From the NCBI GenBank assembly GCA_902792815.1, contig CADBAY010000005.1:44504-108503 (forward strand): DNA of 64,000 nt. Direction: 5' to 3'. How positions within the stretch are numbered: the stretch's first letter is position 1; each line of letters begins with the position of its first letter. The notes beneath the pieces are model-generated. The model worked only from the letters and a program-made list of their open reading frames with translations. It did not search any database and had not been told where the DNA came from. Source of the DNA: an uncultured Bacteroidia bacterium. Its GTDB lineage: Bacteria > Bacteroidota > Bacteroidia > Bacteroidales > UBA932. Both the position numbers and the translations under genes were made by a program. Below are positions 1 through 64,000 of this stretch, in pieces.

Positions 1-426
1 AAGCACCATGAGCGAATCTTTGAGCCAGAACACGGCCATTGATTCCTCTGCAGAATAACTTGTGGTCGGAAGCGGCATCTTGCCGGTGTCACGTCCTATG
101 CCGTACCAGCCGTATTCAGGGTGAGCGTTAATCATATCCGTAATCTCGTGTGCCTGGGCTTCCTGGAAACCTATTACCATGGGCTTCGCCTCGCCGAGCA
201 TCTTTATTACAGCCTTCTTGCGGTCTTTCCAGCCGGTTATGTCAACGCGGTTGTCAACGGCAACGTTAAAGGACATTATGGACAGGATACAATCGGTACG
301 TGCAGGCTTGGGAGGTGTGGCGGGAGTATCGGTGGGGTCTTCTTTTTCGGGTTCGGGCTCGACTACAGGGGCTTTCTGACAAGCTAAAACAGCAAGACAA
401 GCAAGTGCGGCAAAAAACTTCTTCAT
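1..426 (-). CDS. Endonuclease/exonuclease/phosphatase (EEP) family lipoprotein, N-terminal part; runs off the window edge
   Basis: Not in the ORF track; translated by hand from ATG at 426: MKKFFAALACLAVLACQK (lipobox), Pro-rich linker, then IMSFNV...IGFQEA...YGIGRD...ESMAVFW. No stop before position 1. Confidence 0.8.
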   Translation of the reverse strand, partial: MKKFFAALACLAVLACQKAPVVEPEPEKEDPTDTPATPPKPARTDCILSIMSFNVAVDNRVDITGWKDRKKAVIKMLGEAKPMVIGFQEAQAHEITDMINAHPEYGWYGIGRDTGKMPLPTTSYSAEESMAVFWLKDSLMVL

Positions 427-449
427 ATAACGGTCATTAGTTTAGGATG

Positions 450-457
450 CAAAGATA
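450..457 (-). promoter_or_regulatory. Bacteroidetes -7 promoter element (TAtcTTTG) for the EEP gene
   Basis: Exact TAnnTTTG match on the minus strand, 24 nt above the ATG at 426. Confidence 0.6.
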
Positions 458-468
458 CTGAATTCTTT

Positions 469-2577
469 CTATTTGAAAACATAGCTTATACTGTACAGAT
501 TCTGCGAATCGCCTCCGTAGAGCAGGTCCCACTCTCCGTGGAGCGGTTCCATCCGTCCGCTCTCTTCGTTCCACCAGGTAAACGTGTCTTCGGTCAGCGG
601 TATTTTAACGTCAATGCTTTCTCCGGCCTTGATGCTTACCTTATTGAATCCCCTTAAGCTGAGGCGCGGGCCTGCAGGATCATCAGTCCTGCGGACATAC
701 AGCTGGACTGTTTCTGATGCGTCGCACCCGCCCGTGTTGGTGACAGGAATTATAATATGTCCGCGCCTTACCGAGGCCTTGCCGTATTCAAAATAGGTAT
801 AGCTCAGGCCGAATCCGAAGGGGAAGAGGGGCTTTCCGCCGAAAAAGCGGTATGTCCGCCCTTGCATGTCGTAATTCTCATAGTCGGGAAGGTCGGCGAT
901 GCTGCGGTAGAAAGTAACGGGCAGTTTGCCGGAGGGGCATACGTCGCCAAACAGTACATCGGCAATTGCGGTACCGCCTTCCTGCCCGGGATACCAGGCC
1001 TGAAGGATGGCCGCGCAGCTTTGTGTCTCCCTCTCAAGACCGACTGCGCTGCCGGAGAAATTGACCAGGATCACAGTCTTGCCGGCGCTATGGAGGGCTT
1101 CCAGCAGCTCCCTCTGAACGGCAGGCAACTCTATGTCGGTGCGGTCTCCGCCCTTGAAGCCGGGGAGCTCCACCTCCATCTGCTCGCCTTCGAGAGCGGG
1201 GGAGAGGCCGCCTGCAAATATCACTGTATCAATCCCTTCGAGCTGCTCCAGCAGATTCGCCGGAATAACCTTCCCGGCAACGTGCTGGCAGCCTTGGATG
1301 TAAGTAAGGGATGGAATCCTTTGCAGCAAAGCGTCTTTTAGCGTGACGGTAGAGCGCGGAATGCCGTTGTAGTTGCCCCACTGCATGGCGGCATTGTCGG
1401 CGTTGGGGCCGAGGAGCGCGATGCGGGAACACTTCCCGAGCGGGAGGACTTCGTTTTTGTTCTGGAGAAGTACCAGCGATTCGTGCGCCATCTTCAGCGA
1501 CAGGGCCCTATGTGAGTCGCTTTCAATTATAGCGGTGTCCAGTTTGCTCCAGGGGTCTTTGGCATCAAGTTCTCCAAGGCGGATCCGCTCGCAGAGTACC
1601 CGCTCCAGGCTTCTGTCCACGGTGGCCTCGTCAAGTAATCCTGCACTTACTGCCTCGGGGATGTGGCGGTAGGAGTCGCCGCATTCAAGGTCAACTCCGT
1701 TGTTCAGGGCCGCCGCTACGGCATGGGCGGCGTCGGGACTGTAGCCGTGACGGCCTTGGACAAAAAAGTCGTGAACGGCCCAGCAGTCCGATACCACCAG
1801 CCCGCTGAAGCCCCACTCGCCCCGCAGGATGCTGTTCACCAGATAGTCGCTGGCTCCGCACGGGTGGCCTCTGAAGCGGTTGTAGGCAATCATCACTTCT
1901 TTGACTTCGGCTTTGGTAACAAGTTCTTTGAATGCGGGCAGATATGTTTCGCGGAGATCTCTCTCCGAGGGGTTTACATCGAATTCATGCCTGTTCCATT
2001 CAGGCCCTGAGTGCACTGCAAAGTGCTTGGCGCAAGCGTGGGCTTTGAGCACAGGGGCGTCGGAAGGACCTTGCAGTCCGCGCACTACGGCCGATCCCAT
2101 CATGGCGGTCAGGTAGGGATCCTCGCCATAGGTTTCCATGCCGCGGCCCCAGCGAGGGTCACGGAAGATATTGATATTGGGAGTCCAGAATGTAAGTCCC
2201 TGATAATTACCCACGAAGCCTTGTTCCCGCGCCTGGCGGTTCTTGACGCGTGCCTCGTCGCTTACCACCGTGAATACTTCTTCCAGCAGCGGGACGTTGA
2301 ACGATGCCGCCATCCCTATGGGCATTGGAAAAACGGTGGCGCTGCCGTTGCGCGCTACCCCGTGAAGCGCCTCGTTCCACCAGTTGTACGCCGGAATACC
2401 CAGGGAGTCGATGGGTGCGCTGCCGTGCATCAGCAGCGAAGCCTTCTGCTCAATGTTCAGATGATCAATTATTTGCCTCGCTCTCTCCAGCGCGGCCTCT
2501 TTGCGCTGGATGCCTGAGCATGAGGTCAGGGCCAAAATGACACTGACCGCAAGTGCTGTTGACCGGATTGATTTCAT
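469..2577 (-). CDS. GH3 beta-glucosidase/beta-xylosidase, secreted lipoprotein
   Basis: WTPNINIFRDPRWGRGMETYGEDP, CAKHFAVH and VSDCWA (nucleophile) motifs, plus a C-terminal Fn3-like region. Start moved to MKSIRS at 2577 (lipobox LTSC; promoter at 2596-2603). Confidence 0.92.
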   Translation of the reverse strand: MKSIRSTALAVSVILALTSCSGIQRKEAALERARQIIDHLNIEQKASLLMHGSAPIDSLGIPAYNWWNEALHGVARNGSATVFPMPIGMAASFNVPLLEEVFTVVSDEARVKNRQAREQGFVGNYQGLTFWTPNINIFRDPRWGRGMETYGEDPYLTAMMGSAVVRGLQGPSDAPVLKAHACAKHFAVHSGPEWNRHEFDVNPSERDLRETYLPAFKELVTKAEVKEVMIAYNRFRGHPCGASDYLVNSILRGEWGFSGLVVSDCWAVHDFFVQGRHGYSPDAAHAVAAALNNGVDLECGDSYRHIPEAVSAGLLDEATVDRSLERVLCERIRLGELDAKDPWSKLDTAIIESDSHRALSLKMAHESLVLLQNKNEVLPLGKCSRIALLGPNADNAAMQWGNYNGIPRSTVTLKDALLQRIPSLTYIQGCQHVAGKVIPANLLEQLEGIDTVIFAGGLSPALEGEQMEVELPGFKGGDRTDIELPAVQRELLEALHSAGKTVILVNFSGSAVGLERETQSCAAILQAWYPGQEGGTAIADVLFGDVCPSGKLPVTFYRSIADLPDYENYDMQGRTYRFFGGKPLFPFGFGLSYTYFEYGKASVRRGHIIIPVTNTGGCDASETVQLYVRRTDDPAGPRLSLRGFNKVSIKAGESIDVKIPLTEDTFTWWNEESGRMEPLHGEWDLLYGGDSQNLYSISYVFK

Positions 2578-2595
2578 ATTCTGAATTAAGATTAT

Positions 2596-2603
2596 CAAAG
2601 TTA
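2596..2603 (-). promoter_or_regulatory. -7 promoter element (TAacTTTG) for GH3
   Basis: Exact consensus on the minus strand above ATG 2577; divergent from the tRNA promoter. Confidence 0.6.
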
Positions 2604-2621
2604 ACAAAAAGCCAAAAAAGA

Positions 2622-2653
2622 TTTGCAAGATATCAGAAAAAGTTATACATTTG
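2622..2653 (+). promoter_or_regulatory. Bacteroidetes -33/-7 promoter of the tRNA
   Basis: TTTG at 2622-2625 and TAcaTTTG at 2646-2653, 20 nt apart, 10 nt before the tRNA. Confidence 0.75.
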
Positions 2654-2663
2654 CGGTCCAATT

Positions 2664-2736
2664 CTGGATGTGGCGCAGTTGGTAGCGCACCTGGTTAGGG
2701 ACCAGGAGGTCGCTGGTTCAAGTCCAGTCATCCAGA
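2664..2736 (+). tRNA. tRNA-Pro, anticodon AGG (2697-2699); CCA not encoded
   Basis: Full cloverleaf folded by hand: acceptor CTGGATG/CATCCAG with A73, D stem GCGC/GCGC, anticodon stem CCTGG/CCAGG with loop TTAGGGA, T arm GCTGG-TTCAAGT-CCAGT. Pro identity elements C1-G72, A73, G35, G36 and G37 are present. Confidence 0.93.
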
Positions 2737-2746
2737 CAATGGCTTT

Positions 2747-2784
2747 ACAGGCACTTGCGGAAACGCAGGTGCTTGTTCTTTTTT
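2747..2784 (+). terminator. Intrinsic terminator after the tRNA
   Basis: ACAGGCACTTGCG-GAAA-CGCAGGTGCTTGT stem with a GNRA loop, followed by TCTTTTTT. Confidence 0.8.
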
Positions 2785-2837
2785 GTGCTCCCCGCATTAA
2801 TCACTGAACTTTTTTATAGTTTGACAAGATATTTTAT

Positions 2838-2845
2838 TATATTTG
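2838..2845 (+). promoter_or_regulatory. -7 element (TAtaTTTG) for the SusC locus
   Basis: Exact consensus 23 nt above the SusC ATG; no correctly spaced -33 seen. Confidence 0.55.
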
Positions 2846-2868
2846 TAAGTCAACTGTAGTAGTGTATT

Positions 2869-5800
2869 ATGTCTATCTATAACGGGGTATTCACCAAACT
2901 CCTGACGCTTGTTGTAATATTAGTGTCATTATCCGCTCCTACCTTGCAGGCCCAGAACACCCGCCAGGTAAAGGGAACTGTATATGACGAGACAGGGGAG
3001 CCCTTCCCTGGAGTAATCGTTATGAGCCGTAAGCATAAACTCGCCGCCACTACCGATATAGACGGTAAGTTCATCTTGTCGGGAGTTCCTGCAGATGCTG
3101 TACTTTCGGTGGAGATAATGAGTTACAAGACTCAGGAGATTCGTGTAGCCGATATTAAAAAAGATCTGAAAATCTATCTTGAGCCGGACAGCCAGGTTCT
3201 GGAAGAGTCGGTGGTTACCGGTATTTTTACGCGTAAGAAAGACAGTTTCACCGGCTCGGTACAGTCCATGACAAGCGAGGATATCAAGAGGGTTTCCAAC
3301 AGCAATGTGGTTGAGTCACTCAAAAACCTCGACCCTTCGCTGCTTGTTTTGGACAACCTTGAAGCGGGTTCCAACCCCAATGCCATGGCCTCGATGCAGA
3401 TCCGCGGCGCATCCACGCTGGCCGCCGAGACCTCCAACCTCAAGAGCAACTTCCTGGCCAAAGCCAACCAGCCTCTCTTCATCCTTGACGGTTTTGAAAC
3501 AACTCTGGAGAAGGTGACCGATATGGATATGAACCGTGTCCAGAGCATAACTATCCTTAAAGACGCTTCCGCCAAGGCAATCTACGGCTCGAAGGGTGCC
3601 AACGGCGTCATCGTCATCGAGACCAAGGCGCTCACCAACGACAAGAGCCGTGTCACCTACAACGGAAGTCTCTCTATCGAGGCTCCGGACCTTACGAGTT
3701 ACAATCTGTGCAACTCCCTCGAGAAACTGGATGTGGAAAGGCGCGAGGGCTACTATCAGAACGGCGATTCCTTCGAGACCGTGGCCCGGCAGGCCCTATA
3801 CAACGAAAGGCTTAAGAAGGCCCTGGAAGGCCAGGATACTTACTGGCTCTCCAAACCTCTGCGGCTTGGAATCGGGCAGAAACACTCCGTGAGTATCGAA
3901 CTTGGTTCCAAGGAACTGAGGGCCCTGGCTACTTTCTCTTACAACGACACCCAGGGGGCAATGAAAGGCTCTTTCCGTGACGTGATCTCCGGCAATGTGA
4001 ACGTGGCATACAGGCGCGGCGGATGGACTTTCCGTAACATCATGGGCATCTCGCACATGAACAGCTCCGAGTCTCCTTGGGGCAACTTCAACGAGTATGC
4101 GGTCCTGAATCCATACCTCACCCCCTACGATGAGGAAGGAAATCTCAAGAAAGTGCTTCAGATAAAGGATTATACGTACGGTGGGGTATCCACTTTCTTC
4201 GGACTTGTAATGAACCCTATGTACAACGCTACGATAGGCACTACCGACACAAGCCAGTATCTTGCCATATCCGACAATTTCTACGCCGAGTACCAGTTCC
4301 TCAAATTCCTGCGCCTGGTAGCCCGTTTCGGTATTGATTCCCAGAAGACCAGGACCGATGAGTTCAAGCCGGGGCAGCATACCGACTTCTACGACACCAA
4401 CGAAATCCTGCGGCGAGGCAGCTACGAGCAGTCGAACGGAAGCTATACCACCTACTCGGGCGACGTGTCGGCGCAGCTCAACCACAATATTGCCGGCAAG
4501 CACGACCTCTTCGCCACCCTTGACTGGAGCATCTCCCAGACCAACTACGAGGAGATAGTCAACTACACGGAAGGCTTCCCGAACAGCAACATGAAGAGCA
4601 TCACCTTCGCCCGCCAGTATGCCACGGATATGGTGCCCACGGGCAGTGACGGCCTGAACAGGAACCTCGGAGCCCTTGCCACTGCGGGCTACAGCTATGA
4701 CAACCGTTATATGGCGGACGCAACCATCAAGGGCAGCGCTTCTTCCGTTTTCGGCACCAAAAACCACTGGGGCCTATTCTGGAGCGCCGGCCTTGCCTGG
4801 AACATCCACAACGAGCGCTGGATGAAGGACAAGGTGTCCTGGATCACACAGCTGAAACTCAGGGCCAGCCTTGGGTCTTCCGGCAACCAGAACTACACCA
4901 GCAATGTGGCCCTGCCAGTATATACCTACTACTCTTCCGCATACTACAGCGGTTTCACCGGAGCTGCGTTGAACAATATGGCCAATCCCGAGTTGGGCTG
5001 GGAGGAAAAAATGGACTACAACGTGGGAATCGATTTCCGCACCAGGTCGCTTAACGTAGTCCTGGATGCGTATATCGCCGATACCCGGAACCTTGTATTC
5101 TCCAGGACCATACTGCCGTCCACCGGATTCTTGTCCACCAACGACAACCTCGGCAAGGTCCGAAACAAGGGTCTGGAGGCCAGCGTGAGCTGGACCTTCT
5201 ACCGCCGGGGGGCGTCGTACATCAGCCTGTTCAGCAAAACCGCGATTAACGACAACAGGGTGCTGGAAATCTCCGACGTCCTCAAGTCCTACAATGAGCA
5301 GCAGCAGGCGCGTGCGAAGGAAACCGGAATGGCCGATCCCGTAATCCAATACTACGACGGTATGCCCCTGCACTCGATCTGGGTGGTACGCTCACTCGGA
5401 ATCAACTCGGCCGATGGCTATGAGATCTTCCTGGACAGGAACGGCAACATCACCACTCAATGGAGTCCTTCCAACCTATATAATGCGGGATCGTCCGACC
5501 CGCTGTTCAACGGTAACTTCGGCATCAACGGAGAAGTCAAAGGCTTCGGATTCAGCCTCACTGCCACTTTCTATGGCGGAGGCTATCTCTACAACAATAC
5601 TCTCCTGAACAAGGTCGAGAACACCACTCTCGAAAACAATGTGGACAGGAGGGTATTCAGCGGCCGCTGGGCCAAGGCCGGAGACGTGGCGCCGTTCAAA
5701 GCGCAGAGCGGGATAGGGGGTGCCGTTACCAAGGCTACCAGCCGCTTCGTCCAGAAGAACGACGTGCTCAACCTTTCCTCCGCCACCCTGTACTATGAGT

Positions 5801-5955
5801 TCCCGCTGCGAGTGATAAGTGGCCTGGGGCTCAGCCGCCTGCGGCTCAGCCTGTACACGAACGACATCTTCACATTCTCTTCGATAGATATCGAAAGGGG
5901 TACGTCCTACCCCTACGCCAGAAAGTTCTCCTTTAGTGTAAATGCCTCATTCTGA
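2869..5955 (+). CDS. SusC/RagA-family TonB-dependent outer membrane transporter
   Basis: Signal peptide, carboxypeptidase-regulatory-like N-domain, plug motif (ILKDASAKAIYGSKGANGVIVIETK), NPELGWEEK, C-terminal Phe; 1028 aa. Confidence 0.95.
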   Translation: MSIYNGVFTKLLTLVVILVSLSAPTLQAQNTRQVKGTVYDETGEPFPGVIVMSRKHKLAATTDIDGKFILSGVPADAVLSVEIMSYKTQEIRVADIKKDLKIYLEPDSQVLEESVVTGIFTRKKDSFTGSVQSMTSEDIKRVSNSNVVESLKNLDPSLLVLDNLEAGSNPNAMASMQIRGASTLAAETSNLKSNFLAKANQPLFILDGFETTLEKVTDMDMNRVQSITILKDASAKAIYGSKGANGVIVIETKALTNDKSRVTYNGSLSIEAPDLTSYNLCNSLEKLDVERREGYYQNGDSFETVARQALYNERLKKALEGQDTYWLSKPLRLGIGQKHSVSIELGSKELRALATFSYNDTQGAMKGSFRDVISGNVNVAYRRGGWTFRNIMGISHMNSSESPWGNFNEYAVLNPYLTPYDEEGNLKKVLQIKDYTYGGVSTFFGLVMNPMYNATIGTTDTSQYLAISDNFYAEYQFLKFLRLVARFGIDSQKTRTDEFKPGQHTDFYDTNEILRRGSYEQSNGSYTTYSGDVSAQLNHNIAGKHDLFATLDWSISQTNYEEIVNYTEGFPNSNMKSITFARQYATDMVPTGSDGLNRNLGALATAGYSYDNRYMADATIKGSASSVFGTKNHWGLFWSAGLAWNIHNERWMKDKVSWITQLKLRASLGSSGNQNYTSNVALPVYTYYSSAYYSGFTGAALNNMANPELGWEEKMDYNVGIDFRTRSLNVVLDAYIADTRNLVFSRTILPSTGFLSTNDNLGKVRNKGLEASVSWTFYRRGASYISLFSKTAINDNRVLEISDVLKSYNEQQQARAKETGMADPVIQYYDGMPLHSIWVVRSLGINSADGYEIFLDRNGNITTQWSPSNLYNAGSSDPLFNGNFGINGEVKGFGFSLTATFYGGGYLYNNTLLNKVENTTLENNVDRRVFSGRWAKAGDVAPFKAQSGIGGAVTKATSRFVQKNDVLNLSSATLYYEFPLRVISGLGLSRLRLSLYTNDIFTFSSIDIERGTSYPYARKFSFSVNASF

Positions 5956-5962
5956 TTGTATT

Positions 5963-7483
5963 ATGACAAAGATAACAAAGCTACTGGCGTATTTGCTGAT
6001 CGCCCTTGGAAGCCTTCAGTCATGCAATAAATGGCTGGAAGCCACTTCCTCCACTCAGGTGTCGGACATCACCCTCTTCTCGTCCAGAAGCGGATTCCAG
6101 GACGCACTCTGCGGGGTGTATATCAGTATGGGCGACGAGTCCGAATATGGCGAGGCGTGGACCTGGTATGTCAACGATTTGGCATACGGCCCTTATGCCC
6201 AGCAGTCCAGCCCAATCTTCACGGCCATACAGAACCACGACTGGGACAACTATTCCGTGGCCACCATCACGGAAAGGATGTGGAGAGTGGGATATTTTTC
6301 GATAGCAAATGCCAACAAGGTCCTCTATGAGCTTGAGGCCAAGCCCGATATCGTGTCCGACCGGATAGAGCGGAACTTGATGAAGGGCGAGCTTCTGGGC
6401 CTGCGCGCATACATCCATTTCGACCTTATGCGTATGTTCGGCCTCGCCCAGCTGGGGGAAGACGACTACGAAAAATACACAGTGCCATACGTAACTACCT
6501 ACGATAAGGAGCCTGCTCCGCAGAGGACCTACCGGGAGACATTGACCCTTCTGGAGAAAGACCTTGACGAGGCAATCACTCTTCTCGAAGAAGATCCGGT
6601 GCGTGGCAACGCTTCCGCGGAGTTCATGGCCAATGCCAATGCAGACGGCTTCTGGGATGCCAGGGACAAGAGGATGAATTATTTCGCCGCCAAGGCGCTC
6701 AAGGCAAGGGTCCTCCTGTTCCGCGGCGAACTGGATGCGGCCGCAGCCGCTGCCCGTGGGGTGATAGATGAAGCCAATGCCGCAGGAGCCTTCAAATGGG
6801 TTGACGCCGAGGCCATGACCAAAGCCACCTCCAATGATGTCGTGGACTGGACCTTCTCTTCCGAGCAGCTTTTCGCGCTGGAGGTCAGCAATCTGCAGTC
6901 GATGACAGACCTATATATCTTCAACGCTCTCGGCTCCGGGTCGTCCTCGATACTTGTGGATAGGAACGTTTGTGGCGTGGCACCATACAATTTGGCAAGC
7001 ATCGCCTCTTCCGAGGATATCAGGGGCCCTGCCTTGATGCTGAAATTCTTCGCAAGCCAGTATCGCCCTTACAAGTATTACAATAACTCTTCATACTATT
7101 CGGGCTACAGGAACCGCGTGCCGATGATCAAAATTTCCGAAATGTATATGATTATCGCGGAAGTGGCGGCGGAAAAGCAAGACCAGGAAACCATGCTCCA
7201 GGCATTGACCGAAGTCAGAAGCCACCGTGGAATTCAGGATCCCTCTCCTTTTCTCGACGATCCGAACTTCGCCAGCCCCAATGCCTTTCTATCCGGAGTG
7301 CTTATGGAATATGTAAGGGAATTCCTGGGGGAAAGCGTCGGGTACTTTGCTGCCAGACGTATCCCCGCAAAGGCGCGGTTTTGGATAAATATCGATAACG
7401 ACTGGCGTTTCAGGATGCAATCGCTCACTCCCTATCCTTATCCCACAGATGAATTGTCATACGGAAGACATCAAGACTTATGA
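5963..7483 (+). CDS. SusD/RagB-family lipoprotein
   Basis: Lipobox LQSC; GELLGLRAYIHFDLMRMFG, AAKALKARVLL, IKISEMYMIIAE and EYVREFLGE motifs; directly after SusC. Start moved to MTKITK. Confidence 0.93.
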   Translation: MTKITKLLAYLLIALGSLQSCNKWLEATSSTQVSDITLFSSRSGFQDALCGVYISMGDESEYGEAWTWYVNDLAYGPYAQQSSPIFTAIQNHDWDNYSVATITERMWRVGYFSIANANKVLYELEAKPDIVSDRIERNLMKGELLGLRAYIHFDLMRMFGLAQLGEDDYEKYTVPYVTTYDKEPAPQRTYRETLTLLEKDLDEAITLLEEDPVRGNASAEFMANANADGFWDARDKRMNYFAAKALKARVLLFRGELDAAAAAARGVIDEANAAGAFKWVDAEAMTKATSNDVVDWTFSSEQLFALEVSNLQSMTDLYIFNALGSGSSSILVDRNVCGVAPYNLASIASSEDIRGPALMLKFFASQYRPYKYYNNSSYYSGYRNRVPMIKISEMYMIIAEVAAEKQDQETMLQALTEVRSHRGIQDPSPFLDDPNFASPNAFLSGVLMEYVREFLGESVGYFAARRIPAKARFWINIDNDWRFRMQSLTPYPYPTDELSYGRHQDL

Positions 7484-8268
7484 AACGGTTTTTACTTTTA
7501 AGTGTCGCAACGCTATTGTGCTGCCTGGCCTGCAAGAAAAGCGAGATTCAGACTTTCAAGGTGGAAGACTGTTCGGTTTCGTTCAACGGAATAGAGAATT
7601 CATTCTCTTTAAGGGGATGGACGGAAGAGTTCAAGGACCTTCACGTTCCCGTGAAAGTGTTGGGCATTCCCGTCGATTATGACCGGGAGATTACGCTGGA
7701 CATCCGTGACTCCATCGCCACCGCTGCAGATTACCAGGTGCTCTCTTCCGTGGTAAAAGCCGGCGAACTCAAAACAAATATAATAGTGAGGGCAAAAGCT
7801 CTGCCGGATGACGTGGAGCAGAAGGTGATAATAATGAGCATAGTGCCCAATGATTATTTCCGTGTCGGCGAGCCTAATTACCAGAAGGCGATAGTAAAAT
7901 GGACCAACTCCTACGCCAGGCCCGTACCGGACGTGTGGAAGAACTGGTACCTTTACATAAGTACTGGCTACAGCAAGGCTCTTCATAAAATCCTTGTGGC
8001 CGAATACGGTGACGAGATCGACTTCTGTGTCAGGCAAAAGTCGGCAGTCACTCCCGAGAACGGACTGATATATAAGGACCCTACCTGGTGGAGCGCCCTC
8101 AACAAGAGGGTGAGGGAAATAGTCCGTGACCACGACCTGTTGCATCCTGATGACCCGTATATGCACAGCGATGATTATGAAGACTATCCCAATTCCTCGA
8201 CCCCTGTAGGGCAGGGTAGGAAGCCCGCAGTGATTCCCACCATCTATTCAACTCTAGTGTCCATATGA
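7480..8268 (+). CDS. DUF4843-like lipoprotein
   Basis: Lipobox CLAC; ATGA overlap with SusD; GYSKALH-type motif and position typical of this locus type. Confidence 0.65.
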   Translation: MKRFLLLSVATLLCCLACKKSEIQTFKVEDCSVSFNGIENSFSLRGWTEEFKDLHVPVKVLGIPVDYDREITLDIRDSIATAADYQVLSSVVKAGELKTNIIVRAKALPDDVEQKVIIMSIVPNDYFRVGEPNYQKAIVKWTNSYARPVPDVWKNWYLYISTGYSKALHKILVAEYGDEIDFCVRQKSAVTPENGLIYKDPTWWSALNKRVREIVRDHDLLHPDDPYMHSDDYEDYPNSSTPVGQGRKPAVIPTIYSTLVSI

Positions 8269-9803
8269 TCAAGCGATTTGCAATATTGGCCATTCCCCTT
8301 GCGCTTATGCTCTCGTGTTATAAAGACCTTAGCACGGAGGCGACCAGGGAGCTCCCCGGAATAGAAATCACCGGGGTGCCGGATACTCTTGACGTCCTGT
8401 TCGGAGATGAGATTCAGCTACACGCCGTCGCCACTCTGGGAGGGGAAGAGTATGACGGCTTTGAATATGAATGGGCCATTGATTTCAAGCCCGGAGTCAG
8501 CAAAGACAGGATGAGCCTGTCGGAAACGCAGGATGTGTCCTACAGGGTAGCCAACAGCCCCAATGCCTCCCCCTATTGCCTGTCATTTACGGCTACCGAC
8601 ACCCAAAGCGGCCTGTCCAAGACCGTCAGTTGCTTCGTGTTCGTGAATTCTTCTTTGGGAGAAGGGGTGTTGGTTGCCCATACCCGTGACGGCGGAATGA
8701 CCAGCGATTTCGACCTTCTGGCCAATAAATTTGTAACTTACGGCTATACGAGCGACGCCCCCAGATACACCAGAAACATTTTCGAACTGGCCAACGGGCA
8801 GCCTATGCAGGGACGGGTGAACACTTTGATTTCGTCCGTGCGTACCGACGGAACCGTATATAACGAGACCCTCGTCCTTGTGGGCACCGATGAGCATCTG
8901 TTCGCGCTCGACCCCCTGACCTTCACGGTGGCCAAGCAGGACGGGGCCCTGTTCAACGGTTTCAAAGAATCCACCTTCGAAGTCCACAACCTGATCAACT
9001 ACGGCCAGATAATGACCGCAGCCCAGATCAACGGCAAACTGTGGCTCAATATCTGCCATACCAACAACACCTTCAACATAGCCGGCTATAGCGGCATCCC
9101 TTCCGATGTGTTCACTCCGACCAATGTCGGCTACTCGTATGCGGTTCAGCAGAGCGATGTGGCATTTTTCAACGAAGCTGAAGGCAAATTCTATTATATG
9201 CACGCTCAGTTCTCCGGCTATGCCAGCTTTGCGCAGGTGACCGATCCTATTGGAGCCGATCTGGCGGGAGGCAAGTGTCTCTGGGCCGGTGCCGGCAGGG
9301 ACGCGCGTTGCGCATTCCTGATCGAGGACGCGGGCGGCAAGCATCACATTGTAAATATCCACCCCAGCATTAAGGAAATGGTTCATTACTCCCTGGAAGC
9401 CTCCCAGTGGCTGCCGGACGCTAAGTACTTTGCTTTCTGCGACAATGCCGACATAGTGTTTATGGCTACGGACAGCAAGGTCGCGTCCGTTACCATCATG
9501 GGCGGCAGTCCGGTTTACCGTGAAATCAACTGGAAACCCGATACTGGCGGGGAGATAATAACCGGCATTAAATTCTATACCCAGGGATGGTACGGAACCC
9601 ATGGATTCGATTACAATACCTATGATTTCCCTATCGCTACCAACCGGATGCAGATTATGATCTTTACTTACGATGAAGCGTCGGGAGAAGGAAAGATTTA
9701 CCTGCGTCCGTTCAACGTTAGTACCGGTCTGTTTACTTTCAAAGATAACGGAGTGTACGGCGGGTTCGGAAGAATAACGGCCGTAGCAACAACCTTCAAA
9801 TAA
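8265..9803 (+). CDS. PKD-like family lipoprotein
   Basis: Lipobox MLSC then YKDLS; Ig/PKD-like N-terminus (YEWAID); beta-rich C-terminus; ATGA overlap. Confidence 0.7.
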   Translation: MIKRFAILAIPLALMLSCYKDLSTEATRELPGIEITGVPDTLDVLFGDEIQLHAVATLGGEEYDGFEYEWAIDFKPGVSKDRMSLSETQDVSYRVANSPNASPYCLSFTATDTQSGLSKTVSCFVFVNSSLGEGVLVAHTRDGGMTSDFDLLANKFVTYGYTSDAPRYTRNIFELANGQPMQGRVNTLISSVRTDGTVYNETLVLVGTDEHLFALDPLTFTVAKQDGALFNGFKESTFEVHNLINYGQIMTAAQINGKLWLNICHTNNTFNIAGYSGIPSDVFTPTNVGYSYAVQQSDVAFFNEAEGKFYYMHAQFSGYASFAQVTDPIGADLAGGKCLWAGAGRDARCAFLIEDAGGKHHIVNIHPSIKEMVHYSLEASQWLPDAKYFAFCDNADIVFMATDSKVASVTIMGGSPVYREINWKPDTGGEIITGIKFYTQGWYGTHGFDYNTYDFPIATNRMQIMIFTYDEASGEGKIYLRPFNVSTGLFTFKDNGVYGGFGRITAVATTFK

Positions 9804-9805
9804 TT

Positions 9806-12247
9806 ATGAAAACACTCAAAAGATTATTGCTCTTAGCGGCCTTGTGGGCCATTATCTGCCCCGTAAGTCTTGAGGCTAAGGACCTTACGTCCGTCAAGGC
9901 CTCCGTCAAGAAGGGCAAGATACTCCTGGAACTGCCGGATTCCCTTCTGGGCAGGACCTGGGCCATGGCCTCCACGGTCAGGGCAATAAGCGACAGCCGT
10001 CTTGGAACCGTGGGCCTTAAAGATGTAAACGGGCTCAATTTCTACACTTTCGAGAAGGTTGACAGCACCATCAGGCTCAAGGAGGTGTCGTTCGATTTCT
10101 CATCATCCGACGGCAATATACTTAAGGCTCTGTCGGACAGCCATATAGGGGCTACTGTCGAAAAGTTTGACATCAAATCCACAAGCGACGAAGGGCGCTA
10201 TGTGGTAGATGCCACCGGCTTCTTCCTCTCGGACAAAAAAGAGCTCGACCCTACTGAGCATAACCCGCTTGCCCGGGAGACCGTAAAGAAAAGCTACAAA
10301 AAGGACCTTTCCTACATAGCCGGGGCCAAGAGCTTTGACGATAATTTCTCCGTTGCGGTAAGCCGCACCTACACATATGAAGTAAAAAAGAAGGAGACTC
10401 CTCTGACCGTCGAGACCGTAACGTCTTTCCTGCTGCTGCCGGAAGAGATCTATCACCCCAGAATCGCCGACCCCAGAATCAACTTCTTCTTTACCCGAAG
10501 AGCCATGGTGGAGGACCTCAATTCCACGAGCAAGGACGTATGGTTCGTTAACAGGTGGCGCCTGGAGCCCTCCGACACTGCCGCATACAGAAGGGGAGTG
10601 GCGGTTGAGCCCGTGAAGCCGGTCACCTTCTGGATAGACAATAATTTCCCCGAGTGGTGGAAGCCTTATATATTCGATGCCGTCCTGCAGTGGAACGAAG
10701 TGTTCGAGACCATCGGATTCAAGAATGCCATACGGGCATTGCCCTTCCCCGAAGACGATCCCGAGTTCGATCCGGAAAACATTCGCTACAACTGCATACG
10801 CTATGCTCCGGTGTCGGTCCAGAACGCTATGGGCCCCTCCTGGACGGACCCTCGCAGCGGCGAGATTATCAACGCCTCCGTATGGGTGTGCCACGACGTT
10901 ATCAAGCTCCTTAGCGTGTGGATGTTCGTCCAGACCGCACAGGCCGACCCGGCGGTGCGTAGTGCCGACATCCCCAAGGAGGTCCTTGGCGATGCCCTGA
11001 CCTATGTGTTGCGCCACGAGGTGGGGCATACCCTGGGCCTGATGCACAATATGAGTGCGTCCACCTGCTTCTCGATTGAGCAGCTGCGCGACCCTGAATT
11101 CACTCAGGAAAATGGCACGACTGCATCCATCATGGACTATGCCCGCTTCAACTATGTGGCCGAGCCGGGTGACAAGGAGCGCGGCGTCAGGCTCAGTCCT
11201 CCCAAGTTTGGGAAGAATGATTATTGGGCGATACGCTGGGGTTACACTCCGGTTTTCGACGCCTCAAGCTTTGAAGAAGAAACCAAAATCACTGCCGGCT
11301 GGATCACGGACTCGGTGGCAGTGTCTCCGATCTACCGCTACGGCAAGCAGCAGATGGGTATGTTCTTCGACCCCAGGTGCCAGACCGAGGACCTGAGCGA
11401 TGATGTGTTCGCCGCATCTGATGCCGGGGTCCGTAACTTGAAATATATTATGTCCGGATTCTTGGACTGGATTTCCGACGAGAGCGATCCGGATATGAAA
11501 TACCGGACGGAACTGTATCTGGGCATCGTAAACCAGTATCTGCGTTATGCCGGACATCTAATGCATAATATCGAAGGCTTGTACCGCAATGAGACCGTCC
11601 CCGGCGACGGGTTCAAACGCTTTGAAAACGTGCCCCGGGACGTTCAGGAGAGGGCTCTTGACGATGTGTTCAAGATGTATTCCGACCTTGATTGGCTTGA
11701 AGACAAGGCCGTGCTGGGCCGGCTCCCCATAGTCGGATCGCCCGTGGACAACGTGCGCCGCAGCATCGCCCAGAACCTGATGGGCAAGGTGTTCGCCGCC
11801 GGTATGATCGACGGCATCGACACAGAAGAACTGCCGGTCAAGGATCTGATGGACATGCTGTTCGACCGTGTATGGAAACCGACTCTCAAAGGCCGTGCTC
11901 TTACCGACGGAGACAGGCTTTTCCAGCGCGTTTATGTGGAATCGCAGATGAATATGGTAGGCTACAAGAATCCGGCGGATAGCGAAAAGAAGGATGCCTT
12001 CCACGAGCATGACGACCATATCTGCGATATCCTTGATCCGCACTCTCCCATGGGAAGCATCCGCTATGACGAGATCTCCGGCTTCGAGTGGGATCCGCGC
12101 AGTTTCGGCGGCGGCCACATAAGCAGGTCGACCGTTTATGCCGAACTGATGAGAGTCCGCAAGCTGATAGGGAACAAGACCGGAAAAGGTGAGGACAAGG
12201 GGCATTACGCGCTCCTTCGGAGTATAATCGATTACAGCGTGAGATAA
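9806..12247 (+). CDS. Secreted zinc-dependent metalloprotease (DUF5118/DUF5117/DUF4953 Met-zincin type)
   Basis: HEVGHTLGLMHN (HExxHxxGxxH) at 11015-11047, Met-turn ASIMDY, ADPRINFF, GPSWTDPRSGEII; signal peptide. Confidence 0.92.
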   Translation: MKTLKRLLLLAALWAIICPVSLEAKDLTSVKASVKKGKILLELPDSLLGRTWAMASTVRAISDSRLGTVGLKDVNGLNFYTFEKVDSTIRLKEVSFDFSSSDGNILKALSDSHIGATVEKFDIKSTSDEGRYVVDATGFFLSDKKELDPTEHNPLARETVKKSYKKDLSYIAGAKSFDDNFSVAVSRTYTYEVKKKETPLTVETVTSFLLLPEEIYHPRIADPRINFFFTRRAMVEDLNSTSKDVWFVNRWRLEPSDTAAYRRGVAVEPVKPVTFWIDNNFPEWWKPYIFDAVLQWNEVFETIGFKNAIRALPFPEDDPEFDPENIRYNCIRYAPVSVQNAMGPSWTDPRSGEIINASVWVCHDVIKLLSVWMFVQTAQADPAVRSADIPKEVLGDALTYVLRHEVGHTLGLMHNMSASTCFSIEQLRDPEFTQENGTTASIMDYARFNYVAEPGDKERGVRLSPPKFGKNDYWAIRWGYTPVFDASSFEEETKITAGWITDSVAVSPIYRYGKQQMGMFFDPRCQTEDLSDDVFAASDAGVRNLKYIMSGFLDWISDESDPDMKYRTELYLGIVNQYLRYAGHLMHNIEGLYRNETVPGDGFKRFENVPRDVQERALDDVFKMYSDLDWLEDKAVLGRLPIVGSPVDNVRRSIAQNLMGKVFAAGMIDGIDTEELPVKDLMDMLFDRVWKPTLKGRALTDGDRLFQRVYVESQMNMVGYKNPADSEKKDAFHEHDDHICDILDPHSPMGSIRYDEISGFEWDPRSFGGGHISRSTVYAELMRVRKLIGNKTGKGEDKGHYALLRSIIDYSVR

Positions 12248-14637
12248 TGAAAAAGTTGTTTCTGACAATTCTTGCGCTGACCTTTGCTCTTGCGTTGCGT
12301 GGCGCTGACACCTATGAGACTTTTGTTTCCAAGGCCGGAATCAAAAGTGCGGGGGAGTGCATGCGTATCTATAAAGACGGCAGCAAGTATTGGATGGAGT
12401 TTCCTGATTCCCTCATGGGAAGGCGCGTCATTCTGTCTTCGTTCATGCGGAGTTCTTCGGGCTGGACGAGCTGCGGGACGGACATATCCGCCAGGGAAGT
12501 ATTTACCCTGTCCCGTACCGATTCGCTGCTTTTGTTCACCTCGCCTGTAGTGATGCCGGAATCGGACGAGGGCCCGCTCAAGCAAAGTCTGTCGCGCGGC
12601 ACTCTTGCTCCTGTGCGCTACGCCTTCCCCATAAAATACCGCAACGCTGATTCGACCTCCGTGGTGGTAGAGGTCACCAAGCTCTTCGATCCTTCCAACA
12701 AAGATGCCTTCAACCCTGCCAAAGTGCAGATTGACGGCAGCGCGATGGTAAACAAGGCAACGCCCAAGCCGGAGTTCACGCACTTCAAGGAGCTGGTCTC
12801 GTATCCGTCCAGCACCGGCGTGCTCCAGGGAATCACTTTCAAGGTTGCGCCCGAATACGATCTGGGCGGAAATATGCTCCAGGTTATCCAGGAGGAAATA
12901 ATGTCGGTGGATGGTGATGTAGCCACGATGCTGACCCTGGTGCCGGAAAGACCGGTCAAGGTAAGGGCTGCTGACCCGCGTATCGGCACGATTAATTCTT
13001 CCAGGAACGTTTTCTCCAGCGAGAAGGGAATACGCAAGGAAGATATTGTATCGCGTTGGGATATCTCCGGAGGAAAGAAGATAGTAGTCTATGTGGATAC
13101 CCTTTTCTCCGCCGTTCAGCGTGAGGCCGTGGCTAGGGGAATCCTCGTTTGGAACAAGACCTTCGAGGCTGCGGGGCTGGGGAGCGTGATAGAAGTGCGC
13201 CCCTTTGAAAAGGGCGTCGCTGTGGAGAATCCGCTGGTGAGCAAGGTGATGGCCGACGTGCACAGTTCGTCGGGCCGCATTTCCGTTTCGACCCTCTCCG
13301 ATCCGTCCACAGGTTTGGTTTCTGCTTGCAGTCTTACCGTGCCTGCCGGGATTCGCGAGTACTTCCGCCTGGACGGTCTGTTCGGCATTTCCGATGTCGA
13401 TCCCAGATGGCACGAATACGAAATCCCCGAAGATGCTTTCTGCGAGGCCCTCAGCGCCAGGATAATGCAGGCATTTGCCAGAGTCCTCGGGTTGAGCGCC
13501 AATTATGCCGGCTCTTATGCGTATTCTCCCGCCCAGCTGCGGGATCCTGAATTCACGCGCAAGAACGGTATCACCGCTTCTGTGACCGATGACGTGCTTT
13601 TCAATACGCTTGCACGCCCGGGCGACAAGGAAAGAGGCGTGGTGACGGTTATTAATCAGCCCGGGGCTTACGATTATATGGCCGTCGAATGGATCTATTC
13701 CCACCCGGGTGCCGCTTCGGACAAGGCGCTTGCCGACTCCCTTATACGCTCCAAAGCGGGAGATTCTTCTTTCATTTACCTTCCGTATGCCAATTATTCC
13801 TCCGATCCCAGGTGCTGCCGGGACGACCTGGGCAACGATCCGTTCGAGGAGTATGCAACCGCCATCGAAAGATTCAAGTACATCTCGGCCAACGTCCCTG
13901 ACTGGTATGAGAGCACGGTACCGCAGAACACAGGTTTCAGGACCGTGCTGGTGGAGCAGATCCTGCGTCACCATTGCACTGAACACAAGAAACTCGCAAG
14001 GCTGGTCGGTGGCCTGTATATTCAGGATATGTCAGCCGGCCCTAAATACATAGCCGTGGACAAGGAAGAGCAGAAAAAGGCGATGTCTTTATCCATCAAC
14101 GGCTTGAATCAATTGCAATACATCGATTCCAACAAGGAACTGCAGGCCTTCAGCGGTGCTTACAACGACTTCTCCACTCTGATGCGTATCAACGCACTCA
14201 CCCAGAACGCTATGCTCCCCAGGCTGAAATGGAGCGCTGTCGCGACCAAACTCGGAATAGATGAGTATCCTATAGGGGACTTGCTTTCGGACATAACGGA
14301 TGAGGTCACCCGTAACCTGCGTAAAGGATCCGTGCCGGAGGGGGAGGAATTCCTTGTGGAAATCTGGATGGTGCGCGGACTCATGCCCAGTATTCCGGCT
14401 TATGTGCAGAACCTGAAAGAATTCAACCATACTGCCGCGCAGCTCTATGTTCCTCTGCCGCTGACGGAAAGCCTTTACGGGACGGTGCTCGGGAATGCCT
14501 GCATGGCCGAGATGGACAGGCTCGGCGGCATCCTTAAGAAGAGCCTTAGGGCGGCTCACGGCCAATACGACAAGGACAGGATACGATATCTCCTCTCGCA
14601 GTTTGATGGAATGAAGAATACAAATACACAACCATAA
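12247..14637 (+). CDS. Paralogue of the preceding metalloprotease with a degenerate zinc site (pseudoprotease candidate)
   Basis: Shares ADPRIG, QLRDPEFT, PGDKERGV and DPRC..DDLG blocks with 9806-12247, but the zinc motif reads QAFARVLGLSAN. Confidence 0.8.
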   Translation: MKKLFLTILALTFALALRGADTYETFVSKAGIKSAGECMRIYKDGSKYWMEFPDSLMGRRVILSSFMRSSSGWTSCGTDISAREVFTLSRTDSLLLFTSPVVMPESDEGPLKQSLSRGTLAPVRYAFPIKYRNADSTSVVVEVTKLFDPSNKDAFNPAKVQIDGSAMVNKATPKPEFTHFKELVSYPSSTGVLQGITFKVAPEYDLGGNMLQVIQEEIMSVDGDVATMLTLVPERPVKVRAADPRIGTINSSRNVFSSEKGIRKEDIVSRWDISGGKKIVVYVDTLFSAVQREAVARGILVWNKTFEAAGLGSVIEVRPFEKGVAVENPLVSKVMADVHSSSGRISVSTLSDPSTGLVSACSLTVPAGIREYFRLDGLFGISDVDPRWHEYEIPEDAFCEALSARIMQAFARVLGLSANYAGSYAYSPAQLRDPEFTRKNGITASVTDDVLFNTLARPGDKERGVVTVINQPGAYDYMAVEWIYSHPGAASDKALADSLIRSKAGDSSFIYLPYANYSSDPRCCRDDLGNDPFEEYATAIERFKYISANVPDWYESTVPQNTGFRTVLVEQILRHHCTEHKKLARLVGGLYIQDMSAGPKYIAVDKEEQKKAMSLSINGLNQLQYIDSNKELQAFSGAYNDFSTLMRINALTQNAMLPRLKWSAVATKLGIDEYPIGDLLSDITDEVTRNLRKGSVPEGEEFLVEIWMVRGLMPSIPAYVQNLKEFNHTAAQLYVPLPLTESLYGTVLGNACMAEMDRLGGILKKSLRAAHGQYDKDRIRYLLSQFDGMKNTNTQP

Positions 14638-14647
14638 TAATATTTTT

Positions 14648-16813
14648 ATGAAAAAGTTTGTTTTACTGGCAGTTACAGCCCTGGTCGGGCTGACTGTCTT
14701 CTCCTGTAAGCAAAAGGAGATCGAACCCGAAGATGCCCTGAGTATCGCAGGGACTACCATCACGGTAGGGAAGGAAGCCGCAGCTCCGGTTGTGACTTTT
14801 ACTGCTAACAAGGCCTGGAAGGCCGAAAGCGATTCACAGTGGATCGTTCCCGACAAGACTTCCGGTGAGGCCGGCAACGTCTCTCTCAAGATCGCCGTTT
14901 CGGAAAACGACACCTGGGCCGAAAGAAGCGGAAAGGTGACCGTGTCCGTGGGCTCGGTGAAAACCGTTTTCACCATCGTGCAGGGCACAGAATCTATCAT
15001 GGAGTCTGCTTTTGCTTTCAGCATCTCTCCTGAAGCTCAGGATATTGCGATTCCTGTCAAGACCAATCTGCAGTACACCGTAACTCCTGCTGCGGATTCT
15101 CCCTGGATTACCGTGGTTTCAACAAAGGCCGCACCTCAGGAAGGAACTATCAAACTCCGTGTCACTGCCAATACCGAGCTTGCTCCCCGTACCGGCAGCT
15201 TCGTGGTCGCCGCTCCCGGCTATTCCCAGACCTATACCGTGGTCCAGGCCGCATCATGGACTCCGGCTAACAGTGCCGAGGCAATCTATATCGGCAACAG
15301 CCAGTCTATTTACAACAATGAAACCTATTCGGTCAACCTCCATCAGCAGTATGTAGTGAAACTGGCTACGGAAGGCGGAGACAAGGTCACGCTTGTTCTC
15401 AACAAGAAGGGTGAACTAAAAGACAATGTATTCGCATTCTTCTCTGCCGACAAAGTCCCTCAGGGTACTTTCGCAATCGATGCAACGGGCACTAAGGCGG
15501 ACAATACTTTCTCGATCATGTCTTCTACAGGCGAGGAAAAGTACTATACCGGACTCGTTGCCGACGGACGTGAAGTGGCTATATATGATGGCGAGATTGT
15601 AGTGGAAGAAGCCAACGGCAATTACACTGTTACAGCAGTTCTTGTAGATGCCGTCGGTGTCCAGCACAGCTATTCCTATGTAGGTGCTATCCCCATGTCT
15701 ACCGACTTCCGTGGCGGTGCTGCCAAGCTTAAATGGAATAACGCTTGTGATACCTACTTTACCACCAAAGCTAATGGCTGGGACATTTATTTCTATTTGC
15801 CTCGCAAGAACCCCGCTGTCAAAAATGAGGTGGCTTATTGCTCGTTCGATTTCTTCTCGGCTCCAGGGGAAGTGAGTCTCGATGAAATTCCTGCAGGGAC
15901 TTATACTTTTGGAGTTCCGGAAAATGATGCTGCTCTCACATACAAGATGGGTGTCCTGAAGGCTAATCCCGGACTCCTATCCAATGTGGGTATTTCTCTG
16001 TACAACGAGGCCGGCGGTTTTCTCTATACTGAGGTTGAAGCAGTGGGAACCGCGTTGACCATTACTAAGAATGCGGATGGAACCAGCAACTTCAAATATG
16101 CCGCAACCGTCAAGCCATATCAATATATTGATGGTCAGCCGGTTTACAGCGACCCTGTACAGGTGAGCATAGATATTGATGTGCCTGTTGGCAAGGCAAC
16201 TGACGAGACGACACATCCTCATGATGATGGCGATGACGTGTTTGTGTCGCTGGACGGCGCCGCCGGAACTGTATACGTCGGCTACTGGTTTGGCTCGCAT
16301 ATCGGTGTCATGGATGACGGAACTACTATGAAACCCGCCATTCCCGATACTCCTTGCGATGTTTTCTCCTTCGGTTCCAACTCCCATTTCAACGACGCCT
16401 GGACACTGCAAATGTCAGTCATTGCCCATGGTGGATATGTTTATGAGAAGAACTACGCCAACCGTTTTTGCTCTAATCCTGTTCCCGACGGCACTTATAC
16501 ATTCGGAACAGAAGCCAAAATAGGCGCTTTGATTCCCTTGATGAATGGTACAAAACCATGGTGCTATGCCCTGAACAACTATACTGGAACCACCTATTAC
16601 CCTGTGTCCGGATCGGTAACTCTTTCTAAGGGAACTATCTCGGTCGATCTGGTATGTAAGGCTACGGAAAAAGCCCTCACAGGCAAACCTTACAGCCCGG
16701 CAAGCGTGCATTTTACCGGAGGCTCAGCCTTCACTTGTTCCTATCTTCAGGATTATAGTGCAGTGAACCGTGTCAAGAATATCTCCATCAACTCTCCGGT
16801 TCCCGTTGAGTAA
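14648..16813 (+). CDS. BACON-domain surface lipoprotein
   Basis: Lipobox VFSC; two BACON-like repeats (WKAESDSQWI...RSGKVTV; PWITV...RTGSFVV); unassigned beta-rich C-terminus. Confidence 0.75.
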   Translation: MKKFVLLAVTALVGLTVFSCKQKEIEPEDALSIAGTTITVGKEAAAPVVTFTANKAWKAESDSQWIVPDKTSGEAGNVSLKIAVSENDTWAERSGKVTVSVGSVKTVFTIVQGTESIMESAFAFSISPEAQDIAIPVKTNLQYTVTPAADSPWITVVSTKAAPQEGTIKLRVTANTELAPRTGSFVVAAPGYSQTYTVVQAASWTPANSAEAIYIGNSQSIYNNETYSVNLHQQYVVKLATEGGDKVTLVLNKKGELKDNVFAFFSADKVPQGTFAIDATGTKADNTFSIMSSTGEEKYYTGLVADGREVAIYDGEIVVEEANGNYTVTAVLVDAVGVQHSYSYVGAIPMSTDFRGGAAKLKWNNACDTYFTTKANGWDIYFYLPRKNPAVKNEVAYCSFDFFSAPGEVSLDEIPAGTYTFGVPENDAALTYKMGVLKANPGLLSNVGISLYNEAGGFLYTEVEAVGTALTITKNADGTSNFKYAATVKPYQYIDGQPVYSDPVQVSIDIDVPVGKATDETTHPHDDGDDVFVSLDGAAGTVYVGYWFGSHIGVMDDGTTMKPAIPDTPCDVFSFGSNSHFNDAWTLQMSVIAHGGYVYEKNYANRFCSNPVPDGTYTFGTEAKIGALIPLMNGTKPWCYALNNYTGTTYYPVSGSVTLSKGTISVDLVCKATEKALTGKPYSPASVHFTGGSAFTCSYLQDYSAVNRVKNISINSPVPVE

Positions 16814-16830
16814 AGGATACTGAAAAAATC

Positions 16831-16875
16831 CAGGGGGCTGACTTAAGTATCATCTTAGTCAGCCCCTTGCTTTAT
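16831..16875 (+). terminator. Intrinsic terminator closing the SusC locus
   Basis: CAGGGGGCTGACTTAAG...CTTAGTCAGCCCCTTG long stem, with an A-tract upstream and CTTTAT downstream. Confidence 0.7.
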
Positions 16876-16929
16876 CTGTCAAGAGGGGCTTTTGAATAGT
16901 GCAAATAATTCGTTAACTTTATCGCACTT

Positions 16930-17466
16930 ATGAAAAAGCTTGTACTGTCAGTTTTTAGCATTTTGTTGTCGCTCCACCTTTTGGGGCAGACTTTTCGTCC
17001 GAACGAGGTCGGGATCAGTTATGGCCTGTATTCAAACTCTCAGTTATACACCCTGGTCTCCAATGTTTTCGGATCCGTCCTGTACAAAGACTATCACTCT
17101 TCCGCGACAGGAGCCATCGTGGCCGAGTATTACCGCGATCTGGGTGAACTTATATCTGTAGGCGGTGCGTTTGCATATTTCAATCTCTCCACTACGGAAA
17201 ACGAAAAGCAGAACAGTTACAACAACTTCAGCCTTATTCCTGCAGTCAAGTTCCACTGGTACAGGCGCGCCTGGTTCGGCTCATACTCCAAACTCGGTGC
17301 AGGTTTAACATTCCTGCCATGGCGCGAGGGCAAGGATAGATTCCAATTCAACTTTCAGGTTTCTTTCCTCGGCCTGGAAGCCGGCCCTGAATTCCTTCGC
17401 GCGTTCGCCGAAGTCGGTGTCGGGGAGCAAGGCATAGTTGTTGCGGGCCTTCGGTATAGGTTTTAA
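16930..17466 (+). CDS. Small outer-membrane beta-barrel protein
   Basis: Signal peptide, alternating amphipathic strands, C-terminal LRYRF; 178 aa. Confidence 0.7.
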   Translation: MKKLVLSVFSILLSLHLLGQTFRPNEVGISYGLYSNSQLYTLVSNVFGSVLYKDYHSSATGAIVAEYYRDLGELISVGGAFAYFNLSTTENEKQNSYNNFSLIPAVKFHWYRRAWFGSYSKLGAGLTFLPWREGKDRFQFNFQVSFLGLEAGPEFLRAFAEVGVGEQGIVVAGLRYRF

Positions 17467-17492
17467 TATTATTGTCAGCAAATACACAGAAT

Positions 17493-18104
17493 ATGAAAAA
17501 GGCAATCATTCTTTCTTTCTTCCTGTTGGCGGCAGTTTGTACTTTGCGCGCCCAGACCCCTCAAGACTACGACGCCCGCATCCAGCAGGACCAGGAGGCC
17601 CTGGACAATGCTTCCCGCCGTTATAAAGAGCAGTCACGCAAGAACAACCGCCAGATTGACCTTCTGGAGAACTCGATCTCCCGTGACCAGATGGAAATCG
17701 ACCGTCTCAAACCTGCACTTAAGTCGGCAAAAGAGATTCTGAAGGCCAACCAGGACCAGCTGAAGCTCCAGAAAAGCAAGGTCAAGGAGATGAAAAAAGC
17801 CGGTGCCACTTCCGCCGAGATCAAGCTCGCAAACATTGACACCAAGACTATCCAGGCCAAGATTCGTGACTCCAAGGCCGAGATCAAACGCATCGATAAT
17901 CAGATCAAGAAACGCAAGGCCAATATAAGCGAGTCGCGTAAAGGTATTGCTTCGCTGAAAAAAGACACCCGTAACGCCAAGAAGGACGTACAGCAGAGCA
18001 AGAAGAACCTGAGGGACAGCAAGAAGGCACAAAAACAAGCGGCCCAGCAGGAGGCTGCTGCAGCCGCTCAGCAAGAGGAGCCGGATACCCCGGTGGCCGA
18101 ATAA
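17493..18104 (+). CDS. Secreted Lys-rich coiled-coil hypothetical protein
   Basis: Signal peptide MKKAIILSF; heptad-rich K/Q/E helical sequence; no catalytic motif. Confidence 0.75.
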   Translation: MKKAIILSFFLLAAVCTLRAQTPQDYDARIQQDQEALDNASRRYKEQSRKNNRQIDLLENSISRDQMEIDRLKPALKSAKEILKANQDQLKLQKSKVKEMKKAGATSAEIKLANIDTKTIQAKIRDSKAEIKRIDNQIKKRKANISESRKGIASLKKDTRNAKKDVQQSKKNLRDSKKAQKQAAQQEAAAAAQQEEPDTPVAE

Positions 18105-19070
18105 CTATTTCTTGACCATAGCTTTAAGTAACTCCCGGTAGGGGAAACTGTACACTTTCCCTACGCCGTCGGAGTTGGCGGGGCATATCAACTTGTCTTC
18201 CCAGAGGTCGAAGTCTTCCGGCTCGCAGGGCATGGAAGAGGTAAAGTCAAAGTAACCGTATTTGTGCCCGGAGAGATCTGCATAGAACAACTCGTTGGGA
18301 TGCTCCTCCGTGCCCACTCCGCAGGGCAGGAACAGTACGCCGTCTTTGAGGAATGCTCCCTGCAGGATGGCATTCTGCGGCCCTCTGTGCCCCTCGGGGA
18401 GTAATTCGTCAAAATTGAACGATTCCAGCACATCCTCGTCGGTCAGAGAAACCAGGAAGCGGTCGGAGCTGAAGCGGGGAAAGTCGAAACTCTTGATGAC
18501 TATGTGGTTGAGGGGCTTTTCGTTACCAACGGTATTGCCGTAGCAGTAAATCTTATCAGGATGTGCGGCGTCGGCAATCCAGAGGCGGGAGTTCCATTCC
18601 TTTGGCGCATAGTGAACGAGCTGTACCAGCTCCGAGCCGAACGGCACTCCGTTCTCGTCGGCAAGAATACGCTCCACGAAAAGCAAGCGGCCGAGGGAAT
18701 CAGTCTCGGCAAGACCTATTTCCTCAACTGGTTTTTCCTTGCATTGCGAGATGTAAATAAGAGGGAAGCGGTCGGAGCTGTCGTACTTGTCGGGGCCGAA
18801 GAAAGCCACGTTGGCGTGATTATACTTGCCAGCCGATCCAAGAGGGAACTGCGATATGCTCTTGCGTTTGCGGAGGTCAAACACGTTGCACCATCCCTTA
18901 TCCTGCAGGCTGAAGAAATAGTCGCCTGACACGGCGCAGCCCTGCATATTCTTGATGTGCTCAAGCTCGGGATAGTCGGAAAGCGAGAACAAAAGCTCGG
19001 GCTCCGGTACATTAGTGCGTCCGCAGGCACACAGGGCCGACAGCGCGCATAGAATCAATATCTTCTTCAT
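18105..19070 (-). CDS. Hypothetical lipoprotein (possibly beta-propeller)
   Basis: Lipobox LCAC; ATGA overlap with GH2; MQGCAV...HAN..F motif seen in uncharacterised Bacteroidetes lipoproteins. Confidence 0.65.
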   Translation of the reverse strand: MKKILILCALSALCACGRTNVPEPELLFSLSDYPELEHIKNMQGCAVSGDYFFSLQDKGWCNVFDLRKRKSISQFPLGSAGKYNHANVAFFGPDKYDSSDRFPLIYISQCKEKPVEEIGLAETDSLGRLLFVERILADENGVPFGSELVQLVHYAPKEWNSRLWIADAAHPDKIYCYGNTVGNEKPLNHIVIKSFDFPRFSSDRFLVSLTDEDVLESFNFDELLPEGHRGPQNAILQGAFLKDGVLFLPCGVGTEEHPNELFYADLSGHKYGYFDFTSSMPCEPEDFDLWEDKLICPANSDGVGKVYSFPYRELLKAMVKK

Positions 19071-20962
19071 AATGCTCTGATTACGCTGAGGTTTGTCTCC
19101 CTCAGCCTCTGCTCGTCCATCTTCACTATTTCACGGTCGTAGGTCATAATGCCGTTGACCTCGATTTCAACGTCGGTAGTCTGGGTGTAAACCGCCGCTG
19201 CGCATCCTGTGCTTATGAACACTTTAAGCATGTCGGCAAAACGCTCGTACATGGCCTGCAGCTGCCGGCCCGACTCGAACACCTTGCCGTAGCCCCAGCT
19301 GCCGTCCTGCTTCCAAAGATGCCCCGGAACGGGGTAGCCCAGGCCGCCGTATTCACCGAGGACATTGATGAACGATGCTTCGAAGTTGTTCATCGCGGGA
19401 GATGCGTAATGGTGGGTGTCGATGATATCACCGGCGAATGCATAATTGCCTCCGGATGCTTCGTTTACAAGGCGGGAAGGGTCCTGCTCGCGGGTAAAGC
19501 GCACCACCTCGGGCGTGTCGAACTGACCCCAGGCCTCGTTGAACGGCACCCATACGGTTATGCACTGAAAACCTTTGAGGAAAGAGATAATCTCGCCCCA
19601 CTCTTTGTAATAATTGTCTTTCCACTCCTGCGGAACTGTGCAGTCGGTTCCGCCGATGAAGCTGTCCCTCTGCCACTCGTTGCTCTGCATGGCGGCAATC
19701 TCAGGTTTGCGGTAGGCGTTGGTCTTGGAGCTGTGGTCGGCAATGCAGGGCATATCCTGCCAGACGCTCACTCCCAGAGCATCGCACCACCAGTACCAGC
19801 GGGCAGGCTCCACCTTTATGTGCTTGCGTATCATGTTCCAGCCCCACTGCTTGGTCTTGAGGATGTCGAACTTGAGCGCCTCGTCGGTGGGCGCGGTATA
19901 GAGTCCGTCGGGCCACCAGCCCTGGTCGAGAGGGCCGAAGAAGAATGTCCTCTGCCCGTTGAGACCGATACGCTTGTAAGAGTTGGTGTTGCGGTCGGGC
20001 TTAGGGTCGGAGATGACGCTCACGGTGCGAAGGGCTGTGTAGCCGTCCACGCTGTCAACCACTTTGCCTCCCTTGAGCAGGGTGATGCGCAGGCCGTAAA
20101 GGTTGGGGCTGTCGGGGCTCCAGAGGCGCGGCTTTTCTATTTCAAAGCTGCACACTCCGTCCTTTGCTGCCGTCTCCAGCAGGGGAGTGCCCGAAGGCGA
20201 AGCCCCTTTGTCGCCGATAAGGCCCTTGCCGTCAAAGAGCTGCACCCGAGCCTGGTCAAAGCTCCCTTCGGCCTCGATGCCCAGCGACAGGGTGCCGGAG
20301 GCCTCATCCCATTTGGGGTAGTAAGATACCACGTGGGCACTGCCGACAGGCTCCAGCCATACCGTCTGCCAGATGCCGGTAACGGGGGTGTACCATATTC
20401 CGTGGGTATGCTCTATCTGCTTGCCGCGGGGCTGGAACCCTTCGTCGGAAGCGTCCCACACGCGCACGCGGACAACTTGCTTGCCGGAGCGCTTGAGGGC
20501 AGAAGTGATGTTGAAGCAGAACGGGGTGTAGCCGCCGGTGTGCTCTCCCACCTTGACTCCGTTGACCCAAACGTCGGCCTTCCAGTCCACGGCACCGAAG
20601 TGCAGCAGCACCTCTTTGCCTTTCCAGGCGCGGGGCAGTTTGAAACTGCGCTCGTACCAAAGGGCGTTTGCCGAACCAACATGGCGCCCGACTCCGGAGA
20701 GTGCCGATTCGGCGCAGAACGGCACCAGTATTTGTCCGTCAGGTTTGCCATAGCCGGCTTCCGATGGAGTTATGGAGTAATCCCACAGCCCGTTGAGGTT
20801 CATCCAGTCGGCGCGAACCATTTGTGGACGGGGGTACTCGGGGTGTGGTGCTGATGGATCCACATCCGAAGCCCAGCGAGTCTTGAGCCCGTCGGCAGGA
20901 GTCCAGGCGGCTGCAGATATTGCCAACAGGGCCGTGGCGAGAGTTACTGTGAGTCTTTTCAT
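19067..20962 (-). CDS. GH2-family glycoside hydrolase
   Basis: WMNLNGLWDY, LLHFGAVDW, YTPVTGIWQTVWLE, GPLDQGWWPDG, WVPFNEAWGQ, VLGEYGG. Confidence 0.9.
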   Translation of the reverse strand: MKRLTVTLATALLAISAAAWTPADGLKTRWASDVDPSAPHPEYPRPQMVRADWMNLNGLWDYSITPSEAGYGKPDGQILVPFCAESALSGVGRHVGSANALWYERSFKLPRAWKGKEVLLHFGAVDWKADVWVNGVKVGEHTGGYTPFCFNITSALKRSGKQVVRVRVWDASDEGFQPRGKQIEHTHGIWYTPVTGIWQTVWLEPVGSAHVVSYYPKWDEASGTLSLGIEAEGSFDQARVQLFDGKGLIGDKGASPSGTPLLETAAKDGVCSFEIEKPRLWSPDSPNLYGLRITLLKGGKVVDSVDGYTALRTVSVISDPKPDRNTNSYKRIGLNGQRTFFFGPLDQGWWPDGLYTAPTDEALKFDILKTKQWGWNMIRKHIKVEPARWYWWCDALGVSVWQDMPCIADHSSKTNAYRKPEIAAMQSNEWQRDSFIGGTDCTVPQEWKDNYYKEWGEIISFLKGFQCITVWVPFNEAWGQFDTPEVVRFTREQDPSRLVNEASGGNYAFAGDIIDTHHYASPAMNNFEASFINVLGEYGGLGYPVPGHLWKQDGSWGYGKVFESGRQLQAMYERFADMLKVFISTGCAAAVYTQTTDVEIEVNGIMTYDREIVKMDEQRLRETNLSVIRAL

Positions 20963-21804
20963 TTGTTCTTGTTCTTACGTGCGTAAGCAGGGTCAAAAAT
21001 CATGTTCAGCTCTTTGGCCAGGCGGTAGCCGGCCTTGCGGAGTTGCGAGCGCATAAGAGGCAGCTGGTCGTAGTACCAGTCCATTGTTAGCACATCTCCG
21101 GGCTTGACCTGGTGGGTTACCCAGCAGCAGCGTGCCACGTCACGCCCCCAGTCGTAGGGGCCGCCTTTGGTTATTTCCGCAATTTCTTCTTTGCTTGCGG
21201 AATCGAACATGTGGGCAAGGTCGCTGAAGCTCCAGGGATGCTTGATGTCGATGATCATATCGTCCCAGATGGTGTGGTAACGTATGTCTTCGCCCCGGAA
21301 GTTGACCTTGTAGTAGCCTATGGTCATGTCTTCCGGGTTGTATCGAATATGCTCCGGGCAATGCATGTCGCCCACGAAGTGTACCAGCAGCACCAGTTCG
21401 GTAAAAGCAGTCGAGTCGTCAAGTTCCTTATAGTGCTTCAGGTCTTGGGCATACTTCTCGATGAAGTGGATGCAATTCTTGACATAGCGTCCGTTGTCGT
21501 TTATGCCCCTGAACGGCTCGAAATCCATATTGGCCTCGAAAGTATGCGGCTGGGTGTTTACACGCGGCTCTCCGCTTGCAGGGTCGAAACCCATGTCAAC
21601 CAACAACTTGCCCTTGTGGTCGTCGGCGTAAGAGGCATAGCCGCTTATGGGCTCGCCGTGCATTATCTCGGCTATACGCTTCTGGGTGGTCTTGGTCAGG
21701 TGCATTTCTGCAATCCTGGCAATGGTGGCGTGTCCTTTACGTCCCCAGCCCTGTGCCGTGCAGCACATAATAAGCAGGCACAGAGTGATAATGATTCTTT
21801 TCAT
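20959..21804 (-). CDS. S1/P1 nuclease
   Basis: Signal peptide, then WGRKGH, HFVGDMHCPEH and HTIWDD zinc-ligand motifs. Confidence 0.88.
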   Translation of the reverse strand: MKRIIITLCLLIMCCTAQGWGRKGHATIARIAEMHLTKTTQKRIAEIMHGEPISGYASYADDHKGKLLVDMGFDPASGEPRVNTQPHTFEANMDFEPFRGINDNGRYVKNCIHFIEKYAQDLKHYKELDDSTAFTELVLLVHFVGDMHCPEHIRYNPEDMTIGYYKVNFRGEDIRYHTIWDDMIIDIKHPWSFSDLAHMFDSASKEEIAEITKGGPYDWGRDVARCCWVTHQVKPGDVLTMDWYYDQLPLMRSQLRKAGYRLAKELNMIFDPAYARKNKNK

Positions 21805-21862
21805 AATGAAACCTTCGGTGAATTCTATTTAGAAGTGCAACACACTTCAGAATAGAATCCAG

Positions 21863-23851
21863 CTAATGACGTTCTATTTCTTCCAGCAAATAATCCAGAT
21901 GCATGTACTCTTTGAGGGTCCAGAGGACGAAGCGGATATCGGTGTTGACGCACTTGTTGTAGCCCTCGGTCCAGGCTACGTCGCTGGCAAGCGACTCCTT
22001 GTTGCCGTCGAATGCCAGGCCGATGAGCTCTCCTCGGGCGTTAAGCACGGGCGAGCCGGAGTTGCCTCCGGTTATGTCGTTGTCGGTTATAAAGTCAACG
22101 GGAATTGATTCGCCGGCCTTGAGAAGGTCCCTCCATTCGGGTTTCAGGCTGAACTCGTAAGTGTCATTCTCCTTGCCCAGAATTTCCTTGCTCCAGGTCT
22201 GCCAGGGCAGCTTTTTGCAATTACGCCTATAAGTGCTTACAGTGCCGTAAGTAAGACGCATGGTGGAGTTGGCGTCGGGGTATTGGAGCACGCCGTGCTC
22301 CTCCCTCCAGTTATAGAGGGCTCGGGTGAATTCGCCTCCGGCAGCGCTCACGTTCCGGTCTCCCTGAGCGCTTTCGATATCATGATTATAGGCACTGATG
22401 CCCCTTTCGGTAAGGAAGCGGCAAAGGGGAGTGTCGGGAGTCAGATACTCATCGGTCCAGATGGATCCCAGCAGGGCGTCATAGTCGGTGCCATAGCGGG
22501 CAAAAAGCTCTTTCTGGAGGGGGCCCCATAGGGTTGAATCCACGTTTTCGTAGAACTTCTGGATACCATAACGTATAAGGTCCTTCTCCACACGGAGGTC
22601 GATAGCTCCGTACTCCCGCTCCATATCGAGCCTCTGGCGGCTGTTCTTTACGCGGAGGGCTATGGTGCTGAGGCGCGAGCCACGTACTATCGATTCGCGG
22701 AACCAGATAAGGTTCTTCTCGGCAGGAGTAATAGAGGCGTACTTGGTGTCAAGTTCTTTAATAAGGTCTTGATGCTCTTTGAGTTTGCGCTCCCTCTTGC
22801 GTAACTTGTCAAGTACCTTGAATCGCTTGCAGCACTGCGCGAGGCCCTCGTTATTCTCCTGAATGTTGCTGAGCATGAAGAACTGGTCGGAGTATTTGAG
22901 GCGCACCTCGGGGTCGGCGTTCATCCAGCGGTTGATAATCTCCATCTGGTCGGCGCGGATGCTGTTGGTAATGGGCAGGGAAGTATCGAGCCTGTAGGCG
23001 AGCTTTGCAGCGGAAGTGTATCGGTCGGTGCGCCCCGGGTAGCCGAGAACCATTGCAAAGTCTCCCGGCTTATAACCGGAGGTGCTGATCTGGAGCCACT
23101 TGCGGGGCACCAGAGGCACATTCTTGGGCCCGTGTGGAGCTGGCGCTCCCTCGGGAGAACCATACACACGGTAGATGGCAAAGTCACACTTGTGCTGGGG
23201 CCACTCCCAGTTGTCGATATCTCCGCCGAATGCGGCGATGCTCACCGGCGGAGCCGCCACAAGGCGCACGTCGGTATATACCCGATAGAGTGCAAGATAA
23301 TACTTCGATCCCGCCCACATCGAACTGAGAGAGGCCATCAGGCCCGTGGTTTCCTGGTAGCGCTTTTCGATAATGTAGCTAAGGCGTCTCATTCCGAACG
23401 GCTTACCCTCCAGCTTCTCCTCCTCCTGTACGGCCTTTACTTCGTCGGTAACGTCGAGGATGCGTTCTAGCAGCTGCACGCTCTTGCCGGGAATGTAGAT
23501 TTCCTCGGCGGCGCTGCGGGCCCAGAAGCCATCTTCAAGATAATTGTGCTCGGGGGTGCTGAGGCGATGAACGTCGGAGTAGGCGCAGTGATGATTGGTG
23601 ATCAGGAGTCCGTCGTGCGAAATGAACGAACCGGTGCAACCGAAGTCCAGCGATACGATGGCATCCTTGAGGCTCACGGCATCGGCGTCGTAAATCTCGT
23701 TCCCGCTGAGTTCCAGACCCTTATTATGCATTTTATCAACCAGGGCCTTGGAGATGGCGTTCACCATCCACATACCCTCGTCGGCCCTGGCCGGCACGGC
23801 CGCCAGAAGCAATGCAATTGTAGAAAGACAGAAGAATTTACTTGTATTCAT
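21863..23851 (-). CDS. S46-family dipeptidyl peptidase, DPP7 type
   Basis: ADEGMW, TNHHC, DITGGNSGSPV; GLAFDGN has Gly as in DPP7 rather than the Arg of DPP11. Start moved to MNTSKF. Confidence 0.9.
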   Translation of the reverse strand: MNTSKFFCLSTIALLLAAVPARADEGMWMVNAISKALVDKMHNKGLELSGNEIYDADAVSLKDAIVSLDFGCTGSFISHDGLLITNHHCAYSDVHRLSTPEHNYLEDGFWARSAAEEIYIPGKSVQLLERILDVTDEVKAVQEEEKLEGKPFGMRRLSYIIEKRYQETTGLMASLSSMWAGSKYYLALYRVYTDVRLVAAPPVSIAAFGGDIDNWEWPQHKCDFAIYRVYGSPEGAPAPHGPKNVPLVPRKWLQISTSGYKPGDFAMVLGYPGRTDRYTSAAKLAYRLDTSLPITNSIRADQMEIINRWMNADPEVRLKYSDQFFMLSNIQENNEGLAQCCKRFKVLDKLRKRERKLKEHQDLIKELDTKYASITPAEKNLIWFRESIVRGSRLSTIALRVKNSRQRLDMEREYGAIDLRVEKDLIRYGIQKFYENVDSTLWGPLQKELFARYGTDYDALLGSIWTDEYLTPDTPLCRFLTERGISAYNHDIESAQGDRNVSAAGGEFTRALYNWREEHGVLQYPDANSTMRLTYGTVSTYRRNCKKLPWQTWSKEILGKENDTYEFSLKPEWRDLLKAGESIPVDFITDNDITGGNSGSPVLNARGELIGLAFDGNKESLASDVAWTEGYNKCVNTDIRFVLWTLKEYMHLDYLLEEIERH

Positions 23852-25859
23852 AGCAGGTACCGGGTTTGTCGAACTTGAGCCTTGCAGGTTCCTCCCTAAC
23901 ATCATCCGCCTTGTAGGTGATGGTCCAGGTGTCCATACTCATAAGCTCCCACACCCTGTCGGCAGTCATAGGCTCGGCAAAGCGGACCTGGATGCTCGGC
24001 TTGAGGCTCTTGTTGAGCTTAAGGGCCACTCCGATCACACCCTCTTCCTTGGAAAGATGATTGCTCAGGAAAGGCATGGCCCTCATGACGATAGGCTTCT
24101 CGTAGTTCTGGTCCTCTATCTCATAAATGAACTGAGGCTTGCCCTCATATACCTCGGCGCGCTTGCGCACCACGGTAGTATCTCCCGACGGATAACGGCC
24201 GTTGAACTCGGCGCTGAACGGGTCGAACATGTTCTCCAGATACTCCGCAATGCCTATCTTGCCCTTCTCCTTCTCGAGACGCACAAAGGTGAAGTCGAGC
24301 GGGGTTTCCTTTACTCCGCCGCCGTGAACAGGCATGGCGAGGACTTTCTTCTCGACAATCTCCTTGAACCAGGCCTCGTCCAGCTGCTCGGCAGGATCGG
24401 AATAAACACGGATGATGAGCGGGCAGTCGTACTCCGACTCGATGCCGAAGATTTTCTTGCCCGTAAGCCTCATCTGCAGACCCAGCATATTGAGGTCGGA
24501 CTTGTTGGGCATATGCTCGGTGCGTATGGTCTGTATCTGAAGCTCGGGATATTCCGAAGGCTCGGGCGAATTGACCCTGAAGTGCGACGGCTCGTACACA
24601 TCTTCCAGGAGCTTCGCCTCGCTGGTTACCTTGGGGTCGTAGGTAAGCACCACGGTGTGGGAACTTGCATAAGTCTTAACTCCGTGTACTCCGCGGACGT
24701 TCTCCATCTTGCCCTTGAAAGCCATGGAGCTGCCGTAGCAGTGCACGCTGGTAAGGTTCTCGATGCGCAGGGTCTTCAATTCCATACCCTCTTCGATACC
24801 CCATTTTTCGTCGATGGTAGGCACCTCGAAACGGCCGCCGAAGATGATTCCCAGGGCGGTAATGACAACGGCCACCAGCGCCGGAACAAAGCGGCCGAAC
24901 TTATTGTCCATAGGCTTGGTAACTACGCCGAACTTGAGCGCCTTGCGGGGACACGAAGCGATACACTCTCCGCAGAGGGTGCAGTCAACGTCGGTCACTA
25001 CTCCGCCGCTGCCGGGGATGTCGATGTTGTACGGGCAATGCTTCTGGCAGTTGTAGCAGCGCATGGTGCAGCTGTCGTCGTCGTAAATTACATGCAGCAG
25101 CTGCAGCTTGGGCTTGCGGTAGAAGATTTCAAGCAGATAACCCACTACGCAGAAGGCTGCGAGCAACATCCACCACTTCAGAGGCAGGCCGAGAGCGCTG
25201 AGCCCCCACCAGACAAGGGCGAGAATGAGCAGTGGCAGCCAGAAGCGGAAACTGTTTGCAGCGGCCCCGAGCGGGCACAGGTAACGGCAGAAGAAGCGCT
25301 TGATGAAGAAGCCTCCCACAACTACCACTACAATGGCAACTATGCTCATCCAGAGCACCAGTTCGCCTTTAAAGCCGGTAGCAATTGCGTAGTAAGGGTC
25401 AAACTTGCGGCAAAGCAACTCGCTGGCGGTTGCCGTGGAGTAGAAAATCCAGAACAGCAGGCCGTATTTCAGCGCCCTCAGGAGCTTGTCGGCGACGCCT
25501 CCAGCCTTGAACTCCACGCCGTCGAAGCCTATGCTTTTGCGGAGTTTGGAGAGCAGGTCTTCAATAGATCCGATGGGGCAGAGATAGGCGCAGAACAGCT
25601 TGCCGAACAGAATAACTGCCGCCGCAAGCAGAATGCCCATCAATATTTGCCCTGAGCTCATAGAGCAGGGGAGAGATCCCCTTGTTACGTAAGTGGTTAG
25701 TGCTTCAAGCCCTCCGAGCGGACACCATGCCTCGGGGTCGGAGGCTCCAAGTTTAGGGAAAATTTTGGCGGCGAGGCCGCTTAAAAAGAAAACCAGAGCG
25801 GCCAGGACTCCCCACTGGAGGAGGTATTTAGGCCAGTTTTTGCGAATAGTAGATTTCAT
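23838..25859 (-). CDS. Membrane 4Fe-4S binding protein (NapH/FixG-like) with C-terminal HMA-like domains
   Basis: TM helices; CPLGG, FCAYLCPIG, FCRYLCPLG, CYNCQKHCP, CTLCGECIASCP; then IENLTSVHCYGS...GV HMA-like fold. Confidence 0.8.
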   Translation of the reverse strand: MKSTIRKNWPKYLLQWGVLAALVFFLSGLAAKIFPKLGASDPEAWCPLGGLEALTTYVTRGSLPCSMSSGQILMGILLAAAVILFGKLFCAYLCPIGSIEDLLSKLRKSIGFDGVEFKAGGVADKLLRALKYGLLFWIFYSTATASELLCRKFDPYYAIATGFKGELVLWMSIVAIVVVVVGGFFIKRFFCRYLCPLGAAANSFRFWLPLLILALVWWGLSALGLPLKWWMLLAAFCVVGYLLEIFYRKPKLQLLHVIYDDDSCTMRCYNCQKHCPYNIDIPGSGGVVTDVDCTLCGECIASCPRKALKFGVVTKPMDNKFGRFVPALVAVVITALGIIFGGRFEVPTIDEKWGIEEGMELKTLRIENLTSVHCYGSSMAFKGKMENVRGVHGVKTYASSHTVVLTYDPKVTSEAKLLEDVYEPSHFRVNSPEPSEYPELQIQTIRTEHMPNKSDLNMLGLQMRLTGKKIFGIESEYDCPLIIRVYSDPAEQLDEAWFKEIVEKKVLAMPVHGGGVKETPLDFTFVRLEKEKGKIGIAEYLENMFDPFSAEFNGRYPSGDTTVVRKRAEVYEGKPQFIYEIEDQNYEKPIVMRAMPFLSNHLSKEEGVIGVALKLNKSLKPSIQVRFAEPMTADRVWELMSMDTWTITYKADDVREEPARLKFDKPGTCYEYK

Positions 25860-25864
25860 ACTTA

Positions 25865-25892
25865 CAAATGTAAGAAAAATTGTCTAAATTTG
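25865..25892. promoter_or_regulatory. Back-to-back -7 elements (minus 25865-25872 TAcaTTTG; plus 25885-25892 TAaaTTTG)
   Basis: Two exact TAnnTTTG matches between divergent genes. Confidence 0.65.
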
Positions 25893-25927
25893 CGCCCGTT
25901 TGATAGACGCAAAAATAGACTCATAGT

Positions 25928-27382
25928 ATGTCCAACAGTAAGTTTTCCGTCAAGTATTGCGTGCTTCTGCCACTGGTGCTGATAGTTACGATACTTCTGT
26001 GGGCCCTCCCTACCTCTGTCTTCGGTATCGCGGACCTTACTCCTGTGCAGCAACGTATGATTGCCATTTTCGTGTTCGCTGCCCTAATGTGGATGTTTGA
26101 GATCATCCCCAACTGGACCACCTCGCTCATCGTTATAGTGGTAATGCTGCTCACGGTCTCCAACAAGGGCCTGAAGTTCATGTGCGACCCTTCGGCCGGC
26201 ACCCTGGTTGACTACAAGAGCATTATGGCCTCGTTTGCCGATCCTGTGGTGATGCTGTTCATGGGCGGCTTCGTGCTGGCCATCATAGCCTCCAAATATG
26301 GTATGGACGCCGTAATAGCCAAGGGTCTTCTCGGGCTCTTCGGCAAGAAGCCCAAGATGGTTCTTCTCGGATTCCTCATCATCATCTCCATTTTCTCGAT
26401 GTTCATGAGCAATACCGCAACCGCCGCCATGATGCTCGCATTCCTCGCGCCCGTGCTCAAGGCACTGCCCGAGGACGAGACCGGCAAGGTGGGCCTGGCG
26501 CTCTCTATACCTGTAGCAGCCAACCTCGGCGGTATAGGCACCCCTATCGGCACCCCTCCCAACGCCATCGCCATCGGCGCCCTGGAGAATGCCGGCTACC
26601 AGATAGGCTTCGCGACCTGGATGTCCAGGATGATCCCTTACGTGGTGGTTATGATTCTTATCGCCTGGGTGCTCCTGCAGTTGTTCTTCCCCTTCAAGTC
26701 CGATAAGATCGAGCTCAAGATAGAGGCCAAGAGCCACAAATGGAACTGGAAAGACTACGTGGCCTGGATCACTTTCTTCGTGACTATCCTTCTGTGGGTT
26801 ACCGAGTCATTGACCGGCATCAACTCCAACATCGTTGCCCTCATTCCCCTTGCAGTCTATACTTGCACCGGAGTGTTCGGCAAAGATGATATCAAGGAGA
26901 TCAACTGGAGCGTTCTGTGGTTGGTAGCGGGCGGCTTCGCCCTGGGTACGGGCCTTAACAAGACCGGCCTTGCGGCAACCCTTATCAACGCCATTCCTTT
27001 CAGCACCATGAACGTGGTGGTGGTTATGATTATCGCCGGCCTGCTTTGCTACTTCCTCAGCAACTTCATCAGCAACAGCGCCACCGCGGCACTGCTGGTC
27101 CCTATCCTCATCGTGGTAGGTACCGCCATGGCCGATCCCGCAGCTGCCAACAACGCCCAGTTCATGGCCCTGGGTGGCATGAACGCAATGATTCCTTTCA
27201 TTGCCGTGTGCGCCTCCATCGCCATGCTGTTCCCTATATCTACCCCTCCGAACGCCATTGCATCCTCGACCGGCCTGGTCAAGACTGCGCAGATGACCAA
27301 GGTGGGCATCATCATCGGCGTCATAGGCTTCGTGCTCGGTTATTTCCTGTTGACAAAAGTATTCCCTTTCCCTACAGCGTAA
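25928..27382 (+). CDS. DASS/SLC13-family anion symporter
   Basis: Highly hydrophobic; SMFMSNTAT, GGIGTPIGTPPNA, SNFISNSAT, PISTPPNA. Confidence 0.92.
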   Translation: MSNSKFSVKYCVLLPLVLIVTILLWALPTSVFGIADLTPVQQRMIAIFVFAALMWMFEIIPNWTTSLIVIVVMLLTVSNKGLKFMCDPSAGTLVDYKSIMASFADPVVMLFMGGFVLAIIASKYGMDAVIAKGLLGLFGKKPKMVLLGFLIIISIFSMFMSNTATAAMMLAFLAPVLKALPEDETGKVGLALSIPVAANLGGIGTPIGTPPNAIAIGALENAGYQIGFATWMSRMIPYVVVMILIAWVLLQLFFPFKSDKIELKIEAKSHKWNWKDYVAWITFFVTILLWVTESLTGINSNIVALIPLAVYTCTGVFGKDDIKEINWSVLWLVAGGFALGTGLNKTGLAATLINAIPFSTMNVVVVMIIAGLLCYFLSNFISNSATAALLVPILIVVGTAMADPAAANNAQFMALGGMNAMIPFIAVCASIAMLFPISTPPNAIASSTGLVKTAQMTKVGIIIGVIGFVLGYFLLTKVFPFPTA

Positions 27383-27383
27383 T

Positions 27384-28421
27384 ATGAAAAAATTGTTTTT
27401 GATTGCGGCTGCCCTGCTTGTGGGCTTTATGGCTGCGGCACAAGAAGAAGAGACTCCTAATTACGGATATAAAGAAGGCGCTTTTGCGAGCGTCCCCAAG
27501 GTGGGAGCTTACATTATCGGTTCTTATAAATACAGCGACAAAGAAGGCGCCAACGGCGGCCCCGGTTTCAATGCCCGCTTGATCCGTGCGTATGTTGACG
27601 GTAGCATCTACCATCAGTTCAACTACAGGGTCCAGCTCCAGTTCAACGGTGGCCCTCACGTCAAGGATTTCTATGTGGAGTGGGCCAAGTACAAGTTCTT
27701 CTCCGTCAAGATGGGTCAGTTCAAGAGGGCCTTCACCTTCGAGAACCCTATGAACCCCTGGGACGTAGGAGCAGGCGACTTCTCCTTCCTGGTGCAGAAA
27801 ATGGCCGGTATGGGCGACCGTCTGGGCGAGGCCAACATGGGCGGACGTGACCAGGGTATCCAGATCCAGGGTGACTTCCTTCCCGTCGGCAAAGACGAGC
27901 ACCCTCTCTTCCACTATCAGCTCGGATTGTGGAACGGCCAGGGTATCAACGTGACCGACAAAGACCTCAAGAAAGATATCATCGGAACCTTCCAGGTGCA
28001 GCCCATCAAGGGCCTCAAGCTGGGCGTGTTCGGATGGAAGGGTAACTGGATCGACGGCGAAGGCAACGACCTCAAGCGTGAGAGAATCAGCGCCGGCGTG
28101 TCCTTCGACCGCAACAACTGGACATTCCGCAGCGAATATGCTACTGCAATCGCCGGTGAAAAGGCCCAGAGCGGCCCGGCCGATGCCCTTTACGTTACTG
28201 TGGGAGTGCCTGTTACCGATTGGTTCAAGGTGTATGCCAAGTGGGATGAGTTCCGCTCTGCGGCAACCGCCGAGACCAGCCACGACATGTATTCCTGCAT
28301 AGCCAACTTCCGTCTGCACAAGAACCTTAATTTCCAGCTGGAGTATCGTTACCACAACGACATGCTCTATACCGGGCGTCACTATAACGAAATCTGGTTC
28401 GAGACTTACATCAGGTGGTAA
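27384..28421 (+). CDS. OprO/OprP-like porin
   Basis: Signal peptide; RLIRAYVDG, MGQFKRAFTFEN, GRDQGIQ; C-terminal Trp; 1 nt after the DASS gene. Confidence 0.8.
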   Translation: MKKLFLIAAALLVGFMAAAQEEETPNYGYKEGAFASVPKVGAYIIGSYKYSDKEGANGGPGFNARLIRAYVDGSIYHQFNYRVQLQFNGGPHVKDFYVEWAKYKFFSVKMGQFKRAFTFENPMNPWDVGAGDFSFLVQKMAGMGDRLGEANMGGRDQGIQIQGDFLPVGKDEHPLFHYQLGLWNGQGINVTDKDLKKDIIGTFQVQPIKGLKLGVFGWKGNWIDGEGNDLKRERISAGVSFDRNNWTFRSEYATAIAGEKAQSGPADALYVTVGVPVTDWFKVYAKWDEFRSAATAETSHDMYSCIANFRLHKNLNFQLEYRYHNDMLYTGRHYNEIWFETYIRW

Positions 28422-28477
28422 TGATTTGATTTTACTGCCTGCCGGCCGTCTGCGCCCACGCAGTAAAATTAAATCAT
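28421..28477. repeat. 18-bp AT-rich inverted repeat with a 21-nt spacer (terminator or operator)
   Basis: ATGATTTGATTTTACTGC (28421-28438) / GCAGTAAAATTAAATCAT (28460-28477), one G-T pair. Confidence 0.7.
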
Positions 28478-28516
28478 AACTTGAAATAGACCTGTCATAC
28501 TTTGCATTATTATCAG

Positions 28517-28524
28517 TATATTTG
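28517..28524 (+). promoter_or_regulatory. -7 element (TAtaTTTG) for addB
   Basis: Exact consensus 6 nt above the ATG at 28531. Confidence 0.6.
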
Positions 28525-28530
28525 TAATGT

Positions 28531-31293
28531 ATGACACCGTTCCTGAAACAAGTAGCCAAACACTATTATAATGGAGCCGGCGACATAAGCCGGCTCTGTT
28601 TTGTTTTCCCCAACCGCAGGGCACTGCGGTTTTTCGAGCATTATCTCGGACAGGAAATAGCTGCCTCGGGCTCCGGCCCGGTGATCAGCCCGCAGCTGTT
28701 CACTATGAACGACTTCTTCTACCATGCCACCTCCGAGACTCCGTCCGACCGCATCCCCCTGCTGCTGGAGCTTTACAGTTGCTACAAGGCCTTGAATCAT
28801 GCTGCCGAGCCGCTGGACGACTTTATCTTCTGGGGCGACACTCTGCTGGGCGATTTCGACGATGTGGACAAGTATCTCGTGGACCCGGAGCAGCTCTTTA
28901 CCAATGTTACGGATATAAAGGAGATGCAGGACGATTACTCCTATCTATCATCTTCCCAGAGGGAGGCCATCCTGCATTTCGTGGACCATTTCAAGTCTTC
29001 GGGAGCCGTTAAAGAAGGCTTCCTGAGCATCTGGCGCATACTTCTTCCGCTGTACCGCTCGTTCCGCGAAGCCCTTAAATCGAAGGGCATGTCGTACGAG
29101 GGTATGGTGTACCGAGAGCTTGCCGAAAAGCTTGAAGCCGGAAGCGCCGCTGCCATTGTGCAGGACCGCTTCCCGTGGTCGGAGCGCTTCGTCTTTGTGG
29201 GGCTCAACGCCCTTAACGAATGCGAAAAGGCACTGCTGCGCAAGCTCCATCGCGCCGGCCTTGCCGAGTTCTGCTGGGACTATCGCTCGAGTTTGATCAG
29301 TGACCCTCATAATAAGTCTTCTCTTTTCCTGCGGGACTTTACCATCGAATTTCCCAGCGCCTTCCGGCCCGACCCCGAAGGCCTTCCCGGGACGGAGTTC
29401 AACGTGCTCAGCGTACCCGGGGGCATAGCCCAGGCCAAGCAGCTCCCGCAGATTCTTGCCCGATGCACCGGGGCTCCCGGTATCGAAACGGCAGTGGTAC
29501 TGCCCGACGAGCAGTTGCTCATACCCGTGCTGAACTCCATCCCCGGGCATGTGGAGAAGCTCAATGTCACAATGGGCTATCCCATAGCGGGCAGCCAGAT
29601 GTGGACGCTCTTGAGCGACCTGGGCGCCCTTCAGCTCCACCTGAGGCAGAGCAACGGCGAGTGGCATTTCTACCATCGCCAACTATGGGCCGTGGTGTCC
29701 AATTCTATTGTCAAGTCGGTTCTGTCGGATAAAGGCAGGCAGCTGCTCGAGCAGTGCCGCAAAGACCGCAAGTATTATATCCCTCAGCGGGACCTGCAGG
29801 GCGATCCCGTGCTTGAAGTCCTGTTCCGCCCTGTCGTAACCGGTAGCGGCGCCGTGCCGACGGGGCCCGTTTGCCAGTGGCTCCAAGACGTGCTCTCAAC
29901 CCTTGGCCCGAGGCTCAAGACATTGGAGGATATGCAGTTCGAGCTCGATTTCGCCAAGTTGTGCTACGAGTCTGTAGGGCGCTTGCTCGCGTATAATCTG
30001 GAGCTTCAGCCCGCTTCGTTCTTCCGCCTTATCATGCAGGTGCTTTCCGGGGCTACGGTGCCATTCGAGGGCGAGCCGCTGGAAGGCCTGCAAATCATGG
30101 GACCGCTGGAGCTCCGTGCCATGGATTTCCAGAATCTCATCATACTCAGCTGCAACGAGGGCGTGTTCCCCAGGCGCTCGGTGAGCTCTTCGTTCATCCC
30201 TCCCGAGCTCCGAAAAGGCTTCGGCCTCCCTACATACGAGTACCAGGACGCTGTGTGGGCCTACTATTTTTACCGGATGATACAGCGCTGCTCGCGCGTG
30301 TGGATGGTGTACGATTCGCGCACCGAGGGGCTCAAGGGCGGCGAACCCAGCCGCTACCTGCGCCAGCTTGAGATGCATTTCGGCGTGAAATTCAATCACT
30401 TCGAGGCTCAGTCATCTCTGGGACGGGGGGAAGAAGACGGAGATATTCCAAAGACCGAAGCTGACATTCAGGCGCTGCGGGAGCAAAACCTGTCTGCCAG
30501 CGCCGTCAAGAGCTACCTTACTTGTCCCGTGCAGTTCTACTACTCCAAGGTGCAGGCTCTGGAAGCCCAAAAAGAGGTCAGCGAATCGCTCGATGCCGGA
30601 ATGTTCGGCACGGTACTGCACGCAGTCATGCAAGAGCTATATCCCCGGGGAACGGTGGCCGACGCTGCCTACATCGGCTCTCTGCTAAAGTCACAGGGCC
30701 GCATCAAGGAAATAGTAAACGGCAAGATATGCGAGGCGCTGAAAACCTTTGAAGTGAGCGGCCGGAACATTGTTTTCGCCGATGTCATCTGCAGTTATGT
30801 GGAGGCGGTGCTCAAGACCGATCTTGAGCAGGTGCGCTCCGGAGGCGCCATGCGCATATTCGGCGCCGAAAAGTTCGTCAAGCAGAGCATCAGGGGATTC
30901 AACTTTGTAGGTTACATCGACCGCATCGACAGCTCAAAGCAGGGAACCCTCCGCGTGGTGGATTACAAAACCGGGCGGGTGAATCCCGAAGACCTGGACT
31001 TCGGCAAAACGGGCGATATCCCTCAGATAGGCTTGCAATTGTATCTGTATAAGCGCCTTCTCTCTCCCGATTATCCCGGAGCGGATATTACGGGGGCTAT
31101 CTATCAGCCAGCTGCCATAATAGCGGGAGAGGGGGTTATCGCACACTCCCTCGACCAGGAGTTCTGCTCGCGCATGGACTCCGGGCTCGACTCCGTACTC
31201 GATGAGATCTGCGATCTTTCCGTTCCCTGGCAGCGTACCGACAAGCGGGACAAATGTGCTATGTGTGACTTTAGAGCTATCTGCGGACGATGA
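28531..31293 (+). CDS. addB: AddB-like subunit (inactive helicase fold plus PD-(D/E)XK nuclease)
   Basis: VFPNRRA, MGPLELRAMDF, YYFYRMIQR, LSASAVKSYLTCP, GYIDRID..VVDYKTG, C-terminal CAMCDFRAIC; ATGA-coupled to a UvrD helicase. Confidence 0.8.
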   Translation: MTPFLKQVAKHYYNGAGDISRLCFVFPNRRALRFFEHYLGQEIAASGSGPVISPQLFTMNDFFYHATSETPSDRIPLLLELYSCYKALNHAAEPLDDFIFWGDTLLGDFDDVDKYLVDPEQLFTNVTDIKEMQDDYSYLSSSQREAILHFVDHFKSSGAVKEGFLSIWRILLPLYRSFREALKSKGMSYEGMVYRELAEKLEAGSAAAIVQDRFPWSERFVFVGLNALNECEKALLRKLHRAGLAEFCWDYRSSLISDPHNKSSLFLRDFTIEFPSAFRPDPEGLPGTEFNVLSVPGGIAQAKQLPQILARCTGAPGIETAVVLPDEQLLIPVLNSIPGHVEKLNVTMGYPIAGSQMWTLLSDLGALQLHLRQSNGEWHFYHRQLWAVVSNSIVKSVLSDKGRQLLEQCRKDRKYYIPQRDLQGDPVLEVLFRPVVTGSGAVPTGPVCQWLQDVLSTLGPRLKTLEDMQFELDFAKLCYESVGRLLAYNLELQPASFFRLIMQVLSGATVPFEGEPLEGLQIMGPLELRAMDFQNLIILSCNEGVFPRRSVSSSFIPPELRKGFGLPTYEYQDAVWAYYFYRMIQRCSRVWMVYDSRTEGLKGGEPSRYLRQLEMHFGVKFNHFEAQSSLGRGEEDGDIPKTEADIQALREQNLSASAVKSYLTCPVQFYYSKVQALEAQKEVSESLDAGMFGTVLHAVMQELYPRGTVADAAYIGSLLKSQGRIKEIVNGKICEALKTFEVSGRNIVFADVICSYVEAVLKTDLEQVRSGGAMRIFGAEKFVKQSIRGFNFVGYIDRIDSSKQGTLRVVDYKTGRVNPEDLDFGKTGDIPQIGLQLYLYKRLLSPDYPGADITGAIYQPAAIIAGEGVIAHSLDQEFCSRMDSGLDSVLDEICDLSVPWQRTDKRDKCAMCDFRAICGR

Positions 31294-34037
31294 AGATAAT
31301 AAAGGCAAGCGCGGGCTCGGGCAAAACCTACACCCTGTCCCATACATATCTGGATTTCCTTCTGAACTCCGACGATCCTTATGCGTACAAGCATCTCCTT
31401 GCGGTTACTTTTACCAACAAGGCCACCGCGGAGATGAAGGAACGCATACTCAAAGACCTGGCCGCCGCATCCGAAGGTGACGGAGAGCGGGCGGCGAGGG
31501 CCCGCCACTATCTGGTGAGCATACTCCACGACTACGGCGCCTTTGGAGTCAGCACCATCGACCGGTTCTTCCAGCAGACCCTCCGCTCCTTTGCGAGGGA
31601 GCTCGGACAGTTCTCTTCTTATCAGGTGGAACTCGACAAGGACAGCCTGATTTCCGAGTCGATGGACAGGGTCCTGGACGGCGTGTGCGAAGATAAAAAA
31701 GAGCTGATTGCCTGGCTCAGGCTCAATGCCATGGACCAGATCCGGCAGTCCGGACGCTTCCGCCTGGATGACGGCCTTCTGGACATAGGACAGCGTCTCA
31801 AGAGCGAGGAATACCAGCGTCTGGCCGCGGGCCTTGGGATCGACCTGCAACGTGATTACTCCAAGCAGCGCCTTGCCGGTATCAAGAAGCTCTGCGCAGG
31901 AATCATCAGCGGTTTTGAGAGTGAGGCTGCAGCCCTTGGCGTCAAGGCCGAAAAGGGCAAGCGCATAAAGTACCCGACGACCAAGAAGGCTCTTGCCGAT
32001 ACTGCCGTGGCCGATTTATTCGAAAAGAAATATACGGTTTACGCAACGGCCGCCATAGTTGAACGCCAGCTCTACGGCCTGGGGGTGGCAAGGGAGTTCG
32101 AGGCAGAATTCGACGCCCTGCTCAAAGAGAAGAACGTAATGCCGCTGGATGAGTCCAACGCCCTGCTCAAGAAGATAATAGACGGCTCTGACGCTCCCTT
32201 CGTGTACGAAAAGACAGGCACCCGTTACTCTCACTTCATGCTCGACGAGTTCCAGGATACTTCGCGCCTTCAGTGGGACAATTTCCTCCCCCTGCTGCTT
32301 GATGCCGACGCTTCCGGCGAGAACCTCATCGTGGGAGATGTCAAGCAGAGCATCTACCGGTGGAGAGACTCTGACTGGCACCTGCTCGGGAGCGAGGTCC
32401 AGGAGGTTTTCCCGCGCGCCACGGTGGAGACTAAAGAAGAAAACTGGAGGAGTACCGAGGCGGTGGTAAACGTTAACGGAGAGTTCTTCGAATATGCCGC
32501 CAAGGCAGTAGGCCTGGAGGATATATACTCTAAAGTCAAGCAGCTCGTGCGGGCCGAGGACGGGCAGAAGGGTTGCGTGCGGGTGAGTTTTACCGACAGC
32601 CAGATCGATGCCGTGCTGGAGTCCATAGCCGATGTGCGCTCAAGGGGCGCCCTCTATGGCGATATTGCGGTTCTGGTGCGCGGTAAGGCCGAAGGCGCCG
32701 CGATAGCCGAGGCACTCAGGCTTGCGGGCATAAGTTTTATTTCCGACGATACCCTTGACCTGAAGAGCGCTGTGACGGTGCGCAGGCTTGTGTCGCTTCT
32801 GAGTTTCTACGACGATCCTGCCAATACCGTAGGCAGCTATCTGGCTAAGTCGGTCGGAGTGGATTTCCCCGAGAACTACCACTCCCTGGTGGATTTCTGC
32901 GAATTCCTGCTCCGTAAGCTCAGCAGCTATGACCGCCGTTCTTACGAAGCCGAAACGCTGTTTATCGGGGCCTTTATGGACATGCTCCAGGACTGGGTGA
33001 ACGTCAACGGCAACAATGTCAAGGCATTCATTCGGCAGTGGCAGGAAAAGAAGGATTGCTACATAGGATCTCCCGCCAATTCCGACGCCGTGCGTATAAT
33101 GACAATACACAAGTCCAAAGGCCTTGAGTTCCCCCACGTCATTTTCCCTTTTGCCAATAAGGTTGAACTGTTCAAGTCGGTTACACGCTGGTGCGCGCTC
33201 GACGGGGGCGGTACTGCGCTCGGGCACGGCGCCGACGGCATCTACCCGGTGGAACTTAGCGGATCTTCCCTCAGGACCCTTTTTGCCGATGACTACCTGA
33301 AGGAAAGGGAGCTGCAGACAGTAGATAATCTGAATATCTTCTACGTGGCTATGACCAGGGCATCCAAGAGCCTGCATGTGATAGCCAAATGTCCCGCCAA
33401 AAACAAGGTTGATGCACTGAAGAAGAAGCAGAGCATCGACTGGAGCAATTTCTCCGAAATTCTTTATGCCTGGTGCGGCTGCAGTGAAGAGTGGATGGCC
33501 GGGGAGCCTTACGATTTCTCCCTGATGAAGCGAGAAGATAAAGGCGCCGGAACGGCTTTCCCCGCGGCTTTTGATTCTATCCCGCTGGGCGGCAGGCTCA
33601 AAGCCTCGCAGGACGCTTCCGACTTTTTCGGCGATGACGGCAGTACCGGCGCTCAGGCTTCCGGACGCCTCAAGGGCATACAGCTGCATGCAATTCTCTC
33701 GGCAGTTGATTCCTCAATTGACCTGCCCTCTGACTTGTGCTCTGAAGATGCATCTTTGCTGCGCAGCCGCATTGAGGCGCATCCCGAGTGGTTCGGGGGT
33801 GTCAAGGCTCGCAACGAGCTTTCAGTCTTTGGCTCTGACGGAGCCTTGAACAGGCCCGACCGCGTGGTCGTCAGGCCTGATGGCAGCGTTGACATTATCG
33901 ACTATAAGTTCGGCGCCGAAAGGCCATCGTATCTTAGGCAGGTGGGCCGTTACATGAAGCTTTACCGCGACATGGGCTCTCGGTCCGTCCGTGGTTTCGT
34001 GTGGTATGTTCCTGAAGATAAAGTTGTAGAGGTATGA
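31290..34037 (+). CDS. addA: AddA-like UvrD helicase/nuclease
   Basis: ASAGSGKT, VTFTNKAT, MLDEFQDTS, VGDVKQSIYRWR, NWRS, MTIHKSKGLEF, YVAMTRA, RPDRV..IIDYK. Confidence 0.88.
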   Translation: MKIIKASAGSGKTYTLSHTYLDFLLNSDDPYAYKHLLAVTFTNKATAEMKERILKDLAAASEGDGERAARARHYLVSILHDYGAFGVSTIDRFFQQTLRSFARELGQFSSYQVELDKDSLISESMDRVLDGVCEDKKELIAWLRLNAMDQIRQSGRFRLDDGLLDIGQRLKSEEYQRLAAGLGIDLQRDYSKQRLAGIKKLCAGIISGFESEAAALGVKAEKGKRIKYPTTKKALADTAVADLFEKKYTVYATAAIVERQLYGLGVAREFEAEFDALLKEKNVMPLDESNALLKKIIDGSDAPFVYEKTGTRYSHFMLDEFQDTSRLQWDNFLPLLLDADASGENLIVGDVKQSIYRWRDSDWHLLGSEVQEVFPRATVETKEENWRSTEAVVNVNGEFFEYAAKAVGLEDIYSKVKQLVRAEDGQKGCVRVSFTDSQIDAVLESIADVRSRGALYGDIAVLVRGKAEGAAIAEALRLAGISFISDDTLDLKSAVTVRRLVSLLSFYDDPANTVGSYLAKSVGVDFPENYHSLVDFCEFLLRKLSSYDRRSYEAETLFIGAFMDMLQDWVNVNGNNVKAFIRQWQEKKDCYIGSPANSDAVRIMTIHKSKGLEFPHVIFPFANKVELFKSVTRWCALDGGGTALGHGADGIYPVELSGSSLRTLFADDYLKERELQTVDNLNIFYVAMTRASKSLHVIAKCPAKNKVDALKKKQSIDWSNFSEILYAWCGCSEEWMAGEPYDFSLMKREDKGAGTAFPAAFDSIPLGGRLKASQDASDFFGDDGSTGAQASGRLKGIQLHAILSAVDSSIDLPSDLCSEDASLLRSRIEAHPEWFGGVKARNELSVFGSDGALNRPDRVVVRPDGSVDIIDYKFGAERPSYLRQVGRYMKLYRDMGSRSVRGFVWYVPEDKVVEV

Positions 34038-35206
34038 TGGGGCGCAATTGCATACTTAGGATTATCCTTCTCCTGGCTTTCGCGGGCATAGGCTTCGGCG
34101 CTTCTGCCCAGAACAATGGTGGCGGTATCGTGGGTTTATGGAAGCGTCTTTGCGAACCAGATCCCAAACTGGATTCCGTGTATATTTTCCAGCCTTATAA
34201 AGGATGGGGCGTTTCTGCCGGATATGAGCTGGAAGGTCACAACGTTTCCATGGATACCAAGGTGGATTACGGGATTGACGATATCAGTATCAATTACCAC
34301 TTCCTGCTTAATATGGATCCGAAGATGGATCACAAAATAGGTCTGTATGGCTATGCGGGCCCTCTGCGCCTTGGAATAAGCCAGGAGGTAGGAGCCTCGG
34401 CGGGCAACGGCAAGTCTTTCTCTTTCAGGCTGATGAATAATTCTTTATCGGCCGATGTGGCTTATTCCCGCTTCTATTCGATGCCGCAGGGTGTGATTGC
34501 CGGTTACCATAACGATGCGACAGGGGAGGCACATGAAGAGCAAATTCCGGTGAGGATTGACCGTCCTGCCGATCTGAAGACTTTTGTAATTAATGCAAGC
34601 TATGCCTTCAACGGCCGCCGCTTCAGCTATCGGGCAGCATATGACGGGAGCGTAGTGCAGCGCCGCTCAGCCGGATCTTTTCTGGTTGCTGCCAAATATA
34701 TGCGCGGGAATATCGAACTGGACCCTGACGACTTTATGCTCATGGTCATGGTGTCCGGCATGGGCGGATATGTCACGAGGCAGGCGTCGTTGGGCGCCGG
34801 GTATTCTTTCAACCTGGTTCCGTACCACCGCGATGCGGCAGGCCCCAGAGATCTCAACGGACTTCGCAACCTCACCTTCAACGCTACTGTCATACCTATG
34901 CTTACGCTTTATAACAGCGTAATTACCAATGAGTATTCCCATAAGGACGACGGAATCAACTATTGCTCCGACATTGCCAGGACCTACAAGCTTCAGGGCG
35001 GCTTGCATCCGAATTTTATTGGAAGGGCGGCAGTGTGTTATTCTACCGGCCATTTCTCGGCTAGCTGCCGGGCCGACTACACGCGCTTCCTTTTCCGTAA
35101 CGGAGACAAAACCTTCCATAGCATCTCGGGAGGCTCCCTTACAATGTCCCAAAGCGGTGAGTTCTCTTACCTGACGGTAGCTTTTCAGCTGATGTACAAG
35201 TTTTGA
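34034..35206 (+). CDS. DUF4421-like outer-membrane protein
   Basis: Signal peptide; YAFNGRRFSYRAAY...QRRSAGSFL motif; C-terminal Phe. Confidence 0.7.
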   Translation: MMGRNCILRIILLLAFAGIGFGASAQNNGGGIVGLWKRLCEPDPKLDSVYIFQPYKGWGVSAGYELEGHNVSMDTKVDYGIDDISINYHFLLNMDPKMDHKIGLYGYAGPLRLGISQEVGASAGNGKSFSFRLMNNSLSADVAYSRFYSMPQGVIAGYHNDATGEAHEEQIPVRIDRPADLKTFVINASYAFNGRRFSYRAAYDGSVVQRRSAGSFLVAAKYMRGNIELDPDDFMLMVMVSGMGGYVTRQASLGAGYSFNLVPYHRDAAGPRDLNGLRNLTFNATVIPMLTLYNSVITNEYSHKDDGINYCSDIARTYKLQGGLHPNFIGRAAVCYSTGHFSASCRADYTRFLFRNGDKTFHSISGGSLTMSQSGEFSYLTVAFQLMYKF

Positions 35207-35226
35207 TTATCGAAAAGATTATTTGA

Positions 35227-36765
35227 ATGAAAGAGTTTGAAATCACATGTCCGCTCACGCGGGAGCCAAGGCTAAAAGAAATAGAGGCCAGGGCCGGAGG
35301 CATGAAATGGGTGCTCAAGAAGCGCTCGGTAGATGCTCGCAAGGAACCCGTATGGCGTTATCAATATGAGGCTTATGCTCCAGGAGAGGAAGTGCCTGAA
35401 TATGTCCAGTCTCCTTATCTCGACGTCTACGATGCACCGGCGGTGCTCATTGTGGGCGCCGGCCCTGCAGGTATGTTTGCCGCCCTCAAGCTTCTGACCC
35501 TCGGGCTTAAACCCGTTGTGCTGGAGCGGGGCAAGAACGTGCACGAGCGCAAGGTGGATATGGCCCGCCTCTCACGCGAAGGCGTTGTGAATCCCGACTC
35601 CAACTATTGCTACGGAGAGGGCGGGGCAGGTGCTTTTTCGGACGGTAAACTCTACACCCGCTCTTCCAAGCGTGGCGACATACGCGAGGTGCTCCATCAG
35701 CTGGTGGATTTCGGCGCGTCCAAAGACATTCTCATCGACGCTCACCCTCACATAGGCTCCGACAAGCTTCCGGGAGTGGTGGAAAAAATCCGTAATTGTG
35801 TGACCGCACATGGTGGGGAGTATTATTTCGGCGCAAAGGTGAGCAGCATAGAAAGCTCTAAAGAAGGAGTTACGGCCCGTTGTGCCGACGGGCGCAGTTT
35901 CAGTGGCAAGCGCCTGATTCTTGCCGCCGGGCATTCGGCGCGGGATGTTTACGAGATGCTGCAGTCGCGCGGCGGCGCCTTGGAGGCCAAAGGTTTCGCC
36001 CTGGGCGTGCGGGTAGAGCATCCGCAGGAGAAAATCAACTATCATCAGTACCACGGTACCTGGAAGCCCGGTTATCCGGCGGCCGAATACTCCTTTGTAG
36101 AGCAGGTCGACGGCCGTGGCGTGTTCTCGTTCTGCATGTGCCCCGGCGGTATATTAGTGCCGTCGTCCACCGAGCCGCGGACCGTGGTTCTCAACGGGAT
36201 GTCCAATTCGGGCCGCAGCGGCAAGTTCGCCAACGCCGGAGTGGTGGTGCAGATAGAGCCTGAAGATGTGCCGGGTGAGAACCCTTTCAAGCTGATGGAC
36301 TTCCAGCAGGCGGTAGAGCGCCGTATGTTCGACTGGTGCGAGGAGCAGCGCTGCTCCGGAGTGAAGGACATTCCGCAGAATCCTATGGCAGCGCCGGCGC
36401 AGAGGATGGAAGATTTCTGCCTGGGGAAGATCAGCAAGAAGATGCCGCCCACGTCGTATTTTCCCGGCGTCATTAGCGCGCCCCTTCATGAACTGTTGCC
36501 TCCGGTTGTTGCGCAAAGGCTGCAGAAGGCCTTCCCCAGGGTAAAGATGAAGGGCTATTATACCAATGCTGCGCTGCTGCTCGGCGTGGAGTCCCGAACC
36601 TCTTCGCCCGTAAGGGTGCCGCGCGACCCTGATACCCTGGAGTACTTGTCCGACTCAATGATTTATCCTTGCGGCGAGGGCGCCGGCTATTCCGGCGGTA
36701 TAGTTTCAAGTGCAATAGACGGAATCCGCTGCGCTCAGGCTGCCGCGGCTGCCATATTGGATTAG
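35227..36765 (+). CDS. FAD/NAD(P)-dependent oxidoreductase
   Basis: IVGAGPAG, GEGGAGAFSDGKL, GVRVEHP, FCMCPGG, GVESRTSSP, GEGAGYSGGIVSSA. Confidence 0.88.
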   Translation: MKEFEITCPLTREPRLKEIEARAGGMKWVLKKRSVDARKEPVWRYQYEAYAPGEEVPEYVQSPYLDVYDAPAVLIVGAGPAGMFAALKLLTLGLKPVVLERGKNVHERKVDMARLSREGVVNPDSNYCYGEGGAGAFSDGKLYTRSSKRGDIREVLHQLVDFGASKDILIDAHPHIGSDKLPGVVEKIRNCVTAHGGEYYFGAKVSSIESSKEGVTARCADGRSFSGKRLILAAGHSARDVYEMLQSRGGALEAKGFALGVRVEHPQEKINYHQYHGTWKPGYPAAEYSFVEQVDGRGVFSFCMCPGGILVPSSTEPRTVVLNGMSNSGRSGKFANAGVVVQIEPEDVPGENPFKLMDFQQAVERRMFDWCEEQRCSGVKDIPQNPMAAPAQRMEDFCLGKISKKMPPTSYFPGVISAPLHELLPPVVAQRLQKAFPRVKMKGYYTNAALLLGVESRTSSPVRVPRDPDTLEYLSDSMIYPCGEGAGYSGGIVSSAIDGIRCAQAAAAAILD

Positions 36766-36767
36766 AG

Positions 36768-37991
36768 ATGATTGATTTCGAGCCCGTATATTCGCACCGC
36801 TCTACGGTTTATAACCTGCTCGGCTTTGAGCCTGGCAAGGTGGATGGGGCATATTTGAAAGCGTTGGGCGTAGGGGTGGAGCCTTCGGAAGAGACTCTGG
36901 AAGCCCTTCGGAGGGGCTCCGAAGTGTTTGAAAGGCGTTTTAGAGAGCATCTGCTGATACCTCGCCAGCGCTTCTGCCTTGAAGATATTGCCCCGGCTTC
37001 GGTAACTCCCGTGATTCATAATTATACCGGCCGCTGTCCCACCCTGACTTACGAGATAAACCCTGTAAAAGGCTGTACGGTGGGCTGTCAGTACTGCCTA
37101 GTGAGCGACGGGGTGCACGAGCAGGAGCTTATGGCTTATGACAATTACCACCTCTATGTGAGGCGCCTGCTGGAGGAGCATAACGGGCCTGGCAGCGACA
37201 ATGCGCGGCACTACTATTATTTTTCGCCCAAAACCGAGGCGTTTCAGGAAGCGACGCTCTACACCGGTATCGCCCACAGGATACTTAGGGAATTCATAGA
37301 GCATTTCCGCCGCTGCCCACATTCGAACGCCCGTCTTTTCATAGCGTCCAAAGCGGGAGCAAAGCATTTGCAGATTGCTGACGGAGGAGAAACAGTCCTT
37401 GATCTTTTTGCCCGGCTGAAGGGGCGTATGCAGTTCAATACCAGCGTTTCCATTATGCCGGATGCATTCCGCGACATACTGGAGCCTTACGCAGCCCCGC
37501 TCTCCGAGCGGCTGGAGGCGGTGCGTTTGTGCTCTGAGAAGGGAGTGGCGGCCGATTCCGCCCTGGTGCAGCCGATTATCACCCCGTGGCTTACACGGGA
37601 GCACATCGAAAGCTTTTTCGGAGCACTGAGAGGAGTGGGAATAATAAACTACAAGCCTGAGTTCCTTACCGCTTGCGTGGAGAATCTCTCTATGCTGGGC
37701 CAGTACCTCGGCTGGTTCGACAAGGGCCTCGAGCGGCAGCTGTATGAAGATTATCTGATGCCGTCCAACGAGTCTCACCGCAAGCAGAGGGCCCGCATAG
37801 CACCCGACAAGGCGCGAAGCCGCGCCTACTTGAAGGCCATGATGGAGTGTACCGACCATTTGGGTATGAGCGTAAGTATCTGCTACTGGGTGCGTAAGCA
37901 GCTTGGTATCGAAGAGTCTCAGATTCCGTTTATCAACCGCAACGGCTTCCAGTGTCTTGGCTATCAGTCTAAACTTTTCGGCGATGTATAG
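36768..37991 (+). CDS. Radical SAM protein, spore-photoproduct-lyase-like clade
   Basis: INPVKGCTVGCQYC (CxxxCxxC); EPYAAPLSERLEAVRL..KGV pattern of SPL-like enzymes. Start moved to MIDFEP at 36768. Confidence 0.8.
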   Translation: MIDFEPVYSHRSTVYNLLGFEPGKVDGAYLKALGVGVEPSEETLEALRRGSEVFERRFREHLLIPRQRFCLEDIAPASVTPVIHNYTGRCPTLTYEINPVKGCTVGCQYCLVSDGVHEQELMAYDNYHLYVRRLLEEHNGPGSDNARHYYYFSPKTEAFQEATLYTGIAHRILREFIEHFRRCPHSNARLFIASKAGAKHLQIADGGETVLDLFARLKGRMQFNTSVSIMPDAFRDILEPYAAPLSERLEAVRLCSEKGVAADSALVQPIITPWLTREHIESFFGALRGVGIINYKPEFLTACVENLSMLGQYLGWFDKGLERQLYEDYLMPSNESHRKQRARIAPDKARSRAYLKAMMECTDHLGMSVSICYWVRKQLGIEESQIPFINRNGFQCLGYQSKLFGDV

Positions 37992-39243
37992 CGACCTTGC
38001 AGATTATTATCTTCGCTGGTATCATTCCCGCCCGGTGGCAATCACCGGCGGGAGACGTGAAGAGCTGCACCGTCTGCACCGTGTGCTAATGAAGTGCATC
38101 GACTTTTTCGCTCTGAACTACCGGCGCCTGGTGCCCGAATATATGCCGCTGGGAGATAAGGAGATGCAGATTCTGGATGAGCAGAGCCGCTACCCGTGGC
38201 GGGCCGGCACCTTCCGCCCCGACTATATCGTCTCCTCCGACGGCCGCCTGCTGCTCTGCGAGATTACCTCGCGTTTCTTCGCCCACGGAATCTTCATGTC
38301 CTGGTTCGGCGAGACTTTTATCTACAGGTTTTTGGCTGCTGCCGGCGAGTGCACGGAGGACGCAGGAGCCGCTTCGCGGCCCTTCCCTAAAGGGCCCCTC
38401 CCTCTTCCGGTGCCGAGGGTGGCACGTCCTGCGTCCTCCGCGCCCCCGCCGGCAGCAGAATTCCAGGAGATGATGGACTATATGCTCTCTATCGCCGGTG
38501 ACGCCAGGGAAATGTATGTATTCAAGAGCGCCGACCGCAGCGGCGAAATCCGCCTTTACACCCGCTTCTATCAATCACACGGCATAAAAGTAACTCTTAT
38601 CGAAGCCCCCGAAGTCGAGGCCCGCCGCGCCGAATGGGACCGCCCGGGAGTGTTTCTTGTGAGCGCCCTCAATCAGGTGGACATCTTATCTTACGGCATG
38701 GACACGCTGAAGGCAATGATGCAAAGGGGTATGTACAGCGACTTCCGCAACATTTTCCTTGTTCACGACAAGCGCTTCATGAGCCTGTGGTTCAACGATG
38801 ATTTTACCTCGCAGTGCCTAAGCCCCGGGGAGACCTCTTTGCTTCGCGCACATGCCATCCCTACTTATGTTACCCTGCCGCCTGATATCAGGGAGCATAA
38901 AGACCGCTATATCCTGAAGCCCTGCCGCCTCGGTAAAAGTGAGGGGGTTAATGCCGGCGTGCTTTGCACTGATGAAGAATGGAACGCCGTCCTTGACAGC
39001 GGTCCGGCTTCGGCGATGATCTGCCAACCGTTTATCAGTCAGCGCACTGTGCCTACGGTCTGGGAGGGAACGGAGTTCAACGATTATTTGTGCGGAATGA
39101 TGCTGTGCGTGAACGACCGTCTTTTCGACTGCAGCCATTTCCGCTGTTCCAGCCTTCCGGTAACCAACATCGGAGACGACCGCAAGGCCGCCGTACTGTT
39201 TACCGACGATCCGGCCCTTCTAAAACTCTGCGACGTACTATGA
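37984..39243 (+). CDS. Circularly permuted ATP-grasp / glutathionylspermidine-synthase-like amide ligase
   Basis: FRPDY..DGRLLLCEITSR, VHDKRF, YILKPCRLGKSEGV and ICQPFI appear in the permuted order. Start at ATG 37984 overlaps the rSAM stop. Carries a Pro/Ala-rich insert. Confidence 0.65.
   Translation: MYSDLADYYLRWYHSRPVAITGGRREELHRLHRVLMKCIDFFALNYRRLVPEYMPLGDKEMQILDEQSRYPWRAGTFRPDYIVSSDGRLLLCEITSRFFAHGIFMSWFGETFIYRFLAAAGECTEDAGAASRPFPKGPLPLPVPRVARPASSAPPPAAEFQEMMDYMLSIAGDAREMYVFKSADRSGEIRLYTRFYQSHGIKVTLIEAPEVEARRAEWDRPGVFLVSALNQVDILSYGMDTLKAMMQRGMYSDFRNIFLVHDKRFMSLWFNDDFTSQCLSPGETSLLRAHAIPTYVTLPPDIREHKDRYILKPCRLGKSEGVNAGVLCTDEEWNAVLDSGPASAMICQPFISQRTVPTVWEGTEFNDYLCGMMLCVNDRLFDCSHFRCSSLPVTNIGDDRKAAVLFTDDPALLKLCDVL
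38336..38458. mobile_element. 123-nt palindromic MITE/REP-like element, in frame inside the ATP-grasp CDS
   Basis: 32-nt arms (38336-38367 / 38427-38458) with 3 mismatches; core motifs shared with 50911-51038. Confidence 0.65.
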
Positions 39244-39959
39244 CGATAGCCGGAAACCAGCCGTACTTCTTCCCGTACTTCCCTTATTGGCAGCTTATTG
39301 CAGCGGCCGATGTGTTCGTTGTGAGTGACGACTACGCCTATATAAAGGCCGGCTGGGTAAACCGCAACCGCATACTTGTAAATGGTAAGCCGCATTATTT
39401 CAGGCTTGATGTAAAGCACTCCGGTGGTCCGCGCTTCATCAAGGATAAGAAGATTGTCCCTTTCGATGCCGGGACCAAGCTGCGGACTCTCGAGATGGCA
39501 TACCATTCAGCTCCGTATTTCGCTCAAGGATATCAGCTTACAGAACGCATACTCAGTTACCCGGGGGATGACTTGCTCGGTATTCTGGAGCTGTCAATCA
39601 ATGAAATATGCAACTATCTGGGCATACAGACCAGACTGGTGAGGAGTTCTTCTTTCGCGGGTAACGCTTCACTGAGGCGCGAGGAACGAATTTTCGACTT
39701 TTGCCGCACTCTTGGAGCCGACAGGTACATCAACGCCATAGGCGGACAGGCCCTGTACAGTAAAGAGGAGTTCAGGCGGGAGGGGGTGGAACTAAAGTTC
39801 CTGCAAAGTACCATGCCGCCGTACAGCCAGGCCCTCAGATTCCGGAGGCGCACTACCTGGGGCAGGGAGTTCGTGAAGGATCTCTCTGTGCTGGACGCCA
39901 TTATGTTCAACTCCCGAGAGGCCCTGCACGATATGCTGGGAGCGTACCGATTGATATGA
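39240..39959 (+). CDS. WbqC-family protein
   Basis: NQPYFFPYFPYWQLIAAADVFVVSDD, WVNRNRI, YHSAPYF, YINAIGG..LY, LSVLDAIMFN; ATGA overlap. Confidence 0.92.
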   Translation: MTIAGNQPYFFPYFPYWQLIAAADVFVVSDDYAYIKAGWVNRNRILVNGKPHYFRLDVKHSGGPRFIKDKKIVPFDAGTKLRTLEMAYHSAPYFAQGYQLTERILSYPGDDLLGILELSINEICNYLGIQTRLVRSSSFAGNASLRREERIFDFCRTLGADRYINAIGGQALYSKEEFRREGVELKFLQSTMPPYSQALRFRRRTTWGREFVKDLSVLDAIMFNSREALHDMLGAYRLI

Positions 39960-40768
39960 TGGTTACCGTAATATGCCTGGCCTACAATCATGGCCCTTAT
40001 ATACGCGACGCCCTTGAGGGCTTCGTGATGCAGAAGACCGCGTTCCCTTTTGAAGTGATAGTGCATGACGATGCCTCCACTGACGATACGCCCCGGATTA
40101 TCCGTGAATACGCAAGCCGCTACCCCGATATCATTCGCCCGGTGTTCCAGACGGAGAACCAGTATTCGAAGGGGATACCCATTTCGCAGACGTTTTTGTT
40201 CCCTCTGGTCAGAGGGCGCTATGTGGCTCTGTGCGAAGGCGACGACTATTGGACCGACCCGCTTAAGCTTTCCCGTCAGGTGGAAGCTCTGGAAGCAAAC
40301 CCGGGGGTTGACATATGCACCCACAAAGTGCTTAAAACCAAGAACGGAGCCCCTCACGGCTATGAGGGACCGGCCCGCGGCGGCCTTATTCCGGCCGGGA
40401 GGGTAATCCTGGGCGGGGGAGGCTTCGTAGCCACGTCTTCCATAATGTGCCGCACCGGATGCTACATGGATATTACTCCCATGCGCAAGGCGCTTTTGAT
40501 CGACTATACTCTCCAGGTGCAGGGCTCGCTCCGGGGCGGAATGCTGTATCTGCCTGATTGTATGGGAGTTTACCGCCGCGGCGTGCCGCATTCCTGGACC
40601 ACTGTGCACAGCGGGGCCAACAAGGCCGATGCATACCCGCGGTTTATCAGTATGCTTGATGAGCTAGATGCCTATACCCGGGGGCGCTACCGCTCCGCCA
40701 TCCGCCTTCGTAAGCTGTTTTACAAGGCTCATATTCAGTTCCGTAATCTTCAAAAGAAATTCCGATGA
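39956..40768 (+). CDS. GT2 glycosyltransferase
   Basis: CLAYNH, HDDASTD, YVALCEGDDYWTDPLKL. Confidence 0.93.
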   Translation: MMVTVICLAYNHGPYIRDALEGFVMQKTAFPFEVIVHDDASTDDTPRIIREYASRYPDIIRPVFQTENQYSKGIPISQTFLFPLVRGRYVALCEGDDYWTDPLKLSRQVEALEANPGVDICTHKVLKTKNGAPHGYEGPARGGLIPAGRVILGGGGFVATSSIMCRTGCYMDITPMRKALLIDYTLQVQGSLRGGMLYLPDCMGVYRRGVPHSWTTVHSGANKADAYPRFISMLDELDAYTRGRYRSAIRLRKLFYKAHIQFRNLQKKFR

Positions 40769-41859
40769 AAGATAAACGCCTGGAAGTTACCCGCACTACG
40801 CTCCCTCCGTTCGAGGAATTCTGCAACGAAATACGGCCTCTGTGGGATAGTTGCATGGTGACCAATATGGGGCCTAAACACGAGGAGTTTGAAGCGGCTC
40901 TGCGCGAGCGGCTCGGCTGCCGGGAGGTCTGCCTTTTTGCCAACGGCCATTTGGCGCTGGAGGCCGCCCTTCGCGCCCTGAGGCTGCCTGCCGGGTCGGA
41001 AGTTATTACCACTCCCTTTACCTTCGTTTCCACAACACATGCCATAGTGCGCTGCGGCCTGAAACCTGTTTTCTGTGACGTCCGCCCCTCCGACGGCACC
41101 CTTGACCCCGATGCGGCAGAGGCCCTCGTCACTGCACGCACATCGGCCATATTGCCCGTCCATGTGTATGGTAATGTGTGCGATGTTGAGCGCCTGGGCG
41201 CCCTGGCCCGCCGCTATTCGCTGAAACTGGTTTACGATGCCGCCCACGCCTTTACCGAGTATGCCGGCGGCAGGCACGCAGCTGCCTGGGGAGATGCTTC
41301 TGTGCTGAGTTTTCACGCCACCAAGCTGTTCAGTACCGTTGAGGGCGGCGCGGTGTGTACCGATGATGCCGGCCTTGTGCAGGCGCTCCGGGATGAGAGA
41401 AATTTCGGGATACGCAGTAAAGAGTGCTGCTCGTATATCGGCGGGAATGCCAAGCTGAACGAGTTCCAGGCAATAATGGGTCTTTGCAACCTCCGGCATC
41501 TCGACGCCGCCCTGGATGCCCGAAGGAAGGCTGCCGGGCTCTATCGCGGCTTGCTTTCAGCTGAGGCGGGAGGCACGCAGCCGTTCCCGTCGGGAGCTTC
41601 TTATTTCCCGGTGCTGTTTGCTTCACAGAGCGAGCGTGACGCTGCCGCGGACACCCTCGAGCGCAACGGAATAGGAGCCAGGAAGTACTTCTGGCCTCTT
41701 ACTTCAGATATGGATTGCTACAGCGCGTTTGCCAAGGGTGACACTCCCGTGGCCAGGGATCTGTCGGCACGTATCCTCACCCTGCCGTTGTATCCCGGTC
41801 TTGCCGAGGAAGATATTTACCGGGTGTGCAGCTTGGTCCGGGGGATTACAACGATGTAG
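40765..41859 (+). CDS. DegT/DnrJ/EryC1/StrS aminotransferase, VioA-like
   Basis: TNMGP, LFANGHLAL, TTPFTFVST, YDAAHAF, SFHATKLF (PLP Lys), NAKLNE, LTLPLYP. Confidence 0.9.
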   Translation: MKDKRLEVTRTTLPPFEEFCNEIRPLWDSCMVTNMGPKHEEFEAALRERLGCREVCLFANGHLALEAALRALRLPAGSEVITTPFTFVSTTHAIVRCGLKPVFCDVRPSDGTLDPDAAEALVTARTSAILPVHVYGNVCDVERLGALARRYSLKLVYDAAHAFTEYAGGRHAAAWGDASVLSFHATKLFSTVEGGAVCTDDAGLVQALRDERNFGIRSKECCSYIGGNAKLNEFQAIMGLCNLRHLDAALDARRKAAGLYRGLLSAEAGGTQPFPSGASYFPVLFASQSERDAAADTLERNGIGARKYFWPLTSDMDCYSAFAKGDTPVARDLSARILTLPLYPGLAEEDIYRVCSLVRGITTM

Positions 41860-42722
41860 GTGCGCTGCTCTTTGTTGAGAAGCTTATTGTCGCGCAGCCA
41901 CAGGTTGGCCCGCTTGAGGTCGGCGTAGCTGATTGAGTATTGATTGGCAAATTCTACCAGGCTTTCGATGCTTCCTGATACTGTAACTGTGTGCAGAGGT
42001 TCGACATATGAGTACTTCTCCTTGATGTCGTAACCGAAGGCTTTGGGGTTGGCGAACAGCATTTTGGCCGCCAATATTCTGTAGATATAGCGCGTGGTCT
42101 CTTCGGGGAGCCACAAATCTTCAAATGCTTCCTGCTGCTGGTCGGCGATGCGGGAGCTGACTCCGCCCATTCCGCAGTTGTAGCTGGCGGCTACGTTGTA
42201 CCAGTTCTTGAATTTGGCGTATGCTCTCTTTATGTACTGGCAGGCCGCTTCGGTTTCTTTGAGGTCGTTGAAGCGTTCGTCCACTTCGAGATTTACCGTC
42301 ATTCCGTAGTCGCGTGCCGTGGTCTTGGTGAATTGCCACAGGCCGGCGGCTCCGCTCACTGACACTGCTTTAGGGTCGAGGTTGCTCTCGATGACGCACA
42401 GATACTTGAAGTCGTCGGGTATTCCTGCGGCCTTGAGGGCTTTTTCGATCATGGGGAAGTACCGTCCGGAGCGTTTGAGCATGAGGGTTGTGGTGGTGTG
42501 CATGTATGTGAAGGACATGAGTTCCCTGTCCATGCGTTCGTACTTTTCGGGGGTGTCGAACCATAGTGTGTCGCCGCAGAAGACTCCGTATGCGGGCACG
42601 GAGGGCGGGGCGGGATGTAGTTCGTCGGATGGCGGTGCATACAGGCCCTGGGCCGATACCGGAACTGATAACAGCATCAATGCCGTCAAAGCCAAATATG
42701 AGATAGATTTGTTCATAATCAT
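41817..42722 (-). CDS. Lytic transglycosylase (SLT domain, MltD-like)
   Basis: IESNLDP, AAGLWQF, ASYNCG, ETTRYI; 3' end overlaps the convergent aminotransferase by 43 nt. Confidence 0.9.
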   Translation of the reverse strand: MIMNKSISYLALTALMLLSVPVSAQGLYAPPSDELHPAPPSVPAYGVFCGDTLWFDTPEKYERMDRELMSFTYMHTTTTLMLKRSGRYFPMIEKALKAAGIPDDFKYLCVIESNLDPKAVSVSGAAGLWQFTKTTARDYGMTVNLEVDERFNDLKETEAACQYIKRAYAKFKNWYNVAASYNCGMGGVSSRIADQQQEAFEDLWLPEETTRYIYRILAAKMLFANPKAFGYDIKEKYSYVEPLHTVTVSGSIESLVEFANQYSISYADLKRANLWLRDNKLLNKEQRTYIVVIPRTKLHTR

Positions 42723-44026
42723 TGTTCTATAACTCCGCTGCCTAGAAGCTCCGGAGCATCGTAAGGGTCTGACTCGTCGTAAGGGGCGTAAAAGGCCGCA
42801 AACTGCCCGGGAGTGATGCTGCGCTGCGCCTGGTCGAACACAACATAGAGCCCGGCCTCACGCATCAACAACACTGCCTCTTGCAGCTCCTGGCGGTAGC
42901 GTATCCTCACCCGGCACTTCAGTGCCCCTCCTTCAGGAAGGGATAAAGAAGGCCGCATCCAGTGTATCTCGTCCGGAGCGATGCGCAGCACCCTGCGCCA
43001 CAGCCCCTTATGATCTTCTCCTTCTCCCACGTAAACGCGGTTGGCTTCGATGTCGGTGGCGAGTACAAAGAGAGGCTTGGCGTGCCCTCCTATAGAGAGG
43101 CCTTTGCGCTGGCCCAGGGTATAGAACTGTGCTCCCTCGTGACGCCCGATGATCTTGCCCAAGGGATTGTCTTTGTAGCGTGTCTTTTTGATATGGTGCT
43201 TGCCGGAGCGGTAAGTCTCGGTCTGGAAGACGAGCGAAGAATAATCAAGTGGCGTAGCAAGTTCTTCCAAATCTTCGTCCGACAGGCAGGAAGGGTCGGT
43301 GCAGGCACTGAGGATGGAGTTATCCTTGCGGTACTTTTCTGACGAAGAGTACCAGGCGTCGTAAACTTCCACCACATCTCCTTCCACGCTCCTGAGTTTT
43401 TGCTGAAGAAAGACAGGCAGGTCAACCTTGCCCACGAAGCAAATGCCCTGGGAATCTTTTTTATCTGCCGACGGCAGTTCGGCCTCCACTGCAAGGGTCC
43501 TTACTTCGCTCTTGAGCATGCCGCCAATGGGGAAGAGGGCGCGGGAGAGCTGCTCCTGACTGAGCTGGCAGAGGAAGTAGCTCTGGTCTTTGCCCGGGTC
43601 TATGCCTTCAAGCAGCTTCCAGCTTCCGTCCGGGGCCTGCTCTTTACGGCAATAGTGGCCTGTGGCCACCATGTCCGCTCCGAGAGCGAGGGCCTTTTGG
43701 AGGAAGGCGTCGAATTTGATTTCGCGGTTGCAGAGCACGTCGGGGTTGGGGGTGCGGCCCCGTGAGTATTCATCGAACATATAGTCCACCACCCTTTGGC
43801 GGTATTCGCCGGACAGATCGACAAAGTAGAAGGGGATACCTATCTTGCGGGCCACAAGTTCGGCCACGAACTTGTCTTCTTCCCATTCGCAGTCGCCGTG
43901 CAGGGTGCCTTCGGTATCGTGCCAGTTTTGCATGAACATCCCAAAAACATCGTAGCCCTGTGCTTTAAGCAACAGGGCCGCAACGCTGGAGTCAACGCCT
44001 CCGGATAGTCCTACGCATACTTTCAT
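42719..44026 (-). CDS. mnmA: tRNA 2-thiouridylase MnmA
   Basis: GLSGGVDSS, TPNPDVLCNREIKF, ATGHY, KDQSYFL, KDSQGICF, GQRKGL, ITPGQ. Real start is MKVCVG at 44026 (ATGA overlap). Confidence 0.95.
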   Translation of the reverse strand: MKVCVGLSGGVDSSVAALLLKAQGYDVFGMFMQNWHDTEGTLHGDCEWEEDKFVAELVARKIGIPFYFVDLSGEYRQRVVDYMFDEYSRGRTPNPDVLCNREIKFDAFLQKALALGADMVATGHYCRKEQAPDGSWKLLEGIDPGKDQSYFLCQLSQEQLSRALFPIGGMLKSEVRTLAVEAELPSADKKDSQGICFVGKVDLPVFLQQKLRSVEGDVVEVYDAWYSSSEKYRKDNSILSACTDPSCLSDEDLEELATPLDYSSLVFQTETYRSGKHHIKKTRYKDNPLGKIIGRHEGAQFYTLGQRKGLSIGGHAKPLFVLATDIEANRVYVGEGEDHKGLWRRVLRIAPDEIHWMRPSLSLPEGGALKCRVRIRYRQELQEAVLLMREAGLYVVFDQAQRSITPGQFAAFYAPYDESDPYDAPELLGSGVIEQ

Positions 44027-44535
44027 CTCAGGTCGGTTATTACCCACGAAGAGTCCAGGGCGCCGGTATTGAATGTAAACTCGGAGCCGTTGCCGAGGGG
44101 CTCGGAGGTCTTGATTGAAGTGAGTACGAACGTGGCTCCCTTGGCGGGGCCCTCTCCTGTGTACTTGCCGCTGGCGCTGGCCTCTCCTACGATGAGCTTG
44201 GTCACGCTGCCGAGCAGTTTTTCGGGTGAGATGAGCATGTCTTCCTCCTCGCCGGGAGCCTCGATGTACACCTCTTTTGCCGAATTGTCCACGGTCCAGC
44301 GGACTTTGCCGTTGCACCAGATTTCGGCGCCGTTGTCGCTGATAATGTAGCTTTTGCCCTCGATGAGGGCTGTGCCTATGTGCTTCACAGGCACCTTGTC
44401 GGCAGTGGTGAGGCTGAACTCGAACGAGAGCCTCTTGCCCTCGATCTTCTTGAGAAGAGCCTGGGCTGAACTGCCCTGCGCCGCCGCTGCTATGCTGGCG
44501 ACCGCGAGCAAAACTATGAGTGCGAACCGTTTCAT
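44023..44535 (-). CDS. LolA-like lipoprotein carrier
   Basis: Signal peptide; IWCNGKVRWTVD..KEVYI..P..LL motif; downstream of ftsK. Confidence 0.75.
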   Translation of the reverse strand: MKRFALIVLLAVASIAAAAQGSSAQALLKKIEGKRLSFEFSLTTADKVPVKHIGTALIEGKSYIISDNGAEIWCNGKVRWTVDNSAKEVYIEAPGEEEDMLISPEKLLGSVTKLIVGEASASGKYTGEGPAKGATFVLTSIKTSEPLGNGSEFTFNTGALDSSWVITDLR

Positions 44536-46925
44536 TTTACAAAAGCGTCAAGCAGGCTCTGGAGACTGTTCAGGTCGGGGATTAGAACCTGACGGGGCTT
44601 TGCTCCGTCTTGCGGTCCTACCACTCCGGCGGCCTCCAGTTGTCCCATTACTCTTGCAGCCTTCGCAAATCCCATACCGAGACGGGTCTGAAGATAAGAA
44701 GTCGATGCTTTTTGTGTGGTAACCACCAGCTCGGCGGCCTCGCGGAAGCGTTCGTCCACGTCGGACATATCGGCCCCGCCGCCACCGCTTTCGCCTTCGG
44801 CGTCTTCGGCGCTTGGCAGGTAATAAGGCGTATTGTAGCTCTTGGCGTAGCCCTGCTGGTCGCTTATGTAAGAGGTGATTTCTTCAATCTCGTCGCCGCT
44901 CACGTAGCCGCACTGGATACGTTCGGTGTCGATGCCGGCGGAGAAGAGCATGTCGCCCTTGCCTATCAGCTTCTCGGCGCCCGGAGCATCCAGAATGGTC
45001 ATGGAGTCGATCCTGGAGGCAACCCTGAACGCGATACGCATAGGGAAGTTGCTCTTGATGAGGCCGGAGATCACGTCAACAGAAGGCCTCTGGGTGGCCA
45101 GTATCACATGGATACCCGCCGCGCGTCCTTTCTGGGCAAGGCGGATGATGGAGCCGGTGATGCTGCGCCCGGCGGCCTTGGCCTCGGGGCCTCCGCCGCT
45201 GGTCATGGTAAGGTCGGCATATTCATCCACCACCACTACCAGATATGGCAGGAAACGGTGTCCCTGGTCGCTGCGGAGATGGTGCTGGCGGAATTTGTCG
45301 TTATAAAGGGTGATCTTGTTCACGCCAGCCTTGGACAGCAGTTCGTAGCGCTCGTCCATCTCGATGCATACCGAGCGAAGGATCTTTTCGGCGTCCTTCG
45401 GCTTCTTGACTATGGCGGCGCTCATCTCCTCTTCTTCCGACACCGCGTCGGGCATAACCGCAAGGTAATGGTGCAGCAGCTTGGCGTAGGAGGAGAATTC
45501 CACCATCTTGGGATCGATGAATACGAACTTGAGTTCCGAAGGATGGCGGCTGTACAGCAGCGAGCTCACTATCACGTTGAGGCCCACCGACTTACCCTGC
45601 TTGGTGGCACCCGCGATGAGCAGGTGGGGAGCGTCGGCTAGGTCGAACACTTTGACCTTCTGGGTGATGGTATATCCGATGGCTACCGGCAGCTCTGCTT
45701 TGCTGTTGCGGAACGCGTCGTCGTTCAGAAGGGCCTTGAGAGGCACTATCGAGGCAAAGTCGTTGGCTACCTCTATGCCCACCGAATCTTCCAGCGTTAC
45801 CACGCGTACGCCCTTGGCTCTCAGCGACATGGCAATATCTTCCTGGAGCTTCTTGATATCCGAAATCTTGACTCCCGGAGCAGGGTACACCTTGTAAAGC
45901 GTCACCGTCGGACCCACGATGGCCGTTACGTCGTTGACCTGGATCTTGTAGTTGGCAAGAGCGGCGCGTATCTTGTTGCGGTTGCGCACCAGCTCTTCGG
46001 TGGATACGTCGTGGCGGTTGCTCTCGTGCGCTTCAAGCAGCTCCAGCGAAGGCGGGAAATTGAATTTGGGGAGCCCGTCTGGCGGGTCGAGACGGTTGTT
46101 TATGGGCTTGAGCTCCTTTTTGATGTCGGTGTCAAGCCCCTCGCCGAAGTCGGCGGTTATAGGGTCGTTCTCGTCAGGCTCCGGATCTTTGGGGGCCTGG
46201 GGCTTTACGGGCTTGGTCTTTGCGGGCTCCTGCTTTAAAGGGACGTTTACAGCGGGTGCAGGCTCGGAGGGAACCGGATCGGCTGCGGGCTCGGGTGCTG
46301 TTTTGATGCGGCTGCGACGAGGGGCGGGGAGCTCGATTTCGATGTCGTCTCCTCCCTTGTTCTTGTTCCACAGTCCGGACAGCCAGCTGTTGAACCGGCT
46401 CGAGAAGAAGAACAGCCAGAGCACTATCAGGAGCAATATGACTATTGCCGTGATGTAGGGCCCGAGCACACGGAACGAAAAACCGGTGAGGGCTGCTCCG
46501 CAGGCTCCTCCCAGTCCTCCGCCGAAAGCATTGTCAAGGCCGGCCACATTGCTGACGAAAGCAAGCAGCAGCGAGACTATGAAGGCTCCGGAGAGGGTAA
46601 GCAGCAGGGTTTTGGCAAAAGATGCGATCCAGCGTCCGGTGAGCAGCCTGACCGCTATGACCACCAGGATGACCAGCAGGGCGAAGCTGCCGAACCCGAG
46701 GAAGTCGCAGACGAAAAACTTGCCGGTCTTGTAGCCCAGGGTGCCGGCGGCGTTGGATACCGCCTCTCCCGGAACGAAACTCATATCCTGTTTCCAGTGG
46801 AAGAGATACGATACGGTAGAAATCAGAATGAACAGAGCCGCGGCCGCCACTATCAGTCCAAGTATCTTGACGGCGGAAGCGCGCTGGTTCTCGTCCCAGT
46901 TGCGTATGAACGAGGGAGCTTTCAT
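44532..46925 (-). CDS. ftsK: DNA translocase FtsK
   Basis: N-terminal 4TM domain, Pro-rich linker, PHLLIAGATKQGKS, IDPKMVE, VVDEYAD, ATQRPS, GKGDML, gamma domain. Confidence 0.95.
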   Translation of the reverse strand: MKAPSFIRNWDENQRASAVKILGLIVAAAALFILISTVSYLFHWKQDMSFVPGEAVSNAAGTLGYKTGKFFVCDFLGFGSFALLVILVVIAVRLLTGRWIASFAKTLLLTLSGAFIVSLLLAFVSNVAGLDNAFGGGLGGACGAALTGFSFRVLGPYITAIVILLLIVLWLFFFSSRFNSWLSGLWNKNKGGDDIEIELPAPRRSRIKTAPEPAADPVPSEPAPAVNVPLKQEPAKTKPVKPQAPKDPEPDENDPITADFGEGLDTDIKKELKPINNRLDPPDGLPKFNFPPSLELLEAHESNRHDVSTEELVRNRNKIRAALANYKIQVNDVTAIVGPTVTLYKVYPAPGVKISDIKKLQEDIAMSLRAKGVRVVTLEDSVGIEVANDFASIVPLKALLNDDAFRNSKAELPVAIGYTITQKVKVFDLADAPHLLIAGATKQGKSVGLNVIVSSLLYSRHPSELKFVFIDPKMVEFSSYAKLLHHYLAVMPDAVSEEEEMSAAIVKKPKDAEKILRSVCIEMDERYELLSKAGVNKITLYNDKFRQHHLRSDQGHRFLPYLVVVVDEYADLTMTSGGGPEAKAAGRSITGSIIRLAQKGRAAGIHVILATQRPSVDVISGLIKSNFPMRIAFRVASRIDSMTILDAPGAEKLIGKGDMLFSAGIDTERIQCGYVSGDEIEEITSYISDQQGYAKSYNTPYYLPSAEDAEGESGGGGADMSDVDERFREAAELVVTTQKASTSYLQTRLGMGFAKAARVMGQLEAAGVVGPQDGAKPRQVLIPDLNSLQSLLDAFVK

Positions 46926-47587
46926 TATTTTCTCTTGCCTTTTTTACGGAAACCGCGGTTCTTGCCGCCGCCCTGCCCCACGTTGATGTTGAGCCCGGGA
47001 CGGTTGTACTGGGTGTCCATGTTGATTTGGTTAAGCTTGATGCCTTCGGGAACCTTGAGCCGGTGGTCGGAAAGCTTCTCGATGTCTTTGAAAATGGTTT
47101 CGTCCGACACGCTGTCTTTGTTCCAGATGAGGTACTGCTGGCGCATGTAGATGGCCAGCGAACGTATCATTTCGGTCTTGATTTCGCTCTCGGGCTCCTC
47201 GCACAGCAGGCCTATGATCTTTTCGATGTTGCGCCCGTAGTGGGTGGCCTTGATTTTCTCGCCCTTCATGGGAATGGGCACCGGCCTGGTCTTCATTTCT
47301 TCCTCCACGGGGGCGGGGTAAGGGGAGTCGACGTCGAGGTCGTATCCGGCTATCATGTAGAGATGGTCCCAGAGTTTGTGGTCGTAATTGTCGAGGCTTC
47401 TCACCTGAGGATTAAGGATTTCCATCACCTTGATGATGGCCCTGGCCTGACGGGTCCGCTTCTCGCGGTCGGTGATGCATTTCATCAGCTCGACCATTTT
47501 GAGCACGTTGCGCCCGTATTCGGGCATATCGAGCTTCTCCCGCTCCGTATTGTAATCCAGCCCGATGTTATTTATGCTTTGCTCCAT
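46925..47587 (-). CDS. DUF4290-family protein
   Basis: LDYNTER..MPEYGRNV, KLWDHL, HYGRNI. Start moved to MEQSIN because the -7 element lies at 47612-47619. Confidence 0.8.
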   Translation of the reverse strand: MEQSINNIGLDYNTEREKLDMPEYGRNVLKMVELMKCITDREKRTRQARAIIKVMEILNPQVRSLDNYDHKLWDHLYMIAGYDLDVDSPYPAPVEEEMKTRPVPIPMKGEKIKATHYGRNIEKIIGLLCEEPESEIKTEMIRSLAIYMRQQYLIWNKDSVSDETIFKDIEKLSDHRLKVPEGIKLNQINMDTQYNRPGLNINVGQGGGKNRGFRKKGKRK

Positions 47588-47611
47588 AGTATGTTCAATT
47601 ATGTCAGTTAG

Positions 47612-47638
47612 CAAATATAATACTTTTTTTTATCTTTG
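47612..47638. promoter_or_regulatory. Back-to-back -7 elements (minus 47612-47619 TAtaTTTG; plus 47631-47638 TAtcTTTG)
   Basis: Exact consensus matches between DUF4290 and the kinase-S26-PqqD-ABC operon. Confidence 0.65.
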
Positions 47639-47662
47639 TAAGCCCAAATATTAGTTGATACT

Positions 47663-48553
47663 ATGACCAAACACTATAAAGTGGCGGGGCATGTGTTCTC
47701 ACTCTCCGTTCCCGAATCCTGTACCCTCTGGCCCAGGCTGACTCAGTATGAGCCCTTTGAGGTGCCCGAGGGCAGCGGAGAGCCGCTCTTCAACCTTGAG
47801 CTCGTAAGGGATACCTATGAGCCGCTCGCAGACAGGGAGCTTGTGTACGACGCTCCCACCGAGGAAGGGGAGACGGTTATCAAGCTTTATCATAACGGGG
47901 ATGGAGGCTGGGACTTCGACATGTCTCCGGACAAGAACATACCCTTCCGCTCGCATATGCGCAGCACGGAGGATTTCAGCAGCGCGGTGCTTATGCTTGA
48001 CAACCGCAAGGTGTCGGAGGCACTGTTCGGCATCAACAATTCGCTGATGCTCCTTTTCGCTTTCCGTACCGCTCCGCTCGATACCCTTGAGATGCACGCC
48101 TCCATGGTGGGCAACTCCGGCAAGGCTTTCTTGTTCCTGGCCCGCAGCGGTACGGGAAAAAGCACGCACAGCAGCCTCTGGCTGGAGCATGTCCCCGGCA
48201 CTGAACTTATGAACGACGATAACCCCATCGTGCGGGTTTGGCCGGACGGACGCATCATCGCTTACGGGTCTCCCTGGAGCGGCAAAACTCCCTGCTACCG
48301 TAATGTAGAGGCCCCGGTAGGCGCTTTTGTGCGCATCCGCCGCTGCCCCGAAAACAAGATCGCGCCCCTTGGGCTGCTGGAATCGTACGCCCTGCTCTAT
48401 TCGTCCAGCTCGGGTTTTAAGGCCGACAAGGCAATAGCCGACGGGCTGCATTCCACCCTCGAAAGAATAGTAACCACAACACCTTGCTACGTGCTTGACT
48501 GCCGTCCCGACGAGGAAGCGGCCAGGGTGTGCTCCGCTGAAGTGCTGAAATGA
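47663..48553 (+). CDS. HprK-related / PEPCK-like P-loop kinase
   Basis: HASMV, LFLARSGTGKST (Walker A), LMNDD, GSPWSGK. Confidence 0.75.
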   Translation: MTKHYKVAGHVFSLSVPESCTLWPRLTQYEPFEVPEGSGEPLFNLELVRDTYEPLADRELVYDAPTEEGETVIKLYHNGDGGWDFDMSPDKNIPFRSHMRSTEDFSSAVLMLDNRKVSEALFGINNSLMLLFAFRTAPLDTLEMHASMVGNSGKAFLFLARSGTGKSTHSSLWLEHVPGTELMNDDNPIVRVWPDGRIIAYGSPWSGKTPCYRNVEAPVGAFVRIRRCPENKIAPLGLLESYALLYSSSSGFKADKAIADGLHSTLERIVTTTPCYVLDCRPDEEAARVCSAEVLK

Positions 48554-49008
48554 AAACGAGCAAGGTAGTACTGCCCAATGCGGTTATGCTGGGCGAGGTT
48601 TCGAGGTTCCTGGACGAGGGCAAGTCGGTGATTATCGCCACCAAGGGCTCCAGCATGTCCCCATTCATTCGGGGCGAACGCGACAGCGTGGAGCTGCTCA
48701 AGATGCCCGACGTGGAAGTGGGGGATATTGTGCTTTGCCAGCTGACTCCCGGGCACTATGTGCTCCACCGTATCAACGCCATCGCGGGAGAGCGCATACG
48801 CCTCAAGGGCGACGGTAACCTCGACGCTACCGAGTTTTGTACCAAGGCCGATGTATGCGGCACGGTGACAGCCATACTCCGCAGGGGAGAGAAACGCATC
48901 GACTGCACCACCCCCGGCTTCAAGCGCAGGAGCCGCCTGTGGGTGGGCGCGCCAAGGATTATAAGGCGCTATGCATTAGGAATTTACAGAAGAATTAAGA
49001 TATTATGA
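48550..49008 (+). CDS. S24/S26-family peptidase, no membrane anchor
   Basis: KGSSMSPF (catalytic Ser), GDIVL, VLHRI, KGDGN; ATGA overlap. Confidence 0.8.
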   Translation: MKTSKVVLPNAVMLGEVSRFLDEGKSVIIATKGSSMSPFIRGERDSVELLKMPDVEVGDIVLCQLTPGHYVLHRINAIAGERIRLKGDGNLDATEFCTKADVCGTVTAILRRGEKRIDCTTPGFKRRSRLWVGAPRIIRRYALGIYRRIKIL

Positions 49009-49274
49009 AGACAGTACCTGGTTTTACACTTCGTCCGCTTGGAAAAGAGTTCATCATTACCGCCGAGAGCATCCAGAAGATTAATTTCAACAAGATGATT
49101 TCGCTCAACGAGTCGGCGGCTTTTCTGTGGAAAGAAGTTGACGGTAAGGAGTTTACCCCCGACGATCTGGCCGACTTGCTGGTGAGCCGCTACGAGGTAG
49201 ACCGCGAGACCGCGCTCAAAGATTCGGAGGCTATTGCCGCCAAGTGGATTGAAGCTGGAATAGTTACTGAGTAA
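49005..49274 (+). CDS. PqqD-family protein (RiPP recognition element)
   Basis: 89 aa; ISLNESAAFLWKEV...LADLLVSRYEVDRETALKDS winged-helix pattern. Confidence 0.85.
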   Translation: MKTVPGFTLRPLGKEFIITAESIQKINFNKMISLNESAAFLWKEVDGKEFTPDDLADLLVSRYEVDRETALKDSEAIAAKWIEAGIVTE

Positions 49275-50908
49275 TGAGACCTTTCCGCTCGTGTTTCAGG
49301 GGATTGATGCGCATGGTGCGCGGACAGAGGTTCCGCATACTTGTGAGCGTGTTGATCGGTTTGGTGGGCGTTGCCGCCTCCCTGGGATTCGTGTGGATAT
49401 CGAAGAAGGTCGTTGACGTGGCCACCGGAGATCCGGGGACACCCCTGACTCCTTCGGTGCTAATTATGCTCGGCATTATGCTCCTCCAGCTGTTTTGCCG
49501 GGTAGGAGGCCGTTATTGGGAGGGGCTGATTGTGGTAAAGGCGCAGAACGCCCTTCGCTCTTCGGCTTTCCGTAAGGTTATGTTCAGTACCTGGAGCGGT
49601 AAGGACCGTCTGCACAGCGGCGACACCGTTAACCGTCTGGAAGAGGATATCAGGGTAGTGGTGGACTTTATTTGCGTGAGCCTGCCCGACGCTCTTATTA
49701 CCCTTATCCAACTGCTTGGTGCATCGGTGTTTATATTCGTCCTTTCGCCCAACCTCGCCTGGATACTGCTGCTTATTATGCCCGTGGCAGTGCTGTGCAG
49801 CCGCCTTTTCTTCAAGAAGCTGCGTGCTCTGACCGGAGAGATCCGCTCGGGTGACGCCCGTGTGCAGGGCCATATACAGGAGAATACGCAGCGCCGTGTG
49901 CTGGTGCGTATGCTCGGGGCGACGGGGCGTGTCATCGAAAAGCTGGGCGGATTGCAGGATTATGTGTACGGAAAGACTGTTACCCGCCTGAATTACAATG
50001 CGATTTCGCGCGGTTTCATGCAGCTGGGCTTCTCGGCTGGATATGCCCTGGTTTTCCTGTGGGGCTTGTTCGGGCTGCGTGACGGGACAATAACTTACGG
50101 CACCATGGTGGCTTTCCTCCAGCTGGTGGGGCAGGTCCAGCGCCCGGTTGCAGGCATTGCTTTGCAGATTCCGGCGTTTATACGCGCTCTTTCTTCTGAA
50201 GACCGTCTTCTCGACCTTGTTGAGGCGCCCCAGGAAGAAGAGGGGAGCGATATTGTGCTGCAGGGCGCTCCGGGTGTAAAGGTTGAGGGAGTGAGCTTTA
50301 CTTATGAGGGGGTCAACAACCCTGTGGTGCGCGGGCTTGACTTTGATTTTACTCCCGGTTCCATGACCGCCATTATCGGTTCGACTGGTGCGGGCAAATC
50401 TACTTTGGTGCGTGTGATCATGGCTCTTCTGCAGCCCGACTGCGGAACCATTACGCTTTACGACGGTACCGGTGCCCGTGTGCCTTCGGGCGTGAGGACG
50501 CGTTGTAATTTTATGTATGTTCCGCAGGGTAACTCTTTGATGAGCGGTACTATACGTGAGAATCTCCTGCTGGCCAAGCCCGATGCTGATGAGGATGAAT
50601 TAAGGGAGGTGCTGCATTTGGCGGCGGCCGATTTCGTGTATGAGTTGCAGGATGGCCTGGAGACTACTTGTGCTGAGATTGGTGCGGGCTTGAGTGAGGG
50701 GCAGGCGCAGAGGATTGCTATTGCGCGTGCTTTGTTGCGGCCGGGTGGGATCCTGGTTCTTGACGAGGCTACTTCGGCGCTTGATGCTGATACTGAGCTT
50801 GAGCTTTTGGAGCGGCTTGGGGCTCGGTTCCGCGGGACCAAGACCATCCTTTGCATTACCCATCGTCCGGCGGCGACTTCTTATGCCGATAAAGTTTTGA
50901 AGCTATAG
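49274..50908 (+). CDS. ABC exporter (fused TMD-NBD)
   Basis: TM helices; GSTGAGKS, LSEGQAQR, ILVLDEATSALD, ITHR. Confidence 0.93.
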   Translation: MRPFRSCFRGLMRMVRGQRFRILVSVLIGLVGVAASLGFVWISKKVVDVATGDPGTPLTPSVLIMLGIMLLQLFCRVGGRYWEGLIVVKAQNALRSSAFRKVMFSTWSGKDRLHSGDTVNRLEEDIRVVVDFICVSLPDALITLIQLLGASVFIFVLSPNLAWILLLIMPVAVLCSRLFFKKLRALTGEIRSGDARVQGHIQENTQRRVLVRMLGATGRVIEKLGGLQDYVYGKTVTRLNYNAISRGFMQLGFSAGYALVFLWGLFGLRDGTITYGTMVAFLQLVGQVQRPVAGIALQIPAFIRALSSEDRLLDLVEAPQEEEGSDIVLQGAPGVKVEGVSFTYEGVNNPVVRGLDFDFTPGSMTAIIGSTGAGKSTLVRVIMALLQPDCGTITLYDGTGARVPSGVRTRCNFMYVPQGNSLMSGTIRENLLLAKPDADEDELREVLHLAAADFVYELQDGLETTCAEIGAGLSEGQAQRIAIARALLRPGGILVLDEATSALDADTELELLERLGARFRGTKTILCITHRPAATSYADKVLKL

Positions 50909-50910
50909 GT

Positions 50911-51038
50911 CCCCGTTGGCTGACGCCGCCCGGAAACTTCGCTTCGCTCATCCCTCCCGCTGCACTTCGTTTGCGGGCCCCTCCCGTTCACGTGGTCACG
51001 GGCGGCCACGGTTTCCCCAGAGGCGTCAGCCACCGGGG
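50911..51038. mobile_element. 128-nt palindromic MITE/REP-like element between convergent genes
   Basis: 17-nt arms CCCCGTTGGCTGACGCC / GGCGTCAGCCACCGGGG (1 mismatch), inner GGAAAC/GTTTCC, core GCTTCGC...GGGCCCCTCCC plus a hairpin. Confidence 0.65.
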
Positions 51039-51043
51039 ATGGA

Positions 51044-51973
51044 TCAGAATCCGGTGGAGGTCCAGGTGAGGTCGGAGCTTATGAGGCAGGCTTCTATGCC
51101 GGGGTGATCTTCAACCCAGCTGCGCGCTTTCTCGAAACCGATTACCATAAAGTATGTGGCCAGGGCGTCAGCCTCGGTGGCCGTAGGGGCTATGACCGTG
51201 GCGCTCAATAGATTATGGTCAACGGGGCGTCCTGTCCGGGGGTCGATGGTGTGGGCGTATTTCTTGCCGTCCTTGATGTAGAATTTGCGGTAGTTGCCTG
51301 AAGTTACCACTCCATAGGCGCCCCCGTCGGAATGCCAGAGACCGGAGATGGATGCTCCGGGGGTATTGTTCCCGTCGGATGGAGTGTCGATGGCAATGGT
51401 CCAGCCCTGCCCCTTGGGGTTCAGGCCTTCGCAGTAGATTTCTCCTATATCCACCAGCATGTCCTTGACGCCTATCGAATGCAGGTATGCGGCCACTTTG
51501 TCGCAGCTGTAGCCCTGGGCTATGGCGTTGAAATTCAGCACTTCGCGTTTGCGGCATCGCTCCATTGCGGCAGATATTGCCTCTTCCGACGGGAGGCTGT
51601 CTGCGGTGAATCCGAAGCCCCAGACATCAAACAGGGGCCCCGCCGCCACGTCGAAAGCTCCGCCGCTCAGCTCCCGGTAGTGCTCCGAAATATCTTCAAT
51701 CTCGCGGAACATATCGTTCAGTTCAACATTCTCGCCTGCGTTCCTGCGGCTCAGAAGCGATTTGCGGTTGTATCCCGAGAGCGTGGTGTCGATCTGCTCC
51801 AGGATTCCGTCCACGGCCTGCTGCGCCTCGGCGCGGCTCACTTTCACCCCTGCGGGATTATATTTTACGCTGTATATGCCGCCTTGGGCATAGCCGCCCA
51901 GAGTTACGTATTCTTGCGTGCATGCGCCTGAAACTAACGCTGCAATGGCTAAAAGTGCTGTTTTTAGCTTCAT
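51044..51973 (-). CDS. apbE: FAD:protein FMN transferase ApbE
   Basis: Lipobox SGAC; FNAIAQGY, IGEI, VVTSGNYR, HTIDPRTG, ADALAT. Confidence 0.9.
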   Translation of the reverse strand: MKLKTALLAIAALVSGACTQEYVTLGGYAQGGIYSVKYNPAGVKVSRAEAQQAVDGILEQIDTTLSGYNRKSLLSRRNAGENVELNDMFREIEDISEHYRELSGGAFDVAAGPLFDVWGFGFTADSLPSEEAISAAMERCRKREVLNFNAIAQGYSCDKVAAYLHSIGVKDMLVDIGEIYCEGLNPKGQGWTIAIDTPSDGNNTPGASISGLWHSDGGAYGVVTSGNYRKFYIKDGKKYAHTIDPRTGRPVDHNLLSATVIAPTATEADALATYFMVIGFEKARSWVEDHPGIEACLISSDLTWTSTGF

Positions 51974-52051
51974 TTTCGGCAAAGTATTTGTACAAAGGTA
52001 GCGGAAATTCGCGTAAAATTGACCATATTTGCAATTTGTAACCCTAAAAAG

Positions 52052-53071
52052 ATGAAATTTAGATCATACTGCATACTTGCTCTGGGACTGCTTTTGCTTT
52101 CGCTTTCTTCCTGCAAGGAGAAAGAAATCGAAAAGACATATATGGACGGCAATCTTAAAGTCGATTGCAAGATTCCCCATTATGTCAATCCCGGAGATTC
52201 TTTCACTATCACTGCCTCGGGCATTACCGCCCCTGACGGAACGGATGTGGCTTATTATTATACCTCCACCGCCAACAGCAAGCGCCGCGACACTCTTTAT
52301 ACGGTTCCTGCCGTGTTCCATTTTGAAGTTCCCGATACGCTTGGCTCATTCACCCTCTCGGTGGTTGCTTATCCTGTTCAGTCATCCGACAAGTATTATC
52401 ACTCCACCGGTTCTGTTGAATTTGTGATAGTTAAAGATGACGCCGACAACGGTTCCCTGACCGGAATCCCCGATCATGACGAGGATATCCAGGAGGAACT
52501 CTACTCCAGGAAGTACAAAGTTACTTCGGCAGGCGACAAGGAGTGGATACGCAGCAACCTGTGCTATATTGAACGCAACTCTGAAGGCACCGAGACTTTC
52601 GGCCGCTCTTATGCCGGCAGCAAGGCTATGCAGAACATTTTCGGAGCTTATTATACCTGGGAAGAGGCCCAGAAGGCTTGCCCCGCCGGTTGGCACCTTC
52701 CGACTGACGAGGAGTGGGTGGCCCTGCTCAAGAGCTGCGGCGCTCCTTCTGGACTCAAGCCTTTGGAGGATTCGCCGAGCGGCGCCGGTGCGCTTATGGT
52801 CAAGGCCCGTTTCAACGGAGACGAGATGTGGAGCTACTACCGCGGCGTGAACATCACCGACAAGTGCATCAGCGTTATCCCTGCAGGTTATGCGGTCAAG
52901 GCCTCAAGCGGCTGGAATTACGTAGGTTACCAGTCGTATGCTGCCTTTTGGACTGCCGACGCCCTTGCCGACCAAGGGGTATACCGCTACATTTACAAAG
53001 AAAACGACAACGTATTCGTAGGAGTTGCGAGCAAGACCGATTTTGCCGCCAACGTACGATGCGTCCGATGA
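52052..53071 (+). CDS. FISUMP-domain lipoprotein
   Basis: Lipobox LSSC; WIRSNL, GAYYTWEEA, ACPAGWHLPTDEEW, AAFWT, NVRCVR. Confidence 0.85.
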   Translation: MKFRSYCILALGLLLLSLSSCKEKEIEKTYMDGNLKVDCKIPHYVNPGDSFTITASGITAPDGTDVAYYYTSTANSKRRDTLYTVPAVFHFEVPDTLGSFTLSVVAYPVQSSDKYYHSTGSVEFVIVKDDADNGSLTGIPDHDEDIQEELYSRKYKVTSAGDKEWIRSNLCYIERNSEGTETFGRSYAGSKAMQNIFGAYYTWEEAQKACPAGWHLPTDEEWVALLKSCGAPSGLKPLEDSPSGAGALMVKARFNGDEMWSYYRGVNITDKCISVIPAGYAVKASSGWNYVGYQSYAAFWTADALADQGVYRYIYKENDNVFVGVASKTDFAANVRCVR

Positions 53072-53072
53072 T

Positions 53073-54938
53073 ATGGACCAGACTGAAAGGATACAAGAAG
53101 CTGCTCAGCACGTATTTGACGTGATGGCTAAGCGCGTGGGCCCGGAGGACCTGCAGCGTATCAAAGATGCGTATGCTCTTGCCGCAGAGGCGCACAAAGA
53201 CCAGAGGCGCAATACCGGCGAGCCGTATATCGTGCATCCGATAGCCGTAGCGAACATTGCCGCAGAAGAGCTTGAGCTTGACGCCAATACCGTCATAGCG
53301 GCATTCCTGCACGACGTTGCCGAAGATACTTCTTACACCGTCGAGGATATCAGGGAGCGTTTCGGCGACGATGTGGCCTTCCTGGTTGATGTGGTGACCA
53401 AGCGCAAGAAGCACAACTACGAGTACACCAAGCAGGTAGATAATTACCGCCAGATACTTGAGTCGGTTCACTACGACATCCGCGCCCTGCTCGTCAAGTT
53501 GTCCGACCGCCTGCACAACATGCGCACGCTGGACAGCATGCGTCCCGACAAGCAGATGAAAATCGCCGGCGAGACCGACTTCTTTTATGCCCCGCTTGCC
53601 GGACGCCTCGGACTGTACCATGTCAAAACCGAGCTGGAGAATCTCTCTTTCCGTTTCCGCTGCCCGCGTGAATATGATGTGATTTTCCGCCAGCTGGAGG
53701 AGGATAAGATCCGTACCCAGAGCGCCGTGGACGATTTTACGGCGGAGATAAACGAGATTTTCAAGACCGTAGGCATTCCCGCCCGCACCCAGGTCCGCTA
53801 CCGCAAGCCTTACAGCATCTGGCGCACCATGCGCGAGGAAGGCTGCGACTTCGCCCACGTAGATTTCAAGCACTTTGTGCGCATTATATACAACCCTATC
53901 GATGAATGGCTGCGTTCCCAATCTCCGGAGAAGGATACCAGCCTTTTCATTTATTCGTGCCTTTCGGGGCGCTTCAAGGAGCGTCCGGGGAGCGTGGTGA
54001 ACTATATCGACAATCCCAAAGATAACGGCTACCAGAGCTTCCACGTGCAGTTGCTCAACCGCGCCGGTGCCTGGGAAGAGATGCATATAGCCTCGGAACG
54101 TATGCACCGTAATTCCAGGCTCGGTTGTATAGTAGAGCGTGGCGAGAGCTGGCTGGAGCGCTTCAAGACCGTGCTCCAGAACATAGCCGACAGCGGTGAC
54201 GGATACATCTTCATGGACGGCGTGAGTTCGTCGCTGTACAACGAGGATATATTGGCGTTTACCCCTCAGGGCAAGGGAATTATCCTGCCCAAGGGAGCCA
54301 CTGCGCTGGACTTTGCGTTCGAAGTGCATACCGAGATAGGCGAGAAGGCCAAGTTCGCCCGTATCAACGGTGCGCTTTGCCCTATCAAAACCGAGCTTCA
54401 CAGGGGCGATTGTGTGGAGATAGGCACTTCCGACGATGTGGCCCCCAAGCCCGACTGGCTCAATTACGCCAAAACCTACAAGGCCCGCCGCCGTCTGCAC
54501 GACTTGCTCCGCAATATCCCTACCCCCGATTTCAAGATATGTGACAAGTGCCATCCCATTCCCGGCGAGGAGGTCATAGGTTATGTCGATGCCACCGGGG
54601 AGGTGACGATCCACAGCCGCCATTGCCCTGAGGTTATCAAGCTTGCCTCCGAAAACGGCAACAGCCTCGTGTCGGTATCTTTCGAGCCTGACCCTATGAG
54701 GCTCTATCCTGTGCGCATACGCATAGTTGCTATCGACCGCTATCATCTTCTGCGAGACATCATCGACTGCTTCGTCGAGCGTCAGCATCTGTCTATGAAT
54801 AAGTTAAGCACTCACACGGAGGACGAAATAGTGGAGTGCATAATCGACTTCCCCGTGCATTCGGTAGATGAACTCCACCTCACTATGGAGAGCATCTCGG
54901 CCATTGACGGGGTAGATGAGGTGCAGCGTATCATATAG
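53073..54938 (+). CDS. Long RelA/SpoT homologue: intact HD hydrolase, degenerate synthetase, TGS-ZFD-ACT
   Basis: RNTGEPYIVHP, LHDVAED, DRLHNMRTL, NGYQSFH, FTPQG TGS, CHPIPG, ACT-like tail. Start moved to MDQTER. Confidence 0.88.
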   Translation: MDQTERIQEAAQHVFDVMAKRVGPEDLQRIKDAYALAAEAHKDQRRNTGEPYIVHPIAVANIAAEELELDANTVIAAFLHDVAEDTSYTVEDIRERFGDDVAFLVDVVTKRKKHNYEYTKQVDNYRQILESVHYDIRALLVKLSDRLHNMRTLDSMRPDKQMKIAGETDFFYAPLAGRLGLYHVKTELENLSFRFRCPREYDVIFRQLEEDKIRTQSAVDDFTAEINEIFKTVGIPARTQVRYRKPYSIWRTMREEGCDFAHVDFKHFVRIIYNPIDEWLRSQSPEKDTSLFIYSCLSGRFKERPGSVVNYIDNPKDNGYQSFHVQLLNRAGAWEEMHIASERMHRNSRLGCIVERGESWLERFKTVLQNIADSGDGYIFMDGVSSSLYNEDILAFTPQGKGIILPKGATALDFAFEVHTEIGEKAKFARINGALCPIKTELHRGDCVEIGTSDDVAPKPDWLNYAKTYKARRRLHDLLRNIPTPDFKICDKCHPIPGEEVIGYVDATGEVTIHSRHCPEVIKLASENGNSLVSVSFEPDPMRLYPVRIRIVAIDRYHLLRDIIDCFVERQHLSMNKLSTHTEDEIVECIIDFPVHSVDELHLTMESISAIDGVDEVQRII

Positions 54939-55980
54939 ACGCTATAGTCTCCAGACAGAATTCCAAGCATTGAACCGTCATCCCGCAGGCTCTTATGAGA
55001 ACCGGCGGGCATATTCCCGCTGCATCGAGCAGCAACGATCCCGCTGCCAGCGGAATGATAAGCTCGGTCAGGGGCATGGCCAGCAAGTTGGTGATCAGGA
55101 AATACTTGGGGAAGGTATGAAAGTGTGCCCAGGCCACGGGTGCGGTAAACAGCTGGCAGGAGATCGAAAGGGCCGCGCACTGCCATATTCTTTTCAGCGG
55201 GCCCCTTTTTCCGGGATACCATTTCTCCATGTAGGGGTATACCACAGTTATGCCTGTCATGGCCAGGTACGAGAGCTGGAAGCCGGCGGAAGCTATGTAT
55301 GCGGGCCGCAGGACTAGTTGTATGGTAAGAGCCGCGCAGAAAGTTCCCAGTGGCGTGCGCTCGCGCCCCGGGAAGAGGCTTCCGACTTCGTTTATTACAA
55401 TGAACAGCAGGGCCCGGATTATCGAAGGCGACGCCCCTGTGGCAAAGGCGTAAAAGGCGCTGAAGCCGACCGTGAGCACGCTTTTTACAATCCTTGCAGG
55501 CAATGAGTTCCCGAGCGGCGAGAGCAGGCGGCGCACCAGCAGGTAAAGTACTCCAAGGTGCAGGCCGGAGAGGGCCAGGATGTGCGAGGCTCCGCTGCGC
55601 CTGAATATTTCTATAACGCTGCGCTCCAGGGCGCTGCGTCGGCCTGTGAGCAGAGCCTTGAGGATGGCGGCGCTGTGCTCCCCTGGGATCCCAGCCCCGT
55701 CGATTCTGCCGCACAGGTAGTCCATCGCCGGGGAAGGCGCGGGCGTTCTTGGCACATTGCTCATCGCATCGGTGCACCAGCACAGCGCCCCGAGGGCGAA
55801 GAACAGCGAGTACATTGCCGCCGGACGGCGCTTGTTGTCTTTGAAGCAGAGGAAAACCAGAAGGGGAACGGCGCAGGCGCATATGATAGCTCCCGGGTAC
55901 GGCCCGTCAATCAGTGCGGCCGCCGCGACGCCGGCGGCGAATGGAAGGGATACCAGAATGATTCCGCTTTTGTTTTTCAT
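54931..55980 (-). CDS. comEC: ComEC/Rec2 competence membrane protein (short, no metallo-beta-lactamase domain)
   Basis: GASHILALSGLH, SPSIIRA, GFQLSYLA, TNLLA. Confidence 0.85.
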   Translation of the reverse strand: MKNKSGIILVSLPFAAGVAAAALIDGPYPGAIICACAVPLLVFLCFKDNKRRPAAMYSLFFALGALCWCTDAMSNVPRTPAPSPAMDYLCGRIDGAGIPGEHSAAILKALLTGRRSALERSVIEIFRRSGASHILALSGLHLGVLYLLVRRLLSPLGNSLPARIVKSVLTVGFSAFYAFATGASPSIIRALLFIVINEVGSLFPGRERTPLGTFCAALTIQLVLRPAYIASAGFQLSYLAMTGITVVYPYMEKWYPGKRGPLKRIWQCAALSISCQLFTAPVAWAHFHTFPKYFLITNLLAMPLTELIIPLAAGSLLLDAAGICPPVLIRACGMTVQCLEFCLETIASI

Positions 55981-56021
55981 AGTTTGTCTTTGTTTGGCGC
56001 TGCAATTTAGACAATTATTGT

Positions 56022-56029
56022 TAAATTTG
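56022..56029 (+). promoter_or_regulatory. -7 element (TAaaTTTG) for ackA
   Basis: Exact consensus 8 nt above the ATG. Confidence 0.6.
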
Positions 56030-56037
56030 TACCCATT

Positions 56038-57252
56038 ATGATAATACTAGTAATCAATTGCGGCAGCTCTTCTGTGAAATACCAGCTTCTGGATATGAAG
56101 AGCGATGATGTATATGACATTCTGGCCAAGGGCCTTGTGGAAAAAATCTATCTTCCCGAGGGTACCATCACTCACAAGCCTACAGGTAAAGAGGGTTTCG
56201 TACGCAACCTGCCCATCCCCGACCATACCGTGGGAATGAAACTGGTGCTCGACGCTCTTGTGGACCCTGTGTACGGAGTGCTTTCTTCGTTCGACGATAT
56301 CGAGGCTGTCGGCCACCGTATAGTGCAAGGTGCAGATTTCTTCAGCGGCAGCGCCCTTGTGGACGAGGACGTGCTCCGCAAGATCGAAATCTGCTGTGAC
56401 TTCGCCCCCCTGCACAATCCGGCCCACCTTCTTGGTATCCGTGCCGTGAGCACCGTGCTCCCGGAGGTGCCCCAGGTGGTGACTTTCGACACTGCATTCC
56501 ATCAGACCATGGAGCCTTACGCATACATGTACGCCTTGCCTTGGGAGTACTACGAGAAGTACCACGTCCGCCGCTACGGCGCACACGGCACGAGCCATCA
56601 GTACGTATCGCAGCGCGGAGCCAAGCTTGCGGGAATCGATCTGGAGCACTCCAAGATCATCACCTGCCATATCGGCAACGGCAGCTCCGTAACCGCCATT
56701 AAAGACGGCAAATGCGTCGATACATCCATGGGCTTCACTCCGCTTGAGGGTATGATTATGGGCACCCGCTGCGGAATCATCGATGCCAACATTATTCCCT
56801 ACATCATGAAAAAGGAGAACCTGACTCCCGACCAGATGACGGAAATAATGAACAAGAAGAGCGGCTTCCTGGGCCTTAGCGGCGTCAGTTCGGATGCCCG
56901 TGATATGAACACTCTTGCCCTTCAGGGCGACCCGAAAGCCAAGATCGTGCTCAAGAAACTCACTTTTGACATAGTGAAGTTGGTGGGCGGTTACATTGCC
57001 GAGATGAACGGCGTGGACCTGATTATCTTTACGGCAGGCATTGGCGAGCACAATCCCCGTCTTCGCCGCCGCGTGTGCGAGCAGCTTGGCTATATGGGCG
57101 TCAAGGTTGACGCCGAGGTCAATGAGGCTGCCCGGTCGGAGACTATCATCTCCACCCCCGATTCCACCGTCAAGGTGGCCCTTATCCCTACTGACGAGGA
57201 ACTTGTCATAGCCAGGGATACCATGAAGATAGTATCAACAATTGAAGAATAA
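56038..57252 (+). CDS. ackA: Acetate kinase
   Basis: VINCGSSS, GHRIVQG, APLHNP, FDTAFH, YGAHGTSH, DTSMGFTPLEG, FTAGIGE, PTDEE. Confidence 0.93.
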   Translation: MIILVINCGSSSVKYQLLDMKSDDVYDILAKGLVEKIYLPEGTITHKPTGKEGFVRNLPIPDHTVGMKLVLDALVDPVYGVLSSFDDIEAVGHRIVQGADFFSGSALVDEDVLRKIEICCDFAPLHNPAHLLGIRAVSTVLPEVPQVVTFDTAFHQTMEPYAYMYALPWEYYEKYHVRRYGAHGTSHQYVSQRGAKLAGIDLEHSKIITCHIGNGSSVTAIKDGKCVDTSMGFTPLEGMIMGTRCGIIDANIIPYIMKKENLTPDQMTEIMNKKSGFLGLSGVSSDARDMNTLALQGDPKAKIVLKKLTFDIVKLVGGYIAEMNGVDLIIFTAGIGEHNPRLRRRVCEQLGYMGVKVDAEVNEAARSETIISTPDSTVKVALIPTDEELVIARDTMKIVSTIEE

Positions 57253-57257
57253 AGTAT

Positions 57258-58169
57258 ATGATCAAGAATTTTAACGACGTATTCGAGACCCTTAAGGCCA
57301 AAGGTATCTGCAAGCGTATGGTTGTGGCCTGGGGTGTTGATGAGCATTCCATCGAGGCCGCATACAAGGCCGTTGAGAAAGGTTTCGTGAGTGTCACTCT
57401 TGTAGGCGACGCTGCCAAGATAGCCGCCGTCTGTGCCGACAACGGGCTGGATGCCTCCAAGTTCACCGTTATCGACAATCCCGTGGAGCTCAAGGCGGTC
57501 GCGCAGGCCGTGCAGATGGTTCACGACGGAGAGGCCGATGTGCTCATGAAGGGCCTTTGCTCGACCGACAAGTTCCTTCGCGCCATCCTTAACAAAGAGA
57601 CGGGTCTCCTTCCTCCCAAGGGCCTGCTTTCCCATGTGAGCGTTGTGGAGAATCCTCAGTATCACAAGCTTATATTCTTCAGCGATATGGCTGTGGTGCC
57701 CCTGCCCGACTTCCGCCAGAAGGTTAAGATCGCCGGATTCCTCCTTGGGGTTGCCAAATCGTTCGGTATCGAGAAACCCAAGATCGCATTCGTTGCCGCG
57801 TCGGAGCAGATGCTCGATTCTATGCCCGCCTGCATTGAGGGAGCTATGCTTGCCAAGATGTGCGACCGCGGCCAGATCCCCGGCTGCATTGGAGACGGCC
57901 CTCTGGCACTTGACGTCTGCATCGACAAAGAGTCAGTCGAGATCAAGAAGCTCCGCAGCGAGGTCGCCGGCGACGCAGACTGCCTGCTGTTCCCCAACAT
58001 CGAGTCGGCCAATGTGTTCTGGAAGACCAACAGCAAGCTCTGCACCGGAGTCCGTCAGGCAGGTATGCTCGTGGGTACCACAGCACCTTGTATCCTTGCC
58101 AGCCGTGCCGACAGCGTGGATACCAAGCTGAACTCCATCGCCGAGGCGGTGATGTTCGTAAGTAAGTAA
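57258..58169 (+). CDS. Phosphate acyltransferase, Ptb-type
   Basis: ADVLMKG, LLSHV, DGPLALD, GDADCLLFPNIESAN, SRADS; 303 aa. Confidence 0.85.
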   Translation: MIKNFNDVFETLKAKGICKRMVVAWGVDEHSIEAAYKAVEKGFVSVTLVGDAAKIAAVCADNGLDASKFTVIDNPVELKAVAQAVQMVHDGEADVLMKGLCSTDKFLRAILNKETGLLPPKGLLSHVSVVENPQYHKLIFFSDMAVVPLPDFRQKVKIAGFLLGVAKSFGIEKPKIAFVAASEQMLDSMPACIEGAMLAKMCDRGQIPGCIGDGPLALDVCIDKESVEIKKLRSEVAGDADCLLFPNIESANVFWKTNSKLCTGVRQAGMLVGTTAPCILASRADSVDTKLNSIAEAVMFVSK

Positions 58170-58173
58170 TATC

Positions 58174-58959
58174 ATGCACAGCAGAGAAGAGAAATTAGCC
58201 GCCTTCGGGCGGCTTCTTGACGTAATGGACGCCCTTCGCGAGCAATGTCCCTGGAATGCCGCGCAGACCATGGAGAGCATACGGCGCCTGACCGAGGAGG
58301 AAGTCTATGAACTTAGCGACGCTATAGTCAAAGGCGACGCCCCCGGAGTGTCAAAAGAGATAGGCGACCTGCTCTACCACATGGTTTTCTATGCACGTAT
58401 AGGTCAGGAAGACGGTTCGTTCGATATCGCCGATTGCCTTGACAAAGTGTGCGAGAAGATGATTTTCCGTCATCCTCACGTGTTCGGAGACAAAAAAGGG
58501 GAGACCACTTCGGCCAAGGAGATTGCCGACACCTGGGAGCTGGTCAAAGCCCGCGAGAAGGGCGGTAATAAAACCGTCATGGAAGGTATCCCCGACGCTA
58601 TGCCCGCCCTGCTCAAAGCAATCGCCATGCAGGAAAAGGCCCGCGGCTGCGGCTTCGACTGGGAGAAGAAAGAAGATGTGTGGGCCAAGGTAGTTGAGGA
58701 AGTGGGGGAGGTGCAGGAAGCAGCCGGCTCATCGGCTGATCTTCAGGAAGAATTCGGCGACCTTCTCTTTGCCGTCATCAACGCCGCCCGCCTCTACGGG
58801 GTCGATGCGGAGGTTGCCCTTGGAGAGTCCTGCAGCAAGTTCCGCCGCCGTTTCAATTATATCGAGGCTTCTATCAAAGCCCAGGGGCGCACTCTCTCCG
58901 ACGCTACACTCGCCGATATGGACGCCCTCTGGGACCAGGCTAAAGACCGCGGCCTCTAG
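58174..58959 (+). CDS. mazG: Nucleoside triphosphate pyrophosphohydrolase MazG
   Basis: LREQCPW, EEVYE, EIGDLL, RHPHVF, GFDW, EEFGDLLF. Confidence 0.93.
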   Translation: MHSREEKLAAFGRLLDVMDALREQCPWNAAQTMESIRRLTEEEVYELSDAIVKGDAPGVSKEIGDLLYHMVFYARIGQEDGSFDIADCLDKVCEKMIFRHPHVFGDKKGETTSAKEIADTWELVKAREKGGNKTVMEGIPDAMPALLKAIAMQEKARGCGFDWEKKEDVWAKVVEEVGEVQEAAGSSADLQEEFGDLLFAVINAARLYGVDAEVALGESCSKFRRRFNYIEASIKAQGRTLSDATLADMDALWDQAKDRGL

Positions 58960-59534
58960 CGGCCGGCAAGAGAGCCGAACAAGCGGCGGTAAACTTCCGC
59001 CTTCTTTTCAATAGAAAGGGGGTAAGCCCTTGATGTTGACGGCATTCTCCAGAAGCTGAGCGCCCTCCCGTAACAGGTGACTGTCTTATAATCTCCTATT
59101 GCCGGGAGTTCGCAGCCGAAGTGATCGGCCAAGATTTCGGCCGCCTTTTGCCCTGTTGCCGCAACGGCCTCACAATCAGGGATTTTGTTCAATAGAGCAT
59201 CAATATCGGTGGGCTCTGCGACTTCGAGGAACTTGTCGGAAGCATTGTCTTGCAGCCGCCTGACCGCCGTTGCCGTATCGAAGAGGGCAATCCCCTGAAG
59301 AGTGCAGAATTCAATTATCCTGTCTTTGTCGAAACTCTTTGCTCCGGGCAGAATAAAGTGATTGCGGTCGTCATAAAACAGAAGTCCGCAGATCCTCCAG
59401 AAATCGTTGATAAAATTCGGATAAAAGAAATCGATGCTCCAGCGTTTTATCTGCGGAGGAAAGCTTCCAAGGAACAGCACCCTTGCTCCCGAGGGAAGGA
59501 AGGGCTCGAACGGATGCTTTTCTATTTCAGCCAT
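58956..59534 (-). CDS. Uracil-DNA glycosylase superfamily protein
   Basis: HPFEP, LFLGSFP, FFYPN..NDFW, MPSTSRA. Confidence 0.85.
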   Translation of the reverse strand: MAEIEKHPFEPFLPSGARVLFLGSFPPQIKRWSIDFFYPNFINDFWRICGLLFYDDRNHFILPGAKSFDKDRIIEFCTLQGIALFDTATAVRRLQDNASDKFLEVAEPTDIDALLNKIPDCEAVAATGQKAAEILADHFGCELPAIGDYKTVTCYGRALSFWRMPSTSRAYPLSIEKKAEVYRRLFGSLAGR

Positions 59535-60758
59535 TTAGAGATTCTTTATCCACTCAGTAATGTCTCTGATCACGTCTCCCGACATGGTCTCTTCTATCTT
59601 GGCGTATTCGGTCCCAAGGCCGGTCTTGCAATGCTGGAACAAGTGGTTGAGGCCTGGGTACAGCCGGCAGTCGGCGCCGGGGCACAGGGCCTCGATCTTG
59701 GAGAGATTGTATTCCGGTATGACCTGGCAGTCTTTGTCGCCGTTAAGCGCAAGGACGGGGCATTTGATCCTGGCGATGTAAGGAGCAGGATCGAGGGCTA
59801 CGAACGATTCCATCCATTTGCCTCCCATCTTGACTGTTTTCTTATAACTGATTTTGGCTGCAAAAGACGCCGCTTTTTCGGGCGCGCCGCCCTGGATGAA
59901 CGTCTTGATCATCTGGCGCATCAGCGTGCTGTCGCCCCTGTCGGCCATCCCGGCGAGGCTCACTATGAAGTCGGGAGCCCCTTCGGCGGGCTCTTCTGCG
60001 CCTGCCAGCATCATAGCTATTGTGCCGCCTTCGCTGTGTCCGAGTACACCAACTTTAGAAAATCCGCGGGAGCGCAGGAATTGCACGGCCGAGGCCGCAT
60101 CTTGGGCAAAATCGGCAGTGGTAGCATCGGCAAACACTCCTGTAGAGCCGCCGCATTCCCTGTCGTCGTAGCGGAGCGACGGAATACCCTCGCGGGCAAG
60201 CGCATCTGAGAGTACTGCAAAGGGTTTGTGGCCCATAAGGCTCTCGTCTCTGTCCTGCTTGCCGCTGCCGCTTACCATCACCACGGCCGGAGCGCCTATG
60301 GCTTCTGGAAGGCATAGTGTGCCGGAAAGGGATATGTCTGCGTTGTTAAAAGTGACTTCTTCGGTAGTATAGGGGAACGGCCCTTCGGGCGTTTGGGGAC
60401 GGAGGCGGACAAGCTCTCCGCGGCCCATCCGTAATTGCTTCTTCAAGCCCATCTGTGAGAACTTGCCGATCAGCGAGTCACCCTGGACTCTGCCTTCGAA
60501 TGAAGCATGAAACTCGGGGAACTTTACGCTCAGCGACTCTTGGCCGGCCTTTTTAACTACTGCTTTAAATCCGTATGCTTCCTGATCGGGGGAGTCAACC
60601 GTGCACGTATCGCCAAGGTGAAGCGTGAGGGTCAGGCCCAGATCTTCGATCTCGCCGCTCCAGGTGCCTTTCAGTGATTCGGGAAGTTCGGGAGCCTGTG
60701 TGCACATTACGGTAAGTGCCGCAGCAGCGGCCAAAGCAAATAATCGTCTCATAAACAT
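59535..60758 (-). CDS. Secreted alpha/beta hydrolase
   Basis: SGSGKQDRDE, LRYDDRECG, GHSEGG nucleophile elbow, NGDKD, LNHLFQ. Confidence 0.88.
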   Translation of the reverse strand: MFMRRLFALAAAAALTVMCTQAPELPESLKGTWSGEIEDLGLTLTLHLGDTCTVDSPDQEAYGFKAVVKKAGQESLSVKFPEFHASFEGRVQGDSLIGKFSQMGLKKQLRMGRGELVRLRPQTPEGPFPYTTEEVTFNNADISLSGTLCLPEAIGAPAVVMVSGSGKQDRDESLMGHKPFAVLSDALAREGIPSLRYDDRECGGSTGVFADATTADFAQDAASAVQFLRSRGFSKVGVLGHSEGGTIAMMLAGAEEPAEGAPDFIVSLAGMADRGDSTLMRQMIKTFIQGGAPEKAASFAAKISYKKTVKMGGKWMESFVALDPAPYIARIKCPVLALNGDKDCQVIPEYNLSKIEALCPGADCRLYPGLNHLFQHCKTGLGTEYAKIEETMSGDVIRDITEWIKNL

Positions 60759-60796
60759 AGTGTTTTAGTTATGTACGGCGTTCCCGCATCAGCATC

Positions 60797-61339
60797 TTAT
60801 GCTCCGGGAGCTTCGAAGAAACTGAAATGGACGCGGCCGTAGGAGCGTTCTTTTACAAAGCAAGGGTGAGTGGTGAAGGAATGCTCACCGCCGTGCTCGA
60901 GAATGAAATAACCGCCGGGATGCAGCAGGCCGCGTTCCAGGACCTTGTCGGGTATGCCGTCCAGGCCGTCAATGGCATAAGGAGGATCGGCAAAGACAAT
61001 GTCGAAACGCTCTCTGCAGATATCGAGGAAATCGAATACGTTGGCGTGAACCACACTTACATTGCCAAGCCCGAGCCGTGCGGCCTCGCGCTTAATGAAG
61101 GCAGCGTTGTCACGGGCCATCTCTACGCACCATACCCGGCCCACGCCGCGGGATGCGAATTCGAACGAGACAGCTCCCGTGCCTCCGAACAAGTCGAGCA
61201 CTTTGAGGTCGTCGAATTCGTATTCGTTGTCAAGAATGTTGAACAGGCCCTCACGGGCAAAGTCGGTGGTAGGCCTTGCCTTGTAACCCATAGGCGGGTT
61301 GATAGTCTTGCCTTTGAGGCGTCCGCCGATGATTCTCAT
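60797..61339 (-). CDS. rsmD: 16S rRNA m2G966 methyltransferase RsmD
   Basis: MRIIGG, RPTTD, LDLFGGTG, FADPPY, ILEH, YG..HF. Confidence 0.9.
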   Translation of the reverse strand: MRIIGGRLKGKTINPPMGYKARPTTDFAREGLFNILDNEYEFDDLKVLDLFGGTGAVSFEFASRGVGRVWCVEMARDNAAFIKREAARLGLGNVSVVHANVFDFLDICRERFDIVFADPPYAIDGLDGIPDKVLERGLLHPGGYFILEHGGEHSFTTHPCFVKERSYGRVHFSFFEAPGA

Positions 61340-61794
61340 TGGCCGCTGCGGCAGTCAACCGCTTTAAAATAACGGTAGAGCGACATTTCGGCATCCTCCG
61401 GCAGAGGGTGCCTGAAATGGATTGTGGTGACCTCGGGGTTGAGCTGCAGCGACTTAAGAGCCAGGAAGATATAGTACTGCGCTGTGGTAAAGTCGGCGGC
61501 CTTGAACTCGTTGGCCAGAAGCAGGCTCCGGCCCTGGGCGACGGCAAGCGTGAGCACGCCGCCGTCCCAAGTGCAGAGCAACTTGTTGTATTCCTGGCAG
61601 CGGGGGAGCTCATCGAGGATAAAAAATACTTCCGGCGGAACATCCTTTCCGTCGGAAGTATATATCAACACCGCAGAATACTGCGGAATATCTTTGTACA
61701 AAACCTCCTGTCCGTCCGTTATCTTGCCGATCCCGGCCAAGGCTTCACGAGCCGCTGCCGGATTAAAGAAATTGACGGGAACAAGGGTAAACAC
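61336..61794 (-). CDS. Short DUF3822-like protein
   Basis: GTG start; FTLVP..F, LLLANEF...YYI pattern; upstream of rsmD as in other Bacteroidetes. Confidence 0.55.
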   Translation of the reverse strand: MFTLVPVNFFNPAAAREALAGIGKITDGQEVLYKDIPQYSAVLIYTSDGKDVPPEVFFILDELPRCQEYNKLLCTWDGGVLTLAVAQGRSLLLANEFKAADFTTAQYYIFLALKSLQLNPEVTTIHFRHPLPEDAEMSLYRYFKAVDCRSGQ

Positions 61795-61799
61795 CGCTT

Positions 61800-62492
61800 C
61801 TACTCCCAGTTACCGGCGTTGTTGTTAGGAGCGGTAATGCTGCCAACCTGCAGGCCCTCGTATTTGTTCTGGTCTTTGCGGTCGGCGTCAAGATTGATGC
61901 GCAGCTGGTTGTCCAGGCCCTTGAGGAGGAGCTTGTAAGGCATTTTGGCCTCGAAAAGGGGCACGGGAACTCCGGATACCATGTGGGTCTCTGCGGCCAT
62001 TTCGATAGGTGCGCCGCCGGAGAAGGGGATGGTCTTGAGGGAGTCTATGCAGAAGTCCTCGCGGTTGGTAAAGAGGGTGTCTTTGACAGGGAGCTGGGTG
62101 ACAACTGAGAACACCAGGTTCTTGTCTCCGGCCTCGTACATTTCAAGGAGCTTCTCGGGGGTGATTTTGCGATTGGCCTTCTTGACCTTCTCGGTGTGGG
62201 CCCATGCGACCGAGTCGTCGGCGGAACCGATCTGCATCACGACAGCCATTTTGCCGTTCTCGTAGAAATTCTTCAGGGAGTCGATGGTGGAAACGAACTT
62301 GCCGTTTACGCTCTTGTAAGCTACCTGCAGCGTACGGATGTCTTTGAGCCGCTGGATGGCGACAGCCTCGCGTCTTTCTTTTTGCTTGTTGAAGTTGACG
62401 GGCTTCATGATGCTGCTGTAGATAAGGTACACCAGAGCAATGATTCCGATGAAAAGGAGAACCTCCAGAACGATCTTAAGTGCTTTATTCAT
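61800..62492 (-). CDS. Conserved hypothetical membrane-anchored protein
   Basis: N-terminal TM, then LKDIRTLQ..Y, IPFSGG, LQVGS..GNWE. Start moved to MNKALK. Confidence 0.75.
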   Translation of the reverse strand: MNKALKIVLEVLLFIGIIALVYLIYSSIMKPVNFNKQKERREAVAIQRLKDIRTLQVAYKSVNGKFVSTIDSLKNFYENGKMAVVMQIGSADDSVAWAHTEKVKKANRKITPEKLLEMYEAGDKNLVFSVVTQLPVKDTLFTNREDFCIDSLKTIPFSGGAPIEMAAETHMVSGVPVPLFEAKMPYKLLLKGLDNQLRINLDADRKDQNKYEGLQVGSITAPNNNAGNWE

Positions 62493-62524
62493 TTTATGTG
62501 TTTTTATTTGTTTCCAAAGTCTGA

Positions 62525-62572
62525 CAAAGTTATAAAAATGATTTATGAAATGCAATATTATTGCTAAATTTG
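62525..62572. promoter_or_regulatory. Divergent -7 elements (minus 62525-62532 TAacTTTG; plus 62565-62572 TAaaTTTG)
   Basis: Exact consensus matches between divergent genes. Confidence 0.6.
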
Positions 62573-62576
62573 CGTC

Positions 62577-63635
62577 GTGATTGAGCGCGAAAATGCATTG
62601 CTGTTAAGCAAGTGGATCGATTCGGCCGGCATCATTACCGCCGTTTGTCACGCACGTCCCGACGGGGATGCTGCGGGGTGCGTGGTGGCTGCATCCCTGT
62701 ACGCGGCGCTCTGCCGCGGCAAAGACGCCGCCATTATACTCCCTGACGCTGCGCCCGCTTCGATACAGTTCATTTTCGCCCACGGCCCTTCGGCGGTGAT
62801 CAACGCTTTGGCCGATCCTCTTGAGGCCGGGGCCCGCCTGCGCAGTACCGATCTGCTTTTCTGCCTCGATTTCAACACTTTGTCCCGCACCGAGGGGCTT
62901 GAAGCGGCGTTGCGCTCTTGCCCCGGCCGCAAAGTGCTGGTCGATCATCACCAGGCACCCGCTATTGAAGAATTCGACCTGTGTTTCAGCGACACCGAGG
63001 TATCGTCGGCCTGCGAATTGCTGTACAATCTGCTGATGCAGATGCCGGACATAGGCGGAGACCCTTCCAGGCTGCCTTCCGCCGTGGCCACAGCCCTGAT
63101 GTGCGGCATGACCACCGATACCAACAATTTTGCAAATTCCGTATTCCCCGGCACGCTGCGCATGGCCTCCGAGCTGCTTGCGGCCGGCGTGGACCGGGGC
63201 GATATCATCGACAAGCTCTACTTCAGCGAGCGTCCCAACCGCATTGCCGCACAGGGCGAAATGCTCAGCTGCAAGATGAAACTCCTCCCTTGCGGCGTAG
63301 CTGTAACGGTACTCGACAAGAGCTTTTATGAGCGCCACGCCCTGCTGGACGGCGAGACCGAGGGCTTCGTGAATATCCCCCTTACTATCAAAGACATAAA
63401 ACTGAGTATCCTGGCCCGCGAAGAAGACGGCCGCCTGAGAGTGTCGCTGCGCTCCAAGAAGGGCGTGTCGGCGCGGGAACTAGCCGCCCGGAGCTTCCAC
63501 GGAGGAGGCCACGAGCAAGCTTCCGGAGGCAAGATACTCGTTCCCGACGACATTGCCTCTCCCTCTTCGGCGCAAGCTTATATCGAGGAAGTAGCGGCAC
63601 GGTTTATGCGGGAGAAATACGCCATAGAAAAATGA
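62577..63635 (+). CDS. DHH-family phosphoesterase (NrnA-like)
   Basis: CHARPDGDAAG, DFN, VDHH, TDTNNF, GGGH; GTG start. Confidence 0.88.
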   Translation: MIERENALLLSKWIDSAGIITAVCHARPDGDAAGCVVAASLYAALCRGKDAAIILPDAAPASIQFIFAHGPSAVINALADPLEAGARLRSTDLLFCLDFNTLSRTEGLEAALRSCPGRKVLVDHHQAPAIEEFDLCFSDTEVSSACELLYNLLMQMPDIGGDPSRLPSAVATALMCGMTTDTNNFANSVFPGTLRMASELLAAGVDRGDIIDKLYFSERPNRIAAQGEMLSCKMKLLPCGVAVTVLDKSFYERHALLDGETEGFVNIPLTIKDIKLSILAREEDGRLRVSLRSKKGVSARELAARSFHGGGHEQASGGKILVPDDIASPSSAQAYIEEVAARFMREKYAIEK

Positions 63636-64000
63636 AGAAATATATAATACTTACGGCCATTTTGGCTTGTCTTGCGGCTGGTTGCGCCAAATCGCCCGCA
63701 TCGTTGAGCACCGATGCCACCAGGCGCTATCTGGAGGCATGGGTGCACGTCCAGAAGCAAAAGCATCCCGAATACCTTTGGAAGCAGACCCCGCTCGGAG
63801 CATGGATCCTGGAGGATAAAGAAGGCTCCGGAAAGGCTCTTGGCGAGTTCGGAGACTCTACTTATGTGCGTGTCAATTTTTCTTTCTCCAATCTCGACGG
63901 TACCATTTCGTCCACCACTCTTGAAAGAATTGCCAAGCAGCTCGGCCAGTATAACGAAACTTATTACTATGGCCCCCATATTTGGTATGCCAAGGGTGTT
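63632..64000 (+). CDS. Lipoprotein, probably FKBP-type PPIase; runs off the window edge
   Basis: Translated by hand from ATG at 63632 (ATGA overlap): MKKYIILTAILACLAAGCAK...EGSG...VRVNF...LDGT. Open to the end of the window. Confidence 0.6.
   Translation, partial: MKKYIILTAILACLAAGCAKSPASLSTDATRRYLEAWVHVQKQKHPEYLWKQTPLGAWILEDKEGSGKALGEFGDSTYVRVNFSFSNLDGTISSTTLERIAKQLGQYNETYYYGPHIWYAKGV

Follow-up and report, generated by a model that had tools for sequence, protein, structure and literature searches.

The window, by which we mean the whole 64-kb stretch of DNA that was analysed, contains a real, intact and conserved tRNA-Pro gene with the rare anticodon AGG (Table 1). The best explanation overall, to which we give a probability of roughly 0.55, is a functional, separately transcribed tRNA-Pro(AGG) that would decode CCU and CCC with an unmodified A34. 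The AGG isoacceptor is common to many Bacteroidota, and similar genes have arisen in Clostridia and Succinivibrio.

A tRNA-Pro gene with anticodon AGG

Exactly one tRNA was called in the window by ARAGORN, a tRNA-Pro(agg) at 2664–2737 on the plus strand. The sole Rfam match in the window was RF00005, which covers 2664–2736 in full (model positions 1–71 of 71) with 67.5 bits (E = 1.5e-12, gathering score 29). Read from the sequence, the 5′ half of the gene consists of CTGGATG, TG, GCGC, AGTTGGTA, GCGC, A, CCTGG, TTAGGGA, and CCAGG, and the 3′ half, which follows the anticodon arm, of AGGTC, GCTGG, TTCAAGT, CCAGT, CATCCAG, and A. These segments form the acceptor stem (C1–G7/C66–G72), the D stem (GCGC/GCGC), the anticodon stem (CCTGG/CCAGG) with the loop T32 T33 A34 G35 G36 G37 A38 (A34 at 2697, G36 at 2699, and G37 at 2700), the variable loop (AGGTC), and the T stem (GCTGG/CCAGT). 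All stem positions are paired, with a single wobble pair (G49–T65), and the discriminator A73 at 2736 is followed by the bases CAA instead of an encoded CCA. The core nucleotides U8, A14, G18 G19, T54 T55 C56, and A58 are all present and, together with the cloverleaf, place the gene in the tRNA class (RF00005). The minimum free energy fold of the single sequence is not the cloverleaf, as is frequent among tRNAs, yet it is more stable than that of 200 out of 200 shuffled sequences (z = −2.95).

Table 1. Positions of the tRNA-Pro(AGG) gene and its transcription signals in the window
Feature	Position	Strand	Evidence
tRNA-Pro gene, 73 nt, anticodon AGG, A73, no encoded CCA	2664–2736	+	ARAGORN, Rfam, ten assemblies, covariation
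Anticodon A34 G35 G36, followed by G37 at 2700	2697–2699	+	Sequence, ARAGORN, zero-mismatch unitigs
−33 element TTTG, Bacteroidetes-type promoter (putative)	2622–2625	+	Read by eye
−7 element TACATTTG (matches TAnnTTTG), Bacteroidetes-type promoter (putative)	2646–2653	+	Read by eye
Intrinsic terminator: 13-bp stem, GAAA loop, T-run	2747–2786	+	Terminator scan

The neighbouring GH3 protein is encoded on 13 contigs, of which ten, from independent ENA metagenome assemblies, were taken. In all ten, a tRNA-Pro(agg) lies beside the GH3 gene, and the tRNA is identical. The metagenome runs containing the sequence came from bovine and sheep gut. The flanks of the tRNA are covered at a depth of 3–14 in Logan unitigs from rumen and gut metagenomes. 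Unbroken unitigs without a single mismatch over 2673–2737 or 2685–2737, which include A2697, reach depths of 60–500 in five metagenomes (191 in run X1, 60 in X5, 150 in X7, 500 in X10, and 74 in X9), and the stretch containing A34 is 10–36 times deeper than the flanks in the rumen metagenomes. Since these unitigs are unbroken, any variant of the tRNA body with a base other than A at position 34 must lie below the detectable depth, and the excess depth of the stretch indicates that many other genomes of the community carry an identical tRNA.

The constraint on the fold was assessed with AGG genes trimmed to positions 1–73, which gave 70 distinct sequences that were aligned and scored against the cloverleaf. 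Standard pairs occupied 99.7% of the stem cells, compared with 77.7% in shuffles and 36–54% when the pairing partner was slid by 1–3 columns. Two-sided changes were found at 16 of the 21 pairs (13.0 in shuffles), 324 cells were compensated (89 in shuffles), and the covariation score of 0.651 (0.214 in shuffles) was reached by none of 500 shuffles. Columns 32–38 and 45–48 and parts of the T loop, including G35, G36, and G37, are invariant by construction, because the search pattern required them. A73, which lies outside this pattern, is present in 70 of the 70 distinct sequences; the first pair is C1–G72 in 62 of them and U1–A72 in eight. The second pair of the window tRNA, T2–A71, is a Watson–Crick pair and, as had been proposed in the preliminary description, a compensated change: U2–A71 occurs in five of the 70 sequences and G2–C71 in 64. 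It marks a subgroup of rumen Bacteroidales, in which the acceptor strand reads CTGGATG versus CGGGATG in other Bacteroidota. In a Muribaculaceae-type AGG–CGG tandem covered by two low-depth samples, no listed difference fell inside either tRNA, and about half of the 50-nt spacer between the two was changed. These patterns argue for tRNA-type constraint and purifying selection on the AGG tRNA genes. The earlier view of an intact, maintained, and not decayed tRNA-Pro(AGG) is borne out by the ARAGORN call, the Rfam score, the full pairing, and the covariation.

Transcription signals, distribution, and origin

A promoter and a terminator belonging to the tRNA gene itself had also been claimed before, and both were found again (Table 1). 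A sigma-70 scan is not suited to Bacteroidetes promoters, and the −33/−7 boxes were found by eye instead. The spacing between TTTG and TACATTTG is 20 nt, and the end of the −7 box lies 10 nt upstream of the tRNA. TTTG is present at the matching place in three further loci (L073, L021, and L014). A TAnnTTTG box was located within 70 nt upstream of the tRNA in 21 of 24 Bacteroidales AGG loci, in 19 of the 24 at −17 to −27 from the tRNA 5′ end. The loci lacking the box are L017 and L110, each of which is situated behind another tRNA, and L109, which has the near match TATATATG. The terminator stem spans 2747–2776 and is followed by TCTTTTTTGT. In the orthologous hairpin of L073, the pairing is retained by a two-sided change (GCG...CGC to ACG...CGT), and a hairpin with a T-run is located 3′ of the tRNA in most other Bacteroidales AGG loci. 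Promoter and terminator are conserved across species by position, not by sequence. Upstream, the tRNA gene adjoins a GH3 glycosidase gene on the opposite strand (469–2577); a SusC/SusD locus is located downstream. These neighbours mark the host as a member of the Bacteroidales.

The spread of the gene among bacteria was analysed in a scan of one genome per GTDB species, using a pattern that fixed only the loop TTAGGGA, an RGGTC variable loop, and the T-loop core. Among the matches listed, ARAGORN called a tRNA-Pro(agg) in 110 of 120 loci, and the total number of species is higher. At least 110 species-representative genomes of gut and environmental origin therefore carry a tRNA-Pro(AGG) gene, and the rarity or uniqueness implied by the preliminary description was overstated. 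According to the record titles, about 70 of the matches listed belong to Bacillota, among them Lachnospiraceae, Christensenellales, Oscillospiraceae (Faecalibacterium, Ruthenibacterium), Anaerotignum, and Acetatifactor. About 22 of the matches listed are from rumen and gut Bacteroidales including Rikenellaceae, Muribaculaceae, and Candidatus Cryptobacteroides, about 13 from Cytophagales, Cyclobacteriaceae, Flavobacteriales, and other Bacteroidota, and about one from Succinivibrio. Examples of genomes with an AGG gene are CACZEU01 (RUG12551), JBGUPS01 (Cryptobacteroides), CAAGIG01 (Rikenellaceae), CAZXFF01 (Muribaculaceae), LR994470 (Succinivibrio), and JAIBBC01 (Cyclobacteriaceae). A tRNA identical to that of the window was found in metagenome-assembled genomes of other species (L017, L021, L073, L081, and L109, as well as L014 within the tRNA). 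The suspicion of a private allele can thus be set aside in view of the excess unitig depth, the identical tRNA in other species, and the number of species carrying AGG. With a genomic A34, an intact tRNA, and conservation among relatives, the gene belongs to the non-arginine A34 tRNAs of bacteria.

A phage origin was considered and rejected; four of ten pattern matches in IMG/VR are real AGG tRNAs. In three of these four, the distance from the start of the fetched stretch is at most about 850 nt, and in two of them at most about 120 nt; these positions may be prophage attachment sites.

The TT-NGG-GA loop had initially been assigned to the CGG isoacceptor, and the anticodon had been tentatively attributed to a C34-to-A switch. 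In the fetched loci, the loop TTNGGGA is found in 101 of 102 UGG and in 36 of 36 CGG proline tRNAs; it is common to both and does not point to CGG. Over the full length, the identity to the window tRNA is 95–96% for variants of the subgroup, at best 83–85% for other Bacteroidota AGG genes, 84% for Bacteroidales-like UGG genes, and 73% for the CGG genes of related Bacteroidales, which are the most distant relatives. This order argues for an inherited AGG isoacceptor and against a recent C-to-A switch, which was rejected for this lineage. From position 8 to 45, nucleotide 34 is the sole difference between the A10 variant and a Bacteroidales-like UGG gene, and the AGG gene may have exchanged its middle part with a UGG gene.

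An origin from GGG by a G-to-A transition is likewise unsupported. In the metagenome sample, the exact D-stem/anticodon-arm sequence of the window with a base other than A at position 34 carried T 103 times and C 19 times, and G in none of the 122 matches. The two GGG genes in the fetched loci have other stems and other ends of the loop at positions 32/38 (A..G and T..T).

In some Clostridia, the proposed derivation from CGG holds. Here, AGG and CGG genes often stand in tandem and are nearly alike, with 99% identity in L029, where nucleotide 34 is the sole difference, 95% in L045, and 93% in L015 and L097. The AGG gene of L053 resembles a UGG gene (91% identity), and that of Succinivibrio has an acceptor stem in common with the UGG genes of the same genome. 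A34 has thus arisen, or has been copied between paralogues, several times, on each occasion in a tRNA body having U32 and A38, although both nucleotides were required by the scan pattern, which AGG genes on GGG-type bodies would escape.

Decoding of proline codons and the state of A34

In the 43 long open reading frames of the window (19,109 codons, 54.9% G+C), the proline codons are CCC (42.5%), CCU (26.8%), CCG (25.0%), and CCA (5.7%). CCU and CCC together make up 69%, so that the tRNA reading them serves 69% of the proline codons of the window. The arginine CGN codons are distributed as CGC (53.5%), CGU (22.9%), CGG (18.6%), and CGA (4.9%). The identity elements of the E. coli prolyl-tRNA synthetase (ProRS) are G35, G36, A73, and C1–G72. 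All four are present in the window gene, whose product is a predicted ProRS substrate that is expected to be charged. TrmD, which forms m1G37, needs a G37 directly preceded by G36; the anticodon loop of the window gene has both nucleotides, and m1G37 is expected in its tRNA.

Taken together, the window tRNA is most likely a working decoder of CCU and CCC. Its gene would be transcribed from the −33/−7 promoter, with transcription stopping at its own hairpin terminator. RNase P would trim the 5′ end, and the CCA-adding enzyme would have to supply the CCA, because the gene encodes none. ProRS would then charge the tRNA with proline via G35, G36, A73, and C1–G72, and TrmD would methylate G37. On the ribosome, tRNA-Pro(AGG) would act as the main reader of CCU and CCC and probably takes the role held by tRNA-Pro(GGG) in other bacteria. 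Near the AGG gene, no GGG gene was found in the 120 loci among the matches listed (8-kb pieces), in which CGG was found 19 times and UGG four times; within this scope, AGG may replace tRNA-Pro(GGG), in the way that Leu-AAG and Thr-AGU take the place of the GNN isoacceptors of their boxes. Against such a replacement, the cultured Bacteroidales species Barnesiella viscericola has the proline tRNAs CGG, GGG, and UGG, and at least one rumen-type sample contains a GGG-type proline tRNA whose arm differs.

For A34, we favour the unmodified state, at about even odds. The unmodified A34 would pair with U and also with C, as in the engineered tRNA-Pro(AGG) of Salmonella and E. coli (proL G34A), which shares the amino acid, the anticodon, and G37 with the window tRNA. 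These engineered tRNAs are matured, retain an unmodified A34, and read CCU and CCC (bioRxiv 10.64898/2026.05.15.725136; Chen et al. 2002 via PMC3711424, PMC11066159), and the Salmonella G34A tRNA-Pro is nearly on a par with the wild-type tRNA in reading CCC (PMC3711424, citing Chen et al. 2002). When encoded in the E. coli chromosome, the proL G34A tRNA matures, stays unmodified, and reaches wild-type level (bioRxiv 10.64898/2026.05.15.725136), and an orthogonal AGG tRNA reads CCU about as well as CCC without inosine (PMC11066159). The TadA proteins of E. coli and Salmonella leave tRNA-Pro(AGG) unedited, and the unmodified tRNA is able to substitute for the GGG tRNA (PMC3711424, PMC11066159, bioRxiv 10.64898/2026.05.15.725136). 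Other extra A34 tRNAs of bacteria were reported to be unmodified, too (PMC8266599). The engineered proL G34A tRNA is a laboratory mutant of a GGG-type body, whereas the window gene is natural and conserved over many species, and its anticodon arm, in which U32 and A38 are present, is of the UGG/CGG type.

Conversion of A34 to inosine is possible, but we consider it somewhat less probable than the unmodified state. Here, the same functional tRNA would be deaminated by TadA to IGG, which would read CCU, CCC, and, weakly, CCA. The proline set would then consist of IGG, CGG, and UGG without GGG, which is eukaryote-like and parallel to the bacterial ICG arginine tRNA. Several observations are in line with such editing. 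A34 was unchanged in the 70 distinct sequences (the pattern required A34) while the stems diverged, and no variant with G34, C34, or T34 breaks the unitigs in the deep rumen metagenomes. Proline codon usage follows the same profile (C > U ~ G >> A) as the arginine CGN codons of the window; CCC ranks first, and CCA and CGA are similarly rare (5.7% versus 4.9%), a pattern that fits I34 at least as well. Moreover, AGG is often located beside CGG, like ACG and CCG for arginine.

The anticodon loop of the window tRNA, U33-A34-G35-G36, departs from the canonical TadA motif U33-A34-C35-G36, and to our knowledge a G at position 35 has not been reported for a TadA substrate. The TadA of S. pyogenes takes A or C at position 35 (UAMG; PMC11472039), and TadA was widened to tRNA-Leu(AAG) with the loop U-A-A-G-G37 in Streptococcus and Oenococcus (PMC11472039, PMC13249217). 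Position 35 was reported to be solvent-exposed in the TadA–RNA structure (PMC11472039), and the tRNA-Arg(ICG) of Bacteroidales has m1G37 (PMC6297222), so that only position 35 differs. In mouse caecal tRNA-seq, A-wobble read groups are very rare (PMC6297222 supplement), and these low counts fit either editing or low expression.

Against editing stand the unmodified tRNA-Pro(AGG) in E. coli (bioRxiv 10.64898/2026.05.15.725136; PMC11066159; PMC3711424) and the reported lack of A34 modification in further extra tRNAs of this kind from bacteria (PMC8266599). Contigs from eight rumen and gut metatranscriptome assemblies have A at position 34 and no G. This is a weak test: the contigs include flanks and sometimes the 3′ end of an upstream tRNA, and minor variants are dropped by Logan. 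Due to the flanking sequence, these contigs are attributed to precursors or DNA and say little about the mature tRNA. The same applies to the Muribaculaceae-type gene, for which four chicken, pig, and gut RNA runs gave only A34, in contigs with flanks derived from precursor or DNA. A deaminase-motif scan of the window's open reading frames and all fetched loci detected no TadA; the matches were a cytidine-deaminase-like and a dCMP-deaminase-like reading frame and one unrelated chance match, and nothing else. In the full scenario, large Bacteroidota and Clostridia clades of the gut and rumen would have swapped GGG for an AGG that is edited to IGG by a TadA relaxed at position 35, which we consider less likely than not. 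What remains of the probability for A34 falls to a mixed state or a dispensable gene.

The functional tRNA-Pro(AGG) with unmodified A34 has also to be weighed against a redundant, nearly neutral extra, i.e. a mutated UGG- or CGG-type copy beside a full GGG/CGG/UGG set with little input into decoding, which we regard as improbable. In favour of such a copy, most of the engineered A34 tRNAs of four-fold boxes proved neutral in E. coli (bioRxiv 10.64898/2026.05.15.725136). Nucleotide 34 is also the only point at which the D and anticodon arms depart from those of the Bacteroidales-like UGG gene, and the AGG gene of Clostridia can differ from its CGG neighbour by this nucleotide alone. However, decay or back-and-forth flips at nucleotide 34 would be expected of a neutral copy, and neither was seen. 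Full pairing and compensatory changes are maintained over many species and several phyla, the gene has its own conserved promoter and terminator, and the identical sequence occurs in the genomes of several species and in many genomes of the community. The weakest explanation, an artefact in the form of a chimeric contig or of an error made at 2697 in sequencing or assembly, can be dismissed as practically negligible, since ten independent assemblies give the same anticodon, zero-mismatch unitigs with depths of 60–500 were obtained from five DNA runs, the same sequence is present in genomes of other species, and no point was found in its favour.

Comparison with known A34 tRNAs and implications

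Eukaryotic cytosolic tRNA-Pro(AGG) has the same anticodon and belongs to the same apparent set of AGG, CGG, and UGG, with no sign of common descent with the window tRNA. It is edited to IGG by the heterodimer ADAT2/3, which tolerates many loop sequences; the bacterial TadA is a homodimer and sequence-specific. In bacterial tRNA-Arg(ACG), which TadA converts to ICG, A34 is located in a 7-nt loop on a 5-bp stem, as in the window tRNA. Both share U33, A34, and G36, and in Bacteroidales also G37 (PMC6297222), but G35 of the window tRNA in place of C35 breaks the U-A-C-G core that is recognised by TadA.

The tRNA-Leu(AAG) of Lactobacillales, which is edited to IAG in Streptococcus pyogenes (PMC11472039) as well as in Oenococcus oeni and oral streptococci (PMC13249217), is, like the window tRNA, a natural bacterial non-arginine A34 tRNA of a four-fold box with the loop U33-A34-N35-G36-G37. 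It is fixed over whole clades and stands in for the GNN isoacceptor. The differences are the amino acid leucine, A35 in place of G35, the experimentally shown I34 editing by a co-evolved TadA, and the AT-rich hosts, compared with 54.9% G+C in the window. According to PMC3711424 and PMC11066159, which cite it, Mycoplasma capricolum tRNA-Thr(AGU) is a natural tRNA whose unmodified A34 reads several codons of a four-fold box. M. capricolum has a reduced genome with a minimal tRNA set, whereas the AGG hosts are free-living gut anaerobes that also have CGG and UGG.

A GtRNAdb survey of 4,047 bacteria lists 695 non-arginine A34 genes, mostly Leu-AAG and Thr-AGU from AT-rich Firmicutes, and every possible ANN anticodon occurs at least sporadically in bacteria (bioRxiv 10.64898/2026.05.15.725136). 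The same 2026 preprint found engineered A34 tRNAs of four-fold boxes to have neutral or beneficial effects in E. coli and described their natural absence as a paradox (bioRxiv 10.64898/2026.05.15.725136). Natural non-arginine A34 tRNAs of bacteria are a rare class that is already known. In the literature searched, no paper was found that treats tRNA-Pro(AGG) as a natural isoacceptor conserved across bacterial clades, although such papers may exist. New are the breadth in mostly uncultured gut and rumen lineages and the presence in a genome without AT-richness.

Many lineages have a fixed tRNA-Pro(AGG) under structural constraint, namely rumen and gut Bacteroidales, Cytophagales, Clostridia, and Succinivibrio. 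The host genome is not AT-rich and has CCC as its commonest proline codon, in contrast to the AT-rich Firmicutes of the cultured-genome surveys. The natural AGG tRNAs address the general question why bacteria almost never use anticodons starting with A. They bear on the use of an unmodified A34 as the main decoder and on the substrate range of TadA beyond arginine and leucine tRNAs. The answer affects tRNA-based models of codon usage for gut microbes, and tRNA-seq pipelines may misassign AGG or IGG reads to GGG. If A34 were edited to inosine, the tRNA would represent the third I34 tRNA of bacteria, after those for arginine and leucine, and an independent bacterial origin of the eukaryote-style proline decoding by IGG, CGG, and UGG.

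Tandem tRNA-Pro genes and variants within a sample

In several Clostridia genomes, tRNA-Pro(AGG) adjoins tRNA-Pro(CGG), and the two genes are 92-99% identical (loci L029, L045, L015, L097, and L106). At L029:6941-7333, nucleotide 34 is the sole difference between them. This near-identity suggests that one copy of a duplicated gene recently changed its anticodon or, alternatively, that gene conversion acted on the pair and spared the anticodon. A Muribaculaceae-type genome carries an AGG-CGG tandem (L082:2578-2777) that was found again in the low-depth sequencing runs X62 and X64, two samples of a different coded organism. Neither tRNA has a listed difference from L082, but about half of the 50-nt spacer is altered.

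A second AGG-type proline tRNA was present alongside the exact copy in the low-depth run X39. Its contig, aligned to window positions 2669-2737, has the acceptor start CGGGG, retains the A at position 2697 (A34), and carries C for A at position 2707. A single sample can therefore hold more than one AGG variant.

Acceptor-stem variants

Among the matches listed, U1-A72 replaces C1-G72 in 8 of the 70 distinct AGG tRNAs (L011, L018, L019, L039, L042, L057, L071, and L126; for example, TGAGGTG...CACCTCA-A-CCA). The hosts are metagenome-assembled genomes (MAGs) of the Christensenellales/Borkfalkiaceae type and of other Clostridia. Since C1-G72 belongs to the identity set of the E. coli-type prolyl-tRNA charging enzyme (ProRS), the ProRS of these lineages may not read the acceptor end. 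The AGG tRNA of a Lachnospiraceae MAG (L121) has the acceptor stem CTGGATG/CATCCAG with U2-A71, which is the same as that of the window tRNA (2664-2736), and its remaining part is a Clostridia-type body. As judged from the sequences, the common stem would reflect either convergence or the transfer of an acceptor stem.

Surroundings of the window tRNA

Directly 3' of the window tRNA lies a polysaccharide-utilisation-type locus (2869-16813, + strand; see the table). Because its zincin peptidases occur as a pair, the gene content suggests that the target of this SusC/SusD-type locus is a protein or glycoprotein rather than a plain glycan. The mechanical ORF list also contains an 84-codon ORF with a GTG start (2553-2807, + strand), which spans the whole tRNA and its terminator and is almost certainly not a gene.

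Genes downstream of the window tRNA and tRNA-Pro(AGG) genes in viral contigs
Feature	Position	Strand	Remark
SusC-like	2869-5955	+	utilisation-type locus
SusD-like	5942-7483	+	utilisation-type locus
DUF4843 protein	within 2869-16813	+	utilisation-type locus
PKD-like protein	within 2869-16813	+	match under Pfam's cut-off
Two Met-zincin proteins (DUF4953/DUF5117)	9806-14637	+	utilisation-type locus
BACON-domain protein	14648-16813	+	utilisation-type locus
tRNA-Pro(AGG)	L257:847-923		IMG/VR
tRNA-Pro(AGG)	L259:56-132		IMG/VR
tRNA-Pro(AGG)	L260:115-191		IMG/VR
tRNA-Pro(AGG)	L256:9159-9233		IMG/VR

Partial tRNAs and mobile elements

Two pattern matches, L025:240-320 and L052 (− strand, approximately 640-690), are not whole tRNAs. 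They comprise 3' portions of tRNA-Pro(AGG), which start near nucleotide 30 and extend to the CCA end, fused to unrelated sequence, and look like duplicated attachment-site remnants of an integrating element. True tRNA-Pro(AGG) genes were identified in four of the ten pattern matches from the viral collection IMG/VR. Three of these are no more than approximately 850 nt away from where the fetched stretch begins, and for two of the three the distance is no more than approximately 120 nt. Because of this position in the fetched stretches, tRNA-Pro(AGG) may be where a prophage integrates, and not a tRNA that the phage itself encodes.

Follow-up and report, generated by a model that had tools for sequence, protein, structure and literature searches.

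The window, the whole 64-kb stretch of DNA analysed here, contains an open reading frame on the forward strand at 37987..39243. Structure and sequence searches assign its 418-aa product to the ATP-grasp-type ligases. Pfam identifies its neighbours as a radical-SAM gene at 36771-37991 and, at 39240-39959, a WbqC-like gene. Foldseek analysis of the AlphaFold2 model of the ligase gives Ligase Cp1B as the top match (9cjn, E 2.5e-16, TM 0.68), with glutathione synthetases and YgiC/YjfC next in rank, and a phmmer search against the PDB also finds 9cjn. A search for homologues of the ligase found 399, and its 100%-identity cluster consists of 75 member sequences. Neither NCBIfam nor the local copy of Pfam contains a family for the host protein.

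The palindrome in the ligase gene

The original prediction described a palindromic element of 123 nt at 38336-38458, inserted in frame into the ligase gene. This element, named el1, has two arms of 32 nt each, the left at 38336..38367 (CTGCTGCCGGCGAGTGCACGGAGGACGCAGGA) and the right at 38427..38458 (TCCTGCGTCCTCCGCGCCCCCGCCGGCAGCAG) of the forward strand, with 59 nt between them. As predicted, the arms pair at 29 of 32 positions (91% complementary), and they form the longest inverted repeat of the whole window. The three mismatches of the right arm to the left arm in this closing stem (P1) are all A.C or T.C. A 96.7%-identical strain carries el1 with a C>T change at 38446 that restores one P1 pair. 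The predicted inner features are also in place: the hairpin GCCGC-TTC-GCGGC at 38368-38380, the box GGGCCCCTCCC at 38392-38402, and GTGCC (38410-38414) facing GGCAC (38421-38425). The GC content of el1 is 74.8%, compared with 54.9% for the window. Its RNA fold has an energy of -86.4 kcal/mol, compared with -57.7 +/- 3.8 kcal/mol for 200 dinucleotide shuffles (z = -7.6), none of which folds as well, and folding as DNA also gives z = -7.6.

el1 begins within codon 117 of the host gene, at its second base, and is translated as residues ~117-157. Its 123 nt are free of stop codons in the host frame and yield the 41 codons and the peptide that had been quoted, and removal of 38336-38458 leaves the in-frame sequence TAC AGG TTT TTG GAA TTC CAG GAG (YRFLEFQE). 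In the AlphaFold2 model, residues 123-156 have pLDDT values below 50 (29-39 for the insert) and no secondary structure. The insert is flanked by confident helices at residues 98-118 and 156-169, and the remaining model is also confident. The model predicts that the el1-encoded segment forms a disordered loop in the inter-domain linker, a placement compatible with the fold of the window protein. Contigs assembled from RNA runs, which may contain DNA, join the el1 core to the downstream coding sequence and read through the L001-type allele. No joint that skips el1 is seen in these assembled contigs, as distinct from raw reads. el1 therefore appears to stay in the transcript, and ribosomes reading through it would add a roughly 41-residue loop rich in Pro, Ala and Gly. 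A profile of the peptide (GPLPL frame) finds only five short matches among 5.8 billion proteins; in a database of that size, so short and variable a peptide gives too little signal.

A gap of ~41 aa had been expected in the orthologues, and a linker of similar length without the palindrome would have argued against an insertion. The linker is 17-24 aa long and palindrome-free in 42 of 53 scorable orthologues, so the gap does exist. Its size differs from the expectation: with 22 aa in the element-free linker and 53 aa in that of the window, a net ~31 aa (93 nt) has been gained instead of 41. In the orthologue alignment, the first 11-12 nt of the left arm, the codons AAAG, fall opposite the conserved FCAAHG of element-free orthologues. 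The outer left arm thus belongs to the native linker, and the event was probably not precisely an insertion of 123 nt. The covariance model described below finds no match in the empty alleles L002 and L125. L002 was rejected as a pristine empty site: a more distant orthologue, L003, shares the insertion of L001, so a secondary deletion between 6-nt direct repeats (GTGCGG) is more likely. None of the orthologues compared provides a pristine or unambiguous empty site for el1. Elements are present at the ligase linker in five lineages with four unrelated arm sets, and the near-identical alleles sampled carry el1. el1 is tolerated in the ligase linker, and nothing suggests that the loop serves the enzyme.

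A repeat family with a conserved core and free arms

A plain BLAST search of the window with el1 finds only el1 itself. The family was detected through a shared 11-mer, GGGCCCCTCCC, and then with a covariance model, R1. The pattern CGCTTCGC-N10-35-GGGCCCCTCCC occurs at more than 120 genome loci, mostly in Bacteroidales MAGs of the rumen and gut. R1 gives two matches in the window and 100 in 0.8 Mb from about 100 Bacteroidales loci. An element family of this kind in Bacteroidales was anticipated by the original prediction, and el1 is clearly not its only member. el1 is matched by R1 at 38348-38446 of the forward strand (73.2 bits, E 1e-15), and its core is 95% identical to that of L057 and 93% identical to that of L036, two copies that differ from el1 in both genome and context. 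The second copy of the window, el2 (50910..51039, forward strand; R1 match 50917-51032, 48.2 bits, E 1e-9), occupies the whole spacer between two convergent genes at 49274-50908 (+) and 51044-51982 (-). el1 has a subtype A core with a short CCC-TAAA-GGG hairpin, and el2 has a subtype B core (GTTCA...ACGGGCGG). Metagenome contig depth increases 20-250-fold over the el1 and el2 cores, 70-250-fold for el2, and contigs break there. Among 2.9 million viral contigs there are four regex matches and no model match. Rfam 15 returns only generic hairpins over the element, far below threshold (MIR1846, 31 bits against 77.5), and a single tRNA is all that passes the gathering thresholds in the window. The literature, searched both by topic and with the core sequence, yielded no account of it, and this family of cattle-gut and rumen Bacteroidales is apparently undescribed.

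The family is a multi-copy palindromic repeat of about 100-150 bp, with a median copy length of 127 nt and a median arm length of 28.5 nt. The core, about 60 nt long, combines two overlapping covarying helices with a CGCTTCGCG hairpin, a second hairpin that is small and variable, and two CCCCTCCC boxes, and it is closed by arms of 20-35 bp that vary in sequence among copies and keep Watson-Crick pairing. In el1, hairpin P2 (38368..38380, forward strand as for all core features) contains the family-wide CGCTTCGCG box, and its closing pairs covary (GTCGC/GCGAC, GCCGC/GCGGC). The C-rich boxes CCTTCCC and GGGCCCCTCCC (38381..38402) include invariant columns and flank the covarying mini-hairpin P3, CCC-TAAA-GGG (38385-38394); this region is among the best-conserved parts of the family alignment. 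Helix S1 (38400..38419) pairs CCCTC (38400-38404) with GAGGG (38415-38419) in 98.8% of cells, and two of its pairs are variable (UA57/GC28/AU10 and CG67/UA29). Hairpin S2 (38408..38426; CGGTGCC ... GGCACG) also covaries, for example GC51/AU22/UA14/CG6. Because the 3' strand of S1 sits within the loop of S2, the two overlap, which implies a pseudoknot or two alternative folds.

Covariation is very strong in five helices of the family. Over the family alignment, 91.8% of pair cells are paired, compared with 63.7% after shuffling, and the covariation score is 0.649, compared with 0.154 for shuffles (none of 500 reaches the observed value) and 0.05-0.07 for slid controls. Between orthologous copies, most differences are double changes that keep the pair, and G.U pairs make up about 1% of pair cells. 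A pyrimidine-pyrimidine mismatch recurs in the stem 6-7 nt from its inner end. The arm mismatches are strand-asymmetric, with 51 A.C against 23 G.T (p = 0.0015) and 54 Y.Y against 3 R.R (p = 4e-13). Such an asymmetry points to one functional single strand, and a model of the family as a selfish palindrome has no explanation for it yet. The G-rich strand of the element reads GGGAGGGGCCC...GGGAGGGG.

Copies in genomes, their ends and their arms

In-frame residence in unrelated genes had been predicted, and 24 of 80 copies (30%) do lie in frame in long ORFs, 13 in sense and 11 in antisense orientation. The ten hosts checked with Pfam have real domains: AtpG, RsmH, FolC, TilS, DnaX, an ABC exporter, TrmB, RibF, a YgiQ-like radical-SAM protein and YggS. 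The domain runs on at both sides of the element in most of these (for example AtpG, RsmH, RibF and DnaX), and some copies lie within catalytic domains of essential enzymes. The copies use three sense and two antisense frames and prefer no frame or orientation. The element offers no excess of open frames, 2.46 of 6 per copy compared with 2.58 of 6 for random genome segments, so the in-frame copies look like survivors of selection rather than a designed feature. Orientation relative to host transcription is random in co-directional spacers as well as in ORFs, and it carries no signal with respect to local GC skew (35 positive, 41 negative; p = 0.49). Intergenic copies lie close to gene ends, within operons and between convergent genes.

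The ends of the copies give no sign of a conventional insertion. Target-site duplications are absent: k = 0 in 49 of 80 copies, and the rest have 1-4 nt, as chance predicts. The termini are unrelated among copies, and identity is 33% in the outer arms compared with 83% in the core. No neighbouring gene recurs in more than four of 78 loci, the RAYT or IS200/IS605 partner suggested in the original prediction is absent from the neighbouring genes of these 78 loci, and neither a transposase nor a fresh insertion was seen at the loci examined. In a scan of the metagenome collection, the inner arm and P2 hairpin of el1 were found at this locus only, which marks el1 as an old copy that is itself only putatively mobile.

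Over 4950 pairs, likeness of the arms shows no correlation with likeness of the cores (rho = 0.01), a value that simple copy-and-diverge transposition does not predict. Cores that are about 95% identical occur with unrelated arms, both in copies that share a genome and in copies that do not. In three cases the net gain in length is about that of the palindrome minus one arm, and the outer left arm consists of native 'AA.G' codons both in the window and in L126. The idea that the arms of every copy derive wholly from the target was rejected as a sole explanation because consensus positions in the arms reach 35-57%, loose ends of metagenome contigs have a common arm (GGTTTCAGAAG...), and in some subfamilies copies in unrelated genes have ~24-nt arms in common. 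L124 and L126 appear to have gained the element as a whole. Cores from the same genome are not significantly closer than cores from different genomes (0.79 and 0.75, p = 0.34), so concerted evolution is unsupported as a general rule.

Origin of the element and its place among known repeats

el1 belongs to a large family of short, non-coding palindromes of gut and rumen Bacteroidales, and it is probably a non-autonomous selfish element, similar to the Rickettsia palindromic elements (RPEs), that is tolerated in the ligase linker. Such a family would multiply at the DNA level with the help in trans of an enzyme that recognises the folded single strand, through its structure and core, and not terminal repeats. 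The leading candidate would be an HUH/Y1-type transposase of the RAYT or IS200/IS605 kind. Intrastrand template switching (palindrome correction), selection on pairing, or both may maintain the long stem and lengthen it outward into the host sequence, so that the stem sequence drifts and its pairing is retained. Copies would last only where they do little harm, in short spacers at gene ends and at stop-free in-frame sites in permissive loops and linkers of proteins. A non-classical element mobilised in trans fits the lack of target-site duplications, conserved termini and a recurrent neighbour, the random orientation, the ~1% of G.U pairs, the recurrent Y.Y mismatch and the failure of all four viral regex matches to be model matches. 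Against the selfish interpretation, a conserved, asymmetric and apparently pseudoknotted core exceeds the needs of a selfish palindrome and could mean a cellular function.

Such a function would follow if the family were a structured RNA module, acting in cis as a stabiliser, as a processing site for RNase III or another enzyme or as a translational pause, or a small RNA, with the ORF copies as by-products. The five strongly covarying helices, two of them overlapping in an implied pseudoknot, the nearly invariant unpaired C-rich boxes and the tight placement of intergenic copies at gene ends, in operons and between convergent genes would all suit it, as would the presence of the element in contigs of RNA runs and the strand-asymmetric mismatches, which would read as G.U and G.A on the G-rich strand. 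However, an asymmetric RNA core should prefer one orientation to its host transcript, and the family has none in ORFs (13 sense, 11 antisense) or in co-directional spacers. G.U pairs are far rarer than is usual for selected RNA helices, Rfam has no matching family, and a module that destabilises mRNA would be costly within catalytic domains of essential enzymes. We regard an RNA module as improbable, although it deserves more weight than the remaining rivals. A classical MITE, an IS deletion derivative moved by a DDE transposase through terminal inverted repeats with target-site duplications, would share the size of ~110-140 bp, the long inverted repeats and the multi-copy, non-coding nature of the family. 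Its ends should be conserved, whereas here the core is conserved and the outer arms are not, the reverse of the MITE pattern; with neither a duplication nor a transposase gene recurring beside the copies, this origin is largely refuted and very unlikely.

Still less credible is an intervening sequence, removed either from the mRNA in the manner of an intron or from the protein by splicing or cleavage of the peptide. The length is an exact multiple of three and a strong fold joins both ends, but the RNA-run contigs continue from the core into the coding sequence and through the L001-type allele with no skipping joint, the element resembles neither group I or II introns nor other Rfam families, the 41 Pro/Ala/Gly residues show no intein features, and ORF copies occur in both orientations and all frames. 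For a one-off local palindrome created in the linker by template switching during replication, the native codons of the outer left arm and the occurrence of the el1 arms nowhere else would be expected; a core nearly identical to those of L057 and L036, a model score of 73 bits and a family with hundreds of members are incompatible with it. This origin is already refuted for the core and survives only as an explanation for the outer arms.

A further reading is doubtful, though somewhat less so than the RNA module. The ~60-nt core may be the real unit, a structured cassette for an enzyme, with arms that are made anew from the host sequence of each locus, through inverted flank duplication or outward template-switch palindrome extension. 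The lack of correlation between arms and cores, the near-identical cores with unrelated arms, the length gain that falls one arm short and the native 'AA.G' codons are hints in this direction; the ~24-nt arms found across unrelated genes and the addition of the whole element in L124 and L126 speak against it. If true, arm rebuilding would amount to a way of spreading or persisting that is undescribed among bacterial repeats and to a new DNA transaction, and it would steadily supply the essential genes of a dominant gut and rumen order with new peptide segments.

The RPE-like selfish family, which remains the preferred reading, has practical consequences. The element breaks metagenome assemblies, in which contigs end within it, can mislead gene callers, and contributes low-complexity inserts that inflate protein-family diversity. 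It also marks natural permissive sites in many enzymes. To our knowledge, in-frame palindromic repeats that remodel proteins have been essentially confined to Rickettsia. A 2024 review treats in-frame repeats as an exceptional case and gives Porphyromonas, with strictly intergenic MITEs, as the sole Bacteroidales example (PMC10969869). A comparable phenomenon is now seen in abundant free-living gut and rumen Bacteroidales, in genes including atpG, dnaX, rsmH, tilS, ribF and folC.

The closest parallel is provided by RPE-1 to RPE-10 (Ogata et al. 2000, as summarised in PMC10969869). Both groups are many-copy palindromes of 100-150 bp, and in both a large share of copies occupies unrelated housekeeping genes in frame, where the protein acquires a peptide segment without being destroyed; both also have intergenic copies and lack a recognised transposase, terminal repeats and target duplications. 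In contrast to RPEs, which are AT-rich and reside in obligate intracellular Alphaproteobacteria, the Bacteroidales family is GC-rich, belongs to free-living gut and rumen hosts of another phylum, has no single conserved reading frame or peptide, and conserves an internal core with overlapping covarying helices between arms that are nearly free in sequence. The predicted analogy thus holds in the way the elements work, by function and with no claim of sequence relatedness; membership in the RPE families proper is not claimed because host phylum and base composition differ.

REP, BIME and REPIN sequences, served by RAYT (HUH Y1) enzymes, and IS200/IS605 ends resemble the family in the folded single-strand recognition proposed here, in the absence of target duplication and in non-autonomy with an enzyme in trans. 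They also share its conserved stem mismatches and its placement, which favours gene ends, the spacers of operons and the gaps separating convergent genes. REPs are 20-40 nt long, extragenic and marked by a conserved 5' tetranucleotide, whereas the Bacteroidales unit has 110-140 nt with a conserved apical core, and 30% of its copies lie in ORFs. ERIC/IRU and Correia elements are imperfect palindromes of ~100-155 bp from enterobacteria and Neisseria, and those of the Correia type carry conserved terminal repeats together with a TA duplication. Together with BrickBuilt, they resemble the family in size, as transcribed imperfect palindromes and in occasional intragenic open-frame copies. BrickBuilt itself, a Porphyromonas MITE reported as strictly intergenic, shows that small repeats exist in Bacteroidales (PMC10969869). 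None of these three combines a conserved core with free covarying arms. With a conserved core, overlapping covarying helices and free covarying arms, the design of the Bacteroidales family is unlike that of the described repeat families compared here.

The palindromic element and its host gene

The 123-nt palindrome at 38336–38458 (el1) is located in an ORF on the plus strand (37987–39243). Its 32-nt arms (38336–38367 and 38427–38458), which form the longest inverted repeat of the 64-kb window, are paired at 29 of 32 positions and enclose a hairpin GCCGC-TTC-GCGGC (38368–38380), a box GGGCCCCTCCC (38392–38402) and a second hairpin GTGCC...GGCAC (38410–38425). The GC content of el1 is 75%, compared with 55% for the window, and its fold has a z score of −7.6 both as RNA and as DNA, with none of 200 shuffles folding as well. 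The palindrome of the original prediction, with its inner motifs, is thus confirmed. The claim of an in-frame insert also holds: el1 contains no stop in the frame of the ORF and encodes the quoted peptide, and its deletion, as read from the sequence, keeps the frame and produces YRFLEFQE as claimed. The G-rich strand of the two nearly invariant boxes, at 38385–38402 (minus) and in all copies, reads GGGAGGGGCCC, hairpin, GGGAGGGG, in which four G-tracts are seen by eye; a G-quadruplex here, or else an i-motif of the C-rich strand, is a plausible rival to the hairpin fold.

No family is assigned to the host protein by the local Pfam copy or NCBIfam, and the family of its precomputed Pfam label, PF28486 'AnkG_N', is not reported by the local copy. 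A sequence search matched one solved structure, Ligase Cp1B (9cjn). Foldseek with an AlphaFold2 model (mean pLDDT 77.9, pTM 0.79) retrieved 9cjn (E 2.5e-16, TM 0.68), followed by glutathione synthetases and YgiC/YjfC. These matches identify the host as an ATP-grasp ligase, as had been assumed. The gene belongs to a tightly packed sugar-modification cluster (36771–41859) with overlapping starts and stops, in which radical-SAM and WbqC-like genes are its neighbours, followed by genes for a family-2 glycosyltransferase and a DegT/EryC1-type aminotransferase; the same gene order is kept at loci L001, L002, L124 and L126 of other genomes. Residues 123–156 of the model have a pLDDT of 29–39 and no secondary structure, and are flanked by confident helices 98–118 and 156–169. 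The model predicts that the el1 peptide forms a disordered loop within an inter-domain linker.

The inner arm and P2 hairpin of el1 are found at this single locus in the metagenome collection, and the 100%-identity cluster of the ligase protein has 75 member sequences. A strain 96.7% identical over 5.3 kb keeps el1 with one change only (38446 C>T), which converts an A.C mismatch into an A-T pair; the whole ligase gene differs from that strain at 39 of 1257 nt. No metagenome contigs skipping el1 were seen. Therefore, el1 is an old copy, present in the near-identical alleles sampled. Among RNA runs, one assembled contig joins the el1 core to the downstream CDS and another spans an L001-type allele, which weakly suggests retention of the element in mRNA. 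el1 is almost certainly translated.

Distribution and core structure of the family

The second long inverted repeat of the window (el2, 50910–51039, 27-nt arms) has GGGCCCCTCCC and CGCTTCGC in common with el1. It starts 2 nt past the stop of the plus-strand gene 49274–50908 and stops 4 nt short of the end of the minus-strand gene 51044–51982, thereby taking up the entire convergent spacer (50909–51043). With each GTDB species represented by one genome, the pattern CGCTTCGC-N10-35-GGGCCCCTCCC matched at least 120 loci, overwhelmingly in uncultured Bacteroidales from rumen and gut; the matches listed include RUG and RGIG MAGs, Cryptobacteroides, Muribaculaceae, Rikenellaceae and Bacteroidaceae, and a few in high-GC phyla are put down to chance. 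A covariance model (R1) built from ten subtype-A copies scores el1 at 73 bits and el2 at 48 bits, and found 100 copies in 100 sources, several of them missed by the pattern. The predicted existence of further copies is therefore borne out, in the window and beyond. In 2.9 million viral contigs, no family members were found, the 4 pattern matches not being members by the model. No Rfam family matches the element, the only match of the window at the gathering threshold being a tRNA gene (2664–2736), and no description of the family was found in the papers searched by topic or core sequence. Two other inverted repeats of the window do not match the family model: an AT-rich pair of 24-nt arms around a 15-nt loop (28418–28480, 88% complementary) and, within the aminotransferase gene, a palindrome of 30 nt (41672–41701).

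Contig depth in bovine metagenome runs containing this genome is about 10 around el1 and 240–1400 over its core, and about 8–20 around el2 and 570–5700 over its core (70–250 times the flanks); metagenome contigs end at the elements. Over a stretch of about 60 nt (51236–51299) within the minus-strand gene 51044–51982, depth also rises from about 8–20 to 70–400 in four such runs, which marks either a further repeat or a part of the gene under extreme conservation.

On its C-rich strand, the element (median 127 nt) consists of the left arm of the closing stem P1 (median 28.5 nt), a P2 hairpin built around CGCTTCGCG, CCCT, a P3 hairpin of variable length with a CCC/GGG base, CCCCT, the S1 5' strand (CCC-NN), about 3 nt, and the S2 hairpin, whose loop contains the S1 3' strand (N'N'-GGG), with the right arm directly after. 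There are two main subtypes of the core, which is GTCGCTTCGCGAC...CTCTTA...GAGGGTGG in subtype A, including el1, and CTTCGCTTCGCTCATCCC...CGTTCA...ACGGGCGG in subtype B, including el2. Watson-Crick or wobble pairs fill 91.8% of the pair cells in the 100-copy alignment, compared with 63.7% after shuffling, and the covariation score is 0.649, compared with 0.154 for shuffles (none of 500 scoring as high) and 0.05–0.07 for structures slid by 1–3 columns. All 20 modelled P1 pairs covary, as does S2. The alignment was fitted to the model, favouring P1–P3 and S2; S1 lies outside the model, and was found independently by RNAalifold on a MAFFT alignment. It is paired in 98.8% of cells, with variable pairs UA57/GC28/AU10 and CG67/UA29. 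Because S1 and S2 overlap, the core either is pseudoknotted or has two alternative folds. Long variants of about 205–212 nt occur at L030:1203-1398, L119:1227-1412, L123:937-1120 and L044:4746-4957. The first three carry an extra module of about 90 nt (TTCCTCCT..CTCGCT..AAGCTTTCTCT..CGTCGGTTCA) at one fixed core point, the loop right after CTCCC-NN-TTA, and L044 carries a different module at the same point. In L067, S2 and the right arm are partially duplicated in tandem.

Insertion sites and the origin of the arms

Long ORFs contain 24 of the 80 well-formed copies, with the C-rich strand sense in 13 (all three frames used) and antisense in 11 (two frames). Ten hosts were confirmed by Pfam, namely AtpG, RsmH, FolC, TilS, DnaX, an ABC exporter, TrmB, RibF, a YgiQ-like radical-SAM protein and YggS; in most of them Pfam domains run on past the element on both sides, and several elements lie within catalytic domains. 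Elements have 2.46 open frames of 6, compared with 2.58 for random genome segments, and so the in-frame copies look like survivors of selection rather than products of a built-in property. Intergenic copies occupy short spacers at gene ends in both orientations (about 16 co-directional, 7 convergent and 3 divergent).

A search found 399 ligase homologues, and 53 of the 120 listed proteins allowed the linker to be scored between ...HGIFMSWFG and MMDYML. This linker is 22 aa in 37 proteins, 17–24 aa in 5 more, 39 aa in P0007 and P0008, 53 aa in the window's cluster, and 61, 63, 69 and 69 aa in P0009, P0011, P0006 and P0010, respectively. The DNA of these last four (P0006 at locus L001, P0009 at L003, P0011 at L124 and P0010 at L126) contains the same kind of element, with cores more than 85% identical to that of the window, in the opposite orientation to the gene and with three further, unrelated arm sets, the arms being perfect over 31 bp in L124 and 29 bp in L126. 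L001 and L003 have one insertion in common, and only two double changes, both preserving the pairing, separate their arms. The covariance model detects no element in L002 and L125. L002 has a 90-nt gap relative to L001, with the 6-nt repeat GTGCGG at its borders. Since the element is present in L003, which is more distant, L002 has more probably lost it by a secondary deletion than remained a virgin site. An unrelated in-frame AT-rich palindrome (about 105 nt, 39% GC; L133:1304-1408) lies between AIPTF and KDEYIIKP in P0074, P0084, P0089 and P0095. At this second site of the ligase gene, a family member that scores 33.6 bits and has perfect arms of 24 bp is nested in L132 within similar AT-rich outer arms (L132:1286-1490, about 205 nt).

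Mean pairwise identity is 33% in the outer arm and 83% in the core, with the inner 4 bp (59%) and the S2 stems (65%) in between, and identity in the arms shows no correlation with that in the core (rho = 0.01 over 4950 copy pairs). Core identity reaches 93% or more in 48 pairs, 33 of which have arms below 45% identity. The nearest core to that of el1, in L057, is 95% identical with an identical S2, whereas the arms are only 42% identical. Pairs within one genome (two L122 copies, L036/L058 and L038/L062) have cores about 95% identical and unrelated arms. The reverse is seen at the orthologous loci L043 and L098, where the arms are identical but the cores agree at only 83% and the S1 type is switched, and some arm types of about 24 nt are common to unrelated genes (L093 atpG and L110 tilS; the group L037/L108/L063). 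The protein gains fewer residues than the palindrome encodes: 31 of 41 aa in the window, 34 of 44 aa in the YgiQ-like gene (L004 vs L013) and 30 of 39 aa in L001 vs L002. In L124 and L126, unlike these cases, the whole element appears to be extra.

A simple model does not account for the arm–core decoupling, the small net gain or the native part of the arm. The first 11–12 nt of the window's left arm (GCT GCT GCC GGC, AAAG) align with the conserved FCAAHG of insert-free orthologues, and the outer left arm of L126 is the corresponding ACC GCT GGC. Since the outer left arm is native, the matching outer right arm must be a secondary inverted copy of host sequence. The stem may be maintained and lengthened outward by intrastrand template switching (palindrome correction), which would produce locus-specific outer arms and let the palindrome grow without added length. 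Alternatively, the arms could have arisen by inverted duplication of the flank at insertion.

Mobility and comparison with known systems

Target-site duplications are absent (49 of 80 copies are without any), no conserved terminal sequence was found among the copies, and no recurrent gene lies next to them, the maximum being 4 of 78 loci per gene family. Orientation is unrelated to host transcription (13:11) and local GC skew (35:41). G.U pairs make up about 1% of cells, and arm mismatches are strand-asymmetric (A.C 51 vs G.T 23, p = 0.0015; C.T or T.C 54 vs A.G 3, p = 4e-13), with a recurrent pyrimidine–pyrimidine mismatch 6–7 nt from the inner end of the stem. These features argue against a classical MITE, and the family fails the MITE tests of conserved terminal repeats and target-site duplication. 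It also fails the REP test of extragenic location, given the copies inside ORFs, and the test for a known RNA family. The signs would fit recognition of a folded single strand by a candidate enzyme. A folded single strand is recognised in REP/RAYT systems, IS200/IS605 ends and attC sites, with which the features of the family are compatible. The original reading of the palindrome as an element resembling the Rickettsia palindromic elements is supported, in that the family works like them; this is a likeness in behaviour rather than demonstrated relatedness.

Follow-up and report, generated by a model that had tools for sequence, protein, structure and literature searches.

An LPP-like four-gene cassette and a dispersed family of candidate peptide substrates in a rumen Bacteroidales genome

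Background

Linear polyphosphorylated peptides (LPP) were described in 2026 from Bacillota only, the pathway being that of Paenibacillus alginolyticus DSM5050, encoded by lppA-K-B-S-D-N (Popov et al., Nat Commun 2026; PMC13381572). LPP clusters display a core of four domains, namely an HprK kinase, a discrete RRE, an SpI peptidase and an MsbA transporter (PMC13381572, text and supplement). LppK polyphosphorylates Ser3 of the core, and LppS (Ser29/His68/Asp93), which was described as homologous to SipW of B. subtilis, cuts the leader only if the RRE LppB is present; mutation of Ser29/His68/Asp93 abolished this cleavage, and the peptidase family of LppS was shown to replace B2 (PMC13381572). The LPP leader reads YxxPxVLxHQxIxFETxxS and LppA cores start with AQS or SQS (PMC13381572). 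Bacteroidota are not mentioned in the main text of that study; its supplement contains SpI-ABC fusions from Paludibacter and from a Porphyromonadaceae genome (SSN cluster 8), for which precursors were not determined, and the column headings of its Supplementary Data 1 indicate that genome-wide (unclustered) precursors were recorded for some Bacillota clusters (PMC13381572). Among lasso peptides, HprK-like kinases phosphorylate the C-terminal Ser of the paeninodin type, and PsmN was linked to glycosylation of pseudomycoidin (PMC7533575).

The cassette presented here, which was not covered by a 2023 paper on RiPP mining in Bacteroidales, is probably a rumen-Bacteroidales version of this phosphorylate-trim-export system first described in soil bacilli in 2026. 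It probably works as an LPP-type machine for RiPP maturation and export, acting in trans on precursors encoded elsewhere. Its substrates, not encoded alongside, are apparently the products of about twenty very small, unannotated genes that are dispersed through the genome, nearly all in front of a surface-lipoprotein gene.

Results

Layout and conservation of the cassette

The cassette occupies positions 47663-50908 (+) of the window, i.e. of the whole stretch of 64,000 nucleotides that was analysed, and consists of four overlapping genes preceded by a promoter-like motif:

47631..47638, + strand: Bacteroidetes-type -7 promoter motif TATCTTTG (TAnnTTTG), 25 nt 5' of the first ATG; consensus match only
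47663..48553, + strand: gene 1, kinase-like P-loop protein of PEPCK/HprK fold, 296 aa (model fold, Walker A)
48550..49008, + strand: gene 2, soluble clan-SF serine peptidase of archaeal/ER type, 152 aa (motifs, model fold, LppS homology)
49005..49274, + strand: gene 3, discrete PqqD-type RiPP recognition element, 89 aa (PF05402)
49274..50908, + strand: gene 4, MsbA-like ABC half-transporter (transmembrane and nucleotide-binding domain), 544 aa (PF00664, PF00005)

Start and stop codons overlapped at all three junctions (ATGA, ATGA and TAATG), in line with the operon-like run of four genes recognised in the initial annotation. The -7 element which that annotation assigned to the operon was indeed present, but it counts as a consensus match only, because the window contains 32 copies of the motif where 20.4 are expected. 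Neighbouring genes were DUF4290 and ApbE, at distances of 48 and 135 nt, and no cyclase, radical-SAM enzyme, nucleotidyltransferase or short precursor ORF adjoined the cassette, as had already been observed. Neither a lasso cyclase (Asn-synthetase-like) nor a B2 protease was encoded in or beside it; a search of the whole genome for B2-type proteases (PF13471) returned a single match, below threshold and containing stop codons.

All four genes were found in 72 out of 80 related loci from different species, and order and strand were identical in 70; this recurrence across species places the arrangement beyond chance. Housekeeping genes (DUF4290, FtsK, ApbE) surrounded the cassette in 44 of the 80 loci. 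Phocaeicola acetigenes KGMB11183 (locus L105) is a carrier that can be cultured. Relatives of the peptidase were encoded in at least 564 matched stretches of a collection with a single genome for each species, which indicates that LPP-like machinery is frequent among the Bacteroidales of rumen and gut. The only small conserved ORFs encountered up to 2.5 kb away from the 80 cassettes were PqqD and antisense artefacts. Three close relatives of the cassette (L001, L053 and L054) lacked PqqD, and they count against an LPP-type machine since LppS needs its RRE in vitro.

Gene 2, a candidate leader peptidase

Motifs GxSMxPFI, VLHR and GDGNL, as well as residues Ser35, His73 and Asp88, were invariant in 22 homologues of gene 2. 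No hydrophobic or transmembrane segment was predicted (maximal 19-residue Kyte-Doolittle mean of 0.92), Pfam models S26 (E=0.018) and S24 (E=0.054) both remained below threshold, and Pfam-type domain searches detected no DNA-binding domain. Compared with PDB sequences, genes 1 and 2 gave nothing significant, whether as single sequences or as profiles; fold searches alone produced matches. The model of gene 2 (pLDDT 91.5) contained one helix at the N-terminus (residues 10-22) and two at the C-terminus, both basic, and its fold matched LexA (S24) and the S26 signal peptidases SipA and SpsB. With His73 at the Lys position and no membrane anchor, gene 2 is not a bacterial type I signal peptidase (S26A); with neither a Ser/Lys dyad nor a self-cleaving repressor architecture, it is not a LexA-like S24 protein either. 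The absent anchor and the His of VLHR at the place of the catalytic Lys had both been read correctly beforehand, but the latter is no oddity, His being normal in signal peptidases of archaeal/ER type (SipW-like).

Comparison with LppS gave a BLASTP E-value of 8e-9 (29% identity over 90 aa) and an hhalign probability of 96.7%. Residues S35, H73 and D88 aligned with the catalytic S29, H68 and D93 of LppS, and both proteins were devoid of transmembrane segments. By sequence, gene 2 is thus rated a direct homologue of the LPP leader peptidase, which supports the initial proposal of a soluble S26-type enzyme that may act as an RRE-dependent leader peptidase.

Genes 1, 3 and 4

The AF2 model of gene 1 (pLDDT 94.5) matched ATP-PEPCK (E=1.3e-6) and HprK/P (E=2.7e-5) in Foldseek, and around the P-loop its sequence resembled ATP-PEPCK and HprK equally. 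Residues H145 and S147, the Walker A motif S162-G-T-G-K-S-T168, N184-D-D186 and G202-x-P-W-S-G-K-T209 were invariant in the alignment. The protein was classed as kinase-like by its fold, its Walker A motif and a faint match to TIGR04352 (E=0.004); by position and modelled fold it is the presumed counterpart of LppK. Gene 1 was single-copy in the genome, and in two related genomes (G206 and G212) it was fused to the peptidase in one ORF.

Gene 3, which overlaps both of its neighbours, was the sole PqqD gene of the genome (PF05402, E=2.8e-16). Its best PDB relative was the lasso RRE TfuB1 and its match to LppB reached E=4e-4 in BLASTP; sequence similarity designates it as the probable LppB counterpart. 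Gene 4 matched PF00664 (ABC_membrane, E=1.9e-32) and PF00005 (ABC_tran, E=7.7e-25), and its top NCBIfam match was MsbA (3.8e-69), under the cut-off of that model. Three segments attained the hydrophobicity threshold, the first beginning near residue 19, and no peptidase domain was detected in domain searches. It is, judging from these matches, the counterpart of LppD; an MsbA-like pump of a diderm delivers to the periplasm only, a point against the proposed export machine.

Dispersed YxxP peptides

A precursor encoded elsewhere, with a YxxP-like leader, had been anticipated in the initial annotation together with a genome search for short ORFs sharing a leader. Such a search uncovered about 21 small ORFs of 38-58 aa that formed a single family with a YxxP leader. 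They open with a Lys-rich stretch that precedes YxxP; a Ser follows the Tyr at a distance of 19 residues, and W or F closes an acidic tail. Y, P and this Ser were invariant in the 21 peptides, and predicted cores began with CQS, AQS or CES. A representative peptide (contig C14:39489-39647) reads MNKIKELYSSPTTKILVVRFEGMLCQSQYGTAGSAGGIMTVNNLGEGDDDLY. In leave-one-out tests, 15 of the 21 peptides were recovered at E<=1e-3, and reversed ORFs gave two matches at E<=1. Pfam and NCBIfam contained no model for these peptides; about 20 real genes per genome are accordingly left uncovered by the protein-family libraries searched.

At least 18 of the ORFs immediately preceded a gene for a paralogous surface lipoprotein, with gaps of 0-15 nt, and nearly all headed such an operon. 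The N-terminal domain of the lipoproteins had no sequence match in the PDB and displayed faint matches to Mfa_like_1 and Mfa2, in one of 14 members each; an assignment as fimbrillins was dropped on these grounds. In the source genome the peptides were unlinked to the cassette, and such a peptide occurred within 10 kb in just five of the 80 cassette loci. Equivalent peptides nonetheless adjoined the cassette in at least nine other genomes (L018, L022, L023, L081, L085, L087, L112, L114 and L132).

Aligned by hhalign with nine LppA precursors, the family matched in the MKK..YxxP stretch only (probability 22.7%), and the FET cleavage motif of LppA was absent from it; cleavage and phosphorylation sites are for this reason proposed by analogy, not by homology.

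Other candidates were rejected. A strict regular expression for precursors gave 14 matches, about 30 being expected by chance. A profile of distant-type peptides from L027, L030 and L034 (YxKPxhxxIxID...MMT type) detected nothing in the source genome, and the candidate at C11:62454-62564 was at chance level (E=1.4-4.8).

Phylogenetic profile

An order-wide profile of the peptides was abandoned as the model was too genome-specific (matches in two of 201 genomes) and was replaced by a sample of 81 genomes of the same family, 35 with and 46 without the cassette. The peptides followed the cassette in this profile, a type of comparison also envisaged at the outset: they were present in 17 of the 35 cassette genomes and in none of the 46 others (Fisher p=3.5e-8). 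At genus level the counts were nine out of 21 with and zero out of 16 without the cassette (p=0.002), and in two genera the cassette-bearing members had peptides and the cassette-free congeners had none. No peptide was detected by the model in the remaining 18 cassette genomes, a result that says little because the model is very specific to the source genome.

Genes of the NTP_transf_5 type (LppN-like) were present in 25 of the 35 cassette genomes, ten lacking them, and in three of the 46 genomes without cassette (p=6e-10). They were absent from the cassette of the source genome and fell within five of the 80 related loci. The source genome carried two copies, unlinked to the cassette and each inside a polysaccharide locus among Wzz/GNVR, Poly_export, Bac_transf, GT4 and GHMP kinase genes; a peptide module lay some 2 kb away from one of them. 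The presence of these unlinked nucleotidyltransferase genes implies that the product may carry more than phosphate.

Discussion

Proposed pathway

The cassette is regarded as an LPP-type machine because of its gene set, which corresponds to lppK-S-B-D, its conserved order, the homology of its peptidase to LppS and the kinase-peptidase fusions; the peptide family, the profile over 81 genomes and the LppA-like leader design argue for its action on the dispersed peptides. According to this scheme, the PqqD protein would bind the YxxP leader of a precursor of 38-58 aa, and the PEPCK/HprK-fold enzyme would phosphorylate the invariant Ser 19 residues after the Tyr, possibly adding several phosphates by analogy with Ser3 of LppA. 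The Ser35/His73/Asp88 peptidase, docked on the complex of RRE and leader, would then remove the leader, the cut most likely falling two residues before the invariant Ser and yielding a core that starts with [C/A]-[Q/E]-S; a cut behind QS is the alternative. Passage of the acidic core through the inner membrane would finally be the task of the MsbA-like half-transporter. The exported phosphorylated peptide suggested in the initial annotation is favoured as the probable product by homology to the LPP system and by comparative genomics.

Alternative readings

The pathway could belong to cell-surface glycan biology, with phospho-Ser as a handle that the capsule-locus NTP_transf_5 extends with a nucleotide or sugar, and with a peptide acting at the envelope alongside its co-transcribed lipoprotein instead of being freely secreted. 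The association of NTP_transf_5 with the cassette (25/35 versus 3/46) and the position of both copies of the genome in polysaccharide loci, one near a peptide module, speak for it, as do the Ser kinases of paeninodin-type clusters and the link of PsmN to glycosylation (PMC7533575). Moreover, the LPP clusters of Bacilli lie within capsule loci, and an outside partner seemed necessary for LppN (PMC13381572). The reading is nevertheless judged improbable: the genes around the cassette were of housekeeping and not of glycan type in 44 of 80 loci, ten cassette genomes managed without NTP_transf_5, the activity of this enzyme family is putative, and deletion of lppN caused no change in a heterologous host (PMC13381572).

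Somewhat less probable still is a peptide-maturation machine that does not act on the dispersed YxxP peptides. In that case these peptides would serve the lipoprotein operons as upstream leader ORFs or small partners. Common descent would explain why they co-occur with the cassette, and the actual precursor would have escaped notice. Such a situation would account for the tight coupling to lipoprotein genes, the rarity of linkage to the cassette (none in the source genome, five of 80 loci within 10 kb) and the weak similarity to LppA outside YxxP. It fits poorly with the other genomes, at least nine in number, in which peptides of this type adjoin the cassette, and with the absence of such peptides from all 46 cassette-free genomes, congeners of peptide carriers included. 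Moreover, the constancy of Tyr, Pro and Ser and of the distances between them suits an RRE-guided substrate and is unexpected for a mere upstream ORF.

Decay of a lasso-peptide cluster to an inactive cassette, by loss of its cyclase and B2 protease, is very improbable: PqqD, an HprK-like kinase and an ABC exporter do occur together in paeninodin-type clusters, but relatives of the peptidase span at least 564 stretches (one genome per species) with invariant catalytic residues and tightly coupled genes, the genome has no B2-type protease apart from the interrupted sub-threshold match, and the peptidase comes from the family shown to replace B2 (PMC13381572).

Possible significance

If the LPP-type machine acts on the dispersed peptides, the substrates of this branch would constitute a large unannotated family of micro-genes tied to surface-lipoprotein operons, instead of single cluster-encoded peptides, and its accessory transferase sits in capsule loci. 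The surface of major gut symbiont cells could thereby be linked, in a testable way, to a new RiPP class. It is conceivable, though rather unlikely, that in the Bacteroidales of rumen and gut one LPP-type set serves twenty or more dispersed precursors, each co-transcribed with a paralogous surface lipoprotein, and that the phosphopeptides, decorated by the capsule-locus NTP_transf_5, act at the envelope with their cognate lipoproteins (e.g. as ligands, anchors or primers). This would represent an undescribed kind of cell-surface modification system and not a secreted antibiotic or pheromone.

Comparison with known systems

Lasso clusters of the paeninodin/pseudomycoidin type (A, C, B1, B2, D, K, N) resemble the cassette in their PqqD-type B1 RRE reading a YxxP leader, their HprK-like kinase directed at a precursor Ser, their ABC exporter and an optional enzyme of NTP_transf_5 type. 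Unlike them, the cassette has neither a cyclase nor a transglutaminase-like B2 protease; a serine peptidase of another clan would act on the leader, and the product is predicted to be linear. With SipW, Sec11 and archaeal type I signal peptidases (S26B), gene 2 shares the clan-SF fold and Ser/His(/Asp) in replacement of Ser/Lys. It differs from these enzymes, which act on Sec signal peptides, by the absence of a membrane anchor and by its predicted cytoplasmic action on an RRE-presented leader.

Prochlorosin systems combine one set of maturation enzymes with many dispersed precursors of conserved leader and variable core, the same pattern being proposed here. Their chemistry is unrelated, with lanthionine rings formed by ProcM, and their precursors are not paired with lipoprotein genes.

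LPP clusters resemble the cassette in their HprK/PEPCK-fold kinase, matched here by a kinase-like protein, and in their discrete PqqD RRE, MsbA-like exporter, soluble leader peptidase resembling archaeal-type Ser/His/Asp signal peptidases, and lack of a cyclase. Leaders of LppA and of the candidate precursors have in common the Lys-rich start, YxxP and a conserved Ser, located 18 (LPP) or 19 residues (here) after the Tyr, and the leader considered here is without the VLxHQxIxFET part. Hosts differ, being Bacillota for LPP and diderm Bacteroidota here, and the NTP transferase, which is in-cluster for LPP, is represented here by two copies in polysaccharide loci. The precursors differ as well: LPP clusters contain one to three of 35-200 aa, whereas the present genome harbors about 21 candidates of 38-58 aa, which are dispersed and nearly all head a surface-lipoprotein operon.

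Organization of the cassette and its products

The cassette consisted of four genes on the forward strand, preceded by a promoter-like motif:

47631-47638, + strand: TAnnTTTG motif (TATCTTTG), 25 nt ahead of the gene 1 ATG
47663-48553, + strand: gene 1, kinase-like, ORF of 296 aa
48550-49008, + strand: gene 2, peptidase, ORF of 152 aa
49005-49274, + strand: gene 3, PqqD, ORF of 89 aa
49274-50908, + strand: gene 4, ABC exporter, ORF of 544 aa

These ORF coordinates confirmed the co-directional set with overlapping junctions described in the initial annotation; genes 1/2, 2/3 and 3/4 were joined by ATGA, ATGA and TAATG, respectively. As for the -7 element attributed to the operon, TAnnTTTG was indeed present before gene 1, as a consensus match only (32 matches in the window versus 20 expected). 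A second TAnnTTTG (47612-47619, - strand) was found back to back with the first in the gap between gene 1 and the DUF4290 gene, and this pair would be consistent with divergent promoters. The DUF4290 gene, divergently oriented, lay 48 nt upstream of the cassette, and an ApbE gene, oriented convergently, 135 nt downstream; since a precursor ORF cannot fit into such gaps, the reported lack of a precursor-like ORF beside the cassette was borne out. The entire interval from the ABC stop codon to the apbE stop codon (50911-51038) was filled by a palindromic repeat, in which a simple scan detected no terminator-type hairpin with a T run.

Gene 3 encoded a PqqD-type recognition element (PF05402, E=2.8e-16), the sole one in this 2.37 Mb genome, and its nearest solved structure was the lasso RRE (RiPP recognition element) TfuB1. 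Gene 4 encoded an ABC half-transporter with transmembrane and ATPase parts; its scores lay under all curated cut-offs, the nearest models were of MsbA type and a domain model search found no peptidase domain in it. Gene 2 displayed sub-threshold matches only to S26 and S24 models. Its AlphaFold model (pLDDT 91.5) matched the clan-SF peptidases LexA, SipA and SpsB (E down to 1e-4), and the motifs GxSMxPFI, VLHR and GDGNL were invariant across 22 homologues. It contained no hydrophobic segment, in agreement with a peptidase devoid of a transmembrane anchor.

No Pfam family exceeded threshold for gene 1. Its model (pLDDT 94.5) matched ATP-dependent PEP carboxykinases and HPr kinase/phosphorylases, so that "kinase" is a call from predicted fold and context and not a family assignment. 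Invariant residues included HAS, the Walker A SGTGKST, NDD and GxPWSGKT. Kinase-like and peptidase domains were encoded by single ORFs in two other genomes (L146:3937-5448 in G206 and L147:1713-3182 in G212; 503 and 489 aa), and this fusion argues that the two proteins would act together. A 501 aa protein opening with a peptidase domain was encountered at locus L148 (G246).

Conservation and distribution of the cassette

Scanning a collection with one genome per species yielded at least 564 stretches matching gene 2. Of the best 80 loci, which were examined, all contained the kinase gene, 74 PqqD and 76 the ABC gene; 72 had all four genes, and order and strand were kept in 70. Five of the 80 carried an NTP_transf_5 gene between the PqqD and ABC genes. 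The DUF4290/FtsK neighbourhood was common to 44, the remaining ones occupying other settings in Candidatus Cryptobacteroides, Phocaeicola, Dysgonomonas and Muribaculaceae. Distant loci displayed the same four genes in shuffled orders. The peptidase was patchily distributed across the order (22 of 201 sampled genomes), was found in 35 out of 81 genomes of the family and is accessory, not housekeeping.

A divergent cassette from the same genus (L019 in G006; 27-41% identity) was located at a different locus in the order PqqD-ABC-kinase-peptidase, which points to a possible independent acquisition or replacement inside the genus. Three close relatives (L001, L053 and L054), from horse-faeces Bacteroidales MAGs of which one is named Candidatus Cryptobacteroides, combined the DUF4290/FtsK setting with kinase, peptidase and ABC genes, and had no PqqD gene. 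Records labelled Coprococcus eutactus and Oscillospiraceae (locus L078 and protein P0028) contained cassettes or peptidases 48-71% identical to Bacteroidales ones, with Bacteroidales-like neighbours at L078; mis-binned contigs are likelier here than transfer.

A family of candidate precursor peptides

Small ORFs adjoining cassettes elsewhere (L018, L022, L023, L027, L030, L034, L081, L085, L087, L112 and L114) began with a Lys-rich segment, after which came YxxP and a stretch of hydrophobic and acidic residues. A profile built exclusively from peptides of other genomes placed two ORFs of the present genome in the top three of 32,070, at non-significant E-values. Iteration from these two gathered 21 ORFs (38-58 aa) spread over 14 contigs, none of them inside the window; the genome-wide set of short ORFs with a shared YxxP-like leader suggested earlier was thus found. 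Tyr, Pro and Ser were invariant, with Ser at Tyr+19 in nearly all; two hydrophobic residues and [C/A/M]-[Q/E] immediately preceded this Ser. The tail was acidic and Gly/Thr-rich, usually ending in W or F. In a leave-one-out search against all ORFs of the genome, 15 of the 21 were recovered at E<=1e-3, and a reversed-ORF control gave two matches at E<=1. Independent members occurred in 16 further genomes of the family (E down to 3e-10), and no Pfam or NCBIfam model covered these peptides. A second precursor type was observed between the PqqD and kinase genes of distant cassettes (L027:8220-8369, L030:8374-8502 and L034:10675-10860), with the pattern YxKPxhxxIxID...S-h-h-M-M-T and a Pro/Gly-rich core.

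In a phylogenetic profile, the peptides tracked the cassette: 17 of the 81 family genomes were matched, all among the 35 with the cassette and none among the 46 without it (Fisher p=3.5e-8, a value that overstates independence owing to kinship among genomes). The peptide model was tuned to the genome of the window, so the 18 unmatched cassette-bearing genomes say little. Peptides were present in 9/21 genera with the cassette versus 0/16 without (p=0.002, likewise overstated by kinship), and in two genera the cassette-bearing member had peptides while congeners without cassette had none.

A lipoprotein gene (396-1250 aa) followed at least 18 of the 21 peptide ORFs at a distance of 0-15 nt, or its longest ORF nominally overlapped the peptide ORF. 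Fourteen of the 18 paired lipoproteins formed one BLAST cluster through a common N-terminal region with a W-x-E-G-D-x-I motif, followed by C-terminal GLUG, fn3, Big_3, BACON or GDSL-like domains. Since only 18 of the 43 members of this lipoprotein family in the genome came immediately after a peptide, and certain other members stood behind a peptide-lipoprotein pair in the same gene run, the peptides head lipoprotein operons instead of pairing with every paralogue. Such pairing was also present in other genera, and genome G221 displayed two pairs directly upstream of its cassette. A fimbrillin-like nature of the lipoproteins found no support beyond two faint matches.

On contig C9 (17824-27858; L126, L149), outside the window, two inverted copies of a module surrounded a 394 aa ATPase-like gene. 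Each comprised a peptide, a lipoprotein of 630-639 aa and a protein of 724-755 aa in which a vWA-like motif was recognized by eye. Beside them lay a recombinase-like gene (27968-28771), named from sequence only, and an NTP_transf_5/capsule locus. This arrangement might be recombining or phase-variable.

NTP_transf_5 genes

The cassette contained no NTP_transf_5 gene. The genome encoded two (PF14907), both inside polysaccharide synthesis/export loci:

C9:29617-30666, - strand: copy 1, adjoining Poly_export, a Wzz/GNVR tyrosine-kinase-type protein and a Gfo/Idh/MocA oxidoreductase
C12:55616-56737, + strand: copy 2, adjoining Bac_transf, a GT4 glycosyltransferase and a GHMP kinase

Copy 1 was ~2 kb from a peptide-lipoprotein module, the recombinase-like gene lying between. 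Across the 81 family genomes, NTP_transf_5 was found in 25/35 with the cassette versus 3/46 without (p=6e-10).

Comparison with LPP and lasso systems

Linear polyphosphorylated peptide (LPP) clusters of Bacillota, with the gene set lppA-K-B-S-D-N, were described by Popov et al. in 2026 (PMC13381572). There, the HprK-like kinase LppK adds several phosphates to core Ser3, and LppS, an archaeal-type SipW-like peptidase (S29/H68/D93), requires the RRE LppB for leader removal; an MsbA-like pump and an NTP transferase are also encoded, and the precursor leader reads YxxPxVLxHQxIxFETxxS. Gene 2 aligned with LppS (taken from Supplementary Data 1 of that paper) at E=8e-9, its family profile doing so with a probability of 96.7%, and Ser35/His73/Asp88 coincided with the LppS triad required by experiment. 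Gene 3 aligned weakly with LppB (E=4e-4).

The peptides resembled LppA in their Lys-rich start, YxxP and Ser (at +19, versus +18 in LppA), and in cores starting with CQS or AQS (AQS or SQS in LppA). By analogy, the leader would be cut just ahead of [C/A]-Q-S and that Ser phosphorylated; this is an analogy because only the YxxP region aligned with LppA profiles (probability 22.7%). Alternatively, the cut may fall after Ser; positions -3 and -1 would then carry small residues, the pattern typical of classical signal peptidases.

The main text of PMC13381572 makes no mention of Bacteroidota; its supplement lists Paludibacter and one Porphyromonadaceae genome as sources of SpI-ABC fusions, whose precursors are given as "not determined". 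A survey of RiPP clusters in Bacteroidales published in 2023 does not cover the cassette, and the genome encoded no lasso B2-type protease. LPP clusters of Bacilli are reported inside capsule loci (PMC13381572), which the NTP_transf_5 pattern echoes, and a role in envelope glycan biology is possible. In contrast to LPP clusters, precursors here were many, dispersed and paired with lipoproteins, the transferase genes were unlinked and located in polysaccharide loci, and the host is a diderm. Homology to the experimentally characterised LPP system and comparative genomics support the predicted mechanism of leader peptidase, kinase, RRE and export, and the cassette is best classed as a Bacteroidales form of the LPP pathway, with predicted chemistry.
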